From NCBI GenBank assembly GCA_031260885.1, contig JAISKP010000140.1, forward strand, positions 1 to 63,426: 63,426 nt of DNA, given 5' to 3'. Below are positions 1 through 63,426 of the stretch, one piece after another. The stretch comes from Eubacteriales Family XIII. Incertae Sedis bacterium (GTDB lineage: Bacteria; Bacillota; Clostridia; Peptostreptococcales; Anaerovoracaceae). Under the pieces are notes generated by a model. It saw only the letters and a list, made by a program, of their open reading frames with translations, was not told where the DNA came from and did not search any database. Both the position numbers and the translations under genes were made by a program. Position 1 is the first letter of the stretch, and the number at the start of each line of letters is the position of its first letter.

Positions 1-185
1 TTCTTGGAATAGATCGTGATGCCGCGCTCCCGTTCGATGTCGTCACTGTCCATGATGCAGTCAATGATGACTTCGTTTTCGCGGAATACGCCGCTCTGCG
101 TCAGCAAGGCATCAACCAAAGTTGACTTCCCCGCATCGACATGAGCGATCACGGCGATGTTGATGATTTTATTGCTTCTTGACAT
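1..185 (-). CDS. typA: Translational GTPase TypA/BipA, N-terminal part only (gene runs off the left edge)
   Basis: Reverse translation from ATG at 185-183 gives [34 protein letters not shown]...[10 protein letters not shown]. This is the AHxDxGKST G1 motif and a BipA-type N-terminus. It is too short to appear in the ORF track. Confidence 0.8.
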
Positions 186-424
186 AAGGTTCTCTTTCTT
201 TGTCTTCCGTCCGGGAAGTCGCTCAAAAAAACAGGGTTCAAAATCCCGTATCTGTGCAGTATACCGAATTCCGCCTCAAATAACAACCGGAAGCGCGTTG
301 CGAGTCAGGCGATGGCAATTTTCTTCGAATTGGAATAGAATATTGAAGTAGTCACAGAACTGTTTATGGAAACCTTATGATTTCCTTTGTTTGATTGCTT
401 TTCGCTGCGAAAGGAATTTTGATT

Positions 425-1756
425 ATGCGTTGTCCGAAATGCGGTTCTTATGTAAATGAAAATACCCGCTACTGCGCACACTGCGGTACGGACGTGTCTC
501 GGGCTGCCCGTCCGCTCGGCGCTACCGTAAATCATGCCACACATGATACCTACGGAAATCCCCTTCCTGCGTCGCCTTATGCAGGGGTGCCGAACGGCGG
601 ATCGGGTGCGCATGGCGGCGAACCGGCGGGCGGCGGATCGGTTTCCGGAAACGGCTTCGTGCGCAAATCGCCGCGTAAGCGTCTGCTGGTCGGCTGCCTG
701 GTTATTTTCATTGCGTTTTTTGTCGCAGTTGTGGCGATTGTCGGAATTAGTGCGTTCAATACCACCGGTAGCTCCGATCGGGATTCCGGCAGTGACAAGA
801 ACCTGTCTTATGCGGGCGACGGCTTTACGATTGAATACTACAATGACGAGTGGAAGGCGCGCGGCTATATGGGGCAGGATGCATTTTTCTATGTTCCGGA
901 TTATAGCGGTGCGACTGTTTATGAACATTCGTATCTCACCGTGGAAGCGGTGATTTCGGACAGCGGCTATGAAATGACGTTTGCAGATGAACGAGCAGCC
1001 GCCTTTGAGGAATATATGGCAAAATACGGCGAACAGCTCCTTTCCGATGGCTATATGCCCGATCTGTCAATGGGGGCTGAGGGGTTCGGAGAAGTCGTTC
1101 CCGAGGCTTTGATGTTTGTGAGCACAGCGCCGCGGGAGTCCGATTATCTGCACAATTCCGTATTTGTCGCCTCGCTGGATTTCTTCTCTGATGGTGAGAT
1201 CGCGGGAACGCTGTATCTCGTTGCGAATGGTCACGGAAGAGAGATCATCGTATTCCGACTCACCGCCGAGGATGAATGGGCTTTTTCCGAACTGTGGTAT
1301 CCGGTTCGCGCGCTGTTCACGTATCTGACGTTTTCAGAACAGTCTGCGCCGCCGATTCCCGATTTCGATCCGGACGCGTATGTGAACGCCTTTGCAGAAG
1401 CGCTGCAATCCAACGATCTGATTTCGAATAAGTTGGATCCGATTCCGGAGGTGCCGTACGGACTTGCCGTTTATCGCTTTGGGGATGCCGGGCGACTTAC
1501 CGTAAACCCGGATAGTCCCTCCGTACAGATCGTTTTTCTGAGAAATGCCGCGGATCCCATAGAAACCGCCAACCTAACCGCTGCCGCGCTGACGGCTGCC
1601 GGACTGCATGGCGAAAGACTTTCCCGCGCCATTGAACATCTCTATACGGCTGCCGCGCTTTCCGGAGAACCGCAGACGATCCTATCCGCCAGGCAAATTT
1701 TTACCTTCACCTATACGGAAGAGGGTTCCATACTGACGATCAGACCGGAATATTGA
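425..1756 (+). CDS. Zinc-ribbon membrane protein with a large extracytoplasmic domain of unknown family
   Basis: The protein opens with MRCPKCGSYVNENTRYCAHCG (CxxC...CxxC zinc ribbon). A Gly-rich linker, one TM (LLVGCLVIFIAFFVAVVAIVGI) and about 330 aa with no motif I recognise follow. ATG at 425 is preferred over the TTG at 395. Confidence 0.7.
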   Translation: MRCPKCGSYVNENTRYCAHCGTDVSRAARPLGATVNHATHDTYGNPLPASPYAGVPNGGSGAHGGEPAGGGSVSGNGFVRKSPRKRLLVGCLVIFIAFFVAVVAIVGISAFNTTGSSDRDSGSDKNLSYAGDGFTIEYYNDEWKARGYMGQDAFFYVPDYSGATVYEHSYLTVEAVISDSGYEMTFADERAAAFEEYMAKYGEQLLSDGYMPDLSMGAEGFGEVVPEALMFVSTAPRESDYLHNSVFVASLDFFSDGEIAGTLYLVANGHGREIIVFRLTAEDEWAFSELWYPVRALFTYLTFSEQSAPPIPDFDPDAYVNAFAEALQSNDLISNKLDPIPEVPYGLAVYRFGDAGRLTVNPDSPSVQIVFLRNAADPIETANLTAAALTAAGLHGERLSRAIEHLYTAAALSGEPQTILSARQIFTFTYTEEGSILTIRPEY

Positions 1757-1805
1757 TCTTTATTAGGATTTCATAACGCCGAGGGGAACCGGAGGGTTAG
1801 GTCTC

Positions 1806-2843
1806 TCAGCATATTCTGGGCAGTCCTTCACCGAACAGCATATCGATGCGCCGCGTTCCGCCGATCTTTGTCCGTATGGTCACGAAACCGTTCTGCCTGT
1901 TGTCCGACGTCAGATCGTCCGTCACGGATCCGATGATCCCGGCGTTTTTACCGATTTCGAAAGATCGCATCGCTTCGAGCGCACGCGCTGCGTCTTCAGC
2001 GGGCACGATCGCGATCATCTTACCTTCGTTTCCCATGTAAAGCGGATCCAGTCCCATCACACCGCAGAAGGCGCGAACTTCCGGATCTACGGGGATCAGT
2101 TCATCGGACAGCTCAATCCGTACCCCGGATGCGGCTGAAATCTCATTCAGCACCGTCGCAAGCCCGCCGCGTGTAACGTCACGCATCGTATGGATCCCTA
2201 CACCCGAGGCATAAAGCGCATCTACGATCTCCGATAATACCGCGCAGTCGCTCTTGATCCCATTCCCGATGCCCATGCGCGCCGACAGAATACAGGCGTG
2301 ATGATCTCCGAGGTTTCCGCTTACGATCACGGCATCCCCCGGCATTGCATGCGCCGCAGAGGGCGGCTCGTGTCCGTCAATCAATTTCCTTGACACGCCG
2401 ATTCCCGTCGTGTTGATAAAGAGACCGCCGCTGCCGCTGATCACCTTTGTGTCCCCGGCGACAACCTGTACGCCCGCGGCGCTTGCCGTCTTTGCCATGG
2501 ATGAGGCGATTTTGTCAAGCTGCACGGTCTCCAGTCCTTCTTCAAGGATAAATCCACAGGTCAGATATTTCGGATGCGCGCCCATCATGAGCACGTCGTT
2601 GACCGTTCCGCATACGGAGAGTTTGCCGATGTCGCCACCCGCGAATTCAATCGGGGTCACGACAAAAGAATCCGTGCTGACAACGACCGCGCCCGCATCG
2701 TCCGCAGACGAAAACGCCAGCACAGCACCGTCCTCCAATCTGTCCAAAATGGGGTTTGAAAAATACCTTCCGAAGATATCCCGCATAAGCACTGCTGAAT
2801 CGCGACCGCCGCTTCCGTGCGCCAATGTAATCTTACTTTGCAT
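1806..2843 (-). CDS. hypE: Hydrogenase maturation protein HypE (carbamoyl dehydratase)
   Basis: PurM-like fold motifs are present: KITLAHGSGG, GDTKV...FINTTGIG, RDVTRGGLATVLNE and GLDPLYMGNEGK. The C-terminus is the diagnostic LPRIC. Start is set at MQSKITLAHGSGG (2843); the track's GVG-type start at 2888 is GTG and adds 15 non-conserved residues. Confidence 0.85.
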   Translation of the reverse strand: MQSKITLAHGSGGRDSAVLMRDIFGRYFSNPILDRLEDGAVLAFSSADDAGAVVVSTDSFVVTPIEFAGGDIGKLSVCGTVNDVLMMGAHPKYLTCGFILEEGLETVQLDKIASSMAKTASAAGVQVVAGDTKVISGSGGLFINTTGIGVSRKLIDGHEPPSAAHAMPGDAVIVSGNLGDHHACILSARMGIGNGIKSDCAVLSEIVDALYASGVGIHTMRDVTRGGLATVLNEISAASGVRIELSDELIPVDPEVRAFCGVMGLDPLYMGNEGKMIAIVPAEDAARALEAMRSFEIGKNAGIIGSVTDDLTSDNRQNGFVTIRTKIGGTRRIDMLFGEGLPRIC

Positions 2844-2980
2844 ACTGAAATTCAAACATGCCGCCGGAAAAATGTCAAAGGTTTTCACCGAAAAATATCG
2901 AACCGCTGTCCATTCATGCTATTATATGAATTGAAGTCAATGGTTTCTATGCAGGATCAGTCCGTGAGGCACGAAAACAA

Positions 2981-3463
2981 ATGCGCATTGCACCGACAGA
3001 AAAACTAAACAAGAGAGTCGTCCATGCCTGGCGGTTTACCGCATTGATCATCTCTCTGATCGTCAGCATCTTTTGCGCGATCCCCTTCGTCGTTCTTTTT
3101 ATGCTGGATGTCTTCACCGCCGGATATCTGCTGATGCCCGCGGGGTTGTTTGCGCTTCTGTTCATCGTCTTCGTGATCATCCTACCGCAGATTCGTTACA
3201 CCCGTTTTCGCTATTATATCAGCGATGATGAGATCTCTATCAAAAAAGGCATCCTTGTCATCACCTACACGGTCGTTCCGATGATCAAGATACAGTACAC
3301 CGATACGAAGCACGGTCCGGTCATGCGTACGCTGCGGCTCGCCGCCGTGAACATCATGACCGCGGGCGGCACCGTGGAAATCCCGGGGTTGCCGTTTGCC
3401 GATGCGGAAGCGATGCGCGACCGAATCACCGAACTCGTCAAGACCGTGAAAGAAAATGTCTGA
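2981..3463 (+). CDS. YdbS-like membrane protein with a bacterial PH (bPH_2) domain
   Basis: Two N-terminal TM helices are followed by YYISDDEISIKKGILVITYTVVPMIKIQYTD...GTVEIPGL, the typical bPH_2 signature. It overlaps the next gene by 8 nt. Confidence 0.7.
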   Translation: MRIAPTEKLNKRVVHAWRFTALIISLIVSIFCAIPFVVLFMLDVFTAGYLLMPAGLFALLFIVFVIILPQIRYTRFRYYISDDEISIKKGILVITYTVVPMIKIQYTDTKHGPVMRTLRLAAVNIMTAGGTVEIPGLPFADAEAMRDRITELVKTVKENV

Positions 3464-5111
3464 GTATTTACGGGAGCCGATCGATATTTCACAGCCGCAG
3501 CGTGTCAGCAACGCTTACATCGGCGTCTTTCTGATTCGCAATCTGCGCGCATGGATTATCGTTTTTTTGATCTATGCGGCGGGTCCGATCCTTCAGGGAG
3601 ACAACTCGGCATATGCGATCGTGCCCATCGGTCCATATCCTATCCGGATCATAAGTATCATGCTTGTCGCCATCACCCTGATCGTGCTCCTAACGCTGCT
3701 CTTTTCCTTCCTGAGCTACCGCCGCATCCGGTGGCAGGTTTCCGGCGGCGAGGTTCATATTAAAAAAGGCATCCTGCGCCGCGTAGACAAGCGGATCCCC
3801 ATCGCAAAGATTCAGTCGGTAGACATTTCGGAGTCCCTGACCGAACGCATCTTTAAAGTTGCAACCGTCAAGATCGATACGGCGGGCGGAGAGGGCGACG
3901 ACGGCAAGATCCCCTGCATCCGCAAGGATGTCTCAAGTTACATGCGCGACCGCATCTTTGCAATCAAAAACGCAGAAGCAGAACCGACACAGAACCCGGC
4001 ACCGGACGGTCTGTCTGCGGCGTGCAGCGTACCGCAGATGCATGCGCAGGCGATGAACACAGGCACCGCGCAGGTGTTGCTTCCGAATGTCGTATACCGC
4101 ATGCCGCTGAAAAATCTGATCCTCACGGGACTGTCGAACAGCAAAGCGCTCCTTATCGCACTGATCATTCTGGGCGGACTCTCACAGTTTGCAGACATCT
4201 TTTTCAAGACCGTCGCTTACGAGAGCGCCTATACTTTTCTTTCTACCATCGCGATCCCCGGTCTCATCGCAATCGTCGTTGCGTTCTTTTTCGCAAGTTG
4301 GTTTATTTCGGTCCTCGGCGTCCTCATTTCAAACTTCGGATTCACCGTCAGAAACGAGGCAAGTAAGATCGAAATCGAACGCGGTCTGATCGACCATAAA
4401 ACCATCAGCATTGAAAAAAACCGCATTCAGGAAGTGCGGATATCACAGGGACTGATCCGGCGAATCATCGGCTATGCGGAGATTTCCGTGACGACGGCAA
4501 CGCTGAAAGTACAGGCACAGAGCGGCGGTAAAGGCGCAAACGAGGGGGTGCTCGGGCTCACGGTACTCCATCCTTTTATCTCGATGAATGAAGTCGATTT
4601 TTTCCTTAAAACGGTTCTTCCTGATTTTGATGGCAGACCAAGGGAATTTAATGCGTTGCCGCGCCGCGCTGATTTCCGGTCGATTCGCAGGTACGTTCTG
4701 TGGATGTTCCCGTTCGTGCTCATCGCATGGCTGAGCATTTCCTTCATCTTCTCCGCGATCACAGGTACGCACGTCGTAAATTATGTCTCAGAACATCTGC
4801 TGCTCATCATCCTGACAAGCCTTCCCGTTTTGATCTTTATGGGCATCACGGGACATCTGAGCTACCGGGGCAAGGGCGTCTCGGTCAATGATCGGTTTCT
4901 CTCCGTCCGCACGGGTGCGTGGGGCAGAAAGTATTCCTTTGTGCCGAGGCGCAAGATCCAGACCGCGCGCATTTCCGTCAACCCATTTCAAGCCCACGCC
5001 CGATTGGCGACCCTTGCAGGAACGACCGGTGCACATGCATTTCCATCCCTGCGCGATGTTGATTTTGAATACGGCGCACAGTATCTTGAATGGAGCGTCC
5101 TGAAGACTTAA
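3456..5111 (+). CDS. YdbT-like membrane protein with three bPH_2 repeats
   Basis: Three repeats of TM pairs plus the (E/R)IxIxxGLxxxxxxxIPxxxIQ pattern occur (HIKKGILRRVDKRIPIAKIQSVD, IERGLIDHKTISIEKNRIQEV, SVRTGAWGRKYSFVPRRKIQTARI). It is paired with the upstream ydbS-like gene. Confidence 0.7.
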   Translation: MSEYLREPIDISQPQRVSNAYIGVFLIRNLRAWIIVFLIYAAGPILQGDNSAYAIVPIGPYPIRIISIMLVAITLIVLLTLLFSFLSYRRIRWQVSGGEVHIKKGILRRVDKRIPIAKIQSVDISESLTERIFKVATVKIDTAGGEGDDGKIPCIRKDVSSYMRDRIFAIKNAEAEPTQNPAPDGLSAACSVPQMHAQAMNTGTAQVLLPNVVYRMPLKNLILTGLSNSKALLIALIILGGLSQFADIFFKTVAYESAYTFLSTIAIPGLIAIVVAFFFASWFISVLGVLISNFGFTVRNEASKIEIERGLIDHKTISIEKNRIQEVRISQGLIRRIIGYAEISVTTATLKVQAQSGGKGANEGVLGLTVLHPFISMNEVDFFLKTVLPDFDGRPREFNALPRRADFRSIRRYVLWMFPFVLIAWLSISFIFSAITGTHVVNYVSEHLLLIILTSLPVLIFMGITGHLSYRGKGVSVNDRFLSVRTGAWGRKYSFVPRRKIQTARISVNPFQAHARLATLAGTTGAHAFPSLRDVDFEYGAQYLEWSVLKT

Positions 5112-6295
5112 AGCGTCGCGGTATAGTCCGTGTCAAAGGTCACGGCGATTTCGTATTTCGGATCGAGTGCTTTTATGTTCTCTTCCAGGAAGTTCAGGAG
5201 CTTCTCTTCCCGCTCCGTTTTGTTCTCCGCGCCCTTTAGGGCGAGCACCACATCGAAGATGACATTGATCCGGTGTTCGCCGCGTACGATGCGCAAATCG
5301 TGCATTCCGACGACATTTTCTGTGTCAATCAAAAGCCGCGTAATCTTTTCTCTGAGCTCATAGACGAGCGGATCTTTTGTGTCGATCGGATCCATGTGCC
5401 CGACAAGTTCTATTTTCAGTTTCCGCATCGCTTCTCTTTCGATATCATCGATGACTTCATGACTTTTCAGCACATCCTCTGCTGCATCCACTTCAATATG
5501 TACGGAAGCAAAGAGTCGCCCGGGACCATAATCGTGTACAACGAGATCGTGCATGCCCATGACGCCGTCCTTCTCGCGGATCAATGTTGCAATCCGGTTT
5601 ACAAGATCGGGGTCGGGTGCCTGCCCGAGCAGCGGACGCGAGGTCTCCCGGATCAGCATGACGCCGGAATACATGATGAACAGCGCGACGACCACACCCG
5701 TATACCCGTCGATGTTGATGCCGGTAAAATACCCGAAGACAAGCGACGCGAGGACGACTGAAGTTGTGATCACATCGTTGCGGCTATCTACGCCGATCGC
5801 GCGCAGCGCGCCCGAATGAATCCGCTTTGCGAGCGAAAAATTGAAAACGGTCTGCCAGATCTTGGCTCCGATTGCGACGAGCAGAAATACCGCCGTCAGG
5901 ACGCTGAACGCGATCGGTTCAGGATGAATCGCTTTCTCATAGGAACTGCTGAACAGTTTGAACCCCAACAGGATGATCAGTGCCGCGATCACGATGCCGG
6001 TCATATACTCGATGCGAGCATGTCCGTAAGGATGATCCGCATCTTTTTCCTTTGCGGCCATCTTGAAGCCGACCAGCGTGATCAGCGAAGAAACGGCATC
6101 CGACAGGTTGTTGAACGCATCGGCAATGACAGCGATGCTGCCCGAGAAAAACCCGATCAAGCCCTTCATGAGTGCAAGAATGATGTTCGTGATCAGACCT
6201 GTGACGCCGGCAAGCTTTCCATAGGCTTCGCGCACTTCAGGCGCAGCTGCGTCCCCATCGTTCTTTATAAATTTTTTCAGTAAAAATTTTGTCAT
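5108..6295 (-). CDS. Cation diffusion facilitator (CDF) family divalent-metal efflux transporter
   Basis: Six TM helices include SIAVIADAFNNLSDAVSS and HPYGHARIEY motifs. A C-terminal cytoplasmic domain (VHDYGPGRLFASVHIEV) follows. Confidence 0.85.
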   Translation of the reverse strand: MTKFLLKKFIKNDGDAAAPEVREAYGKLAGVTGLITNIILALMKGLIGFFSGSIAVIADAFNNLSDAVSSLITLVGFKMAAKEKDADHPYGHARIEYMTGIVIAALIILLGFKLFSSSYEKAIHPEPIAFSVLTAVFLLVAIGAKIWQTVFNFSLAKRIHSGALRAIGVDSRNDVITTSVVLASLVFGYFTGINIDGYTGVVVALFIMYSGVMLIRETSRPLLGQAPDPDLVNRIATLIREKDGVMGMHDLVVHDYGPGRLFASVHIEVDAAEDVLKSHEVIDDIEREAMRKLKIELVGHMDPIDTKDPLVYELREKITRLLIDTENVVGMHDLRIVRGEHRINVIFDVVLALKGAENKTEREEKLLNFLEENIKALDPKYEIAVTFDTDYTATL

Positions 6296-6425
6296 GTCTA
6301 AAGTATACCCTAAAAACGACTTGCCTGTATCGTTTCCGACCGAAAAACGCTGCTTCGACAGACCGCTATCGCACAGTCAAAGAGCGGTCTGTGCAGAGCG
6401 ACCGCACCGCGTGTTTTATAAAAGG

Positions 6426-7160
6426 TTATAATCCGTATTTGATCTTTATACGCCGGATCTTTGCGCCCCAAGGGGCAACGGTAAGCACAAGGAAGAGCGC
6501 GGTTGCCGTGATGTGGGAGATTCCAAGCACGAATCCCGCCCCATAGGCCGAAAGGGCGACTGCCGGTGTTGCGTCCTTCAGGAAGGTAACGATGAACCAT
6601 GTATCCATAAACAGGTTGTACAGCAGGGATGCAAGAACGCCGTATACATAAACGAGGACTCTTCTGCGGCTCGTCTTATCATATCCGCCCTTTCCGAAAA
6701 ATCCGTTTTCTGATAGCACGCCCGCGATATAGCCCATGAAACCCCACGCGTACATCTGCAGCGGCGTCCATAGACCCTGTCCGAGGATCATGTTGGAAAC
6801 CAATGCGGTGAAAGCGCCCATCAGGTATCCATTTTGACGCCCGAAGAAAACGCCCGTAAAGATGACCAGCGCCGACACCGGTTGAAAGTTTGGAATCGGA
6901 ACAAGCGCCAATCTTCCCACGACGGCCACCGCCGAGAGCACCACGATCGGCATGATCTCTCCCGGTTTCGGTCTTTTGAGTTCATAGCGCAGAAAAAACG
7001 GCAGACAGGATAGGATGGCAGCAAACAGCGTAATCGCGGCGGAGCTTTCCGCCTTTGTGACCGCACAGTAAGCGAGCACGACAAATACGAACACGAGCAT
7101 GATCGGTTCCGAGATTTTCAGAACGCTGTTCAGTATCCGATTCCCCGAACTGCTACGCAT
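6426..7160 (-). CDS. Putative ECF transporter substrate-specific (S) component
   Basis: This is a polytopic membrane protein immediately downstream of, and overlapping by 8 nt, the ECF ATPase gene. Start is chosen at MRSSSGN (7160) rather than 7202. The substrate cannot be inferred from sequence. Confidence 0.6.
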   Translation of the reverse strand: MRSSSGNRILNSVLKISEPIMLVFVFVVLAYCAVTKAESSAAITLFAAILSCLPFFLRYELKRPKPGEIMPIVVLSAVAVVGRLALVPIPNFQPVSALVIFTGVFFGRQNGYLMGAFTALVSNMILGQGLWTPLQMYAWGFMGYIAGVLSENGFFGKGGYDKTSRRRVLVYVYGVLASLLYNLFMDTWFIVTFLKDATPAVALSAYGAGFVLGISHITATALFLVLTVAPWGAKIRRIKIKYGL

Positions 7161-8871
7161 CTTCTCTGCACCCGATATCCGACGCGAGAATGCATCCGTC
7201 AAGAATTCCCCTTGACATACGGCTCACGCTCGTCGTATAGAACATGTTGTTTTCAAAAAATGCCCTGCCGCTGTCTGTCGCGATGACGGCACTGCCGAAG
7301 ATCATCGAACATCTATCGGCGTACTGTGCGGTAAACTCCAGATCGTGCGTAACCATCGCGATGGTCACACCTTCTTCCTTGAGCCGCATGAGAATCTCCG
7401 CGATCTCCCGTTTGGAAAAGGCATCCAAGCCTTTCGTCGGCTCGTCGAGCAGCAAAATGTCCGGGCGGAGCAAAAGCACTTTTGCAAGCGCTGCCTTTTG
7501 CATTTCCCCCGCCGAAAGGTCATAGGGGTGCCTGTCGAGCAGATCGGACAGACCCAGTTTTTCAGCCATATCGCGCGTTGCTTCCGGGGTGGCAATCCTT
7601 TCGGTTTTTGTTTCGCCTGCTTTTCGTTCCTTGGCGTTTTGTTGTCCCGTATTTAGATGTTCGGACAGTTCCGCGCGCAGCGTATCGCTGACAAAAAGTG
7701 ACTTCGGATCCTGAAACAGCATGCCGACCCGCTTCCCGGGAGCGATCACCACCTTACCACGCTGCGGTTTTAAGATGCCGCTGATGACTTTGAGCATCGT
7801 GCTTTTGCCGCTTCCGTTGCTACCGACATACGCATGCAGTGTACCTTCATCGATTTTCGTTTCGAGTCCTTTCAGCACGAAGGCCTCGTCCTTTCCATAA
7901 CGAAACCATACGTCCTTCAGCGAGATGACCGGCGCAGGATGCAGTACATTGCCTGTTTCTGCCGGCGGAGAATAAGTGCAGTAGAATCGGGGAATTTTTG
8001 CGTTCTCCGTATTTGCTTTTTGCCCGCTCGTGTCTTCCTGCGTCATCCCGGCGGCGAGCCACTTTCGCCCCTCCCGTACATTGAGCGGATGATTTTTCGA
8101 AATCGGATACTGAAGCGAAAGCCGCGTCGGAGCAGGGAGTGCCTCGGCATAGATGCGTCCTTCTTCTCCGTTTTCTGCGAGGAACATCGGAAATTCCCGG
8201 TTCGTTCCATAGTAGCGCACGTTGCCCTTTTCGAGATAAAGCACTTTATCCGTGTCCGAAAGCAACTCTTCCAGCCTATGCTCTGAGATGAGAATCGTTT
8301 TTCCCAGTTCTTTTCCGACCTTCTTCAGCACGTGCAGAAATTCCTCTGCGGCGATCGGATCGAGCTGTGCCGTCGGTTCATCCAGAATGATGATTTCCGC
8401 CTGCATGGCGATGACGGAGGCAAGACAGAGAATCTGTTTTTGTCCTCCTGAAAGCTCAAATACATTTTTTCCGAACCATTTTTCAATGCCGAAAAAGGCG
8501 GCAATTTCACCGATGCGTCGGCCGATCTCCTCCGGGGGAACCGCAAGATTTTCAAGACCGAACGCGAGCTCGAGCCAGACAGAATCCATCACAAGCTGAT
8601 TGTCCGGATCCTGCATGACGAAGCCTACGGTCTCCGCAGATTCCCGCAATGTAAATTTTTTCTTTCCGTTTATGATGATCTCCCCCCCGGAAATACCGAC
8701 AGGGGCGATCTCTCGTTTTAAGCTGCGCAACAACGTCGTCTTTCCGCTACCCGATCTGCCGCATACGAGCACAAAGTCCCCGGCATCAATGTCAAGTGAA
8801 ATACCTGACAACACGTTTTGTTCACAACCGGCATATGAAAAACCATAATTTTGAATTTCGATCAGCGCCAT
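7153..8871 (-). CDS. ECF/ABC transporter ATP-binding protein with duplicated ATPase domains (EcfA1-EcfA2 fusion type)
   Basis: There are two Walker A sites (GRSGSGKTT, GSNGSGKST), two ABC signatures (LSGGQKQ, LSAGEMQ) and two Walker B sites (IIILDEPT, ILLLDEPT). Confidence 0.9.
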   Translation of the reverse strand: MALIEIQNYGFSYAGCEQNVLSGISLDIDAGDFVLVCGRSGSGKTTLLRSLKREIAPVGISGGEIIINGKKKFTLRESAETVGFVMQDPDNQLVMDSVWLELAFGLENLAVPPEEIGRRIGEIAAFFGIEKWFGKNVFELSGGQKQILCLASVIAMQAEIIILDEPTAQLDPIAAEEFLHVLKKVGKELGKTILISEHRLEELLSDTDKVLYLEKGNVRYYGTNREFPMFLAENGEEGRIYAEALPAPTRLSLQYPISKNHPLNVREGRKWLAAGMTQEDTSGQKANTENAKIPRFYCTYSPPAETGNVLHPAPVISLKDVWFRYGKDEAFVLKGLETKIDEGTLHAYVGSNGSGKSTMLKVISGILKPQRGKVVIAPGKRVGMLFQDPKSLFVSDTLRAELSEHLNTGQQNAKERKAGETKTERIATPEATRDMAEKLGLSDLLDRHPYDLSAGEMQKAALAKVLLLRPDILLLDEPTKGLDAFSKREIAEILMRLKEEGVTIAMVTHDLEFTAQYADRCSMIFGSAVIATDSGRAFFENNMFYTTSVSRMSRGILDGCILASDIGCREDA

Positions 8872-9785
8872 CTTAACAGATACCTCAATTCAAGAATAAA
8901 CGGATAAAGCAGCATTGCCGCATAAGCGGCATACCCTGCCGCATAGAGGTATGCCGGCGGTGAAAGATCCGGGATGTTCAGAAGACCCGGCATCTGTCCT
9001 CCGGTCTGCGCGCCGAAGAATCCACCCGCTGTCGGAAAGAATGTAAACGTTTTTCCGAGGATCAAAATGCCGAAAAGGCTTAAGATCAACAGCACGCTGA
9101 GCAGCAGGATCGAAGCCGCATCTGCCGGTTTTATTTTATACGCCTTAAACACCGTTCTTTTCCCAGAACCATATCCGCGCGCGCGCATGGAATCCGCCGT
9201 GTCAATGCTGTCCTCCATGCATCTGCTCATGAGGATACCGGAAATCTTTGCGCCATTTTTGACGCCGGCATCTGCACCCAAAGCCTTTCGGGCGTCTGCC
9301 GTTTCATGAAGCTTCCGTCCTGTGACGGGAACGAGGCGGAGAATCATCGATACGACCATCGCCAAGGTCGGTGCAATCCGCCCGAACAGGTACATAAACT
9401 TATCAGCGGTAATCAGTCTTTGATAACACTGGAACCAAACGAACATACACACAAACATCCCGCCGGTACAGACGCCGTAAAGCAGTGCTTCTCCCGTAAA
9501 CTTTTCACCGAAGAGATAAAACAGCACTGTTCTGCCCCGGTGATTTGTAATCGGGGTGACCGCAGCAATGATAAAGAACATCATCAAAAGCCACCGAAGC
9601 CCGAACCAGTATTTCTTCCATCCGTTCAGATAGATGGAATAGAAACTGCCGATCACAAAGGAGATCGCTACGTAAAGCGGCTGGAGCGTGAGCATCGTAC
9701 ATGCGACAGCAGCGGCGATGTACAGGAATACCGCTGCGGGATGATAATGCGGAAATATTTGACTGAAGTTTTTATTTGCATTCAT
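8862..9785 (-). CDS. ecfT: ECF transporter transmembrane (T) component, CbiQ/EcfT family
   Basis: A polytopic membrane protein with the conserved ARGY...GKR region (ADSMRARGYGSGKRT) typical of EcfT. It overlaps the ATPase gene by 10 nt. Start is set at MNANKNF (9785); the longer ORF to 9980 lacks coding character. Confidence 0.75.
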   Translation of the reverse strand: MNANKNFSQIFPHYHPAAVFLYIAAAVACTMLTLQPLYVAISFVIGSFYSIYLNGWKKYWFGLRWLLMMFFIIAAVTPITNHRGRTVLFYLFGEKFTGEALLYGVCTGGMFVCMFVWFQCYQRLITADKFMYLFGRIAPTLAMVVSMILRLVPVTGRKLHETADARKALGADAGVKNGAKISGILMSRCMEDSIDTADSMRARGYGSGKRTVFKAYKIKPADAASILLLSVLLILSLFGILILGKTFTFFPTAGGFFGAQTGGQMPGLLNIPDLSPPAYLYAAGYAAYAAMLLYPFILELRYLLRWR

Positions 9786-9994
9786 TTTGCGACCGTCTTT
9801 ATGTATTACGTGATTTGTGCGCGGCGCTTTTGTAAAACACACTGTGCCGCCGCCCTTTATCACGCATGCCAGCGTTGTGACTTTCATGTTAACAAAAATA
9901 GCCCTCAAATACAAACGAACCCCTTGATTTATCGTCCACATTACAGTAACCTGATGTAAACGGAATGGTTGGATTACCAACAGAAAGGGATCCT

Positions 9995-10672
9995 ATGGAA
10001 AAATACTTTTCGCAGTTAAGCCATTCCCCGTTGTTTGCGGGAATTGGCCATGATGATTTTAATGCGATGCTGAACTGTTTGGGTGCATCGCTTCGATCTT
10101 ATCCGAAAGGTGGAACCGTTTACTTTGAAGGCGATACCGTTACCGAAATCGGCGTAGTGGTCAGCGGCAGGCTTCATCTTGTAAAAGACGACGTATGGGG
10201 AAACACCTCTATTGTGACTGAAATCTCTCCGCCGGATATGTTTGCGGAAGCTGTTGTCTGCAGCGGAATTGGGCGCATCCCCGTCAGCGTCCTTGCAAAA
10301 GAAGAAAGCGAAATTCTCTTTATCGACTACAAAAGAGTTGTGACAAGCTGCTCGTCCGCCTGCACGTTTCACGCGAAGTTGATTCGCAACATGCTCCGCA
10401 TCTTGGCGCAAAAAAACGTCCTGCTGTCAGCAAAGATGGAGCATATCACAAAGCGCACCACAAAAGAAAAACTGCTCTCGTACCTGACGGAACAAGCACG
10501 GCAAGAAAACAACCGGCGATTTGATATTCCTTACAACAGACAGGAACTTGCGGATTTCCTATCCGTAGAACGAAGTGCACTATCCGCAGAAATGTCAAAG
10601 CTGAAGGCCGATGGTACAATCAATTACCAAAAGAATCATTTCGAGATATTAAAGAACCCGTACACAGAATAA
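9995..10672 (+). CDS. Crp/Fnr family transcriptional regulator
   Basis: An N-terminal cNMP-binding-like beta barrel (GDTVTEIGVVVSGRLHL) is followed by a C-terminal HTH (NRQELADFLSVERSALSAEMSKLKADG). Start is at MEKYFSQL. Confidence 0.85.
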   Translation: MEKYFSQLSHSPLFAGIGHDDFNAMLNCLGASLRSYPKGGTVYFEGDTVTEIGVVVSGRLHLVKDDVWGNTSIVTEISPPDMFAEAVVCSGIGRIPVSVLAKEESEILFIDYKRVVTSCSSACTFHAKLIRNMLRILAQKNVLLSAKMEHITKRTTKEKLLSYLTEQARQENNRRFDIPYNRQELADFLSVERSALSAEMSKLKADGTINYQKNHFEILKNPYTE

Positions 10673-10755
10673 GCGTTCGCGGTTCGTTGTAAATGTGCGC
10701 GGCAAGGCGTAAAATATCTACTTGTTGGATGCCGAATACCGGACGGAGAGACGGA

Positions 10756-11079
10756 ATGAGAATCAGAAAAGCGGATCAGAACGAAGACAGCCGCGCACAG
10801 CGGCTTGCAAAGATTTCCGATGCGTTGGCACACACCGCGCGCATCGAGATGTTTCAATATATCATGAAATGCAATACAGCGCGGACACCGGTGCGCAACA
10901 AAGATCTCGTAGCTGCGTTTCCATATTCGCAGGCAACCGTCTCGCAGCACCTGAACAAACTGGTCATCGGCGGGCTGATCGAAGCGCGGCAGGAAGGCAC
11001 TTCGACGATGTACTACGCAAATATCGGTGCGCTTGCACAGTATACAGACCTGCTCCGAATGATGACAATACCGGAATAG
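10756..11079 (+). CDS. ArsR/SmtB-family winged-helix transcriptional regulator
   Basis: LAKISDALAHTARIEMFQYI...VRNKDLVAAFPYSQATVSQHLNKLVIGGLIEARQEG matches the ArsR HTH pattern. ATG at 10756 is preceded by GGAGAG. Confidence 0.7.
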   Translation: MRIRKADQNEDSRAQRLAKISDALAHTARIEMFQYIMKCNTARTPVRNKDLVAAFPYSQATVSQHLNKLVIGGLIEARQEGTSTMYYANIGALAQYTDLLRMMTIPE

Positions 11080-11139
11080 ATAGGGAGGGTGTTCCGGTTC
11101 CTAAGGCAGAGAGGATTGCTCAAATCCGCTTACCTCTTT

Positions 11140-11619
11140 TTATTTATGATAGGTTTCACCTCTGTTGATCTTGAAGCTTCGGTAGATCTGTTCGAGCAGG
11201 ATCACGCGCATAAGTTGGTGCGGGTATGTCATCCGAGAAAATGAAAGCCGCATGTCGGAACCGTCAAGTAATTCTTTTGACAACCCGAGCGAGCCGCCGA
11301 TGATAAATGCGATGCGGCTTTCTCCGTTTACTGTCAAGTCTTTAATCTTGACAGCCAGCGCTTCGGACGACAATTCTTTTCCCCGGACGTCGAGTGCGAT
11401 CACATAGCTGCGCGGGTGCACCTGCGCCAGCAGCGCCTTGCCTTCCGCGAGGATGACGGCTGCTTCTTCGGCAGGACGCGCCTTTGCGGGCAGCGGCGCC
11501 TCTTTGACTTCTACGATAGAAACTGTGCAGAAACCGGAGAGCCTTTTCAGATACTCCGCCGCCGCGTCTTTCCAATACTTTTCTTTCAGCGTCCCAACGC
11601 AGATGATGTCAATATTCAT
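11140..11619 (-). CDS. rlmH: 23S rRNA (pseudouridine1915-N3)-methyltransferase RlmH
   Basis: The 159-aa SPOUT protein opens with MNIDIICVGTLKEKYWKDAAAEYLKRL. It also has FIIGGSLGL and LSFSRMTYPHQLMRVILLEQIYRSF. Confidence 0.9.
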   Translation of the reverse strand: MNIDIICVGTLKEKYWKDAAAEYLKRLSGFCTVSIVEVKEAPLPAKARPAEEAAVILAEGKALLAQVHPRSYVIALDVRGKELSSEALAVKIKDLTVNGESRIAFIIGGSLGLSKELLDGSDMRLSFSRMTYPHQLMRVILLEQIYRSFKINRGETYHK

Positions 11620-12175
11620 GCACGCTCCTCTTCAAGCCGGGGGTGCGCAGAATCAGCTGCGCGATAAAACCGATGAGCAGACCGCTGAGAACCGCGGAAA
11701 TGAGCAGTGCGGGCAGAAGCATAAAAATCGAAACGGTGTGGGTGACGAGAACGGCAAGGGAAAGCTGTCCTGCGATGTGTGCCGTCGCTCCGCCTACGGA
11801 AACACCGAAGACGCTGAACAAGCCTGTGCGCTTTAACAGAATCATGACGAGAACACCGAGGATGCCGCCTGCCAGCGCATAGAGCATCGCCGAAAATCCC
11901 GTAAACATCAATCCGGCAAGAAGAATCCTGATGATGTTGACCGCAAAAGCGCCTCTGCCGCCGAGCAGATAAAGCGCAGACAAGACAGCGATGTTTGCGA
12001 AGCCGAGTTTGACACCCGGGACGGGCACAGGCAACGGGATCAGACTTTCAAGATAGGAAAGCACGAGCGCCACCGCGGTGAGCACCGCGCAGAGCGTAAG
12101 CATACGGACCGGCGGAAGGGTCGTGCACGCGTCTCGCATTTTGGACTTCGTGTCAGTACGTATAGGCATCGGCAT
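11609..12175 (-). CDS. Gx transporter family membrane protein (Hpre_diP_synt_I-like)
   Basis: A polytopic membrane protein with LESLIPLPVPVPGVKLGFANI. It sits in the conserved ApbE / NusG-II / Gx arrangement. The start is uncertain (12175, 12169 or 12139). Confidence 0.7.
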   Translation of the reverse strand: MPMPIRTDTKSKMRDACTTLPPVRMLTLCAVLTAVALVLSYLESLIPLPVPVPGVKLGFANIAVLSALYLLGGRGAFAVNIIRILLAGLMFTGFSAMLYALAGGILGVLVMILLKRTGLFSVFGVSVGGATAHIAGQLSLAVLVTHTVSIFMLLPALLISAVLSGLLIGFIAQLILRTPGLKRSVHEY

Positions 12176-12557
12176 CTCCTTCTCCGCCGCGTATTTCTAC
12201 GGACAGCATATTCGGCAGGCAGACAATGCTCTGTCCGGTTCGGTCGATCGGCGGACGATGTACACAATCCTGTCCGGGGCAATCCGCTGATTTCATGCGT
12301 ACACGCATGCGTCCTGAACTGTCTTCTTCGATCATGATGACGTTTTCATAAGTTTTGTCAACGACAATCTCCTGCGCCTCACTGAGCGCATAAACGCCGT
12401 ACAGTTCCCCGCCCACCGTGACCGTGACGCGCGCATCGTCCGCGTAGACGCCGGCATTCGCGGCGAAAAAAGCGCCGATCACGGCACCGACAAACAGCGC
12501 TGCCGTCAAGATGACGTCCGCCGTACGAATCTGCAGTGCTGTCTTTTTTATCTTCAT
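12153..12557 (-). CDS. NusG domain II-containing membrane-anchored protein (DUF1312 type)
   Basis: An N-terminal TM is followed by a beta-rich domain ending in the CPGQDCVH...IVCLPNMLSVEI motif. Confidence 0.75.
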   Translation of the reverse strand: MKIKKTALQIRTADVILTAALFVGAVIGAFFAANAGVYADDARVTVTVGGELYGVYALSEAQEIVVDKTYENVIMIEEDSSGRMRVRMKSADCPGQDCVHRPPIDRTGQSIVCLPNMLSVEIRGGEGDADAYTY

Positions 12558-12610
12558 TCCTTTATATATCCTTTGCCTGATCCTTGTCAGGTTTCGCTAC
12601 CGTCTGCTTT

Positions 12611-13717
12611 TTATCGTGCGGTCACATAGTCGATATCCCCCGTCGTGATCACCGTGCCGTCCTCCTTTAAAAGCACCGCCTGAATATGATTCTCTTCAAG
12701 AAACTGTTGCGCCGCCACGCTGCCGAGCAGGATGCAGGTGGTCGTAAAGCCTTCCCCGTCGACCGACAGATCCGTCACGACAGTCACGCCCGCAAGATCC
12801 GTCTCCGCCGGGAAACCGGTCACCGGATCGAGGATGTGATGGTAGCGCACGCCGTTTTGCATGAAATAGCGTTCGTAAGTCCCGGACGTCCCGATCGACT
12901 TTGTGCCGCTCACGGTGATCGTTCCTAAGATCGTCGACACCGGATCCTCCGCATTTTCGCGCCCTTCTGAATTCTCTCCGACAGGCGCACCGAACGTGAA
13001 CGGATTCCGAACACCAACCTTCCATGGCGTTCCGTCCGCCTTTTCGCCGACGGTGACAACATTGCCGCCCAGATCAATGAGCGCTGTCTTCACGCCGCTC
13101 TCCGTGAGAAACGCTGCCAAACGATCCGCGATATAGCCCTTTGCAATCCCGCCGAGATCGAGCTGTGCGCCGGGACGGGTCAGACGAATTGTGTTTTCCG
13201 TGACTTCAATGTCCTTGAAGTTTACCGAGGTCAGTTTCGCCGCAATCTCCCCTTCGTCCGGTATGCTTCTTTCCGCCGACGCCGATGAAAAATCCCAGAG
13301 CGAAGAAACCGCTCCGATGCTTACGTCAAAACCGCCGTCTGAAAGTTCCCCGTAATAGACCGCCTTATTGAGCAGCTCTATCGTAGCCTGCGACACCGCT
13401 ACCGCCCTGCCGTTTGCCGCATTGATCCTTGAAATATCGCTGTCTGCTACCGTCCGGCTCAGCAGCTGCTCATACTCGGCACACAGCGCGAGGGCCTCTT
13501 CCGCATAGCGCGCATCGTCCTTCGTGTAGACGGTAACGCTACACATCGTGTCAAGCAGAAACGCTGTCTTTGAAATCGGTTCACTTTCCGGTACAGTGCC
13601 TCCACATGCTGAAAGATCCGACAAGAGGAAAATCAACAAAACGGTGAAAATCGCAAACTGCACCTTCGGGAACTTTATTATTTCTTTATCACGTTTCACA
13701 TAGACCTTCCTGTTCAC
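12611..13717 (-). CDS. apbE: FAD:protein FMN transferase ApbE, predicted lipoprotein
   Basis: Lipobox LSAC follows the signal sequence. ApbE motifs are present: FDVSIGAV, LDLGGIAKGY, GTSGTYERYF and YHHILDPVTG. Confidence 0.9.
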   Translation of the reverse strand: MNRKVYVKRDKEIIKFPKVQFAIFTVLLIFLLSDLSACGGTVPESEPISKTAFLLDTMCSVTVYTKDDARYAEEALALCAEYEQLLSRTVADSDISRINAANGRAVAVSQATIELLNKAVYYGELSDGGFDVSIGAVSSLWDFSSASAERSIPDEGEIAAKLTSVNFKDIEVTENTIRLTRPGAQLDLGGIAKGYIADRLAAFLTESGVKTALIDLGGNVVTVGEKADGTPWKVGVRNPFTFGAPVGENSEGRENAEDPVSTILGTITVSGTKSIGTSGTYERYFMQNGVRYHHILDPVTGFPAETDLAGVTVVTDLSVDGEGFTTTCILLGSVAAQQFLEENHIQAVLLKEDGTVITTGDIDYVTAR

Positions 13718-13819
13718 CTTTTCTTATGATAGAGAAAATTGCCCGAAACGGTTTCGAACAATCCCCATCCCCTCTACCTTACACGGTAATTGTAACATGC
13801 GCGCGCAGCTGAGTGTGTT

Positions 13820-13987
13820 TCAATGTTCCCCCCTGATGCCGGATCGCGCCGCCAATGCCGCATTGAGTTCCGCACCGGTGGTGACTTCCACTACGGCTGG
13901 ATCCGCAAATGCGACACTGACGGATGCGATCACCAGCGATAAAGATATCACTGTGGTGATAATACCTCTGAATATCTTGTGTTTCAT
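13820..13987 (-). CDS. Hypothetical 55-aa signal-peptide ORF, possibly a remnant of a larger surface protein
   Basis: My own translation gives MKHKIFRGIITTVISLSLVIASVSVAFADPAVVEVTTGAELNAALAARSGIRGEH*. The signal peptide with an AFA cleavage site is clear. The ORF ends just after a G6 run (13828-13833). The SD is poor, and it is below the ORF-track size cutoff. Confidence 0.3.
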   Translation of the reverse strand: MKHKIFRGIITTVISLSLVIASVSVAFADPAVVEVTTGAELNAALAARSGIRGEH

Positions 13988-14005
13988 TCCTATTCTTACT
14001 TTTGT

Positions 14006-14188
14006 TCATGATGATGTCCGGGACATTTGTGTTATGTGCAGCCGACCGTCGCCTGCATACGTTGTGTCTGTAATGTACATTGAGACTTCTGCGGACGGCA
14101 CCGCAAATGCGGTAACGGGAAATGCAGGGAGGGAAAGCCCAAGGGCGATCAGGACACCTATTGGCATTGCGAATATTTTTTTCATCAT
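14006..14188 (-). CDS. Hypothetical 60-aa secreted peptide
   Basis: MMKKIFAMPIGVLIALGLSLPAFPVTAFA|VPSAEVSMYITDTTYAGDGRLHITQMSRTSS. The internal ATG is preceded by AAGGA at 8 nt. I recognise no family. Confidence 0.4.
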   Translation of the reverse strand: MMKKIFAMPIGVLIALGLSLPAFPVTAFAVPSAEVSMYITDTTYAGDGRLHITQMSRTSS

Positions 14189-14327
14189 GATGCGATTCCT
14201 TTTCTCGTTGAGCGTATTTGAGTTAGCATAAACTAACTCAATGCTCTTGTCAAGCGTTTTTTTCTGATCGACGGAAAATGAGCTGGCATGGAGAGCGGAA
14301 ACGCAGACAGCTCCTGCGCGCTCTTGA

Positions 14328-15122
14328 TCAGAATTCAAATACCACGCTCATCCTGTCGCGCAGAAGCGATTTCAGAAAAACATCTTTCCCATTATAGATA
14401 TCCATCTCCGCGAGCATCTCCGTCACCGTCTGCTCCGCGAGTTCCGGCCGGTTGTTGTCACGACTCAAATGCGCAAGCAGGATGCACCGCATTTTGCGAT
14501 CCATCGCCATCACATCGATGATCGCATTTGCCGCTTGCGCATTGGATAGGTGTCCGTAGTCACCGAGAATCCGGCTTTTCAAAAACTGCGGGTATCGACC
14601 TGTTTTGAGCAAGTCGATATCGTGGTTTGATTCGAGTACCAAAATGTCTGCATCCGCTGTCTCGCGAAGAATCTCTTCCGTGAAAATACCGGTATCCGTT
14701 ACAATGCTGACGATTTTTCCTTTATGTCGGACGCTATAGCCGATGGGTTCGGCTGCATCGTGGCTTGTTGAAAAAGTGCGGACATCGAGATCTCCGATGC
14801 TGAACTGCTCGCCGGGCTGAAATCTTTCCTGCCGGTCAACGGACACAGCATCCTGCATTGCGTCGAACGTCCCGCCGCTTCCCCAAACCCTTAGCTGCGG
14901 CATGCGGTTTGCCGCAGCGGAAAGCCCTTTGATATGATCCGAATGTTCATGTGTAACCAAGATACCGGTCACTTCGTCCGTATCGGTCCTCGCCCGGTAA
15001 AGCGACGAAACGATCTGCGACGCGCTGATGCCGGCATCGATCAGGATCGCCGTTTCGTCAGAACGTATTAAATGACAGTTTCCGCTGCTGCCGCTCGAGA
15101 ATGAACAATATCTTAAACTCAT
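14328..15122 (-). CDS. MBL-fold metallo-hydrolase (YycJ/WalJ-like)
   Basis: The THEHSDH metal-binding motif is present, with the N-terminus SSGSSGNCHLIRSDETAILIDAG and a C-terminal LAHLSRDNN. Confidence 0.85.
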   Translation of the reverse strand: MSLRYCSFSSGSSGNCHLIRSDETAILIDAGISASQIVSSLYRARTDTDEVTGILVTHEHSDHIKGLSAAANRMPQLRVWGSGGTFDAMQDAVSVDRQERFQPGEQFSIGDLDVRTFSTSHDAAEPIGYSVRHKGKIVSIVTDTGIFTEEILRETADADILVLESNHDIDLLKTGRYPQFLKSRILGDYGHLSNAQAANAIIDVMAMDRKMRCILLAHLSRDNNRPELAEQTVTEMLAEMDIYNGKDVFLKSLLRDRMSVVFEF

Positions 15123-15205
15123 AAAACCATCATACAGGGGCAGCGCAAAAAAGTAAATTCGTCTATTTCAACTTGGATATTTGTTTCGATGAAAAGACTG
15201 AAAAA

Positions 15206-15275
15206 CGGAAACTGACGTTCGTTCGAGTTTTTTGTCTCATAGGACAGGGTTTTCTCGAACAAACGAAACTTTCCG
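15206..15275. repeat. 70-nt imperfect-palindrome element, copy 1
   Basis: cggaaactgacgttcgttcgag-N26-ctcgaacaaacgaaactttccg. The 22-nt arms are complementary at 18 of 22 positions. On the minus strand the hairpin is followed by TTTTTCAGTCTTTTC. Confidence 0.8.
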
Positions 15276-15297
15276 CATGAATGAGGCGCTATTTCTA

Positions 15298-15366
15298 CGG
15301 AAACTGACGTTCGTTCGAGTTTTTGTCTCACAGGACAAGATCTTCTCGAACAAACGAAACTTTCCG
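15298..15366. repeat. 69-nt imperfect-palindrome element, copy 2 (direct repeat of copy 1)
   Basis: Both 22-nt arms are 100% identical to copy 1. All 5 differences (1 indel and 4 substitutions) fall in the loop. Copy 2 lies 92 nt downstream of copy 1. Confidence 0.8.
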
Positions 15367-15430
15367 TAGCGGTACGTATATTCGGAAAGTTAGATCGTTG
15401 GATAGGACAGTTGGGAACCGTCTCCTGTGA

Positions 15431-15760
15431 TCATAAAAATTCATCCGGTAGCTGGAATTTCCAGATACGCTCAGGATCGGGGTCATCATCCGTGAGCGAA
15501 ATACGGTAAAGATTCCAATTATCGTCCGTGTCATATTCAAGTAAAAAATAGTAAAGCCAGCCATCTGTCGCTCCCAGTGGTATATTTGAAACATTTTCTT
15601 TCCGCAGCAAATCTCGAACATTTTGCCCATTTTTGTCAAACCGGGTGATATATGATGTATTGGAAGTATCATCTTCGCGCGTCCAGTCGAAATAAAACAC
15701 TTCGGTACTATTGCTATTCTCCGTCTGGCACCCTCCGCTTGAATTTATCTGCGCTGCCGT
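15431..15760 (-). pseudogene. Remnant of a beta-propeller-like (DUF5050-style) protein gene
   Basis: ...FYFDWTREDDTSNTSYITRFDKNGQNVRDLLRKENVSNIPLGATDGWLYYFLLEYDTDDNWNLYRISLTDDDPDPERIW has good coding character. The open frame (stop to stop, 15431-15760) has no ATG, the GTG at 15700 has no SD, and the frame runs into the rnhA 5' region. Confidence 0.4.
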
Positions 15761-15773
15761 TCATAATGGAAGC

Positions 15774-16343
15774 ATGTCAAACAAAACGCACGATGGGGCG
15801 CTCCCTGTAAACATCTATACCGACGGTGCCTGTTCCGGAAATCAGTACGCAAGCAACACCGGCGGGTGGGGCGGGGTGCTCGAATATGGTAAACATAAAA
15901 AGGAAATTCACGGCGGCGAAATCAATACGACAAATAACCGTATGGAGATGATGGCCTTGATCGCCGCATTATCCGAATTGAAAAGATCCGGTCAATTCAT
16001 CAGGGTTTTCAGCGACAGTTCTTATCTCATGAACTGTTTTCGTGCAAAGTGGTATGAAAAATGGCAAAAGAACGGTTGGCTGAATTCGAAAAAAGAACCC
16101 GTAGAAAACCGCGACCTGTGGGAAAAGCTGCTTCCATTTTTGCAGGAACATGATTTTCGCTTCTATCTCGTGAAAGGACACCTCCCGCTAAAAGGAGAGG
16201 GCACCGCCCTGAATACAGCCTATGCCAAGTTCAAAGCCCATAACGGCGACGGGTTCTCTTATGAAGAATTTTTATATGTCGTTCAGATGAACAATCGCGC
16301 CGATGAACTTGCAAACATCGGAATCACCGAACAAAAAATCTGA
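15774..16343 (+). CDS. rnhA: Ribonuclease HI
   Basis: IYTDGACSGN...GGWGGVL...TTNNRMEMMALIAALSEL...VFSDSSYL...W...NRDLWEKL...VKGH...N.RADELA carries the DEDD catalytic pattern of type 1 RNase H. Start is at MSNKTHDG. Confidence 0.85.
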   Translation: MSNKTHDGALPVNIYTDGACSGNQYASNTGGWGGVLEYGKHKKEIHGGEINTTNNRMEMMALIAALSELKRSGQFIRVFSDSSYLMNCFRAKWYEKWQKNGWLNSKKEPVENRDLWEKLLPFLQEHDFRFYLVKGHLPLKGEGTALNTAYAKFKAHNGDGFSYEEFLYVVQMNNRADELANIGITEQKI

Positions 16344-16385
16344 CACTTTTCAGGTTGCATCCGAGGTCTCTGTGCTGTAACGTTG

Positions 16386-17489
16386 TCAGAGTATCTCCGC
16401 GATGATGATCGCTCGATCATCCTTTGCGCCACCCAAAGTATATTTATTCGCTTCACTTATGATCTTTTGTGCAAGCTGCTGTCCGCCAAACTTGTAATAC
16501 GCTCCGGCGGTCTGTCGGACGCCTTCGGCACCAAACATCCTCTTTTCGGTAGAGCTGTATTCTTCAATGACGCCGTCTGTATAGAGGATCAACCGGTCGC
16601 CCGATTTAATTCCGATAATCTCTTCTTCGTAATCGGCCAGATCGCTGATCTTACTGATCGGCATCCCGCGTACGGGAACTTCTTCAACCCGACCGCCTTC
16701 CCGAATCACGAGCGGATAACAGTTGTGCCCTGCATTTGCAATCGATAACTCGCTTTTCGCTCTGTTGTATTTACAGAACAGAATGCTGAAATAGAGAATC
16801 GCATCGATGTCCAGCGCGAGAAATCCGTTGAGCAGTTCTGCGATCAGTTTTTCGAGTCCGCCCAGCGCAAGCTTTCCTTCCGCGCGTATTTTTTCCCGGA
16901 TGAACACCGTGAGCAGCGAAGCCTGAATGCCGTGACCCGCGACGTCGGCAATATACAGAAGCGTTTCGTCTTCGCTGAGCTGGATGATGTCAAAAACGTC
17001 GCCACCCAAATCGTCCGCAGGTAGGTATAACGAGCTTAACCGCATTGAATTCCAATATTCATCGTCTATCGGCAATATGCTTTTTTGTATTTGCTTTGCG
17101 ATGGCTGTTTCGCGGCGTATTTTCTGCAGATTTGTTGCAAGACCATCCTCGACAACCTTTTGCTCCGTAATATCACGGAGTAAAATCGCTGAAAACTGCC
17201 GCTCCTGATCGGCATCAAGGCGCATGGCATGCAGACGATAGGTTACGTCCGCCAGGATCGTTTCCGTACACAACCAGCTGCCGCTACGCCCCGGTGTCCG
17301 GATCCAGCTTTCGATCTTTTCCGCCTCTGTACCGAGAAGAAATGCGAGCGGTTTTCCCGTAAGGTCGCCAAAGGTATCTCGCATAATTTCATTCTGATAA
17401 ACGATGACTTGATCCGCGTCGGTCAGCATCATCGGGTCAATGAGGTGCTCGGCAACACGGCTTAGCATTTCTTCATATCCAACAGACAT
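16386..17489 (-). CDS. PAS-domain PP2C-family (SpoIIE/RsbU-type) serine phosphatase
   Basis: An N-terminal PAS-like region (DPMMLTDADQVIVYQNE) is joined to a PP2C domain (GGDVFD, IADVAGHGIQASL, ANAGHN, LILYTDGVIE, DDRAIII). ATG at 17489 has AAGGA at 6 nt. An alternative TTG at 17510 overlaps the parB stop. Confidence 0.85.
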   Translation of the reverse strand: MSVGYEEMLSRVAEHLIDPMMLTDADQVIVYQNEIMRDTFGDLTGKPLAFLLGTEAEKIESWIRTPGRSGSWLCTETILADVTYRLHAMRLDADQERQFSAILLRDITEQKVVEDGLATNLQKIRRETAIAKQIQKSILPIDDEYWNSMRLSSLYLPADDLGGDVFDIIQLSEDETLLYIADVAGHGIQASLLTVFIREKIRAEGKLALGGLEKLIAELLNGFLALDIDAILYFSILFCKYNRAKSELSIANAGHNCYPLVIREGGRVEEVPVRGMPISKISDLADYEEEIIGIKSGDRLILYTDGVIEEYSSTEKRMFGAEGVRQTAGAYYKFGGQQLAQKIISEANKYTLGGAKDDRAIIIAEIL

Positions 17490-17506
17490 TCGGTATCCTT
17501 TTTCGA

Positions 17507-18433
17507 TCAACGTTTTCGCATCGCGCGAAAATCATCAATGAGTCCCTCCAGTTCGTCGCGTGAATAGTAGTGTATCTCGACGACACCGTTCTTCCCGTTG
17601 CTGTTGATCGTTACTCTCGTCCCGATCAAGCCGGTCAGTTCTTCTTCGACCCTGCGAATCTCCTCGTTTTTCCTTCTCGGTTTTGCCTTGACGGCTGCAG
17701 CTTCCTTTTGCTTTCCGGACAGTTTCGCCGCAAGCAGTTCGACTTCCCGAACGGAGAGTCCTTCGCGAACCACCTGCCTGGCGACCGCAAGCTGCTTCTC
17801 GGAATCTTTGATACCGCCAAGCGCATTCGCATGTCCAGACGTCAGATTGCCGGCGGTAATCATCTCCCGAATTTCTTGCGGCAGCTTCAGAAGCCGCAGC
17901 GTGTTGGCAATGTAAGGACGGCTTTTCCCGACGCTTCTGGAAATATTTTCCTGTGTCATGCCGTACACATCCATGATCTTCCGAAATGCCCCGGCTTCTT
18001 CAAGGGGATTCAGATCCTCCCGCTGCACATTTTCGATAATCGCAAACAGGGCATTCTCTTCGCTGCTGAGCGTCCGAACAATCGCGGGAATCTCCCGAAG
18101 CCCCGCTTTTCTGGCTGCACGCCAACGCCTTTCCCCGGCGACAAGCTCATACCCGGTTCCGCTTTCGCGGAGCATAATCGGTTGTATTACGCCGTGTAAC
18201 CGTATCGATTCAGCAAGACCTTCGATGTTTTCTTCATTGAATTGCTGTCTTGGCTGCATCGCATTCGGTTTGATCGCATCGATATCGATATAGAGTACGC
18301 TGCTTTCCGTGCCTCCTGTGTCTACGTTCCGGCCTTCATGCTTCGGTTCGGGAACTGCCGCAACCGCAACATTTATCTCTCCGAAAAGCGCATCCAGACC
18401 GCGACCAAGTCCGTTTTTCCTTTGAACGGCCAC
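17507..18433 (-). CDS. parB: Chromosome partitioning protein ParB/Spo0J
   Basis: The ParB box is present (IQPIMLRE...YELVAGERRWRAARKAGL) together with the HTH (TQENISRSVGKSRPYIANTLRLLKLP). Confidence 0.95.
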   Translation of the reverse strand: MAVQRKNGLGRGLDALFGEINVAVAAVPEPKHEGRNVDTGGTESSVLYIDIDAIKPNAMQPRQQFNEENIEGLAESIRLHGVIQPIMLRESGTGYELVAGERRWRAARKAGLREIPAIVRTLSSEENALFAIIENVQREDLNPLEEAGAFRKIMDVYGMTQENISRSVGKSRPYIANTLRLLKLPQEIREMITAGNLTSGHANALGGIKDSEKQLAVARQVVREGLSVREVELLAAKLSGKQKEAAAVKAKPRRKNEEIRRVEEELTGLIGTRVTINSNGKNGVVEIHYYSRDELEGLIDDFRAMRKR

Positions 18434-19207
18434 CTATATCTCTCCTTCCGATTCGAGGAACTCTGCTGCGAATTCCATATAGGCTTCTGCACCTTTTGAT
18501 TTCGGATCATATTCCATAATTGGCATACCGTAGCTTGGTGCTTCTGCAAGCCGGACATTTCGCGGAATTACGGTTGTATATACCTTGTCGCGAAAATACT
18601 TCTTTACCTCTTCGACAACCTGAATCGATAGATTTGTGCGTCCGTCAAACATGCTGAGAATAACGCCTTGGATTTCCAGCGTCGGATTTAAACTCTTCCG
18701 TACAAGTTCAATTGTGCTCATGAGTTGGCTGACGCCTTCAAGTGCATAGAATTCACATTGAATCGGAATCAAAACACTGTCCACGGCGGTAAGCGAATTG
18801 ATCGTCAAAAGCCCCAAGGAGGGCGGACAGTCTATAAATATGTAGTCGTATTGATCCCGAATTCGATCCACCGCCGCCTTCAGGCGATGTTCCCGACTTT
18901 CCAACTGCACGAGTTCGATCTCCGCACCCGCCAACTGTACGCTTGCAGGCAGAATCTTTAAATTTGGAACGGAAGTGTCGATGATTGCGAGATTCGGATC
19001 CATTCCCTCATAAATCAGCACTTCATACATCGTGTATTCGAGTTCCTTCTTGGAAATACCCATGCCGCTCGTCGTATTTCCCTGCGGATCAATATCCATG
19101 ATCAGAATATTTTTTCCTTTTAATGCGAGACAGGCGGCAAGATTTATATTCGTCGTCGTTTTTCCGACGCCGCCTTTCTGATTGAATATAGCGATTGTTT
19201 TTCCCAC
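18434..19207 (-). CDS. parA: Chromosome partitioning ATPase ParA/Soj
   Basis: The deviant Walker A is present (IAIFNQKGGVGKTTT). The GTG start is preceded by GAGAGGAG. The gene abuts parB. Confidence 0.95.
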   Translation of the reverse strand: MGKTIAIFNQKGGVGKTTTNINLAACLALKGKNILIMDIDPQGNTTSGMGISKKELEYTMYEVLIYEGMDPNLAIIDTSVPNLKILPASVQLAGAEIELVQLESREHRLKAAVDRIRDQYDYIFIDCPPSLGLLTINSLTAVDSVLIPIQCEFYALEGVSQLMSTIELVRKSLNPTLEIQGVILSMFDGRTNLSIQVVEEVKKYFRDKVYTTVIPRNVRLAEAPSYGMPIMEYDPKSKGAEAYMEFAAEFLESEGEI

Positions 19208-19384
19208 AGCGATACTCCTCTCGACAACATGAGCCCCCGGTCTGGATATATTATATCATATTCGAAAAGGCACCGATGAATTCTCTGTTAAATTCTTGTT
19301 GCAATTTTCAGCCGATATTCGCATTTCGATTCTCCGTTCAAAACGATCCCTCGGCACCGGGGCAGACAGTCGGAAGAGGCAAAA

Positions 19385-19400
19385 TGTTTCACGTGAAACA
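19385..19400. promoter_or_regulatory. parS: parS centromere site 1 (perfect TGTTTCACGTGAAACA)
   Basis: A 16-bp perfect palindrome matches the Firmicute parS consensus tGTTNCACGTGAAACa. It is embedded in a 24-bp palindrome, aaaaTGTTTCACGTGAAACAtttt. Confidence 0.9.
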
Positions 19401-19427
19401 TTTTGGGGGTTTGACATGCACAGAAAA

Positions 19428-19443
19428 TGTTTCACGTGAAACA
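19428..19443. promoter_or_regulatory. parS: parS centromere site 2 (perfect TGTTTCACGTGAAACA)
   Basis: This identical 24-bp palindrome lies 43 bp from site 1. Confidence 0.9.
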
Positions 19444-19739
19444 TTTTCTCAAAATTCCGTCCGTCGCGTGTTGGAAATTTCATCCAGTCCCGCATTTCGC
19501 CCAAACTTTCGCTTAGGCGAATTTTTGTCTTTTTTGGATCTATGGTATGTCCGAACCGCAAATCGCCGCCCAGAGCGCAAAAATGGGGCGGAAAATTTTT
19601 CCTTTGTGTTCCATTATTGGCATTTATTGAGACAAAATGCGCTGCGCGCGGAACGCGTGTGCAACGCATCCAACGACTGTCGACAAGAAAGTGGATCACA
19701 AAAAACCACTCTTGATTGTCGACGCTGCTGCTTTCAAAA

Positions 19740-20471
19740 TTACAGCGGTACTTTTGCCGGGACACCTGCTCTTCTTGGATAGGTATCCGGCGTGGTCGTA
19801 ATCTTTTGGATGACCATGATGTTATGCCCGAAGTCTTCGACATGGCTGTCAAGCGATCTGATTGACACGTCGGAAGATCCGCCTAAAAGTCGACGGGCAT
19901 TTTCGCTTTCATCGATTTCCGAACGCGCCCGATTTGTTTTATATGCATAAAGCCAGCCGCCGGTCTTTAGCAGCGGCAAGCAGTATTCGAAAAGAACCGG
20001 CAACTTTGCAATTGCTCTGCTTACGCAGAGATCAAATCGCGCTCGAAATTGCGGATCCCGTCCGGCGTCTTCGGCGCGACATTTTACAACAACAACATTC
20101 TCAAGCCCGAGCGATCGAACCGCTTCCTCGAGAAATGTCGTACGCTTTCCGAGCGAATCCATCAGAACAAACGCCTTGTCCGGATATAGCAGCGCCAACG
20201 GTACACCGGGAAATCCGCCGCCGGTTCCGACATCCGCAATTCTTTGCGCAGAAACGATTTCTGCCCAACCGTAGCAGCGGACAGAATCAAAAAGGTGTTT
20301 TTCCACAAATTCATTCGGATCCGTGATTGTCGTAAGATTTACGATTTCGTTTCGTTTTAGCACAAGCGTCATAAATTTCAGCATGCGGTCAGAGGCATTC
20401 TCAGCATTCGGAACACCGAGACTGCGGAGCATCTGCACCAGTTTTCTATGCTGCGCTAAAAAATCAGACAT
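19740..20471 (-). CDS. rsmG: 16S rRNA (guanine527-N7)-methyltransferase RsmG (GidB)
   Basis: The SAM-binding motif is present (IADVGTGGGFPGVPLAL), and the gene is in the conserved position after mnmG. Confidence 0.9.
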   Translation of the reverse strand: MSDFLAQHRKLVQMLRSLGVPNAENASDRMLKFMTLVLKRNEIVNLTTITDPNEFVEKHLFDSVRCYGWAEIVSAQRIADVGTGGGFPGVPLALLYPDKAFVLMDSLGKRTTFLEEAVRSLGLENVVVVKCRAEDAGRDPQFRARFDLCVSRAIAKLPVLFEYCLPLLKTGGWLYAYKTNRARSEIDESENARRLLGGSSDVSIRSLDSHVEDFGHNIMVIQKITTTPDTYPRRAGVPAKVPL

Positions 20472-22394
20472 TTACGCACGCTTTCGTTCGTAATCGAGTT
20501 TCGTCAGATAAACCAACAACACATTTATATCCGCAGGCGAAACGCCGGAGATCCTGGATGCCTGCCCGACGGAATCCGGTCTTATATCGCCAAGCTTTTG
20601 AACCGATTCATTCCGCAGTCCGCGTATCGCCGTATAATCAAGATCACACGGAATACGCTTATTCTCAAGTTTTCTAAAATTTTCAATTTGCTTTTTCTGC
20701 TTCGCGATATAGCCCTCGTATTTGATTTCTATTTCAGACTGCGTTTCGGCATATTTTGAAATTGCAGGGCGCGCCGGATCGACTACGGATAAATTTTCAT
20801 GTGTGACCTCGGGGCGTCGAAGCAATTCTGCAAGACTGATCCGACCGCTCACACTTCCCGCACCAAGAACGGCAAGAAAAGCAGCGGCTTCTTCCGCTGA
20901 AACATAAGTCTCATTCAGCCGCAAAATCTCCGCGTCGGTCTCACGCTTGTTTTTCATAAAACGCTCATACCGTTCCGCCGTCGCAAGGCCGAAACCGTAA
21001 CCGATCTCGGTGAGCCGCAGGTCGGCATTATCCTGCCGAAGCACAAGCCTGAACTCCGCTCTTGACGTCATAATCCGATAGGGTTCATTCGTTCCCTTTG
21101 TGACCAGATCGTCCACGAGAACGCCGATGTAAGACTGTGACCGATCCGGCGACCAGGGCGGTTTCTGGTCTACATGCAACGCCGCGTTGATGCCGGCGAC
21201 AAGCCCCTGCGCGGCAGCTTCCTCATAGCCCGAACTGCCGTTGATCTGTCCGGCAAAGAAAAGACCGGCGATACCCTTGTATGCTAAACTGCCCGTCAGC
21301 GAAAGCGGATCTATGCAATCGTACTCAATCGAATAAGCATATCTGGAAATTTTCGCATTTTCCAGCCCTTCGATCGAACGATAAAACCGCTCCTGGATTT
21401 CCTCCGGTAGGCTCGTACTCATGCCTTGTACATATACTTCCTCTGTGGACAATCCTTCGGGCTCTAAAAAAAGTTGATGCCTTTTCCGATCCGGAAACCT
21501 GCTCACCTTATCCTCGATCGACAGACAATATCTGGGTCCGACGCCGGTGGTGTATCCGCCGTAAGGTGCCGTCTTTTCAATGTTTGCAGCGACGATCTCA
21601 TGCGCATGCTCATTCGTCCACGTCAGCCAACACGACGTCTTGTTTTCGCCGACCGTATCGTTCATATACGAAAAGGGCAGGGGCGGCTCATCACCTTTCT
21701 GTTCATCCATTATTGAATAATCCAGCGATCCGGCAAGCACGCGTGCAGGCGTTCCGGTCTTAAAGCGCCGAAGGTGAATTCCGGCTCGCTCCAGATTCTC
21801 CGCGAGTTCGATCGACGGCGTCATGCCGGAAGGTCCGCTGGACCATGCGCGGTCGCTGACATGGACAAGTCCGTTCAGATAGGTTCCGGTTGCGAGAATC
21901 ACCGCATTCGAACGGTATACAGATCCGGATTTGAGCAACACGCCGGCAATACGCCGAACGCAACTTCCGTCAAGTGAATTGTTTGACACAACATCTTCAA
22001 ACATTAAATCGACCACTTCGCCCTGTTTCAGATCGAGATTTTCCTGACGCTCAAGCGTATATTTCATCTCTTCATGGTAGCGTTGCTTGTCAGCCTGCGC
22101 CCTTGGAGACCAGACAGCCGGACCCTTCGATGCGTTCAGCATTCGAAACTGGATGAAGGTCTTGTCGATATTACATCCCATCTCACCGCCAAGAGCATCA
22201 ATCTCTTTGACAAGTTGTCCCTTTCCGGTGCCACCGATCGACGGGTTGCAGGGCATCATCGCGATAGATTCCGGACTGATCGTCAGAAGGAGCGTATGTT
22301 TTTTCATGCGCGCTGCAGCAAGCGCAGCTTCGCAGCCCGCATGTCCGGCACCCACAACGATCACGTCATATGTTCCCATTTCACTGTTTATCAA
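20472..22394 (-). CDS. mnmG: tRNA uridine 5-carboxymethylaminomethyl modification enzyme MnmG (GidA)
   Basis: The FAD-binding N-terminus is YDVIVVGAGHAGCEAALAAAR. Other motifs are PSIGGTGKGQLVKEIDALGG and FFAGQINGSSGYEEAAAQG. Confidence 0.95.
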   Translation of the reverse strand: MINSEMGTYDVIVVGAGHAGCEAALAAARMKKHTLLLTISPESIAMMPCNPSIGGTGKGQLVKEIDALGGEMGCNIDKTFIQFRMLNASKGPAVWSPRAQADKQRYHEEMKYTLERQENLDLKQGEVVDLMFEDVVSNNSLDGSCVRRIAGVLLKSGSVYRSNAVILATGTYLNGLVHVSDRAWSSGPSGMTPSIELAENLERAGIHLRRFKTGTPARVLAGSLDYSIMDEQKGDEPPLPFSYMNDTVGENKTSCWLTWTNEHAHEIVAANIEKTAPYGGYTTGVGPRYCLSIEDKVSRFPDRKRHQLFLEPEGLSTEEVYVQGMSTSLPEEIQERFYRSIEGLENAKISRYAYSIEYDCIDPLSLTGSLAYKGIAGLFFAGQINGSSGYEEAAAQGLVAGINAALHVDQKPPWSPDRSQSYIGVLVDDLVTKGTNEPYRIMTSRAEFRLVLRQDNADLRLTEIGYGFGLATAERYERFMKNKRETDAEILRLNETYVSAEEAAAFLAVLGAGSVSGRISLAELLRRPEVTHENLSVVDPARPAISKYAETQSEIEIKYEGYIAKQKKQIENFRKLENKRIPCDLDYTAIRGLRNESVQKLGDIRPDSVGQASRISGVSPADINVLLVYLTKLDYERKRA

Positions 22395-22420
22395 TTTCGT
22401 ACAATTCCTCGTTCAAACGA

Positions 22421-22458
22421 TCACTTCACGACACAAAACCGCGAAAACACCTTGTCAA
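22421..22458. repeat. Duplicate of the last 38 nt (12 codons plus stop) of mnmE
   Basis: tcacttcAcgacacaaaaccgcgaaaacaccttgtcaa matches 22489-22526 (tcacttcCcgac...) at 37 of 38 positions. The offset is 68 nt. Confidence 0.9.
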
Positions 22459-22488
22459 CCATCACCGAAAACAGGATCTCGACCATCT

Positions 22489-23922
22489 TCACTTCCCGAC
22501 ACAAAACCGCGAAAACACCTTGTCAAGGATGTCGTCTGACACCGTATCTCCGGTGATCTCTCCAAGGCCGTCATATGCCTCTCGTATTGTCACCTCAATA
22601 AAGTCGAGCGCCATTCCGTCGTGAAGCATATTCTCTGCGGATTCAATGCCGGCGAAGGTCCTCTCCAACGCATCGAGATGCCTGACGTTCGTGATCAGAA
22701 GACTTTCGCTTTGCCTGATACTGCCTCCGTACACGGATTTAACCAAGTAGTCCTCCAGATCCGAAATGCCTTCTCCGGTGACGGCCGAAAGCGAAATCAA
22801 TTCCGCATGCTGAAGAAGCGAGACGAGCACAGAAGTGTCCGCTCGCAGCGGCAGATCACACTTATTGATCAGAACCACTGCAGGTTTTCCGCAAATCTCC
22901 GCCGCGATCTGCCGATCTTCCCCGGTAAGCGGCACACTGCCATCGACGACAAACGCCACCAGATCTGAAGCGTCCAGCGCTGCTCTTGATCTTTCCACAC
23001 CCTGCTCTTCCAAGGCGTCTTTTGCATTTCGAATTCCGGCAGTGTCCGTAAGCCTGACCGGTATTCCGCGAACATTGATGTATTCTTCTATGCTGTCTCG
23101 CGTCGTTCCCGGAATTTCCGACACGATGGCTCTGGATTCTCTGAGCAGTGCATTTAACAGAGAGGATTTTCCGACATTCGGCTTTCCCGCGATCACAACA
23201 CGGATTCCGTCACGAATCATCCTGCCCGTCTGCGCACTTTCAATGAGCTTCTTCACAAGCGTCTTTGCTTCTGTGAGGGCGGAGCGGATCGAAGCATCCG
23301 CAATGCGCTGTGCGTCCGAATCCGGATCTTCATCCGGGTAGTCCAGATTTACGACCATCTCTGCAAGTGCGTCCGAAAGAAAACTTCGGATCGTACGAAT
23401 CTGTTCCGAGAGACTGCCCGACAGCTGTCCGACCGCCGATTCAAAACCGCGGTCCGTCTTTGCCTGAACGACGTCAATGACAGCGTCTGCCTGCGCAAGA
23501 TCGATACGTCCGTTCAAAAACGCACGTTTTGTGAATTCTCCGGGCGGTGCCGCGGTAGCGCCGAGTCCAAGTACGGCACTGAGAATTTTGCGCAGCGATA
23601 CCACACTGCCGTGACACTGTATTTCAGCGACATCTTCCCCCGTATAGGTATGCGGCGCATGCATAAAGACTGCGAGCACCTCGTCGATCATTTCTTCCGT
23701 TACAGGGTCTGCAATATGACCGAAGCACAGTTTTTTGTCCGGGCGCAGATCTTCATCGTCGCACGGCGCTTTGCAACGGTCTCTGGACTCATGCGCTGTT
23801 TTTCCCGTATATGGACGAAAGAGCTTGTCAAGTATTTCTCCTGACAGCTCTCCGCTAATTCTTATGATGCCTATTCCGCCCTCGCCGTATGCGGTCGAAA
23901 CGGCGGCGATGGTTTCGTTCAT
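22489..23922 (-). CDS. mnmE: tRNA modification GTPase MnmE (TrmE)
   Basis: The G domain is GKPNVGKSSLLNAL...DTAGIR...NKCDL. The C-terminus FCVGK is the CxGK motif. Confidence 0.95.
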   Translation of the reverse strand: MNETIAAVSTAYGEGGIGIIRISGELSGEILDKLFRPYTGKTAHESRDRCKAPCDDEDLRPDKKLCFGHIADPVTEEMIDEVLAVFMHAPHTYTGEDVAEIQCHGSVVSLRKILSAVLGLGATAAPPGEFTKRAFLNGRIDLAQADAVIDVVQAKTDRGFESAVGQLSGSLSEQIRTIRSFLSDALAEMVVNLDYPDEDPDSDAQRIADASIRSALTEAKTLVKKLIESAQTGRMIRDGIRVVIAGKPNVGKSSLLNALLRESRAIVSEIPGTTRDSIEEYINVRGIPVRLTDTAGIRNAKDALEEQGVERSRAALDASDLVAFVVDGSVPLTGEDRQIAAEICGKPAVVLINKCDLPLRADTSVLVSLLQHAELISLSAVTGEGISDLEDYLVKSVYGGSIRQSESLLITNVRHLDALERTFAGIESAENMLHDGMALDFIEVTIREAYDGLGEITGDTVSDDILDKVFSRFCVGK

Positions 23923-24836
23923 CTTGCCTTTTCTATAATGACCCTTCTATAGGGCTCTTCTCCTTCACTTCTCGTCGTAATGCCTTCGAGCGCTTGGAGC
24001 GTTGAGTGAATCACTTTTCTTTCATACGGATTCATCGGCTCGAGTTTTACGCTTCGTCCCGATGCCTGTACTTTTCTTGCAAGTTTTACCGCAAGTCTTT
24101 CAAGGGTCTTTTCTCTCCGGGAACGATAACCTTCCACATCGATGATGACGCGCATATACTCTTCGCGTTCTTTATTCGCAACGAGGTTTGTCAGGTACTG
24201 GATCGAATCGAGCGTCTGCCCGCGTTTTCCGATCACCGTCTTTGAGTCCGGTCCTTCCACTTCAAGGAAAACACATTCCGCGTTTTGGAAGGTGTCTACA
24301 CTTACCTCGAGATTCATATTTGCAATGATGTCGCGCAGGAAACGCGTCGCTTCATTATCTTCAATCTTCTCAAGATCCGCCGGCCTTTCGCTCAGCGAAG
24401 GTCTGTCCGGAAAGTCGAAATCCGAAAATTCCTCGTAACTCTCTTCGGATCTTCTGTTTCTCGGCGGACGGGAATCATTGCGCGGACGCTGAGATTCGCT
24501 GCGGGATCTGCCTTCTCCATGCGCATGGGAATCGTTACGGTTTCGCTCTCCACCCGAAGCGTTGCCCCCGCCTTGCTGCGGACGATTCTTCTTCCTGAGA
24601 TCTCTTGCGGCGATCGGTTTTTCCTTGTTGCCTTCCGCCTGTGGTTCAAAAGTCGTCTCGTCCGGCTTCATTTTTTCCACACGAACCTTTGCGAGTTTCT
24701 GACCGAGACCAAGAAATCCCTTTACCGGTTCTTCGAGTACCGTAACCATGACCTGGTCTTCCGTAAGCCCAAGATCTTCAAGCGCGAGCCTGACGGCTTC
24801 ATCGACATCTTTTCCCCATTTTTCAGAATAATCCAT
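23919..24836 (-). CDS. jag: Jag/KhpB RNA-binding protein (Jag_N, KH and R3H domains) with a long low-complexity insert
   Basis: Jag_N (GKDVDEAVRLALEDLGLTEDQV), KH (VIGKRGQTLDSIQYL) and R3H (LEPMNPYERKVIHSTL) are all present. About 95 aa of R/S/E/N-rich linker lies between Jag_N and KH. Confidence 0.9.
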   Translation of the reverse strand: MDYSEKWGKDVDEAVRLALEDLGLTEDQVMVTVLEEPVKGFLGLGQKLAKVRVEKMKPDETTFEPQAEGNKEKPIAARDLRKKNRPQQGGGNASGGERNRNDSHAHGEGRSRSESQRPRNDSRPPRNRRSEESYEEFSDFDFPDRPSLSERPADLEKIEDNEATRFLRDIIANMNLEVSVDTFQNAECVFLEVEGPDSKTVIGKRGQTLDSIQYLTNLVANKEREEYMRVIIDVEGYRSRREKTLERLAVKLARKVQASGRSVKLEPMNPYERKVIHSTLQALEGITTRSEGEEPYRRVIIEKAR

Positions 24837-24899
24837 GGTGTCCTCCTATTATGAAATTTCCACTATTTCGAGCCCGCAGGCTTTTTTGCGCCATCTTTT

Positions 24900-25667
24900 C
24901 TATTTTCTAAAAAGCGGTCCGCCTTTACCTTCCGCTCTCATGCGTTCCAGTCTTTTTCTCCAAAGGCGAAGCACCTGATACTGCACGATCGTGCAGAGGT
25001 TTCCGATAAACCAGTACAGTGCAAGTCCTGCAGGAAACGACCGACCCATCCAGACGATCATGACCGGGAAGAAATATTTCATCATCTTCATCATGCCTGC
25101 CATCTGATTTGCCTGTGCATTGTCTCCGGCTACCTGACTCTGCGTCTGTGTCAGGGAGAACGAGATATACGTCGTGATACCCGCCATGATCGGAAGGATC
25201 CATAAATCCGGCTGGCTCAGATCCTTCATCCAGAAAAAACCTTCATGCACGGCGAAGATCATATCCGCATAATTCCAGCGTAGCGCTGCGGTCGGATCGC
25301 GCAGCAGTGCAAAGAGTCCGAGCAAAATCGGCATCTGAATCAACATCGGAAGACAGCCGCGCATCGGATTGAAGTTCTCTTCCTTATACAACTCCATCAT
25401 TTTGCGGTTCAACTCTTCTTTATCATGTGCGTACTTCTTTTGAAGTGCCTGCATCTTTGGTTGAACGTCAGCCATTTTCATCTGATGTTTTATCTGATTG
25501 GCGTACAGGGGAAACAGACATAGGCGGACGATGATCGTAAAGATGATCAGCGTTACGCCGTAATTACCGACAACTTCGTAAATGCCGGTAAGCAGATACC
25601 CCAATGGTACGGCAATAAATCCCAGTGCTTTTGTCAATACTTTCTCCATTCCTGTCTTCTGAAACAA
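24900..25667 (-). CDS. yidC: Membrane protein insertase YidC/SpoIIIJ family
   Basis: A five-TM 60-kDa-IMP-type core includes NPMRGCLPMLIQMPILLGLF. The gene is in the conserved position between yidD and jag. Confidence 0.9.
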   Translation of the reverse strand: MFQKTGMEKVLTKALGFIAVPLGYLLTGIYEVVGNYGVTLIIFTIIVRLCLFPLYANQIKHQMKMADVQPKMQALQKKYAHDKEELNRKMMELYKEENFNPMRGCLPMLIQMPILLGLFALLRDPTAALRWNYADMIFAVHEGFFWMKDLSQPDLWILPIMAGITTYISFSLTQTQSQVAGDNAQANQMAGMMKMMKYFFPVMIVWMGRSFPAGLALYWFIGNLCTIVQYQVLRLWRKRLERMRAEGKGGPLFRK

Positions 25668-25713
25668 CTGCGCTGTCTCGTTCCGACATTATGTTCAGGA
25701 TGTGTGGCTGCGG

Positions 25714-25923
25714 TTACGGAAGCGGATCGTATCCGCCCGGATGAAGCGGGTGGCATTTTAAAATCCTTACAATCCCAAGACGGCATCCTTTGAAAAATCC
25801 GTATTTTCTGAGCGCCTGCAGAAAATAGGTCGAGCAGGTCGGATAGAATCTGCATGTCGGCGGAAAAAACGGAGAGATGAACCTTTGATATCCCCGAATG
25901 AAAAAGATCAAAACGTGTTTCAT
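25714..25923 (-). CDS. yidD: Membrane protein insertion efficiency factor YidD
   Basis: The 69-aa protein contains [22 protein letters not shown]...[13 protein letters not shown]. Confidence 0.95.
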
Positions 25924-26255
25924 ATCAAGAGGTCACATTTTTTCAGAAGTGCATACATGGACTTTTCCACTTCGCGCTGGTGAGCGCCTTCTATGGTATT
26001 TCTTGCGATAAAAAGGACATCATATCCCTCTTTAATCTGCCGTTCAATATTTCGGTAACTTTCCCGAATCAGACGTCTTGCGCGATTTCGCTGCACACTG
26101 TTGCCGACTTTCTTGCTGGCAAGAAATGCATGTCTTGTATACCCGTGTCCGTTTCTGAAATAAAACAATACAAGAAATTTTCCGCCCGCGGACTTCCCTT
26201 TCCCGTATAATCTCTTGAAGTCTCGCTTGTCCCGAAGGATCTCTCTTTTAAGCAT
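25920..26255 (-). CDS. rnpA: Ribonuclease P protein component
   Basis: A 111-aa basic protein with the RNR-type motif ([22 protein letters not shown]). It overlaps yidD by 4 nt. Confidence 0.9.
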
Positions 26256-26291
26256 GCGTCAACGCCGCCAAAACAGGATGCGCTCCTCCCG

Positions 26292-26426
26292 CTATGCGGT
26301 GAGGGACTTCCGGCCTCTGGTTCTCCTGCGCTTCAGCACATTTCTGCCGTTTTTCGTCGCCATCCGCTTTCGAAAACCGTGTTCTTTCATTCTCTGCCGT
26401 TTTTTCGGCTGATACGTCTGTTTCAT
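26292..26426 (-). CDS. rpmH: 50S ribosomal protein L34
   Basis: [44 protein letters not shown], preceded by GGAGG. The 74-aa track ORF is an upstream over-extension. Confidence 0.95.
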
Positions 26427-26848
26427 GAGACAATCTCCTTCCTTCTTTTTGTTGCGACCGAGATCTGAATTGCATTCCGGTCTTGCGTCTTCGTCCCGCG
26501 AAAGCAGCTTTCGCAACGAAAAGACACGCTATACAATTATAAGGCATGCAAATAGGGGTGTCAACGAGAAAGTCGCGTGTGTACGGCGCCTGCAAGGACT
26601 TGAAGGGGCTGTGCATAAAAGGACTTCTGTTCGATTCGCCTGTTTATTTCTCGAAAAACCGCTTTTTTTTCAACTGAAAGTTATGCCCACGCCCTTGTGG
26701 ATAACGCGCTTTTGTTGTGGATATCTCCGTCCTTGAATTTTCTTTTTCTTTTTTCCCTGAAAGCGCTTGCCTGTGAATAACTATTTCTATATTATAGAAG
26801 ATACCGCTTCCGCGGTCGGAAGAACTATTCTTTGAAGGGAACGCATGA
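26427..26848. other. oriC: oriC part 1: rpmH-dnaA intergenic region with DnaA boxes
   Basis: There is one perfect DnaA box (tgtggataa = TTATCCACA, 26696-26704). Two 1-mismatch boxes follow (tgtggatat 26716-26724, tgtgaataa 26772-26780). Gene strand bias switches here. Confidence 0.8.
26536..26564 (-). promoter_or_regulatory. Consensus sigma-A promoter for rpmH-rnpA
   Basis: On the minus strand the sequence reads TTGACA-17 nt-TATAAT (TTGACAcccctatttgcatgcctTATAAT). It lies about 110 nt upstream of rpmH. Confidence 0.7.
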
Positions 26849-28213
26849 ATGAAAGCCTCCGAAAAAGCATCGGCTCAGAACTGGGAAAAAGTAAAGCAGA
26901 AACTCCGAGAATTTTTAGATGAAGACATCCGTTACGAGACCTGGTTCGCAGATCTGGAATGTCTCAGATATGATAAACTCTCCGAGACGCTCTATGTCGG
27001 CGTGAAGGAATCTTTTAAAAAGTCCTCCTTAGAAAACCGCTATGCGGATATGATTCTCACGAATACCAAGGAAATCTTTGACGGCGTCGAATCGATCAAG
27101 TTTCTCCTGCCCGAAGAAGCGGATATGCTTTTCGGCAACGGGAAGCTGTCCGACGACGAGGATATTCGTTACGACAATATGCTGAACCCCCGTTATAATT
27201 TCAGAACCTTCATCGAAGGCGAGAACAACCGGTTCGCATACGGCGCAGCGAAAGCCGTTGCGGAAGCCGCGATCAACCCAAAAGAGAGCATGAATCCGCT
27301 CTTTATCTACGGCGCCTCCGGTCTCGGAAAAACGCACCTGATGCATGCAATCGGAAATTACGTTTATGAAAAATATCCGAAACTGAAGGTAATGTACGTT
27401 TCTTCTGAGATGTTCACACAGGATTTCATCAACGCTTCCATGAATAAAACGATGAAATCTTTCAAAACGAAATACCGAAATGTCGACATTCTGATGATCG
27501 ATGACATTCAGTTTATTGTTGAAAAAGAAAAGACCGTTGAGGAAGTTTTCAACACCTACAACACCCTTTACGGGATGAATAAGCAGCTCGTTTTTTCAAG
27601 CGACCGCCCGCCGAAAGAGCTGCTCGGCTTCGATGAGCGCCTGCTTTCACGCCTTTCTTCGGGATTGATCGTAGACCTTAAACCGCCGGCTTTCGAAATC
27701 AAGGTGGCGATCCTTCGCAACAAAGCAAAGCTGGACAACATCGAACTTTCAGAGGGATTACTCGAGGTAATCGACGTCATTGCTGAAAAAATAAAGTCCA
27801 ACATTCGGGAAATGGAAGGCGCTTTTAATCGTGTGGTCGTCTACAGTACGCTCAGCGGAAACCCGATCAATAAGATGCTTGCCCGTCAGGTTTTAAGCGA
27901 TGTTTTTTCCTCAACCGACGTAAAACCCACCGCAGACGCCATCAAAAAAAAGGTTGCGCGGTATTACAACATTAAGGTTTCAGACCTTGATTCTTCAAAC
28001 AGGGCGCGGCAATTTTCTTTTCCTAGGCAAATTGCGATGTATCTCTGCCGGGAAATGACGGATTTATCTCTTCCACAAACCGGAAACGCCTTCGGCGGTA
28101 GAGATCACACGACGGTTCTTCACGCATGTGATAAAATAAATAAAATGATCATTGCGGATGAAAATATGGAATACATTATCGGTGAATTAAAGGATCTTGT
28201 TATGAATATATAA
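26849..28213 (+). CDS. dnaA: Chromosomal replication initiator protein DnaA
   Basis: AAA+ motifs are present (NPLFIYGASGLGKTHLMHAIGN, DILMIDDIQF). The domain IV DNA-binding helix is RQIAMYLCREMT...GGRDHTTVLHA. Confidence 0.97.
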   Translation: MKASEKASAQNWEKVKQKLREFLDEDIRYETWFADLECLRYDKLSETLYVGVKESFKKSSLENRYADMILTNTKEIFDGVESIKFLLPEEADMLFGNGKLSDDEDIRYDNMLNPRYNFRTFIEGENNRFAYGAAKAVAEAAINPKESMNPLFIYGASGLGKTHLMHAIGNYVYEKYPKLKVMYVSSEMFTQDFINASMNKTMKSFKTKYRNVDILMIDDIQFIVEKEKTVEEVFNTYNTLYGMNKQLVFSSDRPPKELLGFDERLLSRLSSGLIVDLKPPAFEIKVAILRNKAKLDNIELSEGLLEVIDVIAEKIKSNIREMEGAFNRVVVYSTLSGNPINKMLARQVLSDVFSSTDVKPTADAIKKKVARYYNIKVSDLDSSNRARQFSFPRQIAMYLCREMTDLSLPQTGNAFGGRDHTTVLHACDKINKMIIADENMEYIIGELKDLVMNI

Positions 28214-28440
28214 GAACCTTTTCACAAACTAAAGAATAAAAATGAAAAGTTATAAACTTATTCATAACTTATGAAAGACTTATCAACAGGAGAAAAAGGA
28301 TAAAAAGTGTTGATTTTTACTTATCCACAGCATTTATCAACAAATCCACAAGCATAACAATAAAAACAAAAACAGTTTATATGAAAAGGAAAAACACGGA
28401 AGGGTCTGAAAGTTTTTCGTGGTGCAAATGGGAGGTAAAA
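28214..28440. other. oriC: oriC part 2: dnaA-dnaN intergenic region with a DnaA-box cluster and AT-rich flanks
   Basis: There is one perfect TTATCCACA (28321-28329). TTATCAACA occurs twice (28280-28288, 28334-28342) and AAATCCACA once (28342-28350). AT-rich stretches lie at 28214-28280 and 28350-28380. Confidence 0.8.
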
Positions 28441-29562
28441 ATGAAATTCATATGTGAACAAGAAAAGTTGGTAAGGGCGATCAATATTGTATACAAAGCT
28501 GTTTCGTCCAGAACGACACTTCCCATTCTAAAGGGAATTCTCATCACCTGCGAGGCGGGAAAAAATGAAATTCATATGTCTGCATCCGATCTTGAAATAA
28601 GCATTGAAACAAAAACGGAAGCGATCGTAGAAAGAAGTGGGTCGATTGTCGTCTCTGCAGTATATTTTTCGGACTTAACAAGGCGCCTTCCGGAAGGAAA
28701 TGTTTCGGTGGAAGTAAATGAAAAAGACATCGTAGAAACAAAAAGCGGAGAGGTAGAATTTACGCTGCAGGGCATCCCGTCTGCGGAATTTCCAAGAATA
28801 GAGGAGAAAGAAGAAGGCATTCACTTTTCACTTGATAAAGAAATGCTGAACAATATGATCAAAGGAACGGTATTTGCAGCCAGCACGGAAGAGGCGAGAG
28901 GGATCATTACAGGATCTCTTATTGAAGTAAAAAAAGAAGAAATTTCAATGGTGGCGCTTGATGGATTCAGGCTTGCATTGATGAGAGAAAGAATATCCGG
29001 CAATGAAGAAAAGAATATTATCGTATCTGCACGGGTGATTTCAAAGATCGGAAAACTCTTTTCAGAGACAGAAGGCGAAGAGGATGTGTCGGTGACGGTT
29101 GGAGAAAAAAAGGTCTGGTTCTCAATTAAAGAAACAAAGATCGCCGCGAGGCTTCTGGAGGGGGAGTTTATAAAATATAAGGAAGTTCTGCCAAAAGAAA
29201 ATAAAACAAAAGTGAAAATGGACCGAAAAGAAGTTCTCGAAAACGTCGAGCGCGCCGCGGCAATTGTAAGAGAAGGAAAAAATTCATTTATCCGGTTTTC
29301 GGTCACGGACGAAGAACTGATTGTTTCTTCAAGAGCGGATGAAGGAACGACGAGAGGTGTGATCAAAACGGAAAAGGAAGGAGAAAATCTCGAAATCGGA
29401 TTTAATGCACGATTTTTAGGGGATATGTTGAAAGCGATTCCGGATAAGGATATTGTGATGGAATTCAACACGAGCATCAGTCCGTGTCTTGTGAAGCCGA
29501 CGTCGGGAAACCACTACGAATATTTAATTTTGCCGATCCGCCTATCTTCGTCAAATATTTAA
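28441..29562 (+). CDS. dnaN: DNA polymerase III beta sliding clamp
   Basis: MKFICEQEKLVRAINIVYKAVSSRTTLPILKGILI... is preceded by GGGAGG. The track ORF starts 60 nt earlier, inside the AT-rich origin region. Confidence 0.95.
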   Translation: MKFICEQEKLVRAINIVYKAVSSRTTLPILKGILITCEAGKNEIHMSASDLEISIETKTEAIVERSGSIVVSAVYFSDLTRRLPEGNVSVEVNEKDIVETKSGEVEFTLQGIPSAEFPRIEEKEEGIHFSLDKEMLNNMIKGTVFAASTEEARGIITGSLIEVKKEEISMVALDGFRLALMRERISGNEEKNIIVSARVISKIGKLFSETEGEEDVSVTVGEKKVWFSIKETKIAARLLEGEFIKYKEVLPKENKTKVKMDRKEVLENVERAAAIVREGKNSFIRFSVTDEELIVSSRADEGTTRGVIKTEKEGENLEIGFNARFLGDMLKAIPDKDIVMEFNTSISPCLVKPTSGNHYEYLILPIRLSSSNI

Positions 29563-29581
29563 CAGTGGTAAACAAGGTACC

Positions 29582-30676
29582 GTGTATATCGAAAAAATCA
29601 GTCTAAAGAATTTTAGAAATTATAAAGAGGAATGTATCTCTTTTGACAGAAACGTCAATATCATTACGGGAAAAAACGGACAGGGAAAAACAAACCTGAT
29701 TGAGGCGGTACAGATTCTCTCACTCGGAAAATCCTTCCGAACGCTCATAGATGCGGAGATGATCCGTTTCGGCGCGGATTTTTTTCACGTAAAAGGTGCG
29801 TTTTTCAAACAGGAAGAACCGCTTTCTGTGGAAATCCAATATTCAAAAAAAGAAAAACGCATCAAGGTAGACGGCGCGGAGAAACGGAAAAACGCCGACC
29901 TGCTCGAAAATGTCTACACGGTCGTTTTTTCACCCGAGGATTTAAAGATCGTCGCAGAAGATCCTGAAAAGAGAAGAAAGTTTTTAGATCGGGAGCTTTT
30001 TCAGCTGAAGCCGCTTTATTACACGCAGCTCAACTTATATAAAAAGGCATTGGTAAACAGAAACAGCGTGCTGAAAGAAGAACGTCCGGATGACGGTCTT
30101 CTGGATGTCTACGATAAGGTTCTTTCTGAAAGCGGCGCAAAGATCATCCTTGAGCGGGCACAGTTTACGGAAAAGCTTCATGAAATCAGTGCGGAGATCG
30201 GCGCGAGGATTTCAGGAGGAAAAGAAGATATTTCAGTGTTGTATGATCCGGATATCGATCCGGAAGCTTCGGAATCCATTGAGGCGGCGATCCGTGAAAA
30301 ACTTCAAAAAAGCAGAGCGCGGGATAAAGAACGAAGAACGACGACGGCGGGACCCCACTTGGATGATCTAAAAATAACAACGAGCGGCATCGATCTGCGC
30401 CGATACGGTTCTCGCGGGCAGCAGCGCACGGCGGCGCTCGCCCTGAAGCTCGCCGAGCTGCGCATCCTTAAAGAAGAAACAGGAGAAGACGCCATTCTCC
30501 TGCTGGACGATGTATTGTCAGAACTTGATGAGGAAAGACAGAAATTTCTCATCCGATCCTTCGAAAACAGCCAGTTGATTATCACAGCTGCCGGCGTGAG
30601 TGGGCGTATGGGAAAAAAGCTTTCCGGCGGAAGTCGGTATCTTGTGGATTCCGGAAAAATCGTACGGAACGAATAG
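29582..30676 (+). CDS. recF: DNA replication and repair protein RecF
   Basis: Walker A (ITGKNGQGKTNLIEA), the SMC-like signature (GSRGQQRTAALALKLAE) and Walker B (ILLLDDVLSELD) are present. The start is GTG. Confidence 0.95.
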   Translation: MYIEKISLKNFRNYKEECISFDRNVNIITGKNGQGKTNLIEAVQILSLGKSFRTLIDAEMIRFGADFFHVKGAFFKQEEPLSVEIQYSKKEKRIKVDGAEKRKNADLLENVYTVVFSPEDLKIVAEDPEKRRKFLDRELFQLKPLYYTQLNLYKKALVNRNSVLKEERPDDGLLDVYDKVLSESGAKIILERAQFTEKLHEISAEIGARISGGKEDISVLYDPDIDPEASESIEAAIREKLQKSRARDKERRTTTAGPHLDDLKITTSGIDLRRYGSRGQQRTAALALKLAELRILKEETGEDAILLLDDVLSELDEERQKFLIRSFENSQLIITAAGVSGRMGKKLSGGSRYLVDSGKIVRNE

Positions 30677-30762
30677 GCGATAGCGCAGGGTTCGGCGGGA
30701 AAAGGGTTGTGTGCAGGGTGTTTTACAAAAGCGCATTTACAAAAGCGCCGCGCACAAACCCC

Positions 30763-30791
30763 TTGGAGTAATCGTGTTTTTATGCTATAAT
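30763..30791 (+). promoter_or_regulatory. Putative sigma-A promoter for gyrB-gyrA with an extended -10
   Basis: TTGGAG-17 nt-TATAAT with TGc immediately upstream of the -10 (tatgcTATAAT). It lies about 145 nt upstream of gyrB. Confidence 0.6.
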
Positions 30792-30880
30792 TTCAGCATA
30801 TGAAAAAGGCACGGATTCAAAAAAAAGAGGGATGTATTTTCGGCAGGGAAGCTGCGCTTCCTTGCTTCTATTTTTAATGA

Positions 30881-32857
<1,977 letters not shown>

Positions 32858-32991
32858 GAGACCTAACCCGATTCCTGAAAGGAATCGTTGGTAGGTCCTC
32901 GGTCAGGAATTCACGGCTTAGGCCGTACAGGCCAAAATCTATGATTTTGTGAATTCTACGGCCAGGAAGAAGTATAACGAAAGGCTGAAAC

Positions 32992-35454
32992 ATGGACAAC
33001 CAAATCGATGAAATGAAGCTGGAACAACACGAGGTTCACGATGAAATGCGCCACTCGTATATCGACTATGCGATGAGCGTCATCGTCGGTCGTGCGCTGC
33101 CGGATGTCCGCGACGGACTCAAGCCCGTCCACAGAAGGATCCTGTACGGTATGTCACAGCTCGGTCTGACCCCGGATAAAGCGTTTAAGAAGTCGGCGCG
33201 TATCGTCGGTGACGTCATGGGTAAATACCATCCGCACGGCGACTCGTCCGTATACGATGCGATGGTGCGTATGGCGCAGGACTTCTCGATCCGGTATCAG
33301 CTCGTCGACGGTCACGGCAACTTCGGCTCGGTCGACGGGGACAGCGCTGCTGCCATGCGTTACACGGAAGCGCGCATGACGCCGTTTGCGCTCGAGATGC
33401 TGCGTGACATCGAGAAGAACACCGTCGATTTCATGCCGAACTTCGACGGCGATGAAGAGGAACCGATCGTTCTGCCTTCGCGGTATCCGAATCTGCTTGT
33501 AAACGGCTCAAACGGCATCGCGGTCGGTATGGCGACATCCATTCCGCCTCACAACCTGAGAGATGTCATCGATGCAACCGTAAAACTCATCGACGATCCC
33601 GAAACGGATATCGACGACCTGATCAAAATCATAAAAGGTCCGGACTTTCCGACGGGTGCGATCATTCTCGGAAAACGCGGTGCAAGGGAAGCCTATAAGA
33701 CCGGACGCGGTTCCGTTCTCGTGCGCTCCCGCACGGAGATCGAGGAAACGAAGAAAGGCAAGCAGCAGATCATCGTCACGGAGATTCCGTATCAGGTAAA
33801 CAAGTCGCGGCTGCTCGAAAAAATCGCAGAACTGATCCGAGATAAAAAAATCGACGGCATTTCGGATTTCCGAGATGAATCCAACCGGGAAGGAACGCGC
33901 ATCGTCATCGAACTCAAGCGCGATGCAAATCCGCAGATCACGCTGAACAGACTTTTCAAACAGACACAACTTCAGGAAAGCTACAGCATGATCATGATCG
34001 CCCTCGTGAACGGCGAACCGAAACTGCTCACCTTAAAGGATATTCTCGTGGAATATCTGAAACATCAGAAGGACGTCATTACGCGCAGAACGATCTTTGA
34101 TCTTGCGAAGGCGGAGGCGCGGGCACATATCTTAGAAGGGCTGCTCATCGCCCTCGACAACATCGATGAAGTCATCAAGACGATCCGCGCGAGTTACAAC
34201 GATGCAAAAGAAAAACTCATGGAGCGCTTCAGGCTCAGTGAGCTTCAGGCGCAGGCGATTTTAGACATGCGGCTCGCTCGTCTGCAGGGACTCGAACGTG
34301 AAAAGATCGAAAAGGAATATGCGGAGCTCCAGCGACTGATCGCCTATTACAAGGAACTCCTCGAAGACGCGTCGAAACTCATGCAGGTCATCAAGGAAGA
34401 GCTTGAGGAGATTAAAAAGAAGTACGGCGACGCGAGAAGAACGGAAATCGCTGCGGCGACCGCCGAAATCGAGGAGGAGGATCTCATCGAGGAGGGACAG
34501 GTTGCGATCACGCTCACGCACCTCGGCTACATCAAGCGCGTCGATGCGGATGTCTTCAAAACGCAGCGGCGCGGCGGAAGAGGCATCATGGGGCTTTCAA
34601 CGCGGGAAAACGATTTTGTTCGCGATCTGATCATCACCTCGACGCACGACTACCTGATGTTCTTTACAAACACGGGAAAAGTACATAAAATAAAGGCATA
34701 CGAGATACCGGAAGCGCAGCGAACGGCACGCGGCACGCCTGCGATCAATTTCCTCAGCTTGATGCAGCGGGAACGGATCACGGCGGTCATGCCGATACGC
34801 GAATTTCCGGAGGATAAATATCTGATCGCGGTCACAAAAAAGGGTACGATCAAGAAGACATCTCTCTCGGAGTTTGACACGAACAGGAAGAACGGTCTGA
34901 TCGCGATCAAGCTGAAAGACGGCGACGAGATGATCGGGATCAAGCAGTCGACCGGGTCGAACATTGTTATTGTTGTAACAAAGAACGGCAAGAGCATCAG
35001 CTTCGAAGAGAACGATGTGAGGCCCATGGGCAGACTCGCAGGTGGCGTCCGAGCGATCAAGCTGGATGCCGACGACGAGGTCGTGGCGATGGATCTGGCG
35101 GAGCCGCACGAACAGCTTCTCGTCGTGACGAAGAACGGGTTCGGCAAACGAACCGATGTGGAGGACTACAAAGTTCAGACCAGAGGCGGCAAGGGCGTTC
35201 TCACCTACGATAAGGCGAAGTTTAAGAAGACCGGCGAGTTGATCGGTGCGACTGTTGTAAACAACGATGATGAACTGCTTCTGATCAATTCCGACGGCAT
35301 CATCATAAGAATCGGTATGGATGACGTAAAGCCGCTCGGCAGGGCGACGCAGGGCGTCAAAATCATGAAGGTCGGTGACGACGCGCAGCTCATCGCGCTC
35401 GCGAAGGTCGTAAAGGACGCCGATGAAGAAGAAGGTACGGAAACGGACGAATAA
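32992..35454 (+). CDS. gyrA: DNA gyrase subunit A
   Basis: The QRDR region is [29 protein letters not shown]. The active-site [10 protein letters not shown], the GyrA-box QRRGGRGI and the C-terminal beta-pinwheel repeats are all present. Confidence 0.97.
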
Positions 35455-35513
35455 TCGCGGCGCAGGAATCGGAACATAAGTCAAAACACATAGGAACTGG
35501 TGGAGGAACAAAG

Positions 35514-35822
35514 ATGTCATTGATCATAAACGGGAATTTCGATGAAGCCGAAAGCCGTTGGAATTTTCGTCTTGCGGGGGAGATAGACATATCAAATGCG
35601 CTCCAGCTCAAAAAACAGCTTGAAACGGCTTATGCTGCGCGCGCCGCAGACATTTACATCAACGTAGGCGATTTAAGCTATATCGACAGCACGGGTCTGG
35701 GTATTATCATCGGCATCTACGGAACCATTCATAAAAGCGGTTATAGGATCGTTCTCCTCGAACCGAAAGAAAACGTAAAGAAGCTGCTGAAAATAACGAA
35801 CTTGGATAAAGTTCTGAGTTAG
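35514..35822 (+). CDS. spoIIAA: Anti-sigma F factor antagonist SpoIIAA (STAS domain)
   Basis: A 102-aa STAS protein with the phosphorylatable-serine motif DLSYIDSTGLG. It lies upstream of spoIIAB-sigF. Confidence 0.9.
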   Translation: MSLIINGNFDEAESRWNFRLAGEIDISNALQLKKQLETAYAARAADIYINVGDLSYIDSTGLGIIIGIYGTIHKSGYRIVLLEPKENVKKLLKITNLDKVLS

Positions 35823-35887
35823 CAGAAGCTTTCATCAAATTTAAAACTTGGGGAATTTGAGAAGCGCCATTAAACAAGGAGAAGGCC

Positions 35888-36301
35888 ATGACAGATACGC
35901 TCAAACTATCAGTGCCGGTCAAACCGGAATATGTGGGAACCGTGCGGCTTGCAATATCATCTCTTGCAAACAAAGCCGGTTTTGACATTGAAGCGATCGA
36001 AGACATCAAAGTGGCGGTCTCCGAAGCCTGTTCAAATATCGTCTGCCACAGTACGATCGATGAAGATCGCCTCTACAATGTCATCTGTGAAATTTTCAGC
36101 GACAGATTATCGATTTCGGTGGAAGATGAAGGCGTTGGCTTCGATGTGAACAATATCCCGGAACCGGACTTAAGCGAGCATACGGGCAGTGGTCTCGGTG
36201 TTTTTATCATTCGGGCGCTTATGGACGAGGTCGACGTGTCTTCCAAAGTCGGAAGCGGTACCAGCATTAGGATGGTCAAGTACCTTCCGGAGACGGTATA
36301 A
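35888..36301 (+). CDS. spoIIAB: Anti-sigma F factor SpoIIAB (serine protein kinase)
   Basis: A GHKL-type kinase with an N box (AVSEACSNIVCH) and G boxes (DEGVGF, GSGLGVFI). Confidence 0.9.
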   Translation: MTDTLKLSVPVKPEYVGTVRLAISSLANKAGFDIEAIEDIKVAVSEACSNIVCHSTIDEDRLYNVICEIFSDRLSISVEDEGVGFDVNNIPEPDLSEHTGSGLGVFIIRALMDEVDVSSKVGSGTSIRMVKYLPETV

Positions 36302-36310
36302 GGAACGGGC

Positions 36311-37078
36311 ATGTCCACAACTGATACCGGCAGCACAACCAATAACAGCACGAAACAGCTGTTTGACGAATACGGCAAGAAAAGAGATTCGGAAACGAGA
36401 AACAAGATCGTCGAATCATATCTGTACCTTGTCGATATCCTGATTCGCAAGTACACGAATAAAGGCATCGAGACCGACGATCTGTTTCAGGTCGGTTCGA
36501 TGGCGCTCGTGATGGCCGTGGAGCGATTTGATCCGTCAAAAGGATTTGAGTTTTCGAGTTTTGCGACGCCTACGATCATCGGTGAAATCAAGCGCTACTT
36601 CCGCGATAAGGGTTGGGCGATGAAGGTACCGCGGAAATTGAAAGAAATTTCGCTCCTCCTGCCGGCGGCTCGGGAAGCGTTGCAGATTCGCTTGCAGCGT
36701 GTGCCGACGATTCCGGAATTGTCAGAGGAGATCGGATATTCCGAAGAAGATATCTTGGAAGCCTTGGAAATTGGTCAAAACTACAACGTCTACACGCTCA
36801 GCCAGATGACAGAAGAGCAGAGCGACGCCGGCGAGCATTCCGGTATTGAGAAATTTACGGGGATACAGGAGCAGGGCTACGAAAACTTCGAAACCGAAGA
36901 TTTTATAAAATCACTGATGAACGGCATGTCTGATCGGGAACGAGAAATTTTCCAAGAACGGCTTCTGAACGGACGAACGCAGCAGGAAGTCGCCGAGGCG
37001 CTCGGTGTGAGCCAAATGACGGTGTCCCGGATGGAAAACGAAATAAAAAGCAAATTCAGAACGGAATTTTTCAAATGA
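36311..37078 (+). CDS. sigF: Sporulation sigma factor SigF
   Basis: A sigma-70 family protein with regions 2 (DLFQVGSMALVMAVERFDP...FSSFATPTIIGEIKRYFRD), 3 and 4 (TQQEVAEALGVSQMTVSRME). The identity is assigned from its position after spoIIAA/AB. Confidence 0.9.
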   Translation: MSTTDTGSTTNNSTKQLFDEYGKKRDSETRNKIVESYLYLVDILIRKYTNKGIETDDLFQVGSMALVMAVERFDPSKGFEFSSFATPTIIGEIKRYFRDKGWAMKVPRKLKEISLLLPAAREALQIRLQRVPTIPELSEEIGYSEEDILEALEIGQNYNVYTLSQMTEEQSDAGEHSGIEKFTGIQEQGYENFETEDFIKSLMNGMSDREREIFQERLLNGRTQQEVAEALGVSQMTVSRMENEIKSKFRTEFFK

Positions 37079-38064
37079 CAAAGCGTGTATTTTCGGGTGT
37101 ACAACCCACGGGAAATATCCATATCGGCAATTACCTCGGCGCACTCAAACAGTTTGTACAGCTTCAGGATGACAACGACTGCATTTACTGTATTGTCGAT
37201 CTTCACGCGATCACCGTCCCGAAGGATCCGAAGATCCTCCGAGAGAATATTCTCGATGTGGCGGCGCTCTATCTTGCGGTCGGACTCGATCCGGAGAAAT
37301 CCATTATCTTTGTACAATCGGACGTTTCGGGTCACGCGGAACTCGCGTGGATTCTCATGTGCAATGCGTACACGGGAGAGCTTTCACGCATGACACAGTT
37401 TAAAGACAAAAGCAGGAACAGCGAATCGGCACCGACCGGACTCTTTGCCTACCCCGTGCTGATGGCAGCGGACATTCTGCTCTACGACAGCGATGTCGTA
37501 CCGGTCGGGAACGATCAGAAGCAGCACATCGAACTGACGCGAGACCTTGCGATCCGCGTGAACAACAAATACGGCGACGACACCTTCGTCGTTCCGGAAG
37601 GGCGCTTCCTCAAAGAAGGTGCACGCATCATGGCGCTCGATGATCCGACTGCCAAGATGAGCAAGAGCGCGGAGAACCCGCTCAGCCGTATCTCTCTTCT
37701 GGATGACGATGCGAAGATCAAAAAGGCGATTATGAAATCGACAACAGACAGTGACGGGCTCATTCGGTTTGATCTTGAAAACAAGCCCGGCGTCAGCAAT
37801 CTTCTTACTATATATAGTGTGTTTTCAGGAACGCCTATCGCGGATCTTGAGAAACAATATGAAGGTATCGGCTACGGCACCTTCAAGAACGATCTCGTCG
37901 AGGTGACTTCGGGCGCGCTTGCGCCGATCCGAAAACGATTCGAGGAAATCCGTCTGTCAGGCGAATTGATTGACACGCTGAAGGATGGTGCGGAACGAGC
38001 AAATGAAGCAGCGGAAATCGTTATGCGCCGCGTCCGGAACAAATTCGGTCTGGGGGTTCGCTGA
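37075..38064 (+). CDS. trpS: Tryptophan--tRNA ligase
   Basis: The class I HIGH motif (PTGNIHIGNYLG) and KMSKS (AKMSKS) are present. The start overlaps the sigF stop (ATGA). Confidence 0.95.
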   Translation: MTKRVFSGVQPTGNIHIGNYLGALKQFVQLQDDNDCIYCIVDLHAITVPKDPKILRENILDVAALYLAVGLDPEKSIIFVQSDVSGHAELAWILMCNAYTGELSRMTQFKDKSRNSESAPTGLFAYPVLMAADILLYDSDVVPVGNDQKQHIELTRDLAIRVNNKYGDDTFVVPEGRFLKEGARIMALDDPTAKMSKSAENPLSRISLLDDDAKIKKAIMKSTTDSDGLIRFDLENKPGVSNLLTIYSVFSGTPIADLEKQYEGIGYGTFKNDLVEVTSGALAPIRKRFEEIRLSGELIDTLKDGAERANEAAEIVMRRVRNKFGLGVR

Positions 38065-38107
38065 TATCCGCTGATATCCGCGAAACGAAATTGAAAGGAA
38101 AGAAAAG

Positions 38108-39295
38108 ATGAAAAGGTATTTCACATCGGAATCGGTTACGGAAGGTCACCCGGATAAAGTATGCGATCAAATTTCGGATGCAATCCTTGATGCGATCCTC
38201 GAACAGGACAAAGCCGGGCGTGTCGCCGCGGAGACCATGGTGACGACAGGCCTGACATTTGTCGTCGGAGAGGTTACGACGAACGTTTACGTGGACATTC
38301 CGAAAATCATCAAGGGCGTCATCCGCGATATCGGTTACACCAAGAGTGAGTACGGCTTCGATGATAAAACCGTTGCGGTGATGACATCGATTCACGAACA
38401 GTCTCCCGATATCAAACAGGGCGTCGATGAAGCGGAAGAATACAGAGACGGCGTTCAGAAGGATGAATTGGAAACGACAGGTGCCGGAGACCAAGGGATC
38501 ATGTTCGGTTACGCATGTAATGAGACACCGGAACTCATGCCGCTGCCGATCAGCCTCGCGCATAAGCTCGCGCTGCGGCTCACGGAAGTCCGCAAAAACG
38601 GAACCTTGCCGTATCTGAGGCCGGACGGGAAGACTCAGGTAACGATCGAATACGATGATGGAAAACCCGTGCGTGTCGACACGATCCTCATTTCAGCGCA
38701 ACACGACCCGGATGTCTCACAGGAAACGATCAAGAAAGATCTTTTTGAGCATGTTGTGAAACCGATCATTCCCGCAGAATTCATCGATGCGAATACCAAA
38801 TATCACATCAATCCGACGGGCAGCTTCGTGCTTGGCGGACCCGCGGGAGATTCGGGATTGACGGGGCGGAAGATCATCGTCGATACCTACGGCGGCTATG
38901 CGAAACACGGCGGCGGGTGCTTCTCCGGAAAAGACCCGACAAAGGTCGACCGTTCTGCGAGCTATGCGGCTCGCTACGCCGCAAAAAATATCGTCGCGGC
39001 GGGACTTGCGGATCAGTGTGAAATAGAGCTTTCTTATGCCATCGGAATGGCAGAACCTCTGTCAATTCTCGTGGATACGCAGGGGACAGGGAAGATCGCA
39101 GACGATAAGCTGGTGGAGCTGGTCAGCGCGCATTTCGATTTTCGTCCGGCGGCGATTATCAGAGATCTCGATCTGAGAAGACCGCTCTACCGCAACGTCG
39201 CCGCATATGGGCACTTCGGAAGACCGGATCTCGATCTGCCGTGGGAAAAGACAGATAAGGCGGAAGCGCTTGCCGCTGCGGCTGAGAATTTATAA
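38108..39295 (+). CDS. metK: S-adenosylmethionine synthase
   Basis: [37 protein letters not shown] and the [17 protein letters not shown] signature are present. Confidence 0.97.
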
Positions 39296-39326
39296 AGTCA
39301 AGAAAAGAACGAAGTAAAGGAATGCA

Positions 39327-40643
39327 ATGGGGATTATCGTAACGAAATTCGGCGGCACATCTGTCGCCGATGCAATTCAGGCAAAAAAGACGCAGGAGAT
39401 CATCGAGGCGGACGCTGACCGAAAATTCATCGTCGTGTCGGCACCCGGGAAACGTTTTGATGCGGACAACAAGATCACGGATCTGCTGCTTCTGCTCTTT
39501 ACACATCTGGAACAAAATGCGCCGTACGAACAGATCTTTCAGGTTGTCAAAGACAGGTTCATCGATATAGAACGCGCACTCGGAATTGACGCCGGCATCA
39601 CAGCCGCGTTTGACGTTATCGAAAAAAAATTAAAAGAAGGTGCAACGAAGGATTATCTTGCGAGCCGGGGAGAGTACCTCAGCGGTCGGATCTTCGCCGC
39701 CCTGCTCGGCATCGATTTCATTGATGCGGCGGGGATCGTCCTGTTTAATGAGAAGGGACGTTTTCTCTCAGAAGAAACAAATGCAGCGCTTGCTGCCGAA
39801 CTTGAAAAGCATGAGCGCGGTGTGATTCCCGGCTTCTATGGTTCGCTTCCGAACGGAGAGATCAAAACGTTTTCACGGGGCGGCTCGGATATCACGGGTG
39901 CGATCGTGGCGCGGGCGATCTCTGCCGACGTCTACGAAAATTGGACAGACGTATCGGGTTTTCTCGTGGCGGATCCGAGGATCGTCAAAAACCCGAAGGC
40001 GATCGATCAGATTTCATATAAGGAGCTTCGGGAGTTGTCCTACATGGGCGCCTCCGTCTTGCACGAGAACGCGATCTACCCTGCACGCCTTGCGGGGATT
40101 CCGATCAACATCCGCAACACAAACGCGCCCACCGAGCGCGGCACGTTCATCGTTGCAGGGGAAAAAGAGACGGAAGGAAGGATCATCACCGGCATCGCGG
40201 GCAGCAAGGATTTCACGGTTATCGCGATCTATAAGAACATGATGAGTTCGGAAACGGGTTTCATTCGAAGGGTTCTCAGCATCATGGAGGATTACGGTAT
40301 CCCGATTGAGCACATTCCGAGCGGCGTTGATACGGTATCCATCGTAATCGCAGATAAATATCTGGATGATAAGCTCGGAGACATCATCGAGGATATCGAA
40401 CGAAAGACGCAGGCGGATACGGTGGAAGTCTTCGAAAAAATGGCGCTGATTGCGACTGTCGGAAGCCGCATGGCGGCAAGAAAGGGCGTTTCAGCAAAGC
40501 TCTTCACCGCACTTTACGAAGCCGACGTAAACGTACGCATGATCGACCAGGGCAGCAGCGAAATGAATATCATCATCGGTGTCGAAAACAACGATTTCGA
40601 AACGGCGATTCGAGCGATCTACGACGCGTTCGCAAATGAGTGA
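39327..40643 (+). CDS. Aspartate kinase (monofunctional, with C-terminal ACT domains)
   Basis: IVTKFGGTSVAD and VVSAPGK...TD motifs lie in the amino-acid kinase domain (GGSDITGAIVA). C-terminal ACT-like repeats follow. Confidence 0.85.
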   Translation: MGIIVTKFGGTSVADAIQAKKTQEIIEADADRKFIVVSAPGKRFDADNKITDLLLLLFTHLEQNAPYEQIFQVVKDRFIDIERALGIDAGITAAFDVIEKKLKEGATKDYLASRGEYLSGRIFAALLGIDFIDAAGIVLFNEKGRFLSEETNAALAAELEKHERGVIPGFYGSLPNGEIKTFSRGGSDITGAIVARAISADVYENWTDVSGFLVADPRIVKNPKAIDQISYKELRELSYMGASVLHENAIYPARLAGIPINIRNTNAPTERGTFIVAGEKETEGRIITGIAGSKDFTVIAIYKNMMSSETGFIRRVLSIMEDYGIPIEHIPSGVDTVSIVIADKYLDDKLGDIIEDIERKTQADTVEVFEKMALIATVGSRMAARKGVSAKLFTALYEADVNVRMIDQGSSEMNIIIGVENNDFETAIRAIYDAFANE

Positions 40644-40672
40644 AGCGTTGACAGGCAGAGAAGAGGAGTGAT

Positions 40673-43435
40673 ATGGGACTTTTTGATAAGATCCTTCCCG
40701 ATTTAAACAAACGGGAGGTCAGCAAAATTGAAAAAATCGCAGACCAAGTTATGGTGCTTGAATCCGAGACCGAAACGCTCAGCGATGAACAGCTGAAGGA
40801 CAAGACTTCGGAATTTAAAAAACGCGTTGAAGACGGTGAAGAACTCGATGACATTTTGCCCGAAGCTTTTGCGGTATGCCGGGAAGCCGCATGGCGGAGT
40901 CTTGGCATGAAGCACTTCCGCGTGCAGGTCATCGGGGGTATCGCACTGCATCAGGGTCGCATCGCCGAAATGAAAACCGGTGAAGGAAAAACCCTCGTCG
41001 CGACCCTCGCCGCATATCTCAACGCTTTGTCTGCCAAAGGTGTTCATGTCATTACGGTCAACGATTACCTCGCAAAGCGCGATATGGAGTGGATGGGAAA
41101 ACTCTACACCTTCCTCGGACTTTCGGTCGGCTGCGTCATTCACGGCATCACAAACGAAGAGCGCAAAGCCGCGTATCAGGCGGACATCACCTACGGCACA
41201 AACAATGAATTTGGCTTTGACTATCTGCGCGACAACATGGTGATTTATGAAGAAAATCTCATGCAGCGCGAACTGAATTTTGCGATTGTCGACGAAGTGG
41301 ACAGCATTCTCATCGACGAAGCGCGGACACCGCTGATCATCTCCGGTGCCGGAGATAAATCTACAGACATGTACAAGACGGCAGACAAGTATGTCGCCTC
41401 TTTGAAAATTGAAGCCGACTTCACGATGGACGAGAAGGATAAGACCATCGCGCTTACAGAGGAAGGCGTCGAAAAAACAGAAAAATATTTCAAGGTGGAC
41501 AATTTTTCGGATCCCGAGAATATGGAACTCAACCATCATATCAACCAGGCGCTGAAGGCGCGCAATCTCATGAAACGCGATGTCGATTACGTCGTGAAGG
41601 ACGGAGAGATCATCATCGTTGATGAGTTCACCGGACGGCTCATGTTCGGACGGCGGTACAGCGAGGGACTCCATCAGGCAATCGAAGCGAAGGAAGGTCT
41701 GACGGTAAAGCAGGAGTCCAAGACGCTTGCAACGATCACGATCCAGAACTATTTTCGCATGTATCAGAAGCTCGCGGGCATGACCGGTACGGCAAAGACC
41801 GAGGAAGATGAATTCCGCGATATTTACAATATGGATGTCGTCGTCATTCCGACGAACAGACCGATTGTCAGAGAGGATCTCCAAGACTCGATCTATTCGA
41901 CGGAGAAGGGAAAGTTTACGGCGATCGTGGAGAGCATCGTGGAAGCCCATGAGACAGGGCAGCCCGTACTCGTCGGTACAATCTCCATCGAAAAATCGGA
42001 AACCATCGCCATGCTGTTGAAGAAACGCGGCGTCAAGCACAACGTGCTGAATGCCAAACAGCATGAGAAGGAAGCGGAGATCGTCGCGGAAGCCGGACGC
42101 CTCGGCATGGTCACGATCGCAACGAATATGGCCGGTCGCGGCACCGACATTATCCTCGGCGGAAATCCGGACTTTGAAGCGAAAAAAGAAATGCGCAAGG
42201 CAGGCTACGACGAACTTGCAATTTCATATGCATCCAGCTTCGTCCCCCTCGATACCGATGAACTGCGGACGGCTCGTGAAAAATATAACGAACTTCTTAA
42301 GAAATATAAGGAGGAGCGCGCGGACGAACAACGTCAGGTCGTTGAACTGGGCGGGCTTCGCATCATCGGTTCCGAACGTCACGAATCAAGACGTATCGAC
42401 AATCAGCTCAGAGGTCGTGCGGGTCGGCAGGGCGATCCCGGCAGCACGCAGTTTTTCATCTCGATGGAAGATGAATTGCTCAGGCTGTTCGGCGGCGAAC
42501 GCATGCAGACGATCGTCGAAAGGCTCGGTGTTGAGGAAGGTCAACCGATTGAAGCAGGGCTTCTGACAAAGTCGATTGAAAATGCGCAAAAGAAGGTTGA
42601 AGGTCGAAACTTCTCGGTTCGAAAATATGTTCTGCAGTACGATAACGTCATGAATAAACAACGGGAGGTCATCTACGGGGATCGCCGCAAAGTGCTTTCC
42701 GGCGACGATATGCACGAACGAATTCTCGGCATGTGCGAAGGTCTGGTCGACGAGGCGGTCGAGAATGCGGTCATGGGATCGAAGTTTGCAGAGGAATGGG
42801 ATTTCAACAGTCTCGACACCGCACTTCGTCAGATCAGTCGTTCATACAGAAGCAAAAAATATGATGACAGCGATTTTGCGGCACTTACGCCGGACATCTT
42901 GAAAGAGGAAATCTATGACGATTTCGCAAAACTGTATGCACAGAAAGAAGAAGAAATCGGAGCGGTCGTCCTGCGCGATCTGGAACGCATGGTTCTACTG
43001 CGGGTCATCGATAGCAAGTGGATGGATCATATCGATGCGATGGATCAACTGCGCCATGGGATCGGACTTCGCGCGATCGGTCAACAGGATCCGGCAGCAG
43101 CGTATGCACAGGAAGGTTTCGACATGTTCGAACTGATGACCGAGTCGATCCAAGAGGATACGGTCAAGTTCTGCTATAATGTCACGGTTGAAACAAAGAC
43201 GGAACGCAAGCAGGTCATCAACGTTTCCGGCGGAAAAGAGATCAAAGAAGAAGGTGCCGGTTCGTATGCAAATACGACGGGCGGCGGCGGGGAACTGCCG
43301 CAGCAGACCAAGGTGCCGGAGCGTGAGAAGACACAGCAGACCGTGCGCCGTACCGACGAAAAAGTGGGACGCAATGATCCGTGCCCGTGCGGAAGCGGGA
43401 AGAAATACAAGAACTGCCATGGAAAGAACGAATAA
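40673..43435 (+). CDS. secA: Preprotein translocase ATPase SecA
   Basis: DEAD-like motor motifs are present ([46 protein letters not shown]). The C-terminal zinc finger is [14 protein letters not shown]. Confidence 0.97.
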
Positions 43436-44532
43436 TGATAGAACTTGATCAGATAAAGTATGAACTGAACGACGCACGTACGGCGCTTAAAGCGTTCGAG
43501 GAGTCCCTCGGGCTTGAGGTGCTCAGGGCGCAGTTTGATGAGATGAAGCAAAAGAGCGAACAGGCGAATTTTTGGGAGGATCACGAATCCGCGCAGAAAC
43601 TTCTGAAGGAAAAGAAGATCGTCGAGGAACGCATCAGCGGTTACGAAGGTCTTGCTCAGGAATTCGAGGATGTCGAAATCATGATTTCGCTGGCCGAGGA
43701 AGAGGACGACGAATCGCTCGTTTCGGAAATTAAGTCCGGTTATGACCAATGGAAAAAGAATCTGGAAGCACTTCGGATCAAAACCCTGCTCGACGGCGAG
43801 TATGATGCAAACAGCGCATATCTTGAGATCAACGCCGGTGCGGGCGGTACCGATGCGCAGGATTGGGCAGAAATGCTTCTGCGCATGTATTTGCGATGGG
43901 CGGAGCGCCACAGGTATAAGACCAAGATCCTCGATCTGCAGGATGATACGGTCGCGGGAATCAAGAGTGCTCGCGTGTTTGTAAGCGGCGAAAACGCCTA
44001 CGGGTATTTGAAAAACGAACAGGGAGTGCATCGCATTGTGCGCATCTCCCCATTCGATTCATCCGCGCGGCGGCACACCTCGTTTGCGTCCGTCGCGGTA
44101 ACGCCCGAGATCGACGATGACATCAACATCGAGATCAATCCCGAAGACATTCGCATCGATACCTATCGTTCCAGCGGTGCGGGCGGGCAGCATGTAAACA
44201 AGACCGATTCTGCCATCCGCATCACACACCTGCCGACGAACATCGTCGTCACCTGTCAGAATGAGCGTTCGCAGCACCAGAATAAAGAGGTCGCAATGCG
44301 CGTTTTGAAATCACGGCTCTACGAGCTCGCGAAACGGGAGCAGAAGGAAAATCTGGACGAGTTGAAGGGCGACTACGGACAGATCGCTTGGGGCAGCCAG
44401 ATCCGCTCTTATGTCTTCCATCCGTACTCGCTCGTGAAGGATCACCGTACCGACGCTGAAAACGGAAATGTGCAGGCGGTGATGGACGGAGAGCTGGATC
44501 TTTTTATCAACGAAATGCTGAAACGCAAGTAA
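43435..44532 (+). CDS. prfB: Peptide chain release factor 2, encoded in a single frame (no programmed +1 frameshift)
   Basis: The SPF tripeptide (RISPFDS) and GGQ (SGAGGQHVN) are present. The ATG overlaps the secA stop (TAATG). The track ORF start at 43381 lies inside secA. Confidence 0.93.
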   Translation: MIELDQIKYELNDARTALKAFEESLGLEVLRAQFDEMKQKSEQANFWEDHESAQKLLKEKKIVEERISGYEGLAQEFEDVEIMISLAEEEDDESLVSEIKSGYDQWKKNLEALRIKTLLDGEYDANSAYLEINAGAGGTDAQDWAEMLLRMYLRWAERHRYKTKILDLQDDTVAGIKSARVFVSGENAYGYLKNEQGVHRIVRISPFDSSARRHTSFASVAVTPEIDDDINIEINPEDIRIDTYRSSGAGGQHVNKTDSAIRITHLPTNIVVTCQNERSQHQNKEVAMRVLKSRLYELAKREQKENLDELKGDYGQIAWGSQIRSYVFHPYSLVKDHRTDAENGNVQAVMDGELDLFINEMLKRK

Positions 44533-44568
44533 AACGCTTAATTTGTCGGCGCACATATAAGGATTCAA

Positions 44569-45258
44569 ATGAAGAAAATCGACACTGTACTATTTGACTT
44601 TGACGGAACGATCATGGACACGAACGAACTGATTCTGCGTTCTTGGCAGCACGCGTTTGTGATGTTTACGGGGAAAGAGGGAGACGAGGAAGAGATTCTT
44701 CGGTCTTATGGCGAACCGATCTTCGGTACAGTCGATCGTTTTTTTCCGGATGGTCCCTCCGCAGGGGTGGTCGCTGCGTATCGCGAATATCAGGAAAGAT
44801 ATTACGAAGAGACGATCACGCTGTTTCCCGGAATTTTGGATCTTTTCAAAACGCTTAAAACACAGGGGTATGCGATCGGCATTGTGACTTCCCGCCTCTA
44901 TCATTCAGCAAAGATCGGCCTGGAAAAGTTCGGGCTATTTGATTATGTCACGGCATTCGTCACCATTCGGGACACCGAGAAACCGAAGCCCGATCCCGAA
45001 CCGATTTTGCTTGCGCTCAGTCAGCTTGAGAAGAAACCGGAGCAGGCGATCATGGTCGGAGATACGAAGCACGACATTCAGTGTGCAAGAAATGCCTACG
45101 TTGTTCCGGTTCTCGTAGACTGGTCGCTCGCCGTACCGCCGGAAGCGCGCAGCGGAGAAGACGCACCGGACTATATCATAGAAAAAGCCGAAGACCTGCT
45201 CGGCATATTAGAGGAATTGAATGCATATCCAATTGTCCCGAAACCACAAGGGGAATAG
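44569..45258 (+). CDS. HAD-IA family hydrolase (PpaX/phosphoglycolate-phosphatase-like)
   Basis: HAD motifs are present: I (LFDFDGTIMDT), II (IVTSR) and III/IV (K...MVGDTKHDI). Confidence 0.8.
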   Translation: MKKIDTVLFDFDGTIMDTNELILRSWQHAFVMFTGKEGDEEEILRSYGEPIFGTVDRFFPDGPSAGVVAAYREYQERYYEETITLFPGILDLFKTLKTQGYAIGIVTSRLYHSAKIGLEKFGLFDYVTAFVTIRDTEKPKPDPEPILLALSQLEKKPEQAIMVGDTKHDIQCARNAYVVPVLVDWSLAVPPEARSGEDAPDYIIEKAEDLLGILEELNAYPIVPKPQGE

Positions 45259-45261
45259 AAC

Positions 45262-45951
45262 ATGAACACTATCAGAATTTTAGAAATTAAAAAGAGCGTA
45301 TATGAGAACAACGACCTTGAGGCGGACAAACTCCGCGCAGACCTGAAGCAGCGGAAGACGTTTCTCATCAATCTCATGTCGTCTCCGGGAAGCGGAAAGA
45401 CGTCGTCCGTCTTGCGCATCGCCGAAAAACTGAAAGATGCATATAAAATCGGCGTTATGGAAGCGGACATCGATTCTGCGGTCGACGCGCAGACCGTCGC
45501 CGATGCCGGCATCCCTGTGATTCAGATCCATACGGGCGGTATGTGCCACCTTGACGCCGAGATGACGCGTCAGGGCGCGGACAGTCCCGAGATGCAGGGA
45601 CTCGACTTCGTGATTTTAGAAAATGTCGGCAACCTCGTCTGTCCCGCTGAATTCGATACAGGTGCCTCAAAGAACATGATGATCCTGAGCGTGCCCGAGG
45701 GCGACGACAAGCCGCTGAAATACCCGCTCATGTTTTCGAAGGTCGATCTGCTGCTCATCAACAAGATTGACACCATCAGCCTTTTTGACTTTGATTTTGA
45801 CGCTGTGGAAGCGCGCGTCCGAAAACGCAATCCCGGTATCAAAATTATGAAGGTTTCCGCTAAGACCGGCGAGGGCTTTGACGAAGTCGCAGCGTGGTTC
45901 AGGACGGAGATCGATGCGTGGAATACGACGGTCTGCGCCTCGCCGTCATGA
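45262..45951 (+). CDS. hypB: Hydrogenase nickel-incorporation GTPase HypB
   Basis: This is a G3E GTPase with SSPGSGKTS, ENVGNLVCPAEFD, SVPEGDDKPLKYP and LINKID. It has no N-terminal CxxCGC or His-rich tract. The last 53 nt overlap the convergent sortase gene. Confidence 0.85.
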   Translation: MNTIRILEIKKSVYENNDLEADKLRADLKQRKTFLINLMSSPGSGKTSSVLRIAEKLKDAYKIGVMEADIDSAVDAQTVADAGIPVIQIHTGGMCHLDAEMTRQGADSPEMQGLDFVILENVGNLVCPAEFDTGASKNMMILSVPEGDDKPLKYPLMFSKVDLLLINKIDTISLFDFDFDAVEARVRKRNPGIKIMKVSAKTGEGFDEVAAWFRTEIDAWNTTVCASPS

Positions 45952-46750
45952 TGATGATGGATCCCATCACGACGAACGCGATCGACGCGCCGAGGATCAA
46001 TTGAATCTCGGAGGTTGAAAGTCCGGTACGTGCGGTCACCTGCTGTTCCCGCTCCGGCACATATGGAATCCGCGTGCCGCGGACGAGCAAGCGATGGCTG
46101 TTGATGCCGAGCGGCGTACAGGTAGCGAGCGTCACGTAGTCCTCGTCCGGCACCGGTCTCAGCATATCCGTATCTTCCGGTGCCACGGTTCTTATGTCAT
46201 CGACCCGGTATGCGGATATCTGCCCCAGGACATCCAGATAGAATTCGTCGCCGATCTCAAGAACGTCCAGACGCGTGAAAAGTTCCTGGCTGGGGAGCCC
46301 CCGGTGACCTGCCAAAACACAGTGCGTGCTTCTGCCGCCGACAGGGAATGCCGTCGTCGGCATATGACCGATGCCATGTTCGAGAACCTGATCCGAAACG
46401 CCGTGATAGACGGGGATCTTCAGATCGATTTTGGGAATCTTCAGCACAGCCATCACACCCGAACCGTTCGGATCGAGCAGCGCATCATAGTCGCTCGGAA
46501 GTGCCGAACCGGAACCGAGGACGAACGGATCCTGCACGGAGAGACCGCTGAGACTCTGGTTATACGCGTCTGCGCGCGCGCGTTCCATGCTGACGCGTGT
46601 CTGATCCAGCGCATTTGCCGTCTCTTGATAGTTTTCGATCACTTTCTGGCTACCCAGCCCCGCGTACCAATTTGAAAACCACGGGTAGGATAGCAGCGCA
46701 GCGCCGGTCAGCACGAGCACGAGCACAATCAGCTTACGAATCATGCGCAT
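45899..46750 (-). CDS. srtC: Class C (pilus-assembly) sortase, copy 2
   Basis: An N-terminal TM (SYPWFSNWY), the lid motif DPF (VQDPFVLG), the catalytic His (LAGHRG) and TLATCTP are present, followed by LLVRG and a C-terminal TM. Confidence 0.9.
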   Translation of the reverse strand: MRMIRKLIVLVLVLTGAALLSYPWFSNWYAGLGSQKVIENYQETANALDQTRVSMERARADAYNQSLSGLSVQDPFVLGSGSALPSDYDALLDPNGSGVMAVLKIPKIDLKIPVYHGVSDQVLEHGIGHMPTTAFPVGGRSTHCVLAGHRGLPSQELFTRLDVLEIGDEFYLDVLGQISAYRVDDIRTVAPEDTDMLRPVPDEDYVTLATCTPLGINSHRLLVRGTRIPYVPEREQQVTARTGLSTSEIQLILGASIAFVVMGSIIIMTARRRPSYSTHRSPS

Positions 46751-47591
46751 CCTCCTTTCGACGACGTCTGCGAACGATGAGGATCAGGAAGATCACGCCG
46801 CCCATGACTGCGGCCGTGATCCCGCCGGCGATCAGTGACTGCCGCTGCCAGACGGACAGATCCGTATGTGTTGTAAGCGCTGCATCTTCCGGATCCGGAT
46901 TTGCGCTGCGAATACCGCGGACGAGCAGTCTGTGGCTGTTGATGCCGAGCGGCGTACAGGTGACAAGCGTCACGTAGTCCTTGCCGGGTACGGGTATCAG
47001 CGCATCCGTCTGATCGGGCAGTACCACGGAAACGTCGTCCACCGTATAGGTGAGCGTCCTGCCGAGGACATTGAACTGAAAGAGGTCGCCGACCTGCATC
47101 ACATCGAGTTTCGTGAAAAGTTCATAACCGGGCAGTCCGCGATGTCCCGCGAGTACGCTGTGCGTACCTTCGCCACCGACGGGAAGCGCTGTCGTGGGGA
47201 TGTGACCGATGCCGCGTTCAAGCACCTCGTCCGTCACGCCGTGATAGACCGGAAGCCGTGCGCCGATTTTGGGGATCACGAGATAGCCCATCGCCCCGTT
47301 ATGATCCACATCGAGGATGTCCTTGTAGTCGTCAAACGGAAACGCACCGATTGCCGAAAAGGGATCAACCGGTAAAACCCCATCCAGACGCCTGTTGTAT
47401 CGCGCCGCCTTGTCAAATTCTGTTCCGACCTGCGTTTCAGACATACCCTCGACAGTTCGATCGTAGCTTTCAATGAGCTTCGCATTCCCGCGCGTGGCAT
47501 ACCAGTTTGAAAACCACGGGTATGCCAACACGCAGACGCCTGCCAGAAGCAAGATGCATACGATTATAATTGGAAAGATCCGGTTTTTCAT
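46734..47591 (-). CDS. srtC: Class C (pilus-assembly) sortase, copy 1
   Basis: It has the same architecture as copy 2: AYPWFSNWY, VDPF lid, LAGHRG, TLVTCTP, LLVRG and a C-terminal TM plus RRRRRK. It overlaps copy 2 by 17 nt. Confidence 0.9.
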   Translation of the reverse strand: MKNRIFPIIIVCILLLAGVCVLAYPWFSNWYATRGNAKLIESYDRTVEGMSETQVGTEFDKAARYNRRLDGVLPVDPFSAIGAFPFDDYKDILDVDHNGAMGYLVIPKIGARLPVYHGVTDEVLERGIGHIPTTALPVGGEGTHSVLAGHRGLPGYELFTKLDVMQVGDLFQFNVLGRTLTYTVDDVSVVLPDQTDALIPVPGKDYVTLVTCTPLGINSHRLLVRGIRSANPDPEDAALTTHTDLSVWQRQSLIAGGITAAVMGGVIFLILIVRRRRRKEDAHDS

Positions 47592-47597
47592 CGTCGC

Positions 47598-49196
47598 TTA
47601 CCGGGCGTCTTTCTGCGCTTTGCCTCTGCGGCTCGTCGAGGCGATCACGATACCGGCGAGACCGATCAGCACGATGCCGCCGACCACGAAGATGAGGGTG
47701 CCCATACCGCCGGTGAGCGGGAACTCGAAGCCCGGGAAGTTTTCGATGATCTGATCGTTCGTAGCTGTAGCAAGTGTCAGCGCATCATTGTAGCTATCGC
47801 CGTCGACGGTCACAACAATCGGTGTGCCAATAAGGCGGTAACCGCTGGGCGCATCGATTTCTACGAGCCAGTAATCTTTTCCTGTGGCAGTAGCGGCTTC
47901 CTCGTCGATCAAACCGTAGGGGAGATGCTTAAACTCGAAATACCCGTCATTTCCACTGGTCGCTACAGCATCAACGCCGCCGACTTTAAAGTAACCGTTT
48001 TGTGCTAAATCGTCGTCAAAAATGGCACTGGATTTTTCGACCAACTTGAATTTTGCGCCGCCGAGAGCGGTACTCTTTTCGCCGTCTACTTTAATCAAGC
48101 TTAGTCCACCCACGAAAACCTTTGGTGAGTCGTCGCCTGTGTCCGAGGTATACTTGTCGCCATCTTTATTTGAATATTCGAGACCGGCTTCATTGACGAT
48201 GCCCGTGGCGATCACTGCCGAATCTAAAACCACGGTTGAAATCTTGACCTGAATCGTGTCGCCGGCATTAAACAAAGCCAAACGAGCCGGTGTAAAGGTG
48301 ATCGTCACATCACCGCCATCCGTATAGGGTCCCGCTGCAGGATCTACGGTATAGTCTGTCCCGAGTGCAAGTGGTGTTCCATCATTGGCACCTTTAACGG
48401 TAGGATTGAGACGCACTTCGAGAGCGCCTGTAAACTGAAGACCTGTGCTGGGAGCGTCTGTCACCGCGTAGGCCGTCTTGCCCGCCACATATGCATATCC
48501 GGATGGTATCTGCGAGGTGATGAACCAATCGACCGTATCGCCTACAGCTACCGGCAGGCTGTCTGTAAGATCGGTTCCGTCAGCGGGAGTCGTATCAGCC
48601 GGATCTGCAGCGCCTTTTTCAATTCCGATATTTGAGTTCTTAGGATAGACCTGTACGTCGAACTCAAGCGTGTCTTCGCCACTTCCGTGGATCGTCGTCG
48701 GAATGCTCACGATAAAGTCACTGACCTGTGTATAGCCGTTCAGCGGCGTCTCATGGATCAGATAAAGTCCCAAGGGGAGACTGTCCCAATATATTGCGCC
48801 GTCGCCGTGACCTGCGCCGGACAGATCTGCTGTCGTACCTGAACCGGTTACGTCTGTGCTATCTTTATAGTAGTCCACGTTGTCGCTTGTAAACAGCACA
48901 TTGCCGGTTTTGTTGGCATCTCCCTGCGGAACAACTTTGATGTAGTCAAATGTGACGCCGTTTAGCGGATTCGCTCCTGTCGGAATCTGCTGTGTCGTAC
49001 CGTTTCCGGGTATGGGCGTCGAAGTTCCCTGATCCAACTTATGAATCGTGATGGATCCCTCCGTCGTTCCGTTCGGGATGGTTGGTCCAGGATCCGCGAA
49101 ACTCGTCATCGGCGCACTCAACGTCAGGATCATAGCGAAGATCACCGCGAAGATCCCTATCCTCTTTGTCAAAGGTTTTCTCGTAATAGCTTTCAT
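47598..49196 (-). CDS. Major (backbone) pilin with an FPLTG sorting signal
   Basis: The signal peptide ends ...MTSFA. The N-terminus has GSITIHK. The pilin motif is VQVYPKN and the E-box is YWLVEIDAPSGY. The sorting signal is FPLTG (47709-47723) plus a TM plus RRGK. Confidence 0.85.
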   Translation of the reverse strand: MKAITRKPLTKRIGIFAVIFAMILTLSAPMTSFADPGPTIPNGTTEGSITIHKLDQGTSTPIPGNGTTQQIPTGANPLNGVTFDYIKVVPQGDANKTGNVLFTSDNVDYYKDSTDVTGSGTTADLSGAGHGDGAIYWDSLPLGLYLIHETPLNGYTQVSDFIVSIPTTIHGSGEDTLEFDVQVYPKNSNIGIEKGAADPADTTPADGTDLTDSLPVAVGDTVDWFITSQIPSGYAYVAGKTAYAVTDAPSTGLQFTGALEVRLNPTVKGANDGTPLALGTDYTVDPAAGPYTDGGDVTITFTPARLALFNAGDTIQVKISTVVLDSAVIATGIVNEAGLEYSNKDGDKYTSDTGDDSPKVFVGGLSLIKVDGEKSTALGGAKFKLVEKSSAIFDDDLAQNGYFKVGGVDAVATSGNDGYFEFKHLPYGLIDEEAATATGKDYWLVEIDAPSGYRLIGTPIVVTVDGDSYNDALTLATATNDQIIENFPGFEFPLTGGMGTLIFVVGGIVLIGLAGIVIASTSRRGKAQKDAR

Positions 49197-49271
49197 TTTC
49201 GTTCTCCTTTTTTCTAACGCTCACTTATTTGAAATAACTTTCATTTTCTAACGGCTTATTGCATCGATGCA

Positions 49272-52200
49272 TCAGGGACCTGCCCTTGCGCTGTGATCCG
49301 GCTTTTCCTCCGGGCGTGGTCTCCTATACAGAAGCAGCAGGATCAAAACAATACCTGCGATCACCATCGCGATGAGGATGCTTAGAATCGGAAAGGAATC
49401 CCCTGTTTTGGGTATGTCCGTGTTTTTGTGCACTTGTTGCTGCGGCACATCATCGGCAGGTTCATCGCCGGGGGGTTCTCCCGCAGGTTCAACATCGGGA
49501 TCCGGCTGAAACGTTTTCGGGTAGACCTCTATATCGTAAAGTACGGATCCGCCTGCTCCGGGCACGACGGTGGGAATCTCCACCAAGAACGGCGACTGCG
49601 CGCCCTGTTCACTGACCAGATAAATCCCTAACGGCAACCCGCCGAACACCGCTTCTCCGTTCACGTCCGTCGCGATCGTCTGCGGCGCATAAGCACCGCT
49701 GCCATCTGCTATATAGGATTTGCCGCCGTAGGTGAATACGACATCATCCTTTGTATCCGGCGTGGGATCGATCAAGACCTTCTCTACCGTAAAATCAACG
49801 CCGGGCATCGGGTTCGCCTCTACGGGCAGCTTGGAGACGTCCTGCGCAGTCCCCGTGCCGGGACGCAGACCGGACTCCGAGGTGTCATGCACTGCATGCT
49901 TGTGTATCGTGATGCTCCCTGACGTCGGAACATCAGCGTAGACATCGGGATCTGCTGCAACGCAAGTGAGCACAACGACAAGGGCTGTCATCAGGACGGT
50001 GCGTACAATGCGCTTTATCAGCGCAGGATCGCGGCGGCGTCCCGAGAGGAAGACGAGCGCTGCCAGCCCGAAGATCATCGCGGCGCCGACCGTCAGGATG
50101 GAAAGATCTCGGGGAAGGACGCCTGTAAGCGGAAGTACCGTCGTCTTGTAATTTGGCAACCTGAGGTTCGTGTTGCCTGTATCTGCGATAAAAGCGGGCG
50201 GCATCAGCGGCCCCTCGGCAGTGATCGAGGTGATCGGATGCTCATCATCCGCGTCTACGGAGATGATCCACCAACCGAGCGGGCACTCATAGCCGTCCGG
50301 GGCGCTTGTCTCAAGAAGCAGATACTGGCCGCTTTCAATGTTCCCGAAATCAACGAGGCCTTGTTCGTCACTGGCCACGTCACCGGAGGAGACTGACACC
50401 CAGCATGTTGCCGTGTCCGGGTCAAAGGCATCGTGATCTCCGGGCTGCGTATGAGCCTCGTTGCTGCATACATAGAGCATGAACGCTGCATCCGGCAGCG
50501 GCGATGAATCCGAGGCTTTTACCTTCGTGAACCTAAACGGTACTTTCTTCGCCAACTTGACGATGAGCTCCGCTTCAGGCGTATCTAGGGGGGTACCGTT
50601 GTTTACGATGATACCGCCTGTGTTTTTGATCGCGTCTGCGAGCTCGGCATCGGTCACTGTATCTTTTATCTTTGCAAGGATTTCCATGCGGATCGTCTTA
50701 TCGAGGGTCGCTATGTCGCTCGCATGATTAAATTTGAAACTTACGATGCTGCTGCCGTCCTGGTTGGGCGTGACCGTTATGGTGCCTTTGTTTGTGACAT
50801 CCGTATTACCCGCATAGACTTTCACTGCGTTTGCGGCTGTGTCTGACAGCTCAAGCTTCGCAGGCATCAGATCCTGAATCTCCATGGATGTATATGCGCT
50901 TACGTCCGCGGGCAGCGTCGTGCTGATCTGATAGCGTACGACCTCTGTGCGGTCTGTGATCGTGTAGCTTTTTTCGAAAGCACTCGATGCGGTATTGAAA
51001 ATATTTTTGTCGCAGTCTGAGGGCGGCACGAGTACCGGCGTAGGGATTTTCTTAAACCCGAAGAATTTGGTTACAGAGCCGCTTGCAACGATTCCGTTAT
51101 GATAGTTCCAGCCGCCATGATTTGCTGACGCCGGCACCCATTCATACCACTGCCCGTCTATTACGAACCGTTCCTGAAAACCATTGATCGTATAGGTATG
51201 ACCCTGCTCAAGAACCTGCGCACCGGAGACGATATTTCCACTCTGATCGAGGTAGTCGGATGGTTTTAATATAATTCGGTTGCTCAGATCATTAAGAACT
51301 GTGCCTGCAGTGTTTATTGCCTCCCCGGCATCGTTCACAAGATAGTACTCGAGTCTGATGGCTGTGCTGGGGTGGAGCAATATGGGCGTATCGACAAGTA
51401 TTTCACAATTCTTATCGTTAAAATTCTTATAGGTAAGAGAGGCTGCGCCGCTGTTTGTCGGGAGCACATGGTCTGTCACGCCATCGTTTAGCTTGATGGG
51501 AATCGTAATGGTGGCATACCCATTGCTCGGGACTTCACCCACGTTCCAGTTGACATTATTTCCACTTCGTGTCGCCGTCCCCTGACTGACCTGCGGCGTT
51601 CCGTTTGCATGGAAGTACTGCGCGTTGATCACATCTGCGAGATTGGCGTTTGTTGCGGCGGATATCATCTTGTTTGAGATTTCTTCTAATATTGCGGGAA
51701 GTTCGGCTGCGGCTATGTTCCACGATCCGGCATTCTGAATCCCGTTAAGAATCGCTACCGCTTGTGCGCCTACTCCGATACCAACCGAGTAAATCTTCAC
51801 ACCATTACTTTTGAGCGTGCTAACTGTAGATTCATAGTCGGAGATATTGCCCGATGGTAGATTGGGTTGACCGTCAGAAACGAACAGAATCGTCGTCGGA
51901 CGGGAGCTATCCGCGCCTGTCCTCCCATCAATAATTGATTTTGCCTTTAAAAATGCATCCGTATAGTTCGTTTCGCCGCCGGGAGCTGCATCCATAATAG
52001 CGTTATGCAATGTCTCTGTGGTGCTGCCAAGCTGAGCCGCGACAGTAGCCGTACTTGCAAATGTAACCAATGCAAGACGATTGCCGCTGTTTGCTGCAGC
52101 GATATCAACGAAATGATTGGTGGCACCTTTTTCGGCGCTGAGTAGCGTGTTCAGTGGCGGAAGAACCGGCAAATCCATGTACCAAGTACCGGGGTAGTTT

Positions 52201-53051
52201 GCGTTGGGACCGGGCACTGTTTTCACATCTGGGTGTACATGAGGTGTTCCGTCCATATTTGATGCACTGAGACGCATGCCTCGTTGTGACATAGTAAAAC
52301 TGAACTGTTTCCATTCCGGGGTCGGGGTATCCTTAAGCTGTACACCATCGTATGGGCAAAAGTATTGCGGTATTGTCGCATAATCCTGAACATTCGTAGT
52401 TCCCGGGTTCCAGACGGTACTGTCTGACACATCGAGTACGATGATGATATCCGAAGCGGTGTCCATCGGCTTTCCCCAGAGATTGAACGTGACTTCTGCC
52501 AGACCGTTCTCCTCGTCTGTCCATTCCGCGCTTTTCGCCATACGGACGTAGCCCGGGTTCGGATCCTGCGGGTACTGCAACGCGTCATAGCCGGGGGCAG
52601 ATTTATTGGGATATGACAGCTGTGCGTCATCGGGGATGTTCGCCTGCGCGCCCATCGCCCGGATGAGGCTGCCGCTCACGATGTCTGCAAACAGGCTTCT
52701 TATGGGTTTTTGTACGTCGGATAGATCAGAGTCGTCTTCCGGATCCTCCGCTTCGGATGTTTCATCTTCCGCATCCGCATCCGCGTCCGAGACTTCCTCT
52801 GTTTCATCCGCGCCCGGGTTTGGTGCATCCGGTTCTTCTGTTCCATTCTCGGCATCCGATTCAGAACCATCCTGTTCCGTTTCCTGTTCGGAAATAGCCT
52901 GCTCCGTTGTTTCACCGGCCGACATTTCGGCTTCGTCGCCGAAGATCGCGGTAGGGATGAAGACGACGACCGAAAACAGGATCGTTACGGACAGAATGTG
53001 TGCGATCAGTTTTGCTTTTATATGTTGTTTTTGTGAAATACAGACGCTCAG
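49272..53051 (-). CDS. vWA-domain pilus tip adhesin fused in frame to a basal/minor pilin (single ORF; proposed CTG start)
   Basis: - A signal peptide lies upstream of the first ATG.
- An acidic low-complexity tract follows.
- The vWA domain has the MIDAS motif DVSDS (52419-52433), plus TNYTDAF and FVSDGQPN.
- A CnaB-like region carries the E-box YLLLETSAPDGY.
- The first sorting signal is LPLTG (50121-50135) plus a TM plus GRRRD.
- With no stop codon, a signal-peptide-like segment (IKRIVRTVLMTALVVVLTCVAADPDVYA) comes next.
- A pilin domain follows (GSITIHK, EVYPKTF), then a Pro/Asp-rich tail.
- The second sorting signal is IPKTG (49401-49415) plus a TM plus RRPRP. Confidence 0.75.
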   Translation of the reverse strand: MSVCISQKQHIKAKLIAHILSVTILFSVVVFIPTAIFGDEAEMSAGETTEQAISEQETEQDGSESDAENGTEEPDAPNPGADETEEVSDADADAEDETSEAEDPEDDSDLSDVQKPIRSLFADIVSGSLIRAMGAQANIPDDAQLSYPNKSAPGYDALQYPQDPNPGYVRMAKSAEWTDEENGLAEVTFNLWGKPMDTASDIIIVLDVSDSTVWNPGTTNVQDYATIPQYFCPYDGVQLKDTPTPEWKQFSFTMSQRGMRLSASNMDGTPHVHPDVKTVPGPNANYPGTWYMDLPVLPPLNTLLSAEKGATNHFVDIAAANSGNRLALVTFASTATVAAQLGSTTETLHNAIMDAAPGGETNYTDAFLKAKSIIDGRTGADSSRPTTILFVSDGQPNLPSGNISDYESTVSTLKSNGVKIYSVGIGVGAQAVAILNGIQNAGSWNIAAAELPAILEEISNKMISAATNANLADVINAQYFHANGTPQVSQGTATRSGNNVNWNVGEVPSNGYATITIPIKLNDGVTDHVLPTNSGAASLTYKNFNDKNCEILVDTPILLHPSTAIRLEYYLVNDAGEAINTAGTVLNDLSNRIILKPSDYLDQSGNIVSGAQVLEQGHTYTINGFQERFVIDGQWYEWVPASANHGGWNYHNGIVASGSVTKFFGFKKIPTPVLVPPSDCDKNIFNTASSAFEKSYTITDRTEVVRYQISTTLPADVSAYTSMEIQDLMPAKLELSDTAANAVKVYAGNTDVTNKGTITVTPNQDGSSIVSFKFNHASDIATLDKTIRMEILAKIKDTVTDAELADAIKNTGGIIVNNGTPLDTPEAELIVKLAKKVPFRFTKVKASDSSPLPDAAFMLYVCSNEAHTQPGDHDAFDPDTATCWVSVSSGDVASDEQGLVDFGNIESGQYLLLETSAPDGYECPLGWWIISVDADDEHPITSITAEGPLMPPAFIADTGNTNLRLPNYKTTVLPLTGVLPRDLSILTVGAAMIFGLAALVFLSGRRRDPALIKRIVRTVLMTALVVVLTCVAADPDVYADVPTSGSITIHKHAVHDTSESGLRPGTGTAQDVSKLPVEANPMPGVDFTVEKVLIDPTPDTKDDVVFTYGGKSYIADGSGAYAPQTIATDVNGEAVFGGLPLGIYLVSEQGAQSPFLVEIPTVVPGAGGSVLYDIEVYPKTFQPDPDVEPAGEPPGDEPADDVPQQQVHKNTDIPKTGDSFPILSILIAMVIAGIVLILLLLYRRPRPEEKPDHSARAGP

Positions 53052-53069
53052 TTTATGGCTCCCCCCGGT

Positions 53070-53113
53070 TGTTCTATAAGATACTTAAAGCTGTTCTATA
53101 AGATGCTTAAAGC
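53070..53113. repeat. Tandem 22-bp direct repeat immediately upstream of the pilus-operon SD
   Basis: tgttctataagatActtaaagc / tgttctataagatGcttaaagc match at 21 of 22 positions. The repeat is followed by the 8-bp-stem palindrome aagctgca-acgc-tgcagctt. Confidence 0.85.
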
Positions 53114-53150
53114 TGCAACGCTGCAGCTTCCTAATATATTCATACCCAAG

Positions 53151-53177
53151 ATTCTAAAAATCTAAACATTTTAGAAT
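53151..53177. promoter_or_regulatory. Perfect 9-bp inverted repeat (candidate operator) in the pilus leader/promoter region
   Basis: ATTCTAAAA-N9-TTTTAGAAT lies in the AT-rich region about 100-125 nt upstream of the proposed start codon. Confidence 0.4.
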
Positions 53178-53350
53178 GATATTTATGTGAGGAAGTGATT
53201 TTAATTCGATTTTTCAGCACAAAAAACAAATGACTGTCAAATAATATTAAACACTTTGGCGTATTTTTTAATGTTGTACAGGGCGTCCTCCAAGGCTTCC
53301 GATCGCGCGCTTTGATTTACGCATCCGTCGCTCATTTCGTAGGCAAAATG

Positions 53351-53389
53351 AAACCCGCCAGCCTTGATATTTCAAGGTCTGGCGGGTTT
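53351..53389. terminator. Strong hairpin, a likely bidirectional intrinsic terminator after the HD-GYP regulator gene
   Basis: aaacccgccagccttga-tatt-tcaaggTctggcgggttt forms a 17-bp stem with one bulge. It is flanked by an A-run and a T-run on both sides, and lies 70 nt downstream of the regulator's stop. Confidence 0.75.
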
Positions 53390-53460
53390 TCGCTTTCGTA
53401 AAAAGCCGTCGTATAATTAAGAAGGCAACGTCGTGTAATCAGGCGAACAAAGCGGAAGGT

Positions 53461-54537
53461 CTATTGATTTTCTGCGATCTTTGCGAAATCATCCGATACT
53501 TCCAGAAAGACGGCTACGAGTTTCGGATCAAAGTGCGTACCGCTACCCTCTTCAATGATCATTTTTGCTTTCTCCGGAGACATTGGCTCCTTGTATGGGC
53601 GCTTCGAGATCAGCGCGTCGTACACATCTGCAACCGCCATAAGTCTGCCGAGCAAGGGAATATCTTCTCCCTTTAATCCGTCGGGGTAACCGCTGCCGTC
53701 CCACTTTTCATGATGCGTCTGTGCAAAAATCTTCGCGTTTTCGAGGAAATCATCCTCCGTGGTCTGTTCTTCGATACGGTGAATCACTTCGACGCCGATC
53801 GATGGGTGTTTTTTCATGATCGCAAACTCTTCATCGGTGAGTTTGCCGGGCTTGTTTAAGATGAGGTCGCTGATGGCGATTTTTCCGATGTCGTGAAGCT
53901 GTGCCGACGGCAGGAGAAAATTCAAATCCCAGCTGTCCATCTCTTCTCGATAGACGCCCTTCCCTTTCATTCCGTTGATCAGCACCTTGAGGTATTTGAC
54001 CGTTCTGCCGACATGATCGCCGGTGATGTTGTCGCGGAACTCCACCATTTCGGCAAGCGTGCTCATAATGGCGCTCTGCAGTTCGAGAACCTGTTCTGTT
54101 TTCTTCTCAACCATCTCCTGTAAATGTTCGTTGAACTTCTTCAACTCGATTTTTTGATCGGCAAGTTTGATCGTGTTTTCGATTCGCTTGATCAGGAGCG
54201 GCGGTGAAAAAGGCTTTGCGATATAGTCCGCAGCGCCCAGGGACAATCCCTCAAATTCACTGTCTGAATCCGTAAGAGAGGTGATGAAGATCACCGGGAT
54301 ATCGAAATCCGCATTGTCCTCTTTTAGTTTGCGCAGCGCGGCATAGCCGTTGACGCCCGGCATTTCAATGTCCAGTAGAATCAGATCCGGCGTGATCACG
54401 CCGAGCAACTGAAACAGTTTTTCCGCCGAGGGTACGGTGAATACCTCGTATTGATCCTTGAGTACCTTTTTCCCGAGTGTCAGATTTGCGATGTTGTCGT
54501 CTACCAGGATGATTTTCTTTTTTTCATTTGCGTCCAT
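53461..54537 (-). CDS. Response regulator with REC and HD-GYP (c-di-GMP phosphodiesterase-type) domains
   Basis: REC is shown by ILVDDN...DLILLDIEMPGVNGY...ITS...K. HD-GYP is shown by HDIGKI...HHEKWDGSGYPDGL. No histidine kinase gene is adjacent. Confidence 0.9.
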   Translation of the reverse strand: MDANEKKKIILVDDNIANLTLGKKVLKDQYEVFTVPSAEKLFQLLGVITPDLILLDIEMPGVNGYAALRKLKEDNADFDIPVIFITSLTDSDSEFEGLSLGAADYIAKPFSPPLLIKRIENTIKLADQKIELKKFNEHLQEMVEKKTEQVLELQSAIMSTLAEMVEFRDNITGDHVGRTVKYLKVLINGMKGKGVYREEMDSWDLNFLLPSAQLHDIGKIAISDLILNKPGKLTDEEFAIMKKHPSIGVEVIHRIEEQTTEDDFLENAKIFAQTHHEKWDGSGYPDGLKGEDIPLLGRLMAVADVYDALISKRPYKEPMSPEKAKMIIEEGSGTHFDPKLVAVFLEVSDDFAKIAENQ

Positions 54538-54687
54538 TGTAATTACCTCTCTGATCTAACCGCTTGCTTTTTCATTTTTACCCAGAAAGCTTGTTTTTAA
54601 AACACCGAACGCAGAAATATATAATATATATGTAGATTTCAAATAGGGCGATTCCTGCAATCCGGTTGACAGGAGGTAAATCGCGCT

Positions 54688-57600
54688 TTATTCGAATATT
54701 TTATCATAATTGCAGATGCCCCGATAGCGACAATAAGTACAGGCCGTCTTGTTTTTACCGTCAGCGGTTTTTAAATGCCGCGCGGTCATCGGCCGGGCAG
54801 CGATTTCACCGTCCGCAATGCGCGTCAGCAGATCCTCGATCAGGATGTCTGCCGACTGTCGGAGCGCGGCAAAATCTGCCGGTTCTATCGCGCTTTTTCC
54901 CTTGCCAGATGCGCCGAGCAGCGCTACGAGCGCAGGATCGTTTAGGTAAACACCATCGAGGTTAAAAGCGTCTGCGGCAGCTTCGGCAACATCGGTCTTT
55001 CCGTTGTCGTTGATGCGCGGCTCTGCGAGTTTAAAGTAAAAGATGCCCGCCGGCTTGAAAGATTCGGACGCCGCTTTCAGATAAATCATCAGCTGGAGTT
55101 GCCAGCCGTTTAAGACATCCGCTGCGCTGAAAGACTCGGCGCCGGTTTTATAGTCGATGATCCGCGCATAACCGCCGGGATAGACGTCCACCCGGTCGAT
55201 TCTGCCGCGAACCTGAAAATTCTTTCCGTTGATGGTGGATTCGATCGGCGGAAACACGCCGCCCGGTTCGAAGCTTGTTTCAAAAAGCATCGAATCGATC
55301 CCGCCGGCTTTTGTCTGCATTGTCAGCGCCCATGCCGCATCCGAAACGATGTGCCGGATCCGTTCGGATTTATAGCGTTCATAACCGCCGCCTTCGAGCA
55401 GTCCTTCCTGAAAACCGGATAAGGTCTCATCGAAGATCCTGCCGGCTTTGTCTCTGCAGGCTGCTTCGTCAAGCAACTGCCATTGTGAAGCGGGATCGCT
55501 TACGGACACAGCGTCTTCACACATCTCCATCCCATACCGCATGAGCGCAAGATGCGCCAGATCGCCGATGCTGCGTGAATCGATTTCGTGAATACGACGC
55601 TCACCGAGACGGATTCCGCTTCCGAGGAACCACGAAAAAGGGCAGCGGCTGAATCGTTCCAGCGCAGACGGAGAGGTCTGGACGATATCGGCTGACGCGT
55701 ACAGCTTTTCGATCGATTCTTTTTCAACGTGGTCGTTTCTATTTCGGAAATTCAGCCCGGCGCGAATACCCGCAAGCCTTTCCGGATCGTACTTGACAAA
55801 CCAGCGCCACACATCAGCCCAAACAGCGGGCATGAATTCACCGCTGATCCACCTGCGCAGATTGTCGGTCAGATGATGCAGCGTTTCCTCTTTCGCCTGA
55901 ATGAGGGTGCGTGCTTTGTCGGAATCCGTATAAAGATCTGCCGCGCTCAGAATATCCTTTTCGACCGGAACTTCCGGGAACAATCGTCGTACTCTCTCGA
56001 AGATCAGAGAAGGACGAAGCTCTTTGCCGTCTCCGTCGCTGACAGCGTAGCTCATGTAAAGAAATTGCTGCGGTTTACAGAGATTTCGATAAATTGCGAG
56101 CTGCTCTTCCGCGCGCATGAAATCCGCGCTTCTGACGATATCGTGTCCGCGATCCGACAACAGACGCTTTTCATCTTCATTGAGAACGCCGTCATCCGCA
56201 TTTTCAGCGGGCAACACGCCGTCATTTGCGCCGAGGACGAAGAGGACTTTGGTTTTTCCGGTTCTTGTCCGTTGCATGGTGCCGACAACGATCTGATCCA
56301 TTGCCGGCGGAAGGATTCCGATGCGAACCTGTGAAAATCCCGCATGCAAAACGATCGCGTATTCTTCCATTGACATCGGCAGATCGCCGAGCACTTCGAT
56401 CAGTTGAAGCAAGATATCCTCGCAGACCCGAGGAATCCCTGCGACTTCGAGGGCGTTTTCGAGTCGACCTTCCGCTTCGAGCCCGGCGGCCAACGCTTCT
56501 GCGGCTTCCGAAATATTTGCCTCTTTGTTTAAGAACCGGAGCAAGGCTTCGGTTCTGCCTTTTGCTGTTTTTTCGCGTTTGAAGCTTTCTTCAAAGCTTC
56601 CGAGCAAATCGTTTACAAGAATCCGTGAAGCGTTCAGGCGGGCGAACTCTTCGTCATCGTAAGCCGCCTGCCCGCTTTTTCCGAGCGTGAATTCGCTACG
56701 CCATTTTTTGCCGGAGATTTTGTATTTGATCACATAATTTTCAAGCTCTTCCCAGTCTGCGCGCGGGATGGGCGTCAGTCCTGTCTTGAGAAGTGCAAAA
56801 ACATCCTCGTATTTTCTGCCGTTTGCGGCAATTTCGGGCAACGCAAGGATAAACCGGAGTACGGGATTTTGAGAAATATCCCGCCGCTTGTCGATAAAGA
56901 CCGGAAGTCCGTATTCGGAAAATACGCGATGAATAACGGAAGCGCGCGCATCCATATCATTGCAGAGCACGAGGATATCTCTATACCGGAGGTCTTCTTC
57001 GCGAAGCATTTCCGCGATCTGCGCAGCGGCAGTCTCCGCTTCGGCATAATAATTTGCAGCAGCAACGAGCCGCAGTGGCGGGCGCGGTGAGTCAGAGACA
57101 AAGGGGGATGGTTCGGTCTTCTCGGTCTTCTTTTCTTCCGCCCTGCGCCCGTATGAAAATAATTCCTGTTCGATCTTCAGCATCGGATCCGGTTTTTGGT
57201 GGATGTAGGTTTCCGGGATTGCGGAGAGTCCGCATTCATAACCGCCTTGGTGCGCATCTGCCTGAAGTTTTTCAATCAGCGCGTTCGTCAGAGAAAAAAA
57301 AGGATTTACCGGCTCGGCAGTCAGGACGATGTTCACCGAAATGGACTTTCGAATCAGGGCGTTCACCGCTTCCAGCATTGCCGGCGAAAAAGAATCGAAA
57401 CCGGAGAACCAGATTTCAGAAGACGCGATCAATGCCGACGCTTCAATCCGATCGACAGCCATGTGCAACCTGTCCGGCATGTCAAGGAATTTTCCTGACA
57501 CCGCATCCTCATATGCCGCATAGACTGCGGAAACATCTGTGAGCTTTCGTTTGAGCAGCGACGGGTCGCCTAAGCTCTCCGTGATGGTTTTCAGGGTCTC

Positions 57601-58056
57601 CGGAGAAACGCAGGAATTTTTAAGGTCTGCGATGACGTCGCTCATACGATTGATGAAAGCTTCCGAACGTTCGAGATTTCGAAATGAAAGCAGATCGTTC
57701 CTGCTGCGGTAAATCAGCCGCGAAAGCAGCATGAACTTGCCGTATTGATCGAGAAACGGTGTTGCTCCGCCGCCGCGTTCCGCAAAAATCCGGCGCACGA
57801 GCGAGGACATGCTGAGAATGTCCAGATCGATGAACCCTTCTGCATCCGTATATTCAAAAGCGTTTCTTTCAGCCTGCAGCGTGAACTGTTCGGGGACGAT
57901 CAGAAGCACACGGGTCGGCAATCCGCCTGTAGCGGAAGACCTGCCCGATAAGCGCTTCAGGCGCGATGTTGAGATGTGTGAGAGGGTGACAGCGATACGC
58001 TCGTACAGAAATCTGTCTTTGTCTATATGCTCTCTGGAATAATGTATCGTCAGCAT
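54688..58056 (-). CDS. addB: Helicase-nuclease AddAB subunit B (AddB/RexB)
   Basis: An inactive helicase-like N-terminal region (LLIVPEQFTLQAERNAF) is joined to a C-terminal PD-(D/E)XK nuclease (GRIDRVD...IIDYKTG). Iron-sulfur cysteines are present (RCPFSWF ... CTYCRYRGIC). Start is taken at MLTIHYS (58056), 7 nt after the upstream stop. Confidence 0.85.
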   Translation of the reverse strand: MLTIHYSREHIDKDRFLYERIAVTLSHISTSRLKRLSGRSSATGGLPTRVLLIVPEQFTLQAERNAFEYTDAEGFIDLDILSMSSLVRRIFAERGGGATPFLDQYGKFMLLSRLIYRSRNDLLSFRNLERSEAFINRMSDVIADLKNSCVSPETLKTITESLGDPSLLKRKLTDVSAVYAAYEDAVSGKFLDMPDRLHMAVDRIEASALIASSEIWFSGFDSFSPAMLEAVNALIRKSISVNIVLTAEPVNPFFSLTNALIEKLQADAHQGGYECGLSAIPETYIHQKPDPMLKIEQELFSYGRRAEEKKTEKTEPSPFVSDSPRPPLRLVAAANYYAEAETAAAQIAEMLREEDLRYRDILVLCNDMDARASVIHRVFSEYGLPVFIDKRRDISQNPVLRFILALPEIAANGRKYEDVFALLKTGLTPIPRADWEELENYVIKYKISGKKWRSEFTLGKSGQAAYDDEEFARLNASRILVNDLLGSFEESFKREKTAKGRTEALLRFLNKEANISEAAEALAAGLEAEGRLENALEVAGIPRVCEDILLQLIEVLGDLPMSMEEYAIVLHAGFSQVRIGILPPAMDQIVVGTMQRTRTGKTKVLFVLGANDGVLPAENADDGVLNEDEKRLLSDRGHDIVRSADFMRAEEQLAIYRNLCKPQQFLYMSYAVSDGDGKELRPSLIFERVRRLFPEVPVEKDILSAADLYTDSDKARTLIQAKEETLHHLTDNLRRWISGEFMPAVWADVWRWFVKYDPERLAGIRAGLNFRNRNDHVEKESIEKLYASADIVQTSPSALERFSRCPFSWFLGSGIRLGERRIHEIDSRSIGDLAHLALMRYGMEMCEDAVSVSDPASQWQLLDEAACRDKAGRIFDETLSGFQEGLLEGGGYERYKSERIRHIVSDAAWALTMQTKAGGIDSMLFETSFEPGGVFPPIESTINGKNFQVRGRIDRVDVYPGGYARIIDYKTGAESFSAADVLNGWQLQLMIYLKAASESFKPAGIFYFKLAEPRINDNGKTDVAEAAADAFNLDGVYLNDPALVALLGASGKGKSAIEPADFAALRQSADILIEDLLTRIADGEIAARPMTARHLKTADGKNKTACTYCRYRGICNYDKIFE

Positions 58057-58063
58057 CGCTTTA

Positions 58064-59707
58064 TTAGGTGCGGTCGACTTCCGATGCTTTCGCGACAATT
58101 TCCTCCGCATTGTACTTTTTACGGAGCTTCGGCTTTTCGATTTTTCCGGTGGGATTGCGCGGCACCTTATCGAAGATGATCATACGGGGTCTTTTGTAAC
58201 GAGGAAGTTCTTTTATGAACACTTCTATTTCCGCTTCGGATGCGGTGACGCCATCCTTCAGTTCGATGATCGCTGCGGCGACCTCGCCGAGCCGCATATC
58301 TGCGATACCGATGACAGCGACATCTTTGATCTTCTCGTTCTTTCTGAGAAAGTCTTCGATCTGGACGGGGTAGATGTTCTCCCCTCCGGAAATAATGACG
58401 TCCTTCTTTCGGTCGACGAGAAAAATGAACCCATCCTCGTCCTCCATCGCCATATCACCGGTGTAGAGCCAACCGTCTTTCAACGTTTGAGCGGTTGCTT
58501 CGGGATCACCGTAGTATTCCTTCATGACGCCGGGACCTTTTAAAATGAGTTCGCCTACATCTCCGCGTTTTACATCCCGACCGTCTTCATCTACAATTCT
58601 TGTCTGCCAGTCATGTCCGGCTTTTCCGATCGCGCCGACCTTATGGATGTTTTCGATGCCCAGATGTACGGAACCCGGACCGATGGATTCGGACAAACCG
58701 TAATTGGTGTCGTAAGCATGATTTGGAAAATGTTTTTTCCATCTGCGGATGAGACTTGGCGGTACGGGCTGTGCCCCAATGTGCATAAGCCGCCAGTGAC
58801 TCAAATCAAACTGGTTCAAATCAACTTCCCCGCATTCGATCGCATCGAGGATATCCTGTGCCCACGGAACGAGCAGCCATACGATGGTCGCTTTTTCGAG
58901 CGATGCCGATTCGAGAACCCATTTGGGGCTCGTTCCCTTTAGGATAATCGCTTTACTGCCCGACATGAGGCTACCGAACCAGTGCATCTTCGCACCCGTA
59001 TGATAGAGCGGCGGAATGAGGATGAAGACATCATCCTTTGTCTGCCCGTGATGCTTATATTCGGTGACTGCTGCGGAAAAGAGACTGTTCTGTGTATGCA
59101 GAATCGCTTTCGGAAATCCTGTGGTGCCGGATGAAAAGTAGATCGCAGCATCATCGTCCCCATGGATTTCGACTTCGGGCGGATTTGCCGGATAGTCTTT
59201 GACCAACCGTTCGTAACTGTTTGCATAATCCGGAACATCCATCCCCACGAAGATAAATTCGCGGATTTTCGTCAGCTCGTGTCTGATCTCGCCAATACGT
59301 TCGAGGAATTCCGAAGCAAAAATCAGAACAGTAGCATCGGATAAGCCGAGACAGTAGGCAATCTCTTCGGACGTATACCTGAAATTGAGCGGGACGGCGA
59401 TTGCACCCGACCTCAAGATTCCGAAATAAATCGGAAGCCAGTCGATGCTATTCATCATCAGGATCGAAACTTTATCGCCTTTCCGGATGCCCTTGTCGCG
59501 CAGCAGGTTTGCGAATTGGTTTGCACGGTCGTCAAACTGTTGCCATGTCAACGTTCTTCGGAAGTGTTTCGCGTGTCCGGCTTCGACGAGTTCGTATTCC
59601 TGCCATTCGAGATTTCTTACTTCGTCATGGATGGGGTTTAGTTCGACAAGCGCTGTATCATCGCCGCAACGCTCGGCGTTTTGTTTCAGTAAATCAGTCA
59701 GAATCAT
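58064..59707 (-). CDS. AMP-binding acyl-CoA synthetase (fatty-acid--CoA ligase family)
   Basis: The AMP-binding signature YFSSGTTGFPKAI is present, together with YGLSE, TGD, the hinge DRKKDVIISGGENI and a C-terminal PRNPTGKI. Confidence 0.85.
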   Translation of the reverse strand: MILTDLLKQNAERCGDDTALVELNPIHDEVRNLEWQEYELVEAGHAKHFRRTLTWQQFDDRANQFANLLRDKGIRKGDKVSILMMNSIDWLPIYFGILRSGAIAVPLNFRYTSEEIAYCLGLSDATVLIFASEFLERIGEIRHELTKIREFIFVGMDVPDYANSYERLVKDYPANPPEVEIHGDDDAAIYFSSGTTGFPKAILHTQNSLFSAAVTEYKHHGQTKDDVFILIPPLYHTGAKMHWFGSLMSGSKAIILKGTSPKWVLESASLEKATIVWLLVPWAQDILDAIECGEVDLNQFDLSHWRLMHIGAQPVPPSLIRRWKKHFPNHAYDTNYGLSESIGPGSVHLGIENIHKVGAIGKAGHDWQTRIVDEDGRDVKRGDVGELILKGPGVMKEYYGDPEATAQTLKDGWLYTGDMAMEDEDGFIFLVDRKKDVIISGGENIYPVQIEDFLRKNEKIKDVAVIGIADMRLGEVAAAIIELKDGVTASEAEIEVFIKELPRYKRPRMIIFDKVPRNPTGKIEKPKLRKKYNAEEIVAKASEVDRT

Positions 59708-59788
59708 AATAATGCTACATTCTCCTTACCACTTTATAGGGTCACGGAAAATTATCGCACTTTCCGGCGTGAAAATCAACGCACTTGC

Positions 59789-60535
59789 TTATGCGACGGT
59801 GATCTTTGATTTAAAAGCGGACCGACCGTCTTCCGCAATGGTTCCCTCAATATAAAAAGTGTTCTTTTCCGAGACGCTTACACCCTTGGAAATGATGATT
59901 GTCTCGCCGAGCTTTGTTTCGTTCACGTAGTTGACTTCAACCTGCTTCACGTCTTGGGTTTCGAGTCCTGCCGCACCGATGCTATCCATCGCGTAATCCA
60001 TGTATTTGGTGTTGTTCACGTGCTGATTTCGATCGAGGTCGCTGTATTCGATCTTCTTTTCCAAGGCGGGCAGGAGTTCCGCATCGGATCTGATTTTTCC
60101 GAGCCGGCAATCAATCGCACGTTCTTCAGTGATTCTGATATGGGAATAGTCGAGCAGCGTTTCCTTCACGATCTCGCGCTTTACGAGATTCATCAGAATC
60201 CAGACGGAGACCCCCTTTACGAGGACCTCTCCGTTTTCGTTCTTGATCAGATAATCCCGCTCATATAAGGTGGCGGGTTTCTGGGGCCATGTTTCGACAG
60301 TAAGGACTTCATACCTTTTCGGCATGCGCAGAATGTCTACGCGCAGCCGCATGAGAATCCATGCAACGTCGAAGGATTCCTTCAGCTTGTCCACGCTGGC
60401 CCCGAGATTTTTTGCGTGCAGTGCGGCGATGTCCTGAAGATAGCCGAACAGCGCGCTCAGCCGCAACTGATCCTTGAAGTCGCAGTCCCGATCAGGAACG
60501 GTAACAGATAGTGTATATTTTGAAACGGGTTCCAT
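59789..60535 (-). CDS. Acyl-ACP thioesterase
   Basis: A double hot-dog architecture with DLDRNQHVNNTKYMDY in the second half. The size is 248 aa. Confidence 0.75.
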   Translation of the reverse strand: MEPVSKYTLSVTVPDRDCDFKDQLRLSALFGYLQDIAALHAKNLGASVDKLKESFDVAWILMRLRVDILRMPKRYEVLTVETWPQKPATLYERDYLIKNENGEVLVKGVSVWILMNLVKREIVKETLLDYSHIRITEERAIDCRLGKIRSDAELLPALEKKIEYSDLDRNQHVNNTKYMDYAMDSIGAAGLETQDVKQVEVNYVNETKLGETIIISKGVSVSEKNTFYIEGTIAEDGRSAFKSKITVA

Positions 60536-60634
60536 GGTTTAATGCCGATCGCCTTTCATTTAAACAGAAAAAGTTGCTTTTTCAATCATATCGCAAGCGG
60601 AAAATATTTGCAAACGCCCTGCGCCGTAACGGTT

Positions 60635-62272
60635 TCAGGGCAGGCGTTTTATCGTTGAGGCGCTTACCGTGCCGTTTGGCTGAATCGTGACGGTGAAATA
60701 TCTGAAATCCTCCGTGTAGTGGTTTCGCATCAGAATCAAGACGGTGACCGGTCTGCGTATCGGTCCGACACCGGTGCCGAACATCTCGTTTTGCCCGGTC
60801 TGCGTTTCGCCGTTCGTATTGTTTCCGTTAAACAGGGTTGTGGATCCCGGCGTGATGATCAATTCCGGCACGTGTTCATGACCGGCAAGCTGTATCCGTG
60901 CGAGTCCGGCTCCGCGTGCCAATTTGCCGACATTCGGACTGTGCGTCATCAGGATATCGACCCGATTGCCCGGACTTTCTTCGTCTTCCGTATAGAATTT
61001 CAGATCTTCGAAAATGGTTTTGTCAAGCGCCGTCAATGCCGCTGTACGTTCAGCCGTATGAATTGAGGCGGCAAACTCCGTATGAAGCGGATCTCCGTAG
61101 CCGGCGATAACCGTCCCGAGCGGTGTAACGGTGATATCGGTTCTGCCGTCAAGCACAGTCGCGCCGGCGTCTGCCATTTGCCGGTCGGTGGTCAGGGTAT
61201 CGTGGTTTCCCCGGATGTAGAAGATCTCTTTTACGCCGGCAGCCTGAAGGGACTTTACATATTCGGATACAAAGTATCCTTCAATAGAGCTTCCCGTCTT
61301 TGTGACGTCGCCCGTGTCTAAGACATAGGACGCTTTGGTTTCTCGGATGATCTGCGCGATGACCGGATACATGTAAAGATTGTCGTGAATATCGGTCACT
61401 TGGATGAACATTTCTTCGGGATAACGTTCGTGATAGCCGGGATCCGAGAGGGCATCGCGGACACCAAGCACCGCTTTTTCCGAAAATTCCCAACCGCGCC
61501 GGCTCGTATCCGTGTAGACGTCGTTGATTTTGCCGGCGGCAAGGCTGATTACACCGTCGAAGACCAAGGTCCCGATGTCAAAATCCAGGACAAACCTTTG
61601 GGGATTGGCAATGTTGTTTGCAGGCTCTTCGAGATCTTCCGGGATCCCTGAGTGACCGACGATGGACGATAACCCTGCAGTGACGCCGAAGACGATGATG
61701 CAAACGCAAAGACCGGCGACAAGTGCGAGCCTGACAGCGGATTTTCGCCACGAGATTTTTCTTCGGAGATAAAATAGAATCGCAAGAAAAACAAAACCGC
61801 CCGCTGCGAACAGAATGAACCTGTCGAGCATGTCGCTTTTCAATCGTTTGGCAATTCTGTCAAATTCGCCTGTAAAGGAACCCAAAAGCTGACCGACATC
61901 ATCGCTTTTGAACGAAGCACTGCCGGGCGCAACTATTTTCAACATTGAAGTGGGAGAAATATCAAGAATCCGGATGCGCACACCGATCGGTAGATACTGA
62001 ATCCCGAGCGAAATGTTTGTTTGAATAAAAAGATCAGATGCTTCGCGCTGGATCTGTTCTGCGTCGGACGGCGTCAGCATAATTCTGCCGGGTGCGCCGA
62101 GATCGATCGTGATTGCGTGCCCGAACTCGGGGGAAACCTCGACCGGGACGCCGGCAATCGTGTCGCTGATCCGAGCGGTTTCAAACGCAACAAGAGCCGA
62201 TCCGGCAAGAACCCCTCCGCAGAGCAATATGGTGACGACAATAAAAGAGATCTTTTTCAACATAAAGATCAT
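60635..62272 (-). CDS. Membrane-anchored calcineurin-like metallophosphoesterase
   Basis: An N-terminal TM and a cluster of TMs around residues 150-200 precede the MPE motifs DIHD, GDVT, GNHD, THSP and GHEH. Confidence 0.75.
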   Translation of the reverse strand: MIFMLKKISFIVVTILLCGGVLAGSALVAFETARISDTIAGVPVEVSPEFGHAITIDLGAPGRIMLTPSDAEQIQREASDLFIQTNISLGIQYLPIGVRIRILDISPTSMLKIVAPGSASFKSDDVGQLLGSFTGEFDRIAKRLKSDMLDRFILFAAGGFVFLAILFYLRRKISWRKSAVRLALVAGLCVCIIVFGVTAGLSSIVGHSGIPEDLEEPANNIANPQRFVLDFDIGTLVFDGVISLAAGKINDVYTDTSRRGWEFSEKAVLGVRDALSDPGYHERYPEEMFIQVTDIHDNLYMYPVIAQIIRETKASYVLDTGDVTKTGSSIEGYFVSEYVKSLQAAGVKEIFYIRGNHDTLTTDRQMADAGATVLDGRTDITVTPLGTVIAGYGDPLHTEFAASIHTAERTAALTALDKTIFEDLKFYTEDEESPGNRVDILMTHSPNVGKLARGAGLARIQLAGHEHVPELIITPGSTTLFNGNNTNGETQTGQNEMFGTGVGPIRRPVTVLILMRNHYTEDFRYFTVTIQPNGTVSASTIKRLP

Positions 62273-62307
62273 TATATCACACGCGTTGTGTCGAATGTCT
62301 GTTTGTA

Positions 62308-63426
62308 TCAGATCGCTTGCCGACTCCGCGAAACGAAATCATCGGCGTAGCGAAGCCGGATCATCGGCACTTCTGTATTTGTCCGTCGAATCATCGATTT
62401 GAATTTTCCGTGCTCCATATCGGTCACGAAGGTATAGGCGATGCCCGTTTCCTCCGCTCTTCCTGTCCGACCGATTCGGTGGATATAGCTGTTGCTGTCT
62501 TGGGGCAGATCGAAGTTGACCACGACATCGATGTTGTCGATGTCCAGTCCCCTTGCGGCAACGTCCGTCGCGACGAGGACGCTGACCTCGCCGTTCCGGT
62601 ACCGCCGCATGACGGCGTCTCTTTTGTTCTGACTCATGTCTCCATGCAGCGCCGCTGCATTGATTTTGTTTGCAATTAGCGTTTTCGCAAGCTTGTCGGC
62701 CATGTGCTTTCTGGAAACGAATACCAGAGAAGAGCCGAACTTCTGATCCCGTAGTAATGTAACGAGCGTCGCTTCTTTTTTGTTGCCCGGAATCTTAGAG
62801 AAATACTGCGTGACGGTATCGGCGGTGCGCTGCTTCTGTTCGATCCGGAAAAGATTGATTTCTTTTTGATAGTTCTTTGCGATGTCCATGATTTCCGGTG
62901 CCATCGTGGCGGAGAACATGACGGTTTGGCGATCCTTTGGCGTGTTTCCGAGAATCGCCTGCAGATCCGGGCGAAATCCCATGTCCAGCATCAGATCCGC
63001 CTCGTCCAGCACGACCTGCCGAATGTGGTCAAGCCTGATCGTCCGACGGTTCATGTGGTCTTTCATTCTGCCCGGTGTGGCTACGATGATCTGAGGACGC
63101 TTCTTCAATGCCAGAATCTGGCGATTGATCGGTGCACCGCCATAGATTGCAAGTGCTTTGACACCCGGTTTGCAAAGCGTGAGTTTGTGAAACACTTCCG
63201 TGATCTGCATTGCCAATTCCCTTGTCGGACAAAGGATCAGCGTTTGGACGTTGCTGTCAGATGTATCGATGCTTTCAATGACGGGGATGCCGAATGCGCA
63301 GGTCTTGCCTGTACCGGTCGGCGCTTGTACGACGATGTCTTTCCCGGACATCATCGGCTCGATGGCCAGACGTTGCACCGGCGTCGGTGTACGATAACCC
63401 ATTTTGTCGAGGCTCTTCATAAGCTG
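62308..63426 (-). CDS. DEAD-box ATP-dependent RNA helicase (N-terminus probably beyond the window edge)
   Basis: PTPVQ, AQAPTGTGKT, PTRELA, VLDEAD, SAT, ARGLD and HRIGRTGRA are present. The reading frame is still open at the window edge, and the Q-motif region upstream is missing. Confidence 0.9.
   Translation of the reverse strand, partial: QLMKSLDKMGYRTPTPVQRLAIEPMMSGKDIVVQAPTGTGKTCAFGIPVIESIDTSDSNVQTLILCPTRELAMQITEVFHKLTLCKPGVKALAIYGGAPINRQILALKKRPQIIVATPGRMKDHMNRRTIRLDHIRQVVLDEADLMLDMGFRPDLQAILGNTPKDRQTVMFSATMAPEIMDIAKNYQKEINLFRIEQKQRTADTVTQYFSKIPGNKKEATLVTLLRDQKFGSSLVFVSRKHMADKLAKTLIANKINAAALHGDMSQNKRDAVMRRYRNGEVSVLVATDVAARGLDIDNIDVVVNFDLPQDSNSYIHRIGRTGRAEETGIAYTFVTDMEHGKFKSMIRRTNTEVPMIRLRYADDFVSRSRQAI

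Follow-up and report, generated by a model that had tools for sequence, protein, structure and literature searches.

Tip adhesin and base pilin in one reading frame: a putative pilin polyprotein of a Family XIII Incertae Sedis bacterium

The window, i.e., the whole stretch of 63,426 nucleotides analysed from an Eubacteriales Family XIII. Incertae Sedis bacterium, contains a Gram-positive, sortase-assembled pilus operon in which one open reading frame encodes both the tip adhesin and the small base pilin. The locus raises two questions, i.e., whether this fusion is genuine, and how two pilins could be obtained from it.

A single frame with two sortase substrates

The frame from 53051 to 49272 on the minus strand was open throughout, i.e., 1259 codons plus stop (Table 1). 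The sequence-only reading had described an uninterrupted ORF with two sortase substrates. This description held, with LPLTG found at 50135-50121, IPKTG at 49415-49401, and the MIDAS motif DVSDS of the tip module at 52433-52419. The ORF listing began at the first ATG, i.e., 49272..52925 (-), 1217 aa. Upstream of this ATG, the frame stayed open to CTG 53051-53049 and encoded the N-terminal signal peptide SVCISQKQHIKAKLIAHILSVTILFSVVVFIPTAIFG. Because no ATG, GTG, or TTG was found ahead of this signal peptide in the open frame, CTG 53051 was taken as the probable start. This codon is preceded by a strong Shine-Dalgarno sequence, GGGGGGAG (7-nt spacer, -10.4 kcal/mol), and in alignment it falls on the ATG at which the orthologue from locus L001 begins. 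A CTG start combined with a strong Shine-Dalgarno sequence was unique to the tip gene among the 41 long ORFs of the window; therefore, CTG starts are no habit of this genome.

The precursor runs from the signal peptide to a VWA/MIDAS tip adhesin, LPLTG-TM-RRR, a basic loop, and a second signal peptide (VYA|D), followed by a one-domain pilin with a YPK lysine, a Pro/Asp-rich tail, and IPKTG-TM-RRPRP. In this one protein, Pfam search matched VWA, SpaA, GramPos_pilinD1, and, internally, Gram_pos_anchor (18.0 bits, under its 20-bit cut-off). Hydropathy gave exactly four hydrophobic segments, i.e., signal peptide 1, TM1, signal peptide 2, and TM3, in agreement with the earlier proposal of a self-consistent out/TM/loop/TM/out/TM topology. 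Two complete, independently recognisable pilin modules in a single frame, recurring in relatives, are far beyond chance.

The gene order of the operon was tip, base, shaft, sortase C, and sortase C. The shaft pilin matched SpaH/EbpB with 252.9 bits (cut-off 95), and both sortases matched class C (246.7 and 246.0 bits, cut-off 160). Window genes around the locus were long and intact.

Table 1. Features of the fused ORF and the downstream pilus genes (positions in the window)
Feature	Position	Strand	Basis and remarks
Fused tip-adhesin/base-pilin ORF	49272..53051	-	ORF listing, Pfam; first canonical ATG 52925
N-terminal signal peptide of precursor	52938..53051	-	Probable CTG start, GGGGGGAG, hydropathy, alignment with ATG-started signal peptide in L001
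VWA adhesin domain	51735..52460	-	MIDAS DVSDS 52419-52433; Pfam-matched core 51735-52148
Isopeptide-type D2 stalk domain, tip module	50604..51014	-	TIGR04226
SpaA/CnaB-type stalk domain, ahead of first sorting signal	50235..50534	-	Pfam
First cell-wall sorting signal	50040..50135	-	LPLTG 50121-50135 and hydrophobic helix TM1 50040-50120
Predicted cytoplasmic loop RRRDPALIKRIVR, +6/-1	50001..50039	-	13 residues, no stop codon
Codons near junction	CTG 50021, ATA 50018, ATT 50009 (in loop); ATG 49991	-	
Internal signal peptide IKRIVR-TVLMTALVVVLTCVAA-DPDVYA	49935..50018	-	V-Y-A at -3/-1, putative signal peptidase I site
Base-pilin D1 domain	49515..49922	-	GramPos_pilinD1; EVYPK pilin-motif lysine at 49515-49517
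Pro/Asp-rich tail, predicted disordered, presumed wall-spanning	49416..49511	-	
Second cell-wall sorting signal	49275..49415	-	IPKTG 49401-49415, TM3 49326-49400, RRPRP tail
Major (shaft) pilin, SpaH/EbpB family	47598..49196	-	VYPKN, E-box YWLVEIDAPSGY, FPLTG; own ATG with AAGGAG, -9.3 kcal/mol
Class C sortase 1	46734..47591	-	DPF lid motif, TLVTC active site
Class C sortase 2	45899..46750	-	DPF lid motif, TLATC active site

The base-pilin module and the junction

The second module had been proposed as a paralogue of the N-terminal domain of the major pilin, and BLASTP supported this relationship (34% over 204 aa, E = 7e-19). The internal signal-peptide segment likewise shares homology with the shaft pilin's signal peptide, which is cleavable. 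AlphaFold predicted a helix-turn-helix hairpin followed by a beta-sandwich modelled with confidence, then by a disordered tail and a helix, in a model of moderate confidence as a whole (mean pLDDT 60). By Foldseek, the predicted fold of the module matched the N-domains of SpaD/SpaA and the base pilins SpaB and GBS52. At the second sorting signal, an EF2685/EF0750 sortase-dependent tail match gave 37.6 bits, under the 47-bit cut-off. The Y-P-K of the module was invariant in relatives.

The loop RRRDPALIKRIVR is composed of the charged tail of sorting signal 1 and the n-region of signal peptide 2. Tandem TGA-TAA stops lie here in the +1 frame, as noticed before. No ATG, GTG, or TTG was found at the window junction upstream of the second hydrophobic core. 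The best Shine-Dalgarno pairing there belonged to CTG 50021 (-3.5 kcal/mol, a background value reached by 43% of in-frame positions), and ATA 50018 gave 0.0. In comparison, independently started pilin genes had pairings of -8.8 to -12.3 kcal/mol (shaft pilin, -9.3 in four of six loci). The window sortase starts were weaker than pilin starts, i.e., -4.9 and -7.0 kcal/mol. These values agree with the earlier judgement that internal initiation is unlikely. Some near-cognate initiation at CTG 50021 may occur, since CTG stands at the aligned position of the former start and seemingly also begins the gene itself.

At the DNA level, a usable canonical start was absent in 6 of the 10 junctions examined. 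No usable start was found at the junctions of L087, L088, L090, and L092, L086 had ATC only, and L091 had a weak TTG. A plausible internal start was kept in L001 (TTG, -9.3 kcal/mol, and ATG), L004 (ATG, -8.9 kcal/mol), and L085 (ATG). Because of these relatives, the polyprotein route may not be the sole one in the family, and a mixed or dual route may apply to the family as a whole. L001 also carries a +1 TGA at the aligned position (cat ATG Ata), and its ATG was aligned with the CTG/ATA of the window. An ancient frameshift merging an ATGA stop/start overlap is a plausible origin. More generally, two closely spaced genes were likely fused by stop loss or an old frameshift, after which the internal start decayed, i.e., from ATG to CTG/ATA in the window.

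Relatives carrying the fusion

To collect relatives, 1.84 billion cluster representatives were searched exhaustively with HMMER. The same in-frame junction was found in all nine informative close relatives, with 37-58% identity over aligned stretches, and none of the nine encoded a stand-alone base pilin. P0002 had the same architecture, with 52-58% identity across two long BLASTP segments and a loop 16 residues longer. P0004, P0005, P0006, P0007, P0010, and P0012 were also fused. P0016 had been called stand-alone, but its call starts mid-ORF and its contig begins within the charged tail 'RRK' with the frame open from there; thus, it is considered fused as well. P0014 and P0051, whose frames were open back to the contig start, were left out of the stand-alone count.

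The order of the junction was constant, i.e., LPxTG, hydrophobic helix, strongly basic loop, signal-peptide h-region, and AxA-type site. The V-L-P-L-x-G of the first sorting signal was invariant in eight relatives. Loops were of eight lengths (13, 19, 20, 22, 23, 29, 35, and 41 aa), every one in frame, with net charges of +4 to +10. AxA-type sites were kept in relatives, and most junctions had a small -1 and a compatible -3 residue (VYA, CYA, GYA, VHA, AFA, GRA, ALA, and IGA). Adhesin heads varied over the common fused C-terminal cassette, including VWA, Listeria-Bacteroides repeats, and others. A multi-helix membrane tail took the place of LPXTG in P0005, P0006, P0007, P0010, and P0016.

The junction pattern was shared by five more distantly related adhesin-pilin fusions (P0028, P0040, P0063, P0076, and P0106), which originate from MAGs of Actinomycetes and Clostridium and from one ENA assembly. 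All fused examples are of metagenome or MAG origin rather than from cultured isolates, and many came from a single JGI sample series (3300042601, 3300042602, and 3300042611); the lineage sample is therefore narrow.

A proposed single precursor for two pilins and its comparison with known systems

A recent 1-nt indel or an assembly error had been named as a serious alternative to a real fusion. The +1-frame TGA-TAA fits such an artefact, or decay to a pseudogene; the exact protein is absent from any other assembly on record, and distant unfused loci suggest that a single mutation could fuse such neighbours. This explanation was rejected because the in-frame junction recurs in independent assemblies with different loop lengths, i.e., in at least nine close and five distant relatives, and no junction stop was found in any of the nine informative close ones. 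The domains are all intact, conserved residues are retained, and the surrounding genes are long and complete. Error or decay is thus largely refuted and very improbable, and the comparative data indicate that the tip-base fusion is genuine. A less remote, still unlikely explanation is a nested in-frame gene, in which the base pilin is translated alone from CTG 50021, ATA 50018, or by coupling to upstream ribosomes, with the read-through protein as a by-product and the open junction frame as a tolerated accident. The in-frame ATG or TTG of L001, L004, and L085, the strong pairing in the first two, a AAGAGGAAGG motif 8 nt ahead of the ATC in L086, the alignment of the window CTG/ATA with the L001 ATG, and the seemingly CTG-started tip gene speak for it. 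Against these stand the background pairing at the window junction, the uniqueness of the tip gene's CTG start, and the four relatives without any usable start. Moreover, if the upstream frame were irrelevant, the chance of eight loop lengths in frame would be about (1/3)^6 or less by rough estimate, presuming that out-of-frame loop indels are tolerated in separately translated genes.

It is also conceivable, with a lower probability than internal initiation, that one precursor is made and signal peptidase does not cut it. Once sortase had removed the tip module, the base pilin would then sit on a TM1-loop-TM2 hairpin and act as an acceptor tethered twice to the membrane, or the whole protein would be a polytopic surface adhesin. 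The topology is equally consistent with this, and the multi-helix tails of five relatives mean that membrane tethering of the base module does occur in the family. To our knowledge, natural bacterial proteins in which signal peptidase I cleaves an internal signal peptide are also rare. However, the -1 and -3 residues suit cleavage in most junctions, the segment resembles a cleavable signal peptide, and a wall-linked pilus base that kept an N-terminal membrane hairpin would fasten wall and membrane together.

The preferred reading, with a probability of about 0.65, is a pilin polyprotein, i.e., one precursor cut by sortase at LPLTG and by signal peptidase I after VYA. We infer both cleavages from motifs, topology, and comparative data. 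The N-terminal signal peptide would direct the tip module through Sec, and the helix of the first sorting signal would halt transfer (N-out, C-in). The basic loop would remain cytoplasmic, and the internal signal peptide would re-insert (N-in, C-out) and restart export of the base module. The cut after VYA would give a base pilin beginning with DVPTSG at 49934 (predicted neo-N-terminus DVPTSGSITIHK), retained in the membrane through the IPKTG-TM-RRPRP signal that it carries. A class C sortase would cut LPLTG, and the tip module, as an acyl-enzyme, would start the pilus on the YPKN lysine of the shaft pilin. The YPK lysine of the base pilin would later capture the growing polymer, and its IPKTG would serve wall anchoring, probably via a housekeeping sortase encoded outside the window. 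If so, each translation event would likely supply one initiator and one terminator/anchor at the same translocon. Synthesis of the shaft pilin begins separately, at a strong ATG/Shine-Dalgarno start. In the literature searched, no comparable system with two pilins from one precursor was found; this route to two pilus parts is apparently undescribed.

The FbcH polyprotein of Bradyrhizobium japonicum (cytochrome b/c1) yields two envelope proteins from one ORF, and engineered internal cleavage cassettes exist in E. coli leader peptidase. In both, an internal signal-peptide-like helix with AxA after a membrane helix is cut by signal peptidase I. They are unrelated to the window proteins, have a Gram-negative host, and lack a sortase step and a second C-terminal sorting signal. 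Their cleavage was demonstrated experimentally, whereas that of the window precursor is predicted.

The window gene order is that of spaCBA. The operon has the same parts as SpaCBA-SrtC1 of Lacticaseibacillus rhamnosus GG and SpaA/SpaB/SpaC of C. diphtheriae, i.e., a VWA/MIDAS LPxTG tip adhesin, a small base pilin whose lysine acts as nucleophile and which carries a sorting signal of its own, a shaft pilin of SpaH/EbpB type with YPKN and E-box, and class C sortase(s). Pilus assembly generally begins with the tip, is terminated by the base pilin, and ends with anchoring by the housekeeping sortase (PMC9046445). Like SpaB of C. diphtheriae (PDB 8SQX, Foldseek E = 8.6e-5) and GBS52 of S. agalactiae (PDB 3PHS, E = 1.3e-4), the second module is small, with a conserved lysine and a separate sorting signal. 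Its sequence is nearer to that of the N-terminal D1 domain in shaft pilins (SpaD, Spa2, and FimP) and to the shaft pilin of its own locus, and unlike SpaB and GBS52 it has no free-standing precursor.

In known sortase-assembled heterotrimeric pili, each pilin has a gene to itself, complete with start codon, N-terminal signal peptide, and stop codon. In the window, tip and base form one ORF, and the second signal peptide follows directly on the first sorting signal, with no internal canonical start or Shine-Dalgarno sequence. At the junction position of distant unfused loci, a stop, a strong Shine-Dalgarno sequence, and ATG are present, sometimes in the same frame. In the metagenome loci L005, L013, and L015, the tip-type protein ends with LPxTG-TM-KRK, and the ATG of the next pilin follows within 3-15 nt in the same reading frame, with all three signals present. 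These loci represent the ordinary two-gene state, one mutation short of fusion.

Fused reading frame and pilus operon

Two complete mature proteins were encoded in a single ORF, i.e., a tip adhesin module and a second pilin module. The ORF listing counted 1217 aa from the first ATG, but the frame stays open beyond this codon up to position 53051, and the added stretch is a typical signal peptide, KQHIKAKLIAHILSVTILFSVVVFIPTAIFG. No ATG, GTG, or TTG was found ahead of this N-terminal signal peptide. The CTG at 53051 is placed 7 nt downstream of GGGGGGAG, and its anti-Shine-Dalgarno pairing (-10.4 kcal/mol) is as strong as that at the ATG of the shaft pilin (-9.3 kcal/mol). Its alignment partner in the orthologue at locus L001 is the ATG start, so the start coordinate proposed in the sequence-only reading is reasonable, and the fused tip/base gene appears to start at this CTG. 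Initiation at CTG as a general habit of the genome was rejected; among 41 long ORFs in the window, a CTG with strong Shine-Dalgarno ahead of the first canonical start was seen in the tip gene only. A weak CTG start could hold the tip and base output low compared with the shaft pilin, whose start is an ATG plus AAGGAG.

Directly upstream of the Shine-Dalgarno of the pilus operon, a 22-bp direct repeat was observed, in which the unit TGTTCTATAAGATACTTAAAGC (+ strand) occurs in 2.1 copies with a match of 95%. A TGGGTATGAAT element resembling the L001 -10 region and a short palindrome, GCTGCA...TGCAGC, precede it. This repeat may be a regulator-binding site.

In domain search, the one protein carried VWA, VWA_2, SpaA, and GramPos_pilinD1 (Pfam), and the internal LPXTG-anchor match was below the cut-off. 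By Pfam and motif location, the tip module consists of an adhesin domain (VWA, MIDAS DVSDS), a SpaA stalk domain, and its own sorting signal, LPLTG-TM-RRR. The second module has one GramPos_pilinD1 domain, in which Y-P-K is present, followed by a Pro/Asp-rich tail and by IPKTG, which takes the place of the FPLTG of the shaft pilin. By its features, i.e., small size, a lysine nucleophile, and a sorting signal unlike that of the shaft pilin, it corresponds to a base (anchor) pilin, and its role at the pilus base is predicted. The paralogy that had been proposed between this module and the N-terminus of the major pilin was borne out, with 34% identity over a 204-residue alignment that takes in the signal peptide (E = 7e-19). 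The motif coordinates of the sequence-only reading also all agreed with the window sequence.

Coordinates of features of the pilus operon in the window
Feature	Position	Strand	Status
22-bp direct repeat	53070-53115		
CTG 53051 with its Shine-Dalgarno sequence	53049-53066	-	
Fused ORF, counted from first ATG	49272..52925	-	ORF listing
MIDAS DVSDS	52433-52419	-	verified in sequence
LPLTG	50135-50121	-	verified in sequence
Basic loop of junction	50039-50001	-	
Candidate internal initiators	CTG 50021, ATA 50018, ATT 50009, ATG 49991	-	verified in sequence
VYA of internal signal peptide	ends at 49935	-	verified in sequence
IPKTG	49415-49401	-	verified in sequence
Shaft pilin	47598-49196	-	
Class C sortase genes	46734-47591; 45899-46750	-	

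Downstream of the fused ORF, the shaft pilin and then two class C sortases were found. The shaft pilin was assigned to the SpaH/EbpB family (252.9 bits against a cut-off of 95), and its VYPKN motif, E-box YWLVEIDAPSGY, and FPLTG+TM+RRGK were located. The two sortases, which adjoin the pilin genes, scored 246.7 and 246.0 bits against the cut-off of 160 for NCBIfam class_C_sortase and have DPF lids and TLxTC sites. No further sortase genes were found in the window. No RNA families were detected in the window by Rfam, and a scan detected no promoter or terminator at the junction.

Relatives and reality of the fusion

Word-indexed protein searches gave few relatives, and the family came to light when 1.84 billion cluster representatives were searched exhaustively by HMMER with a 427-residue junction-spanning segment as the query. 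Fused relatives from this search were the proteins P0004, P0005, P0006, P0007, P0010, and P0012. One relative, P0002, was obtained in word-indexed searching, with 52-58% identity in two long BLASTP segments. The JGI contig encoding it (49 kb) carries the same operon. P0002 shows, in one frame and in the same order, LPLTG-TM-GRNRR, a loop 16 residues longer than that of the window, a signal peptide, and GSITVHK. The fused relatives came from three JGI samples, NCBI MAGs, and one ENA assembly, and none from a cultured isolate. Their adhesin heads vary (VWA, Listeria-Bacteroides repeats, and others), and the cassette of stalk, sorting signal, signal peptide, and base pilin is constant. Within it, the internal sorting signal always has V-L-P-L-x-G, and the second module always has Y-P-K.

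Five more distant fusions of an adhesin to a full-length pilin showed the same junction pattern, i.e., P0028, P0040, P0063, P0076, and P0106. P0063 has a thioester domain. P0076 is a 4468-aa LRR protein of a Clostridium sp. MAG (locus L092, 4001-17407), adjoined by a separate pilin and two sortases, and P0040 is a 5127-aa giant adhesin of an Actinomycetes MAG, in which the internal sorting-signal/signal-peptide junction is followed by a pilin module.

Tandem TGA-TAA stops are present in the +1 frame at the junction, as the sequence-only reading had stated, and an assembly error or a recent 1-nt indel was raised there as the alternative. However, all nine informative close relatives were fused in frame without a stop at the junction, and no demonstrably separate base pilin was seen. 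Because the same in-frame fusion recurs in these nine and in the five distant relatives, from several assemblies, this alternative was rejected. The fused ORF is almost certainly real and conserved.

Four proteins looked like stand-alone base pilins. The contig of P0016 begins within the charged tail ('RRK...') with the frame open from there, so this protein is fused. In P0014 and P0051, the frame is open to the first base of the contig, and P0043 is an N-terminally truncated fragment. P0014, P0016, and P0051 were thus rejected as stand-alone controls, since contig ends cut all three and the frame is open upstream. Gene callers also misplaced starts. The tip gene was started past its signal peptide (L001 9902-10001; first ATG of the window), and on truncated contigs base modules were called from Met or Val within the internal signal peptide (L088 95; L085 16; L089 27). 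Fused genes therefore look like stand-alone small pilins. In databases, they stand under generic names ('YegL', 'SpaH/EbpB major pilin', 'repeat protein'), often with the start called inside the gene.

A scan of GTDB species-representative genomes with the junction-spanning protein gave two irrelevant distant matches only (Corynebacterium mendelii, Desulfobaculum) and no cultured or closely related genome. By exact-sequence look-up, no other assembly with the same protein was found. A metagenome scan with the alignment gave 80 loci, all distant (24-39% identity) and nearly all ordinary two-gene loci, which served only for comparison with the unfused state. The exception was L024, where a pilin D1 match lies deep within a 1451-codon open frame. 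The junction motif of P0063 was not found in L024, and this locus was not tied to P0063.

In P0005, P0006, P0007, P0010, P0016, and P0043 (loci L086, L004, L090, and L088), the base-pilin module has no LPXTG signal. These modules end with '(I/V)PFG...(T/S)NAWSLLSLIMS', a TM, RRR, an acidic loop, and 'ERRNAFIARTLTIIFGILTPIVFLILDDMRLPxVWINKWTxYV'. The tails have three hydrophobic segments and only a faint DUF2178 match. They could be a new membrane anchor or sorting signal for the pilus base.

Translation through the junction and origin of the fusion

Every canonical and near-cognate codon in ten junctions was surveyed, and the anti-Shine-Dalgarno duplex energies were computed. As references, independently started pilin genes gave -8.8 to -12.3 kcal/mol, with the shaft pilin at -9.3 in four of six loci. 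Weaker starts also occur, i.e., the called shaft-pilin start of L087 (-3.3 kcal/mol) and the two sortases of the window (-4.9 and -7.0 kcal/mol). In the window junction, no ATG, GTG, or TTG was found upstream of the second hydrophobic core. The pairing of CTG 50021 was -3.5 kcal/mol, and 43% of the in-frame positions in the ORF reach this value. ATA 50018 scored 0.0, and ATG 49991, which lies within the hydrophobic core, +0.7 kcal/mol.

A nested gene, i.e., a base pilin translated independently from an internal start, was weighed against these data. It has a start codon at the right place in L001, L004, and L085, where an internal ATG or TTG is kept, and a weak TTG in L091. However, the L087, L088, L090, and L092 junctions, like that of the window, have no usable canonical internal start, and L086 offers only ATC, yet with a good Shine-Dalgarno made of RKRK codons. 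The earlier judgment that internal initiation looks unlikely therefore stands for the window, with no canonical start and a background Shine-Dalgarno, but does not carry over to L001, L004, L085, and, less clearly, L091. The loop between the two hydrophobic helices also speaks against a nested gene. It has eight lengths (13-41 residues) among close relatives, and all preserve the frame. Independent translation would make frame-shifting indels in this loop harmless and common, and none was seen, which argues for a need to translate across the junction. A nested gene is the main rival reading and is considered unlikely. There is no in-frame stop, so neither stop-codon read-through nor an alternative genetic code is needed.

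The CTG ATA at window 50016-50021, in the context 'gcg CTG ATA aag', was aligned with the ATG ATA at L001 12620-12625, in the context 'cat ATG ATA tgt', with TGA in the +1 frame in both. This TGA looks like a relic of an ATGA stop/start overlap. The alignment suggests that the fusion plausibly arose by an old frameshift in the 3' tail of the tip gene, with later decay of the internal ATG to the CTG now seen in the window. In the distant unfused loci L005 (3409-3708), L013, L015, and L022, the ATG of the next pilin follows the tip stop by 3-36 nt in the same frame, and the Shine-Dalgarno is within or just past the charged-tail codons. L005 reads '...KRKGE-TAA-ACT-ATG', and L013 and L015 read 'TAA AAA GGA GGA ATT AAA ATG', both genes being in the same frame in each. 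At such loci, a single stop-codon mutation would give a fusion of the window type.

Proposed processing and comparison with known systems

Hydropathy gave four hydrophobic segments, i.e., signal peptide 1, TM1, signal peptide 2, and TM3, in accordance with the topology put forward earlier. The internal signal peptide (n-region IKRIVR, h-region TVLMTALVVVLTCVAA, c-region DPDVYA/D) follows a membrane helix and is itself predicted to be oriented N-in/C-out. The net charge of the loop is +5 in the window and ranges from +4 to +10 among relatives; as it is strongly basic in every case, it is expected to stay cytoplasmic. In most junctions, position -1 is a small residue and position -3 a compatible one (VYA, CYA, GYA, VHA, AFA, GRA, ALA, IGA). 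In an AlphaFold2 model from an 11-sequence alignment (mean pLDDT 60, D1 domain about 80-87), helices 35-58 and 63-86 are joined by a turn of four residues, and after them come a beta-sandwich, a Pro-rich tail predicted as disordered, and a last helix. Foldseek matched the sandwich to the N-domains of SpaD, Spa2, FimP, and SpaA, and also to two base pilins, SpaB (8SQX) and GBS52.

In the proposed pathway, the tip module would be exported by Sec, TM1 would stop transfer, and the internal signal peptide would re-initiate export. Signal peptidase I would then cut after VYA, leaving DVPTSGSITIHK as the predicted N-terminus of the base pilin. A class C sortase would cut LPLTG and start the pilus, the lysine of the base pilin would capture the polymer, and IPKTG would anchor the base pilin to the wall. 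This order of assembly is that of the accepted sortase-pilus model (PMC9046445). From sequence and model, the fused protein probably works as a polyprotein processed in this way (probability about 0.65).

A stronger reading, held tentatively and at somewhat less than even odds, is that the hairpin of sorting signal and signal peptide was selected and is not a tolerated accident. The gene would then be an obligate polyprotein giving one tip initiator and one base terminator/anchor per translation and translocation event. This would fix a 1:1 ratio, co-place both at the assembly site, and perhaps favor ligation of a tip to its own base, i.e., wall-anchored heterodimers. Such a gene would have evolved several times over, in Clostridia and Actinomycetes and with various adhesin heads. 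If a precursor with an internal signal peptide and two sorting signals does occur naturally, a sorting signal is able to work in mid-protein, and the locus is a rare natural bacterial case of internal signal-peptidase processing. It would also have a built-in answer to tip:base stoichiometry, and a compact cassette would display two proteins from one gene. The finding, drawn from uncultured genomes and inference, would surprise workers on sortase pili.

Sortase-assembled pili are a model for covalent assembly of surface fibers in Gram-positive bacteria. To our knowledge, the question of how the single tip and single base of a fiber are kept in balance with its many shaft subunits is still open in the field, and every described system makes each pilin as a separate precursor. 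In a full-text literature search (two or internal LPXTG signals, fused pilins, polyproteins, and internal signal peptides with sortase), neither a naturally fused pilin nor a protein in which a signal peptide comes after an internal sorting signal was found described. For internal signal-peptide cleavage, there are precedents in the FbcH cytochrome b/c1 polyprotein of B. japonicum and in engineered leader-peptidase constructs. By sequence, the fused gene resembles an FbcH-like envelope polyprotein in having a single ORF for two proteins and, after a membrane helix, a predicted internal signal peptide whose -3/-1 site is recognizable. With SpaA-type pilus loci, the locus shares class C sortases, a shaft pilin, a tip pilin, and a predicted base pilin. 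In those loci, each pilin is a separate precursor with its own start, N-terminal signal peptide, and stop, whereas the tip and base pilins of the window share one ORF. The locus is an ordinary sortase-assembled pilus operon except for the missing gene boundary; its parts and enzymes are classical, but the organization of the precursor is not.
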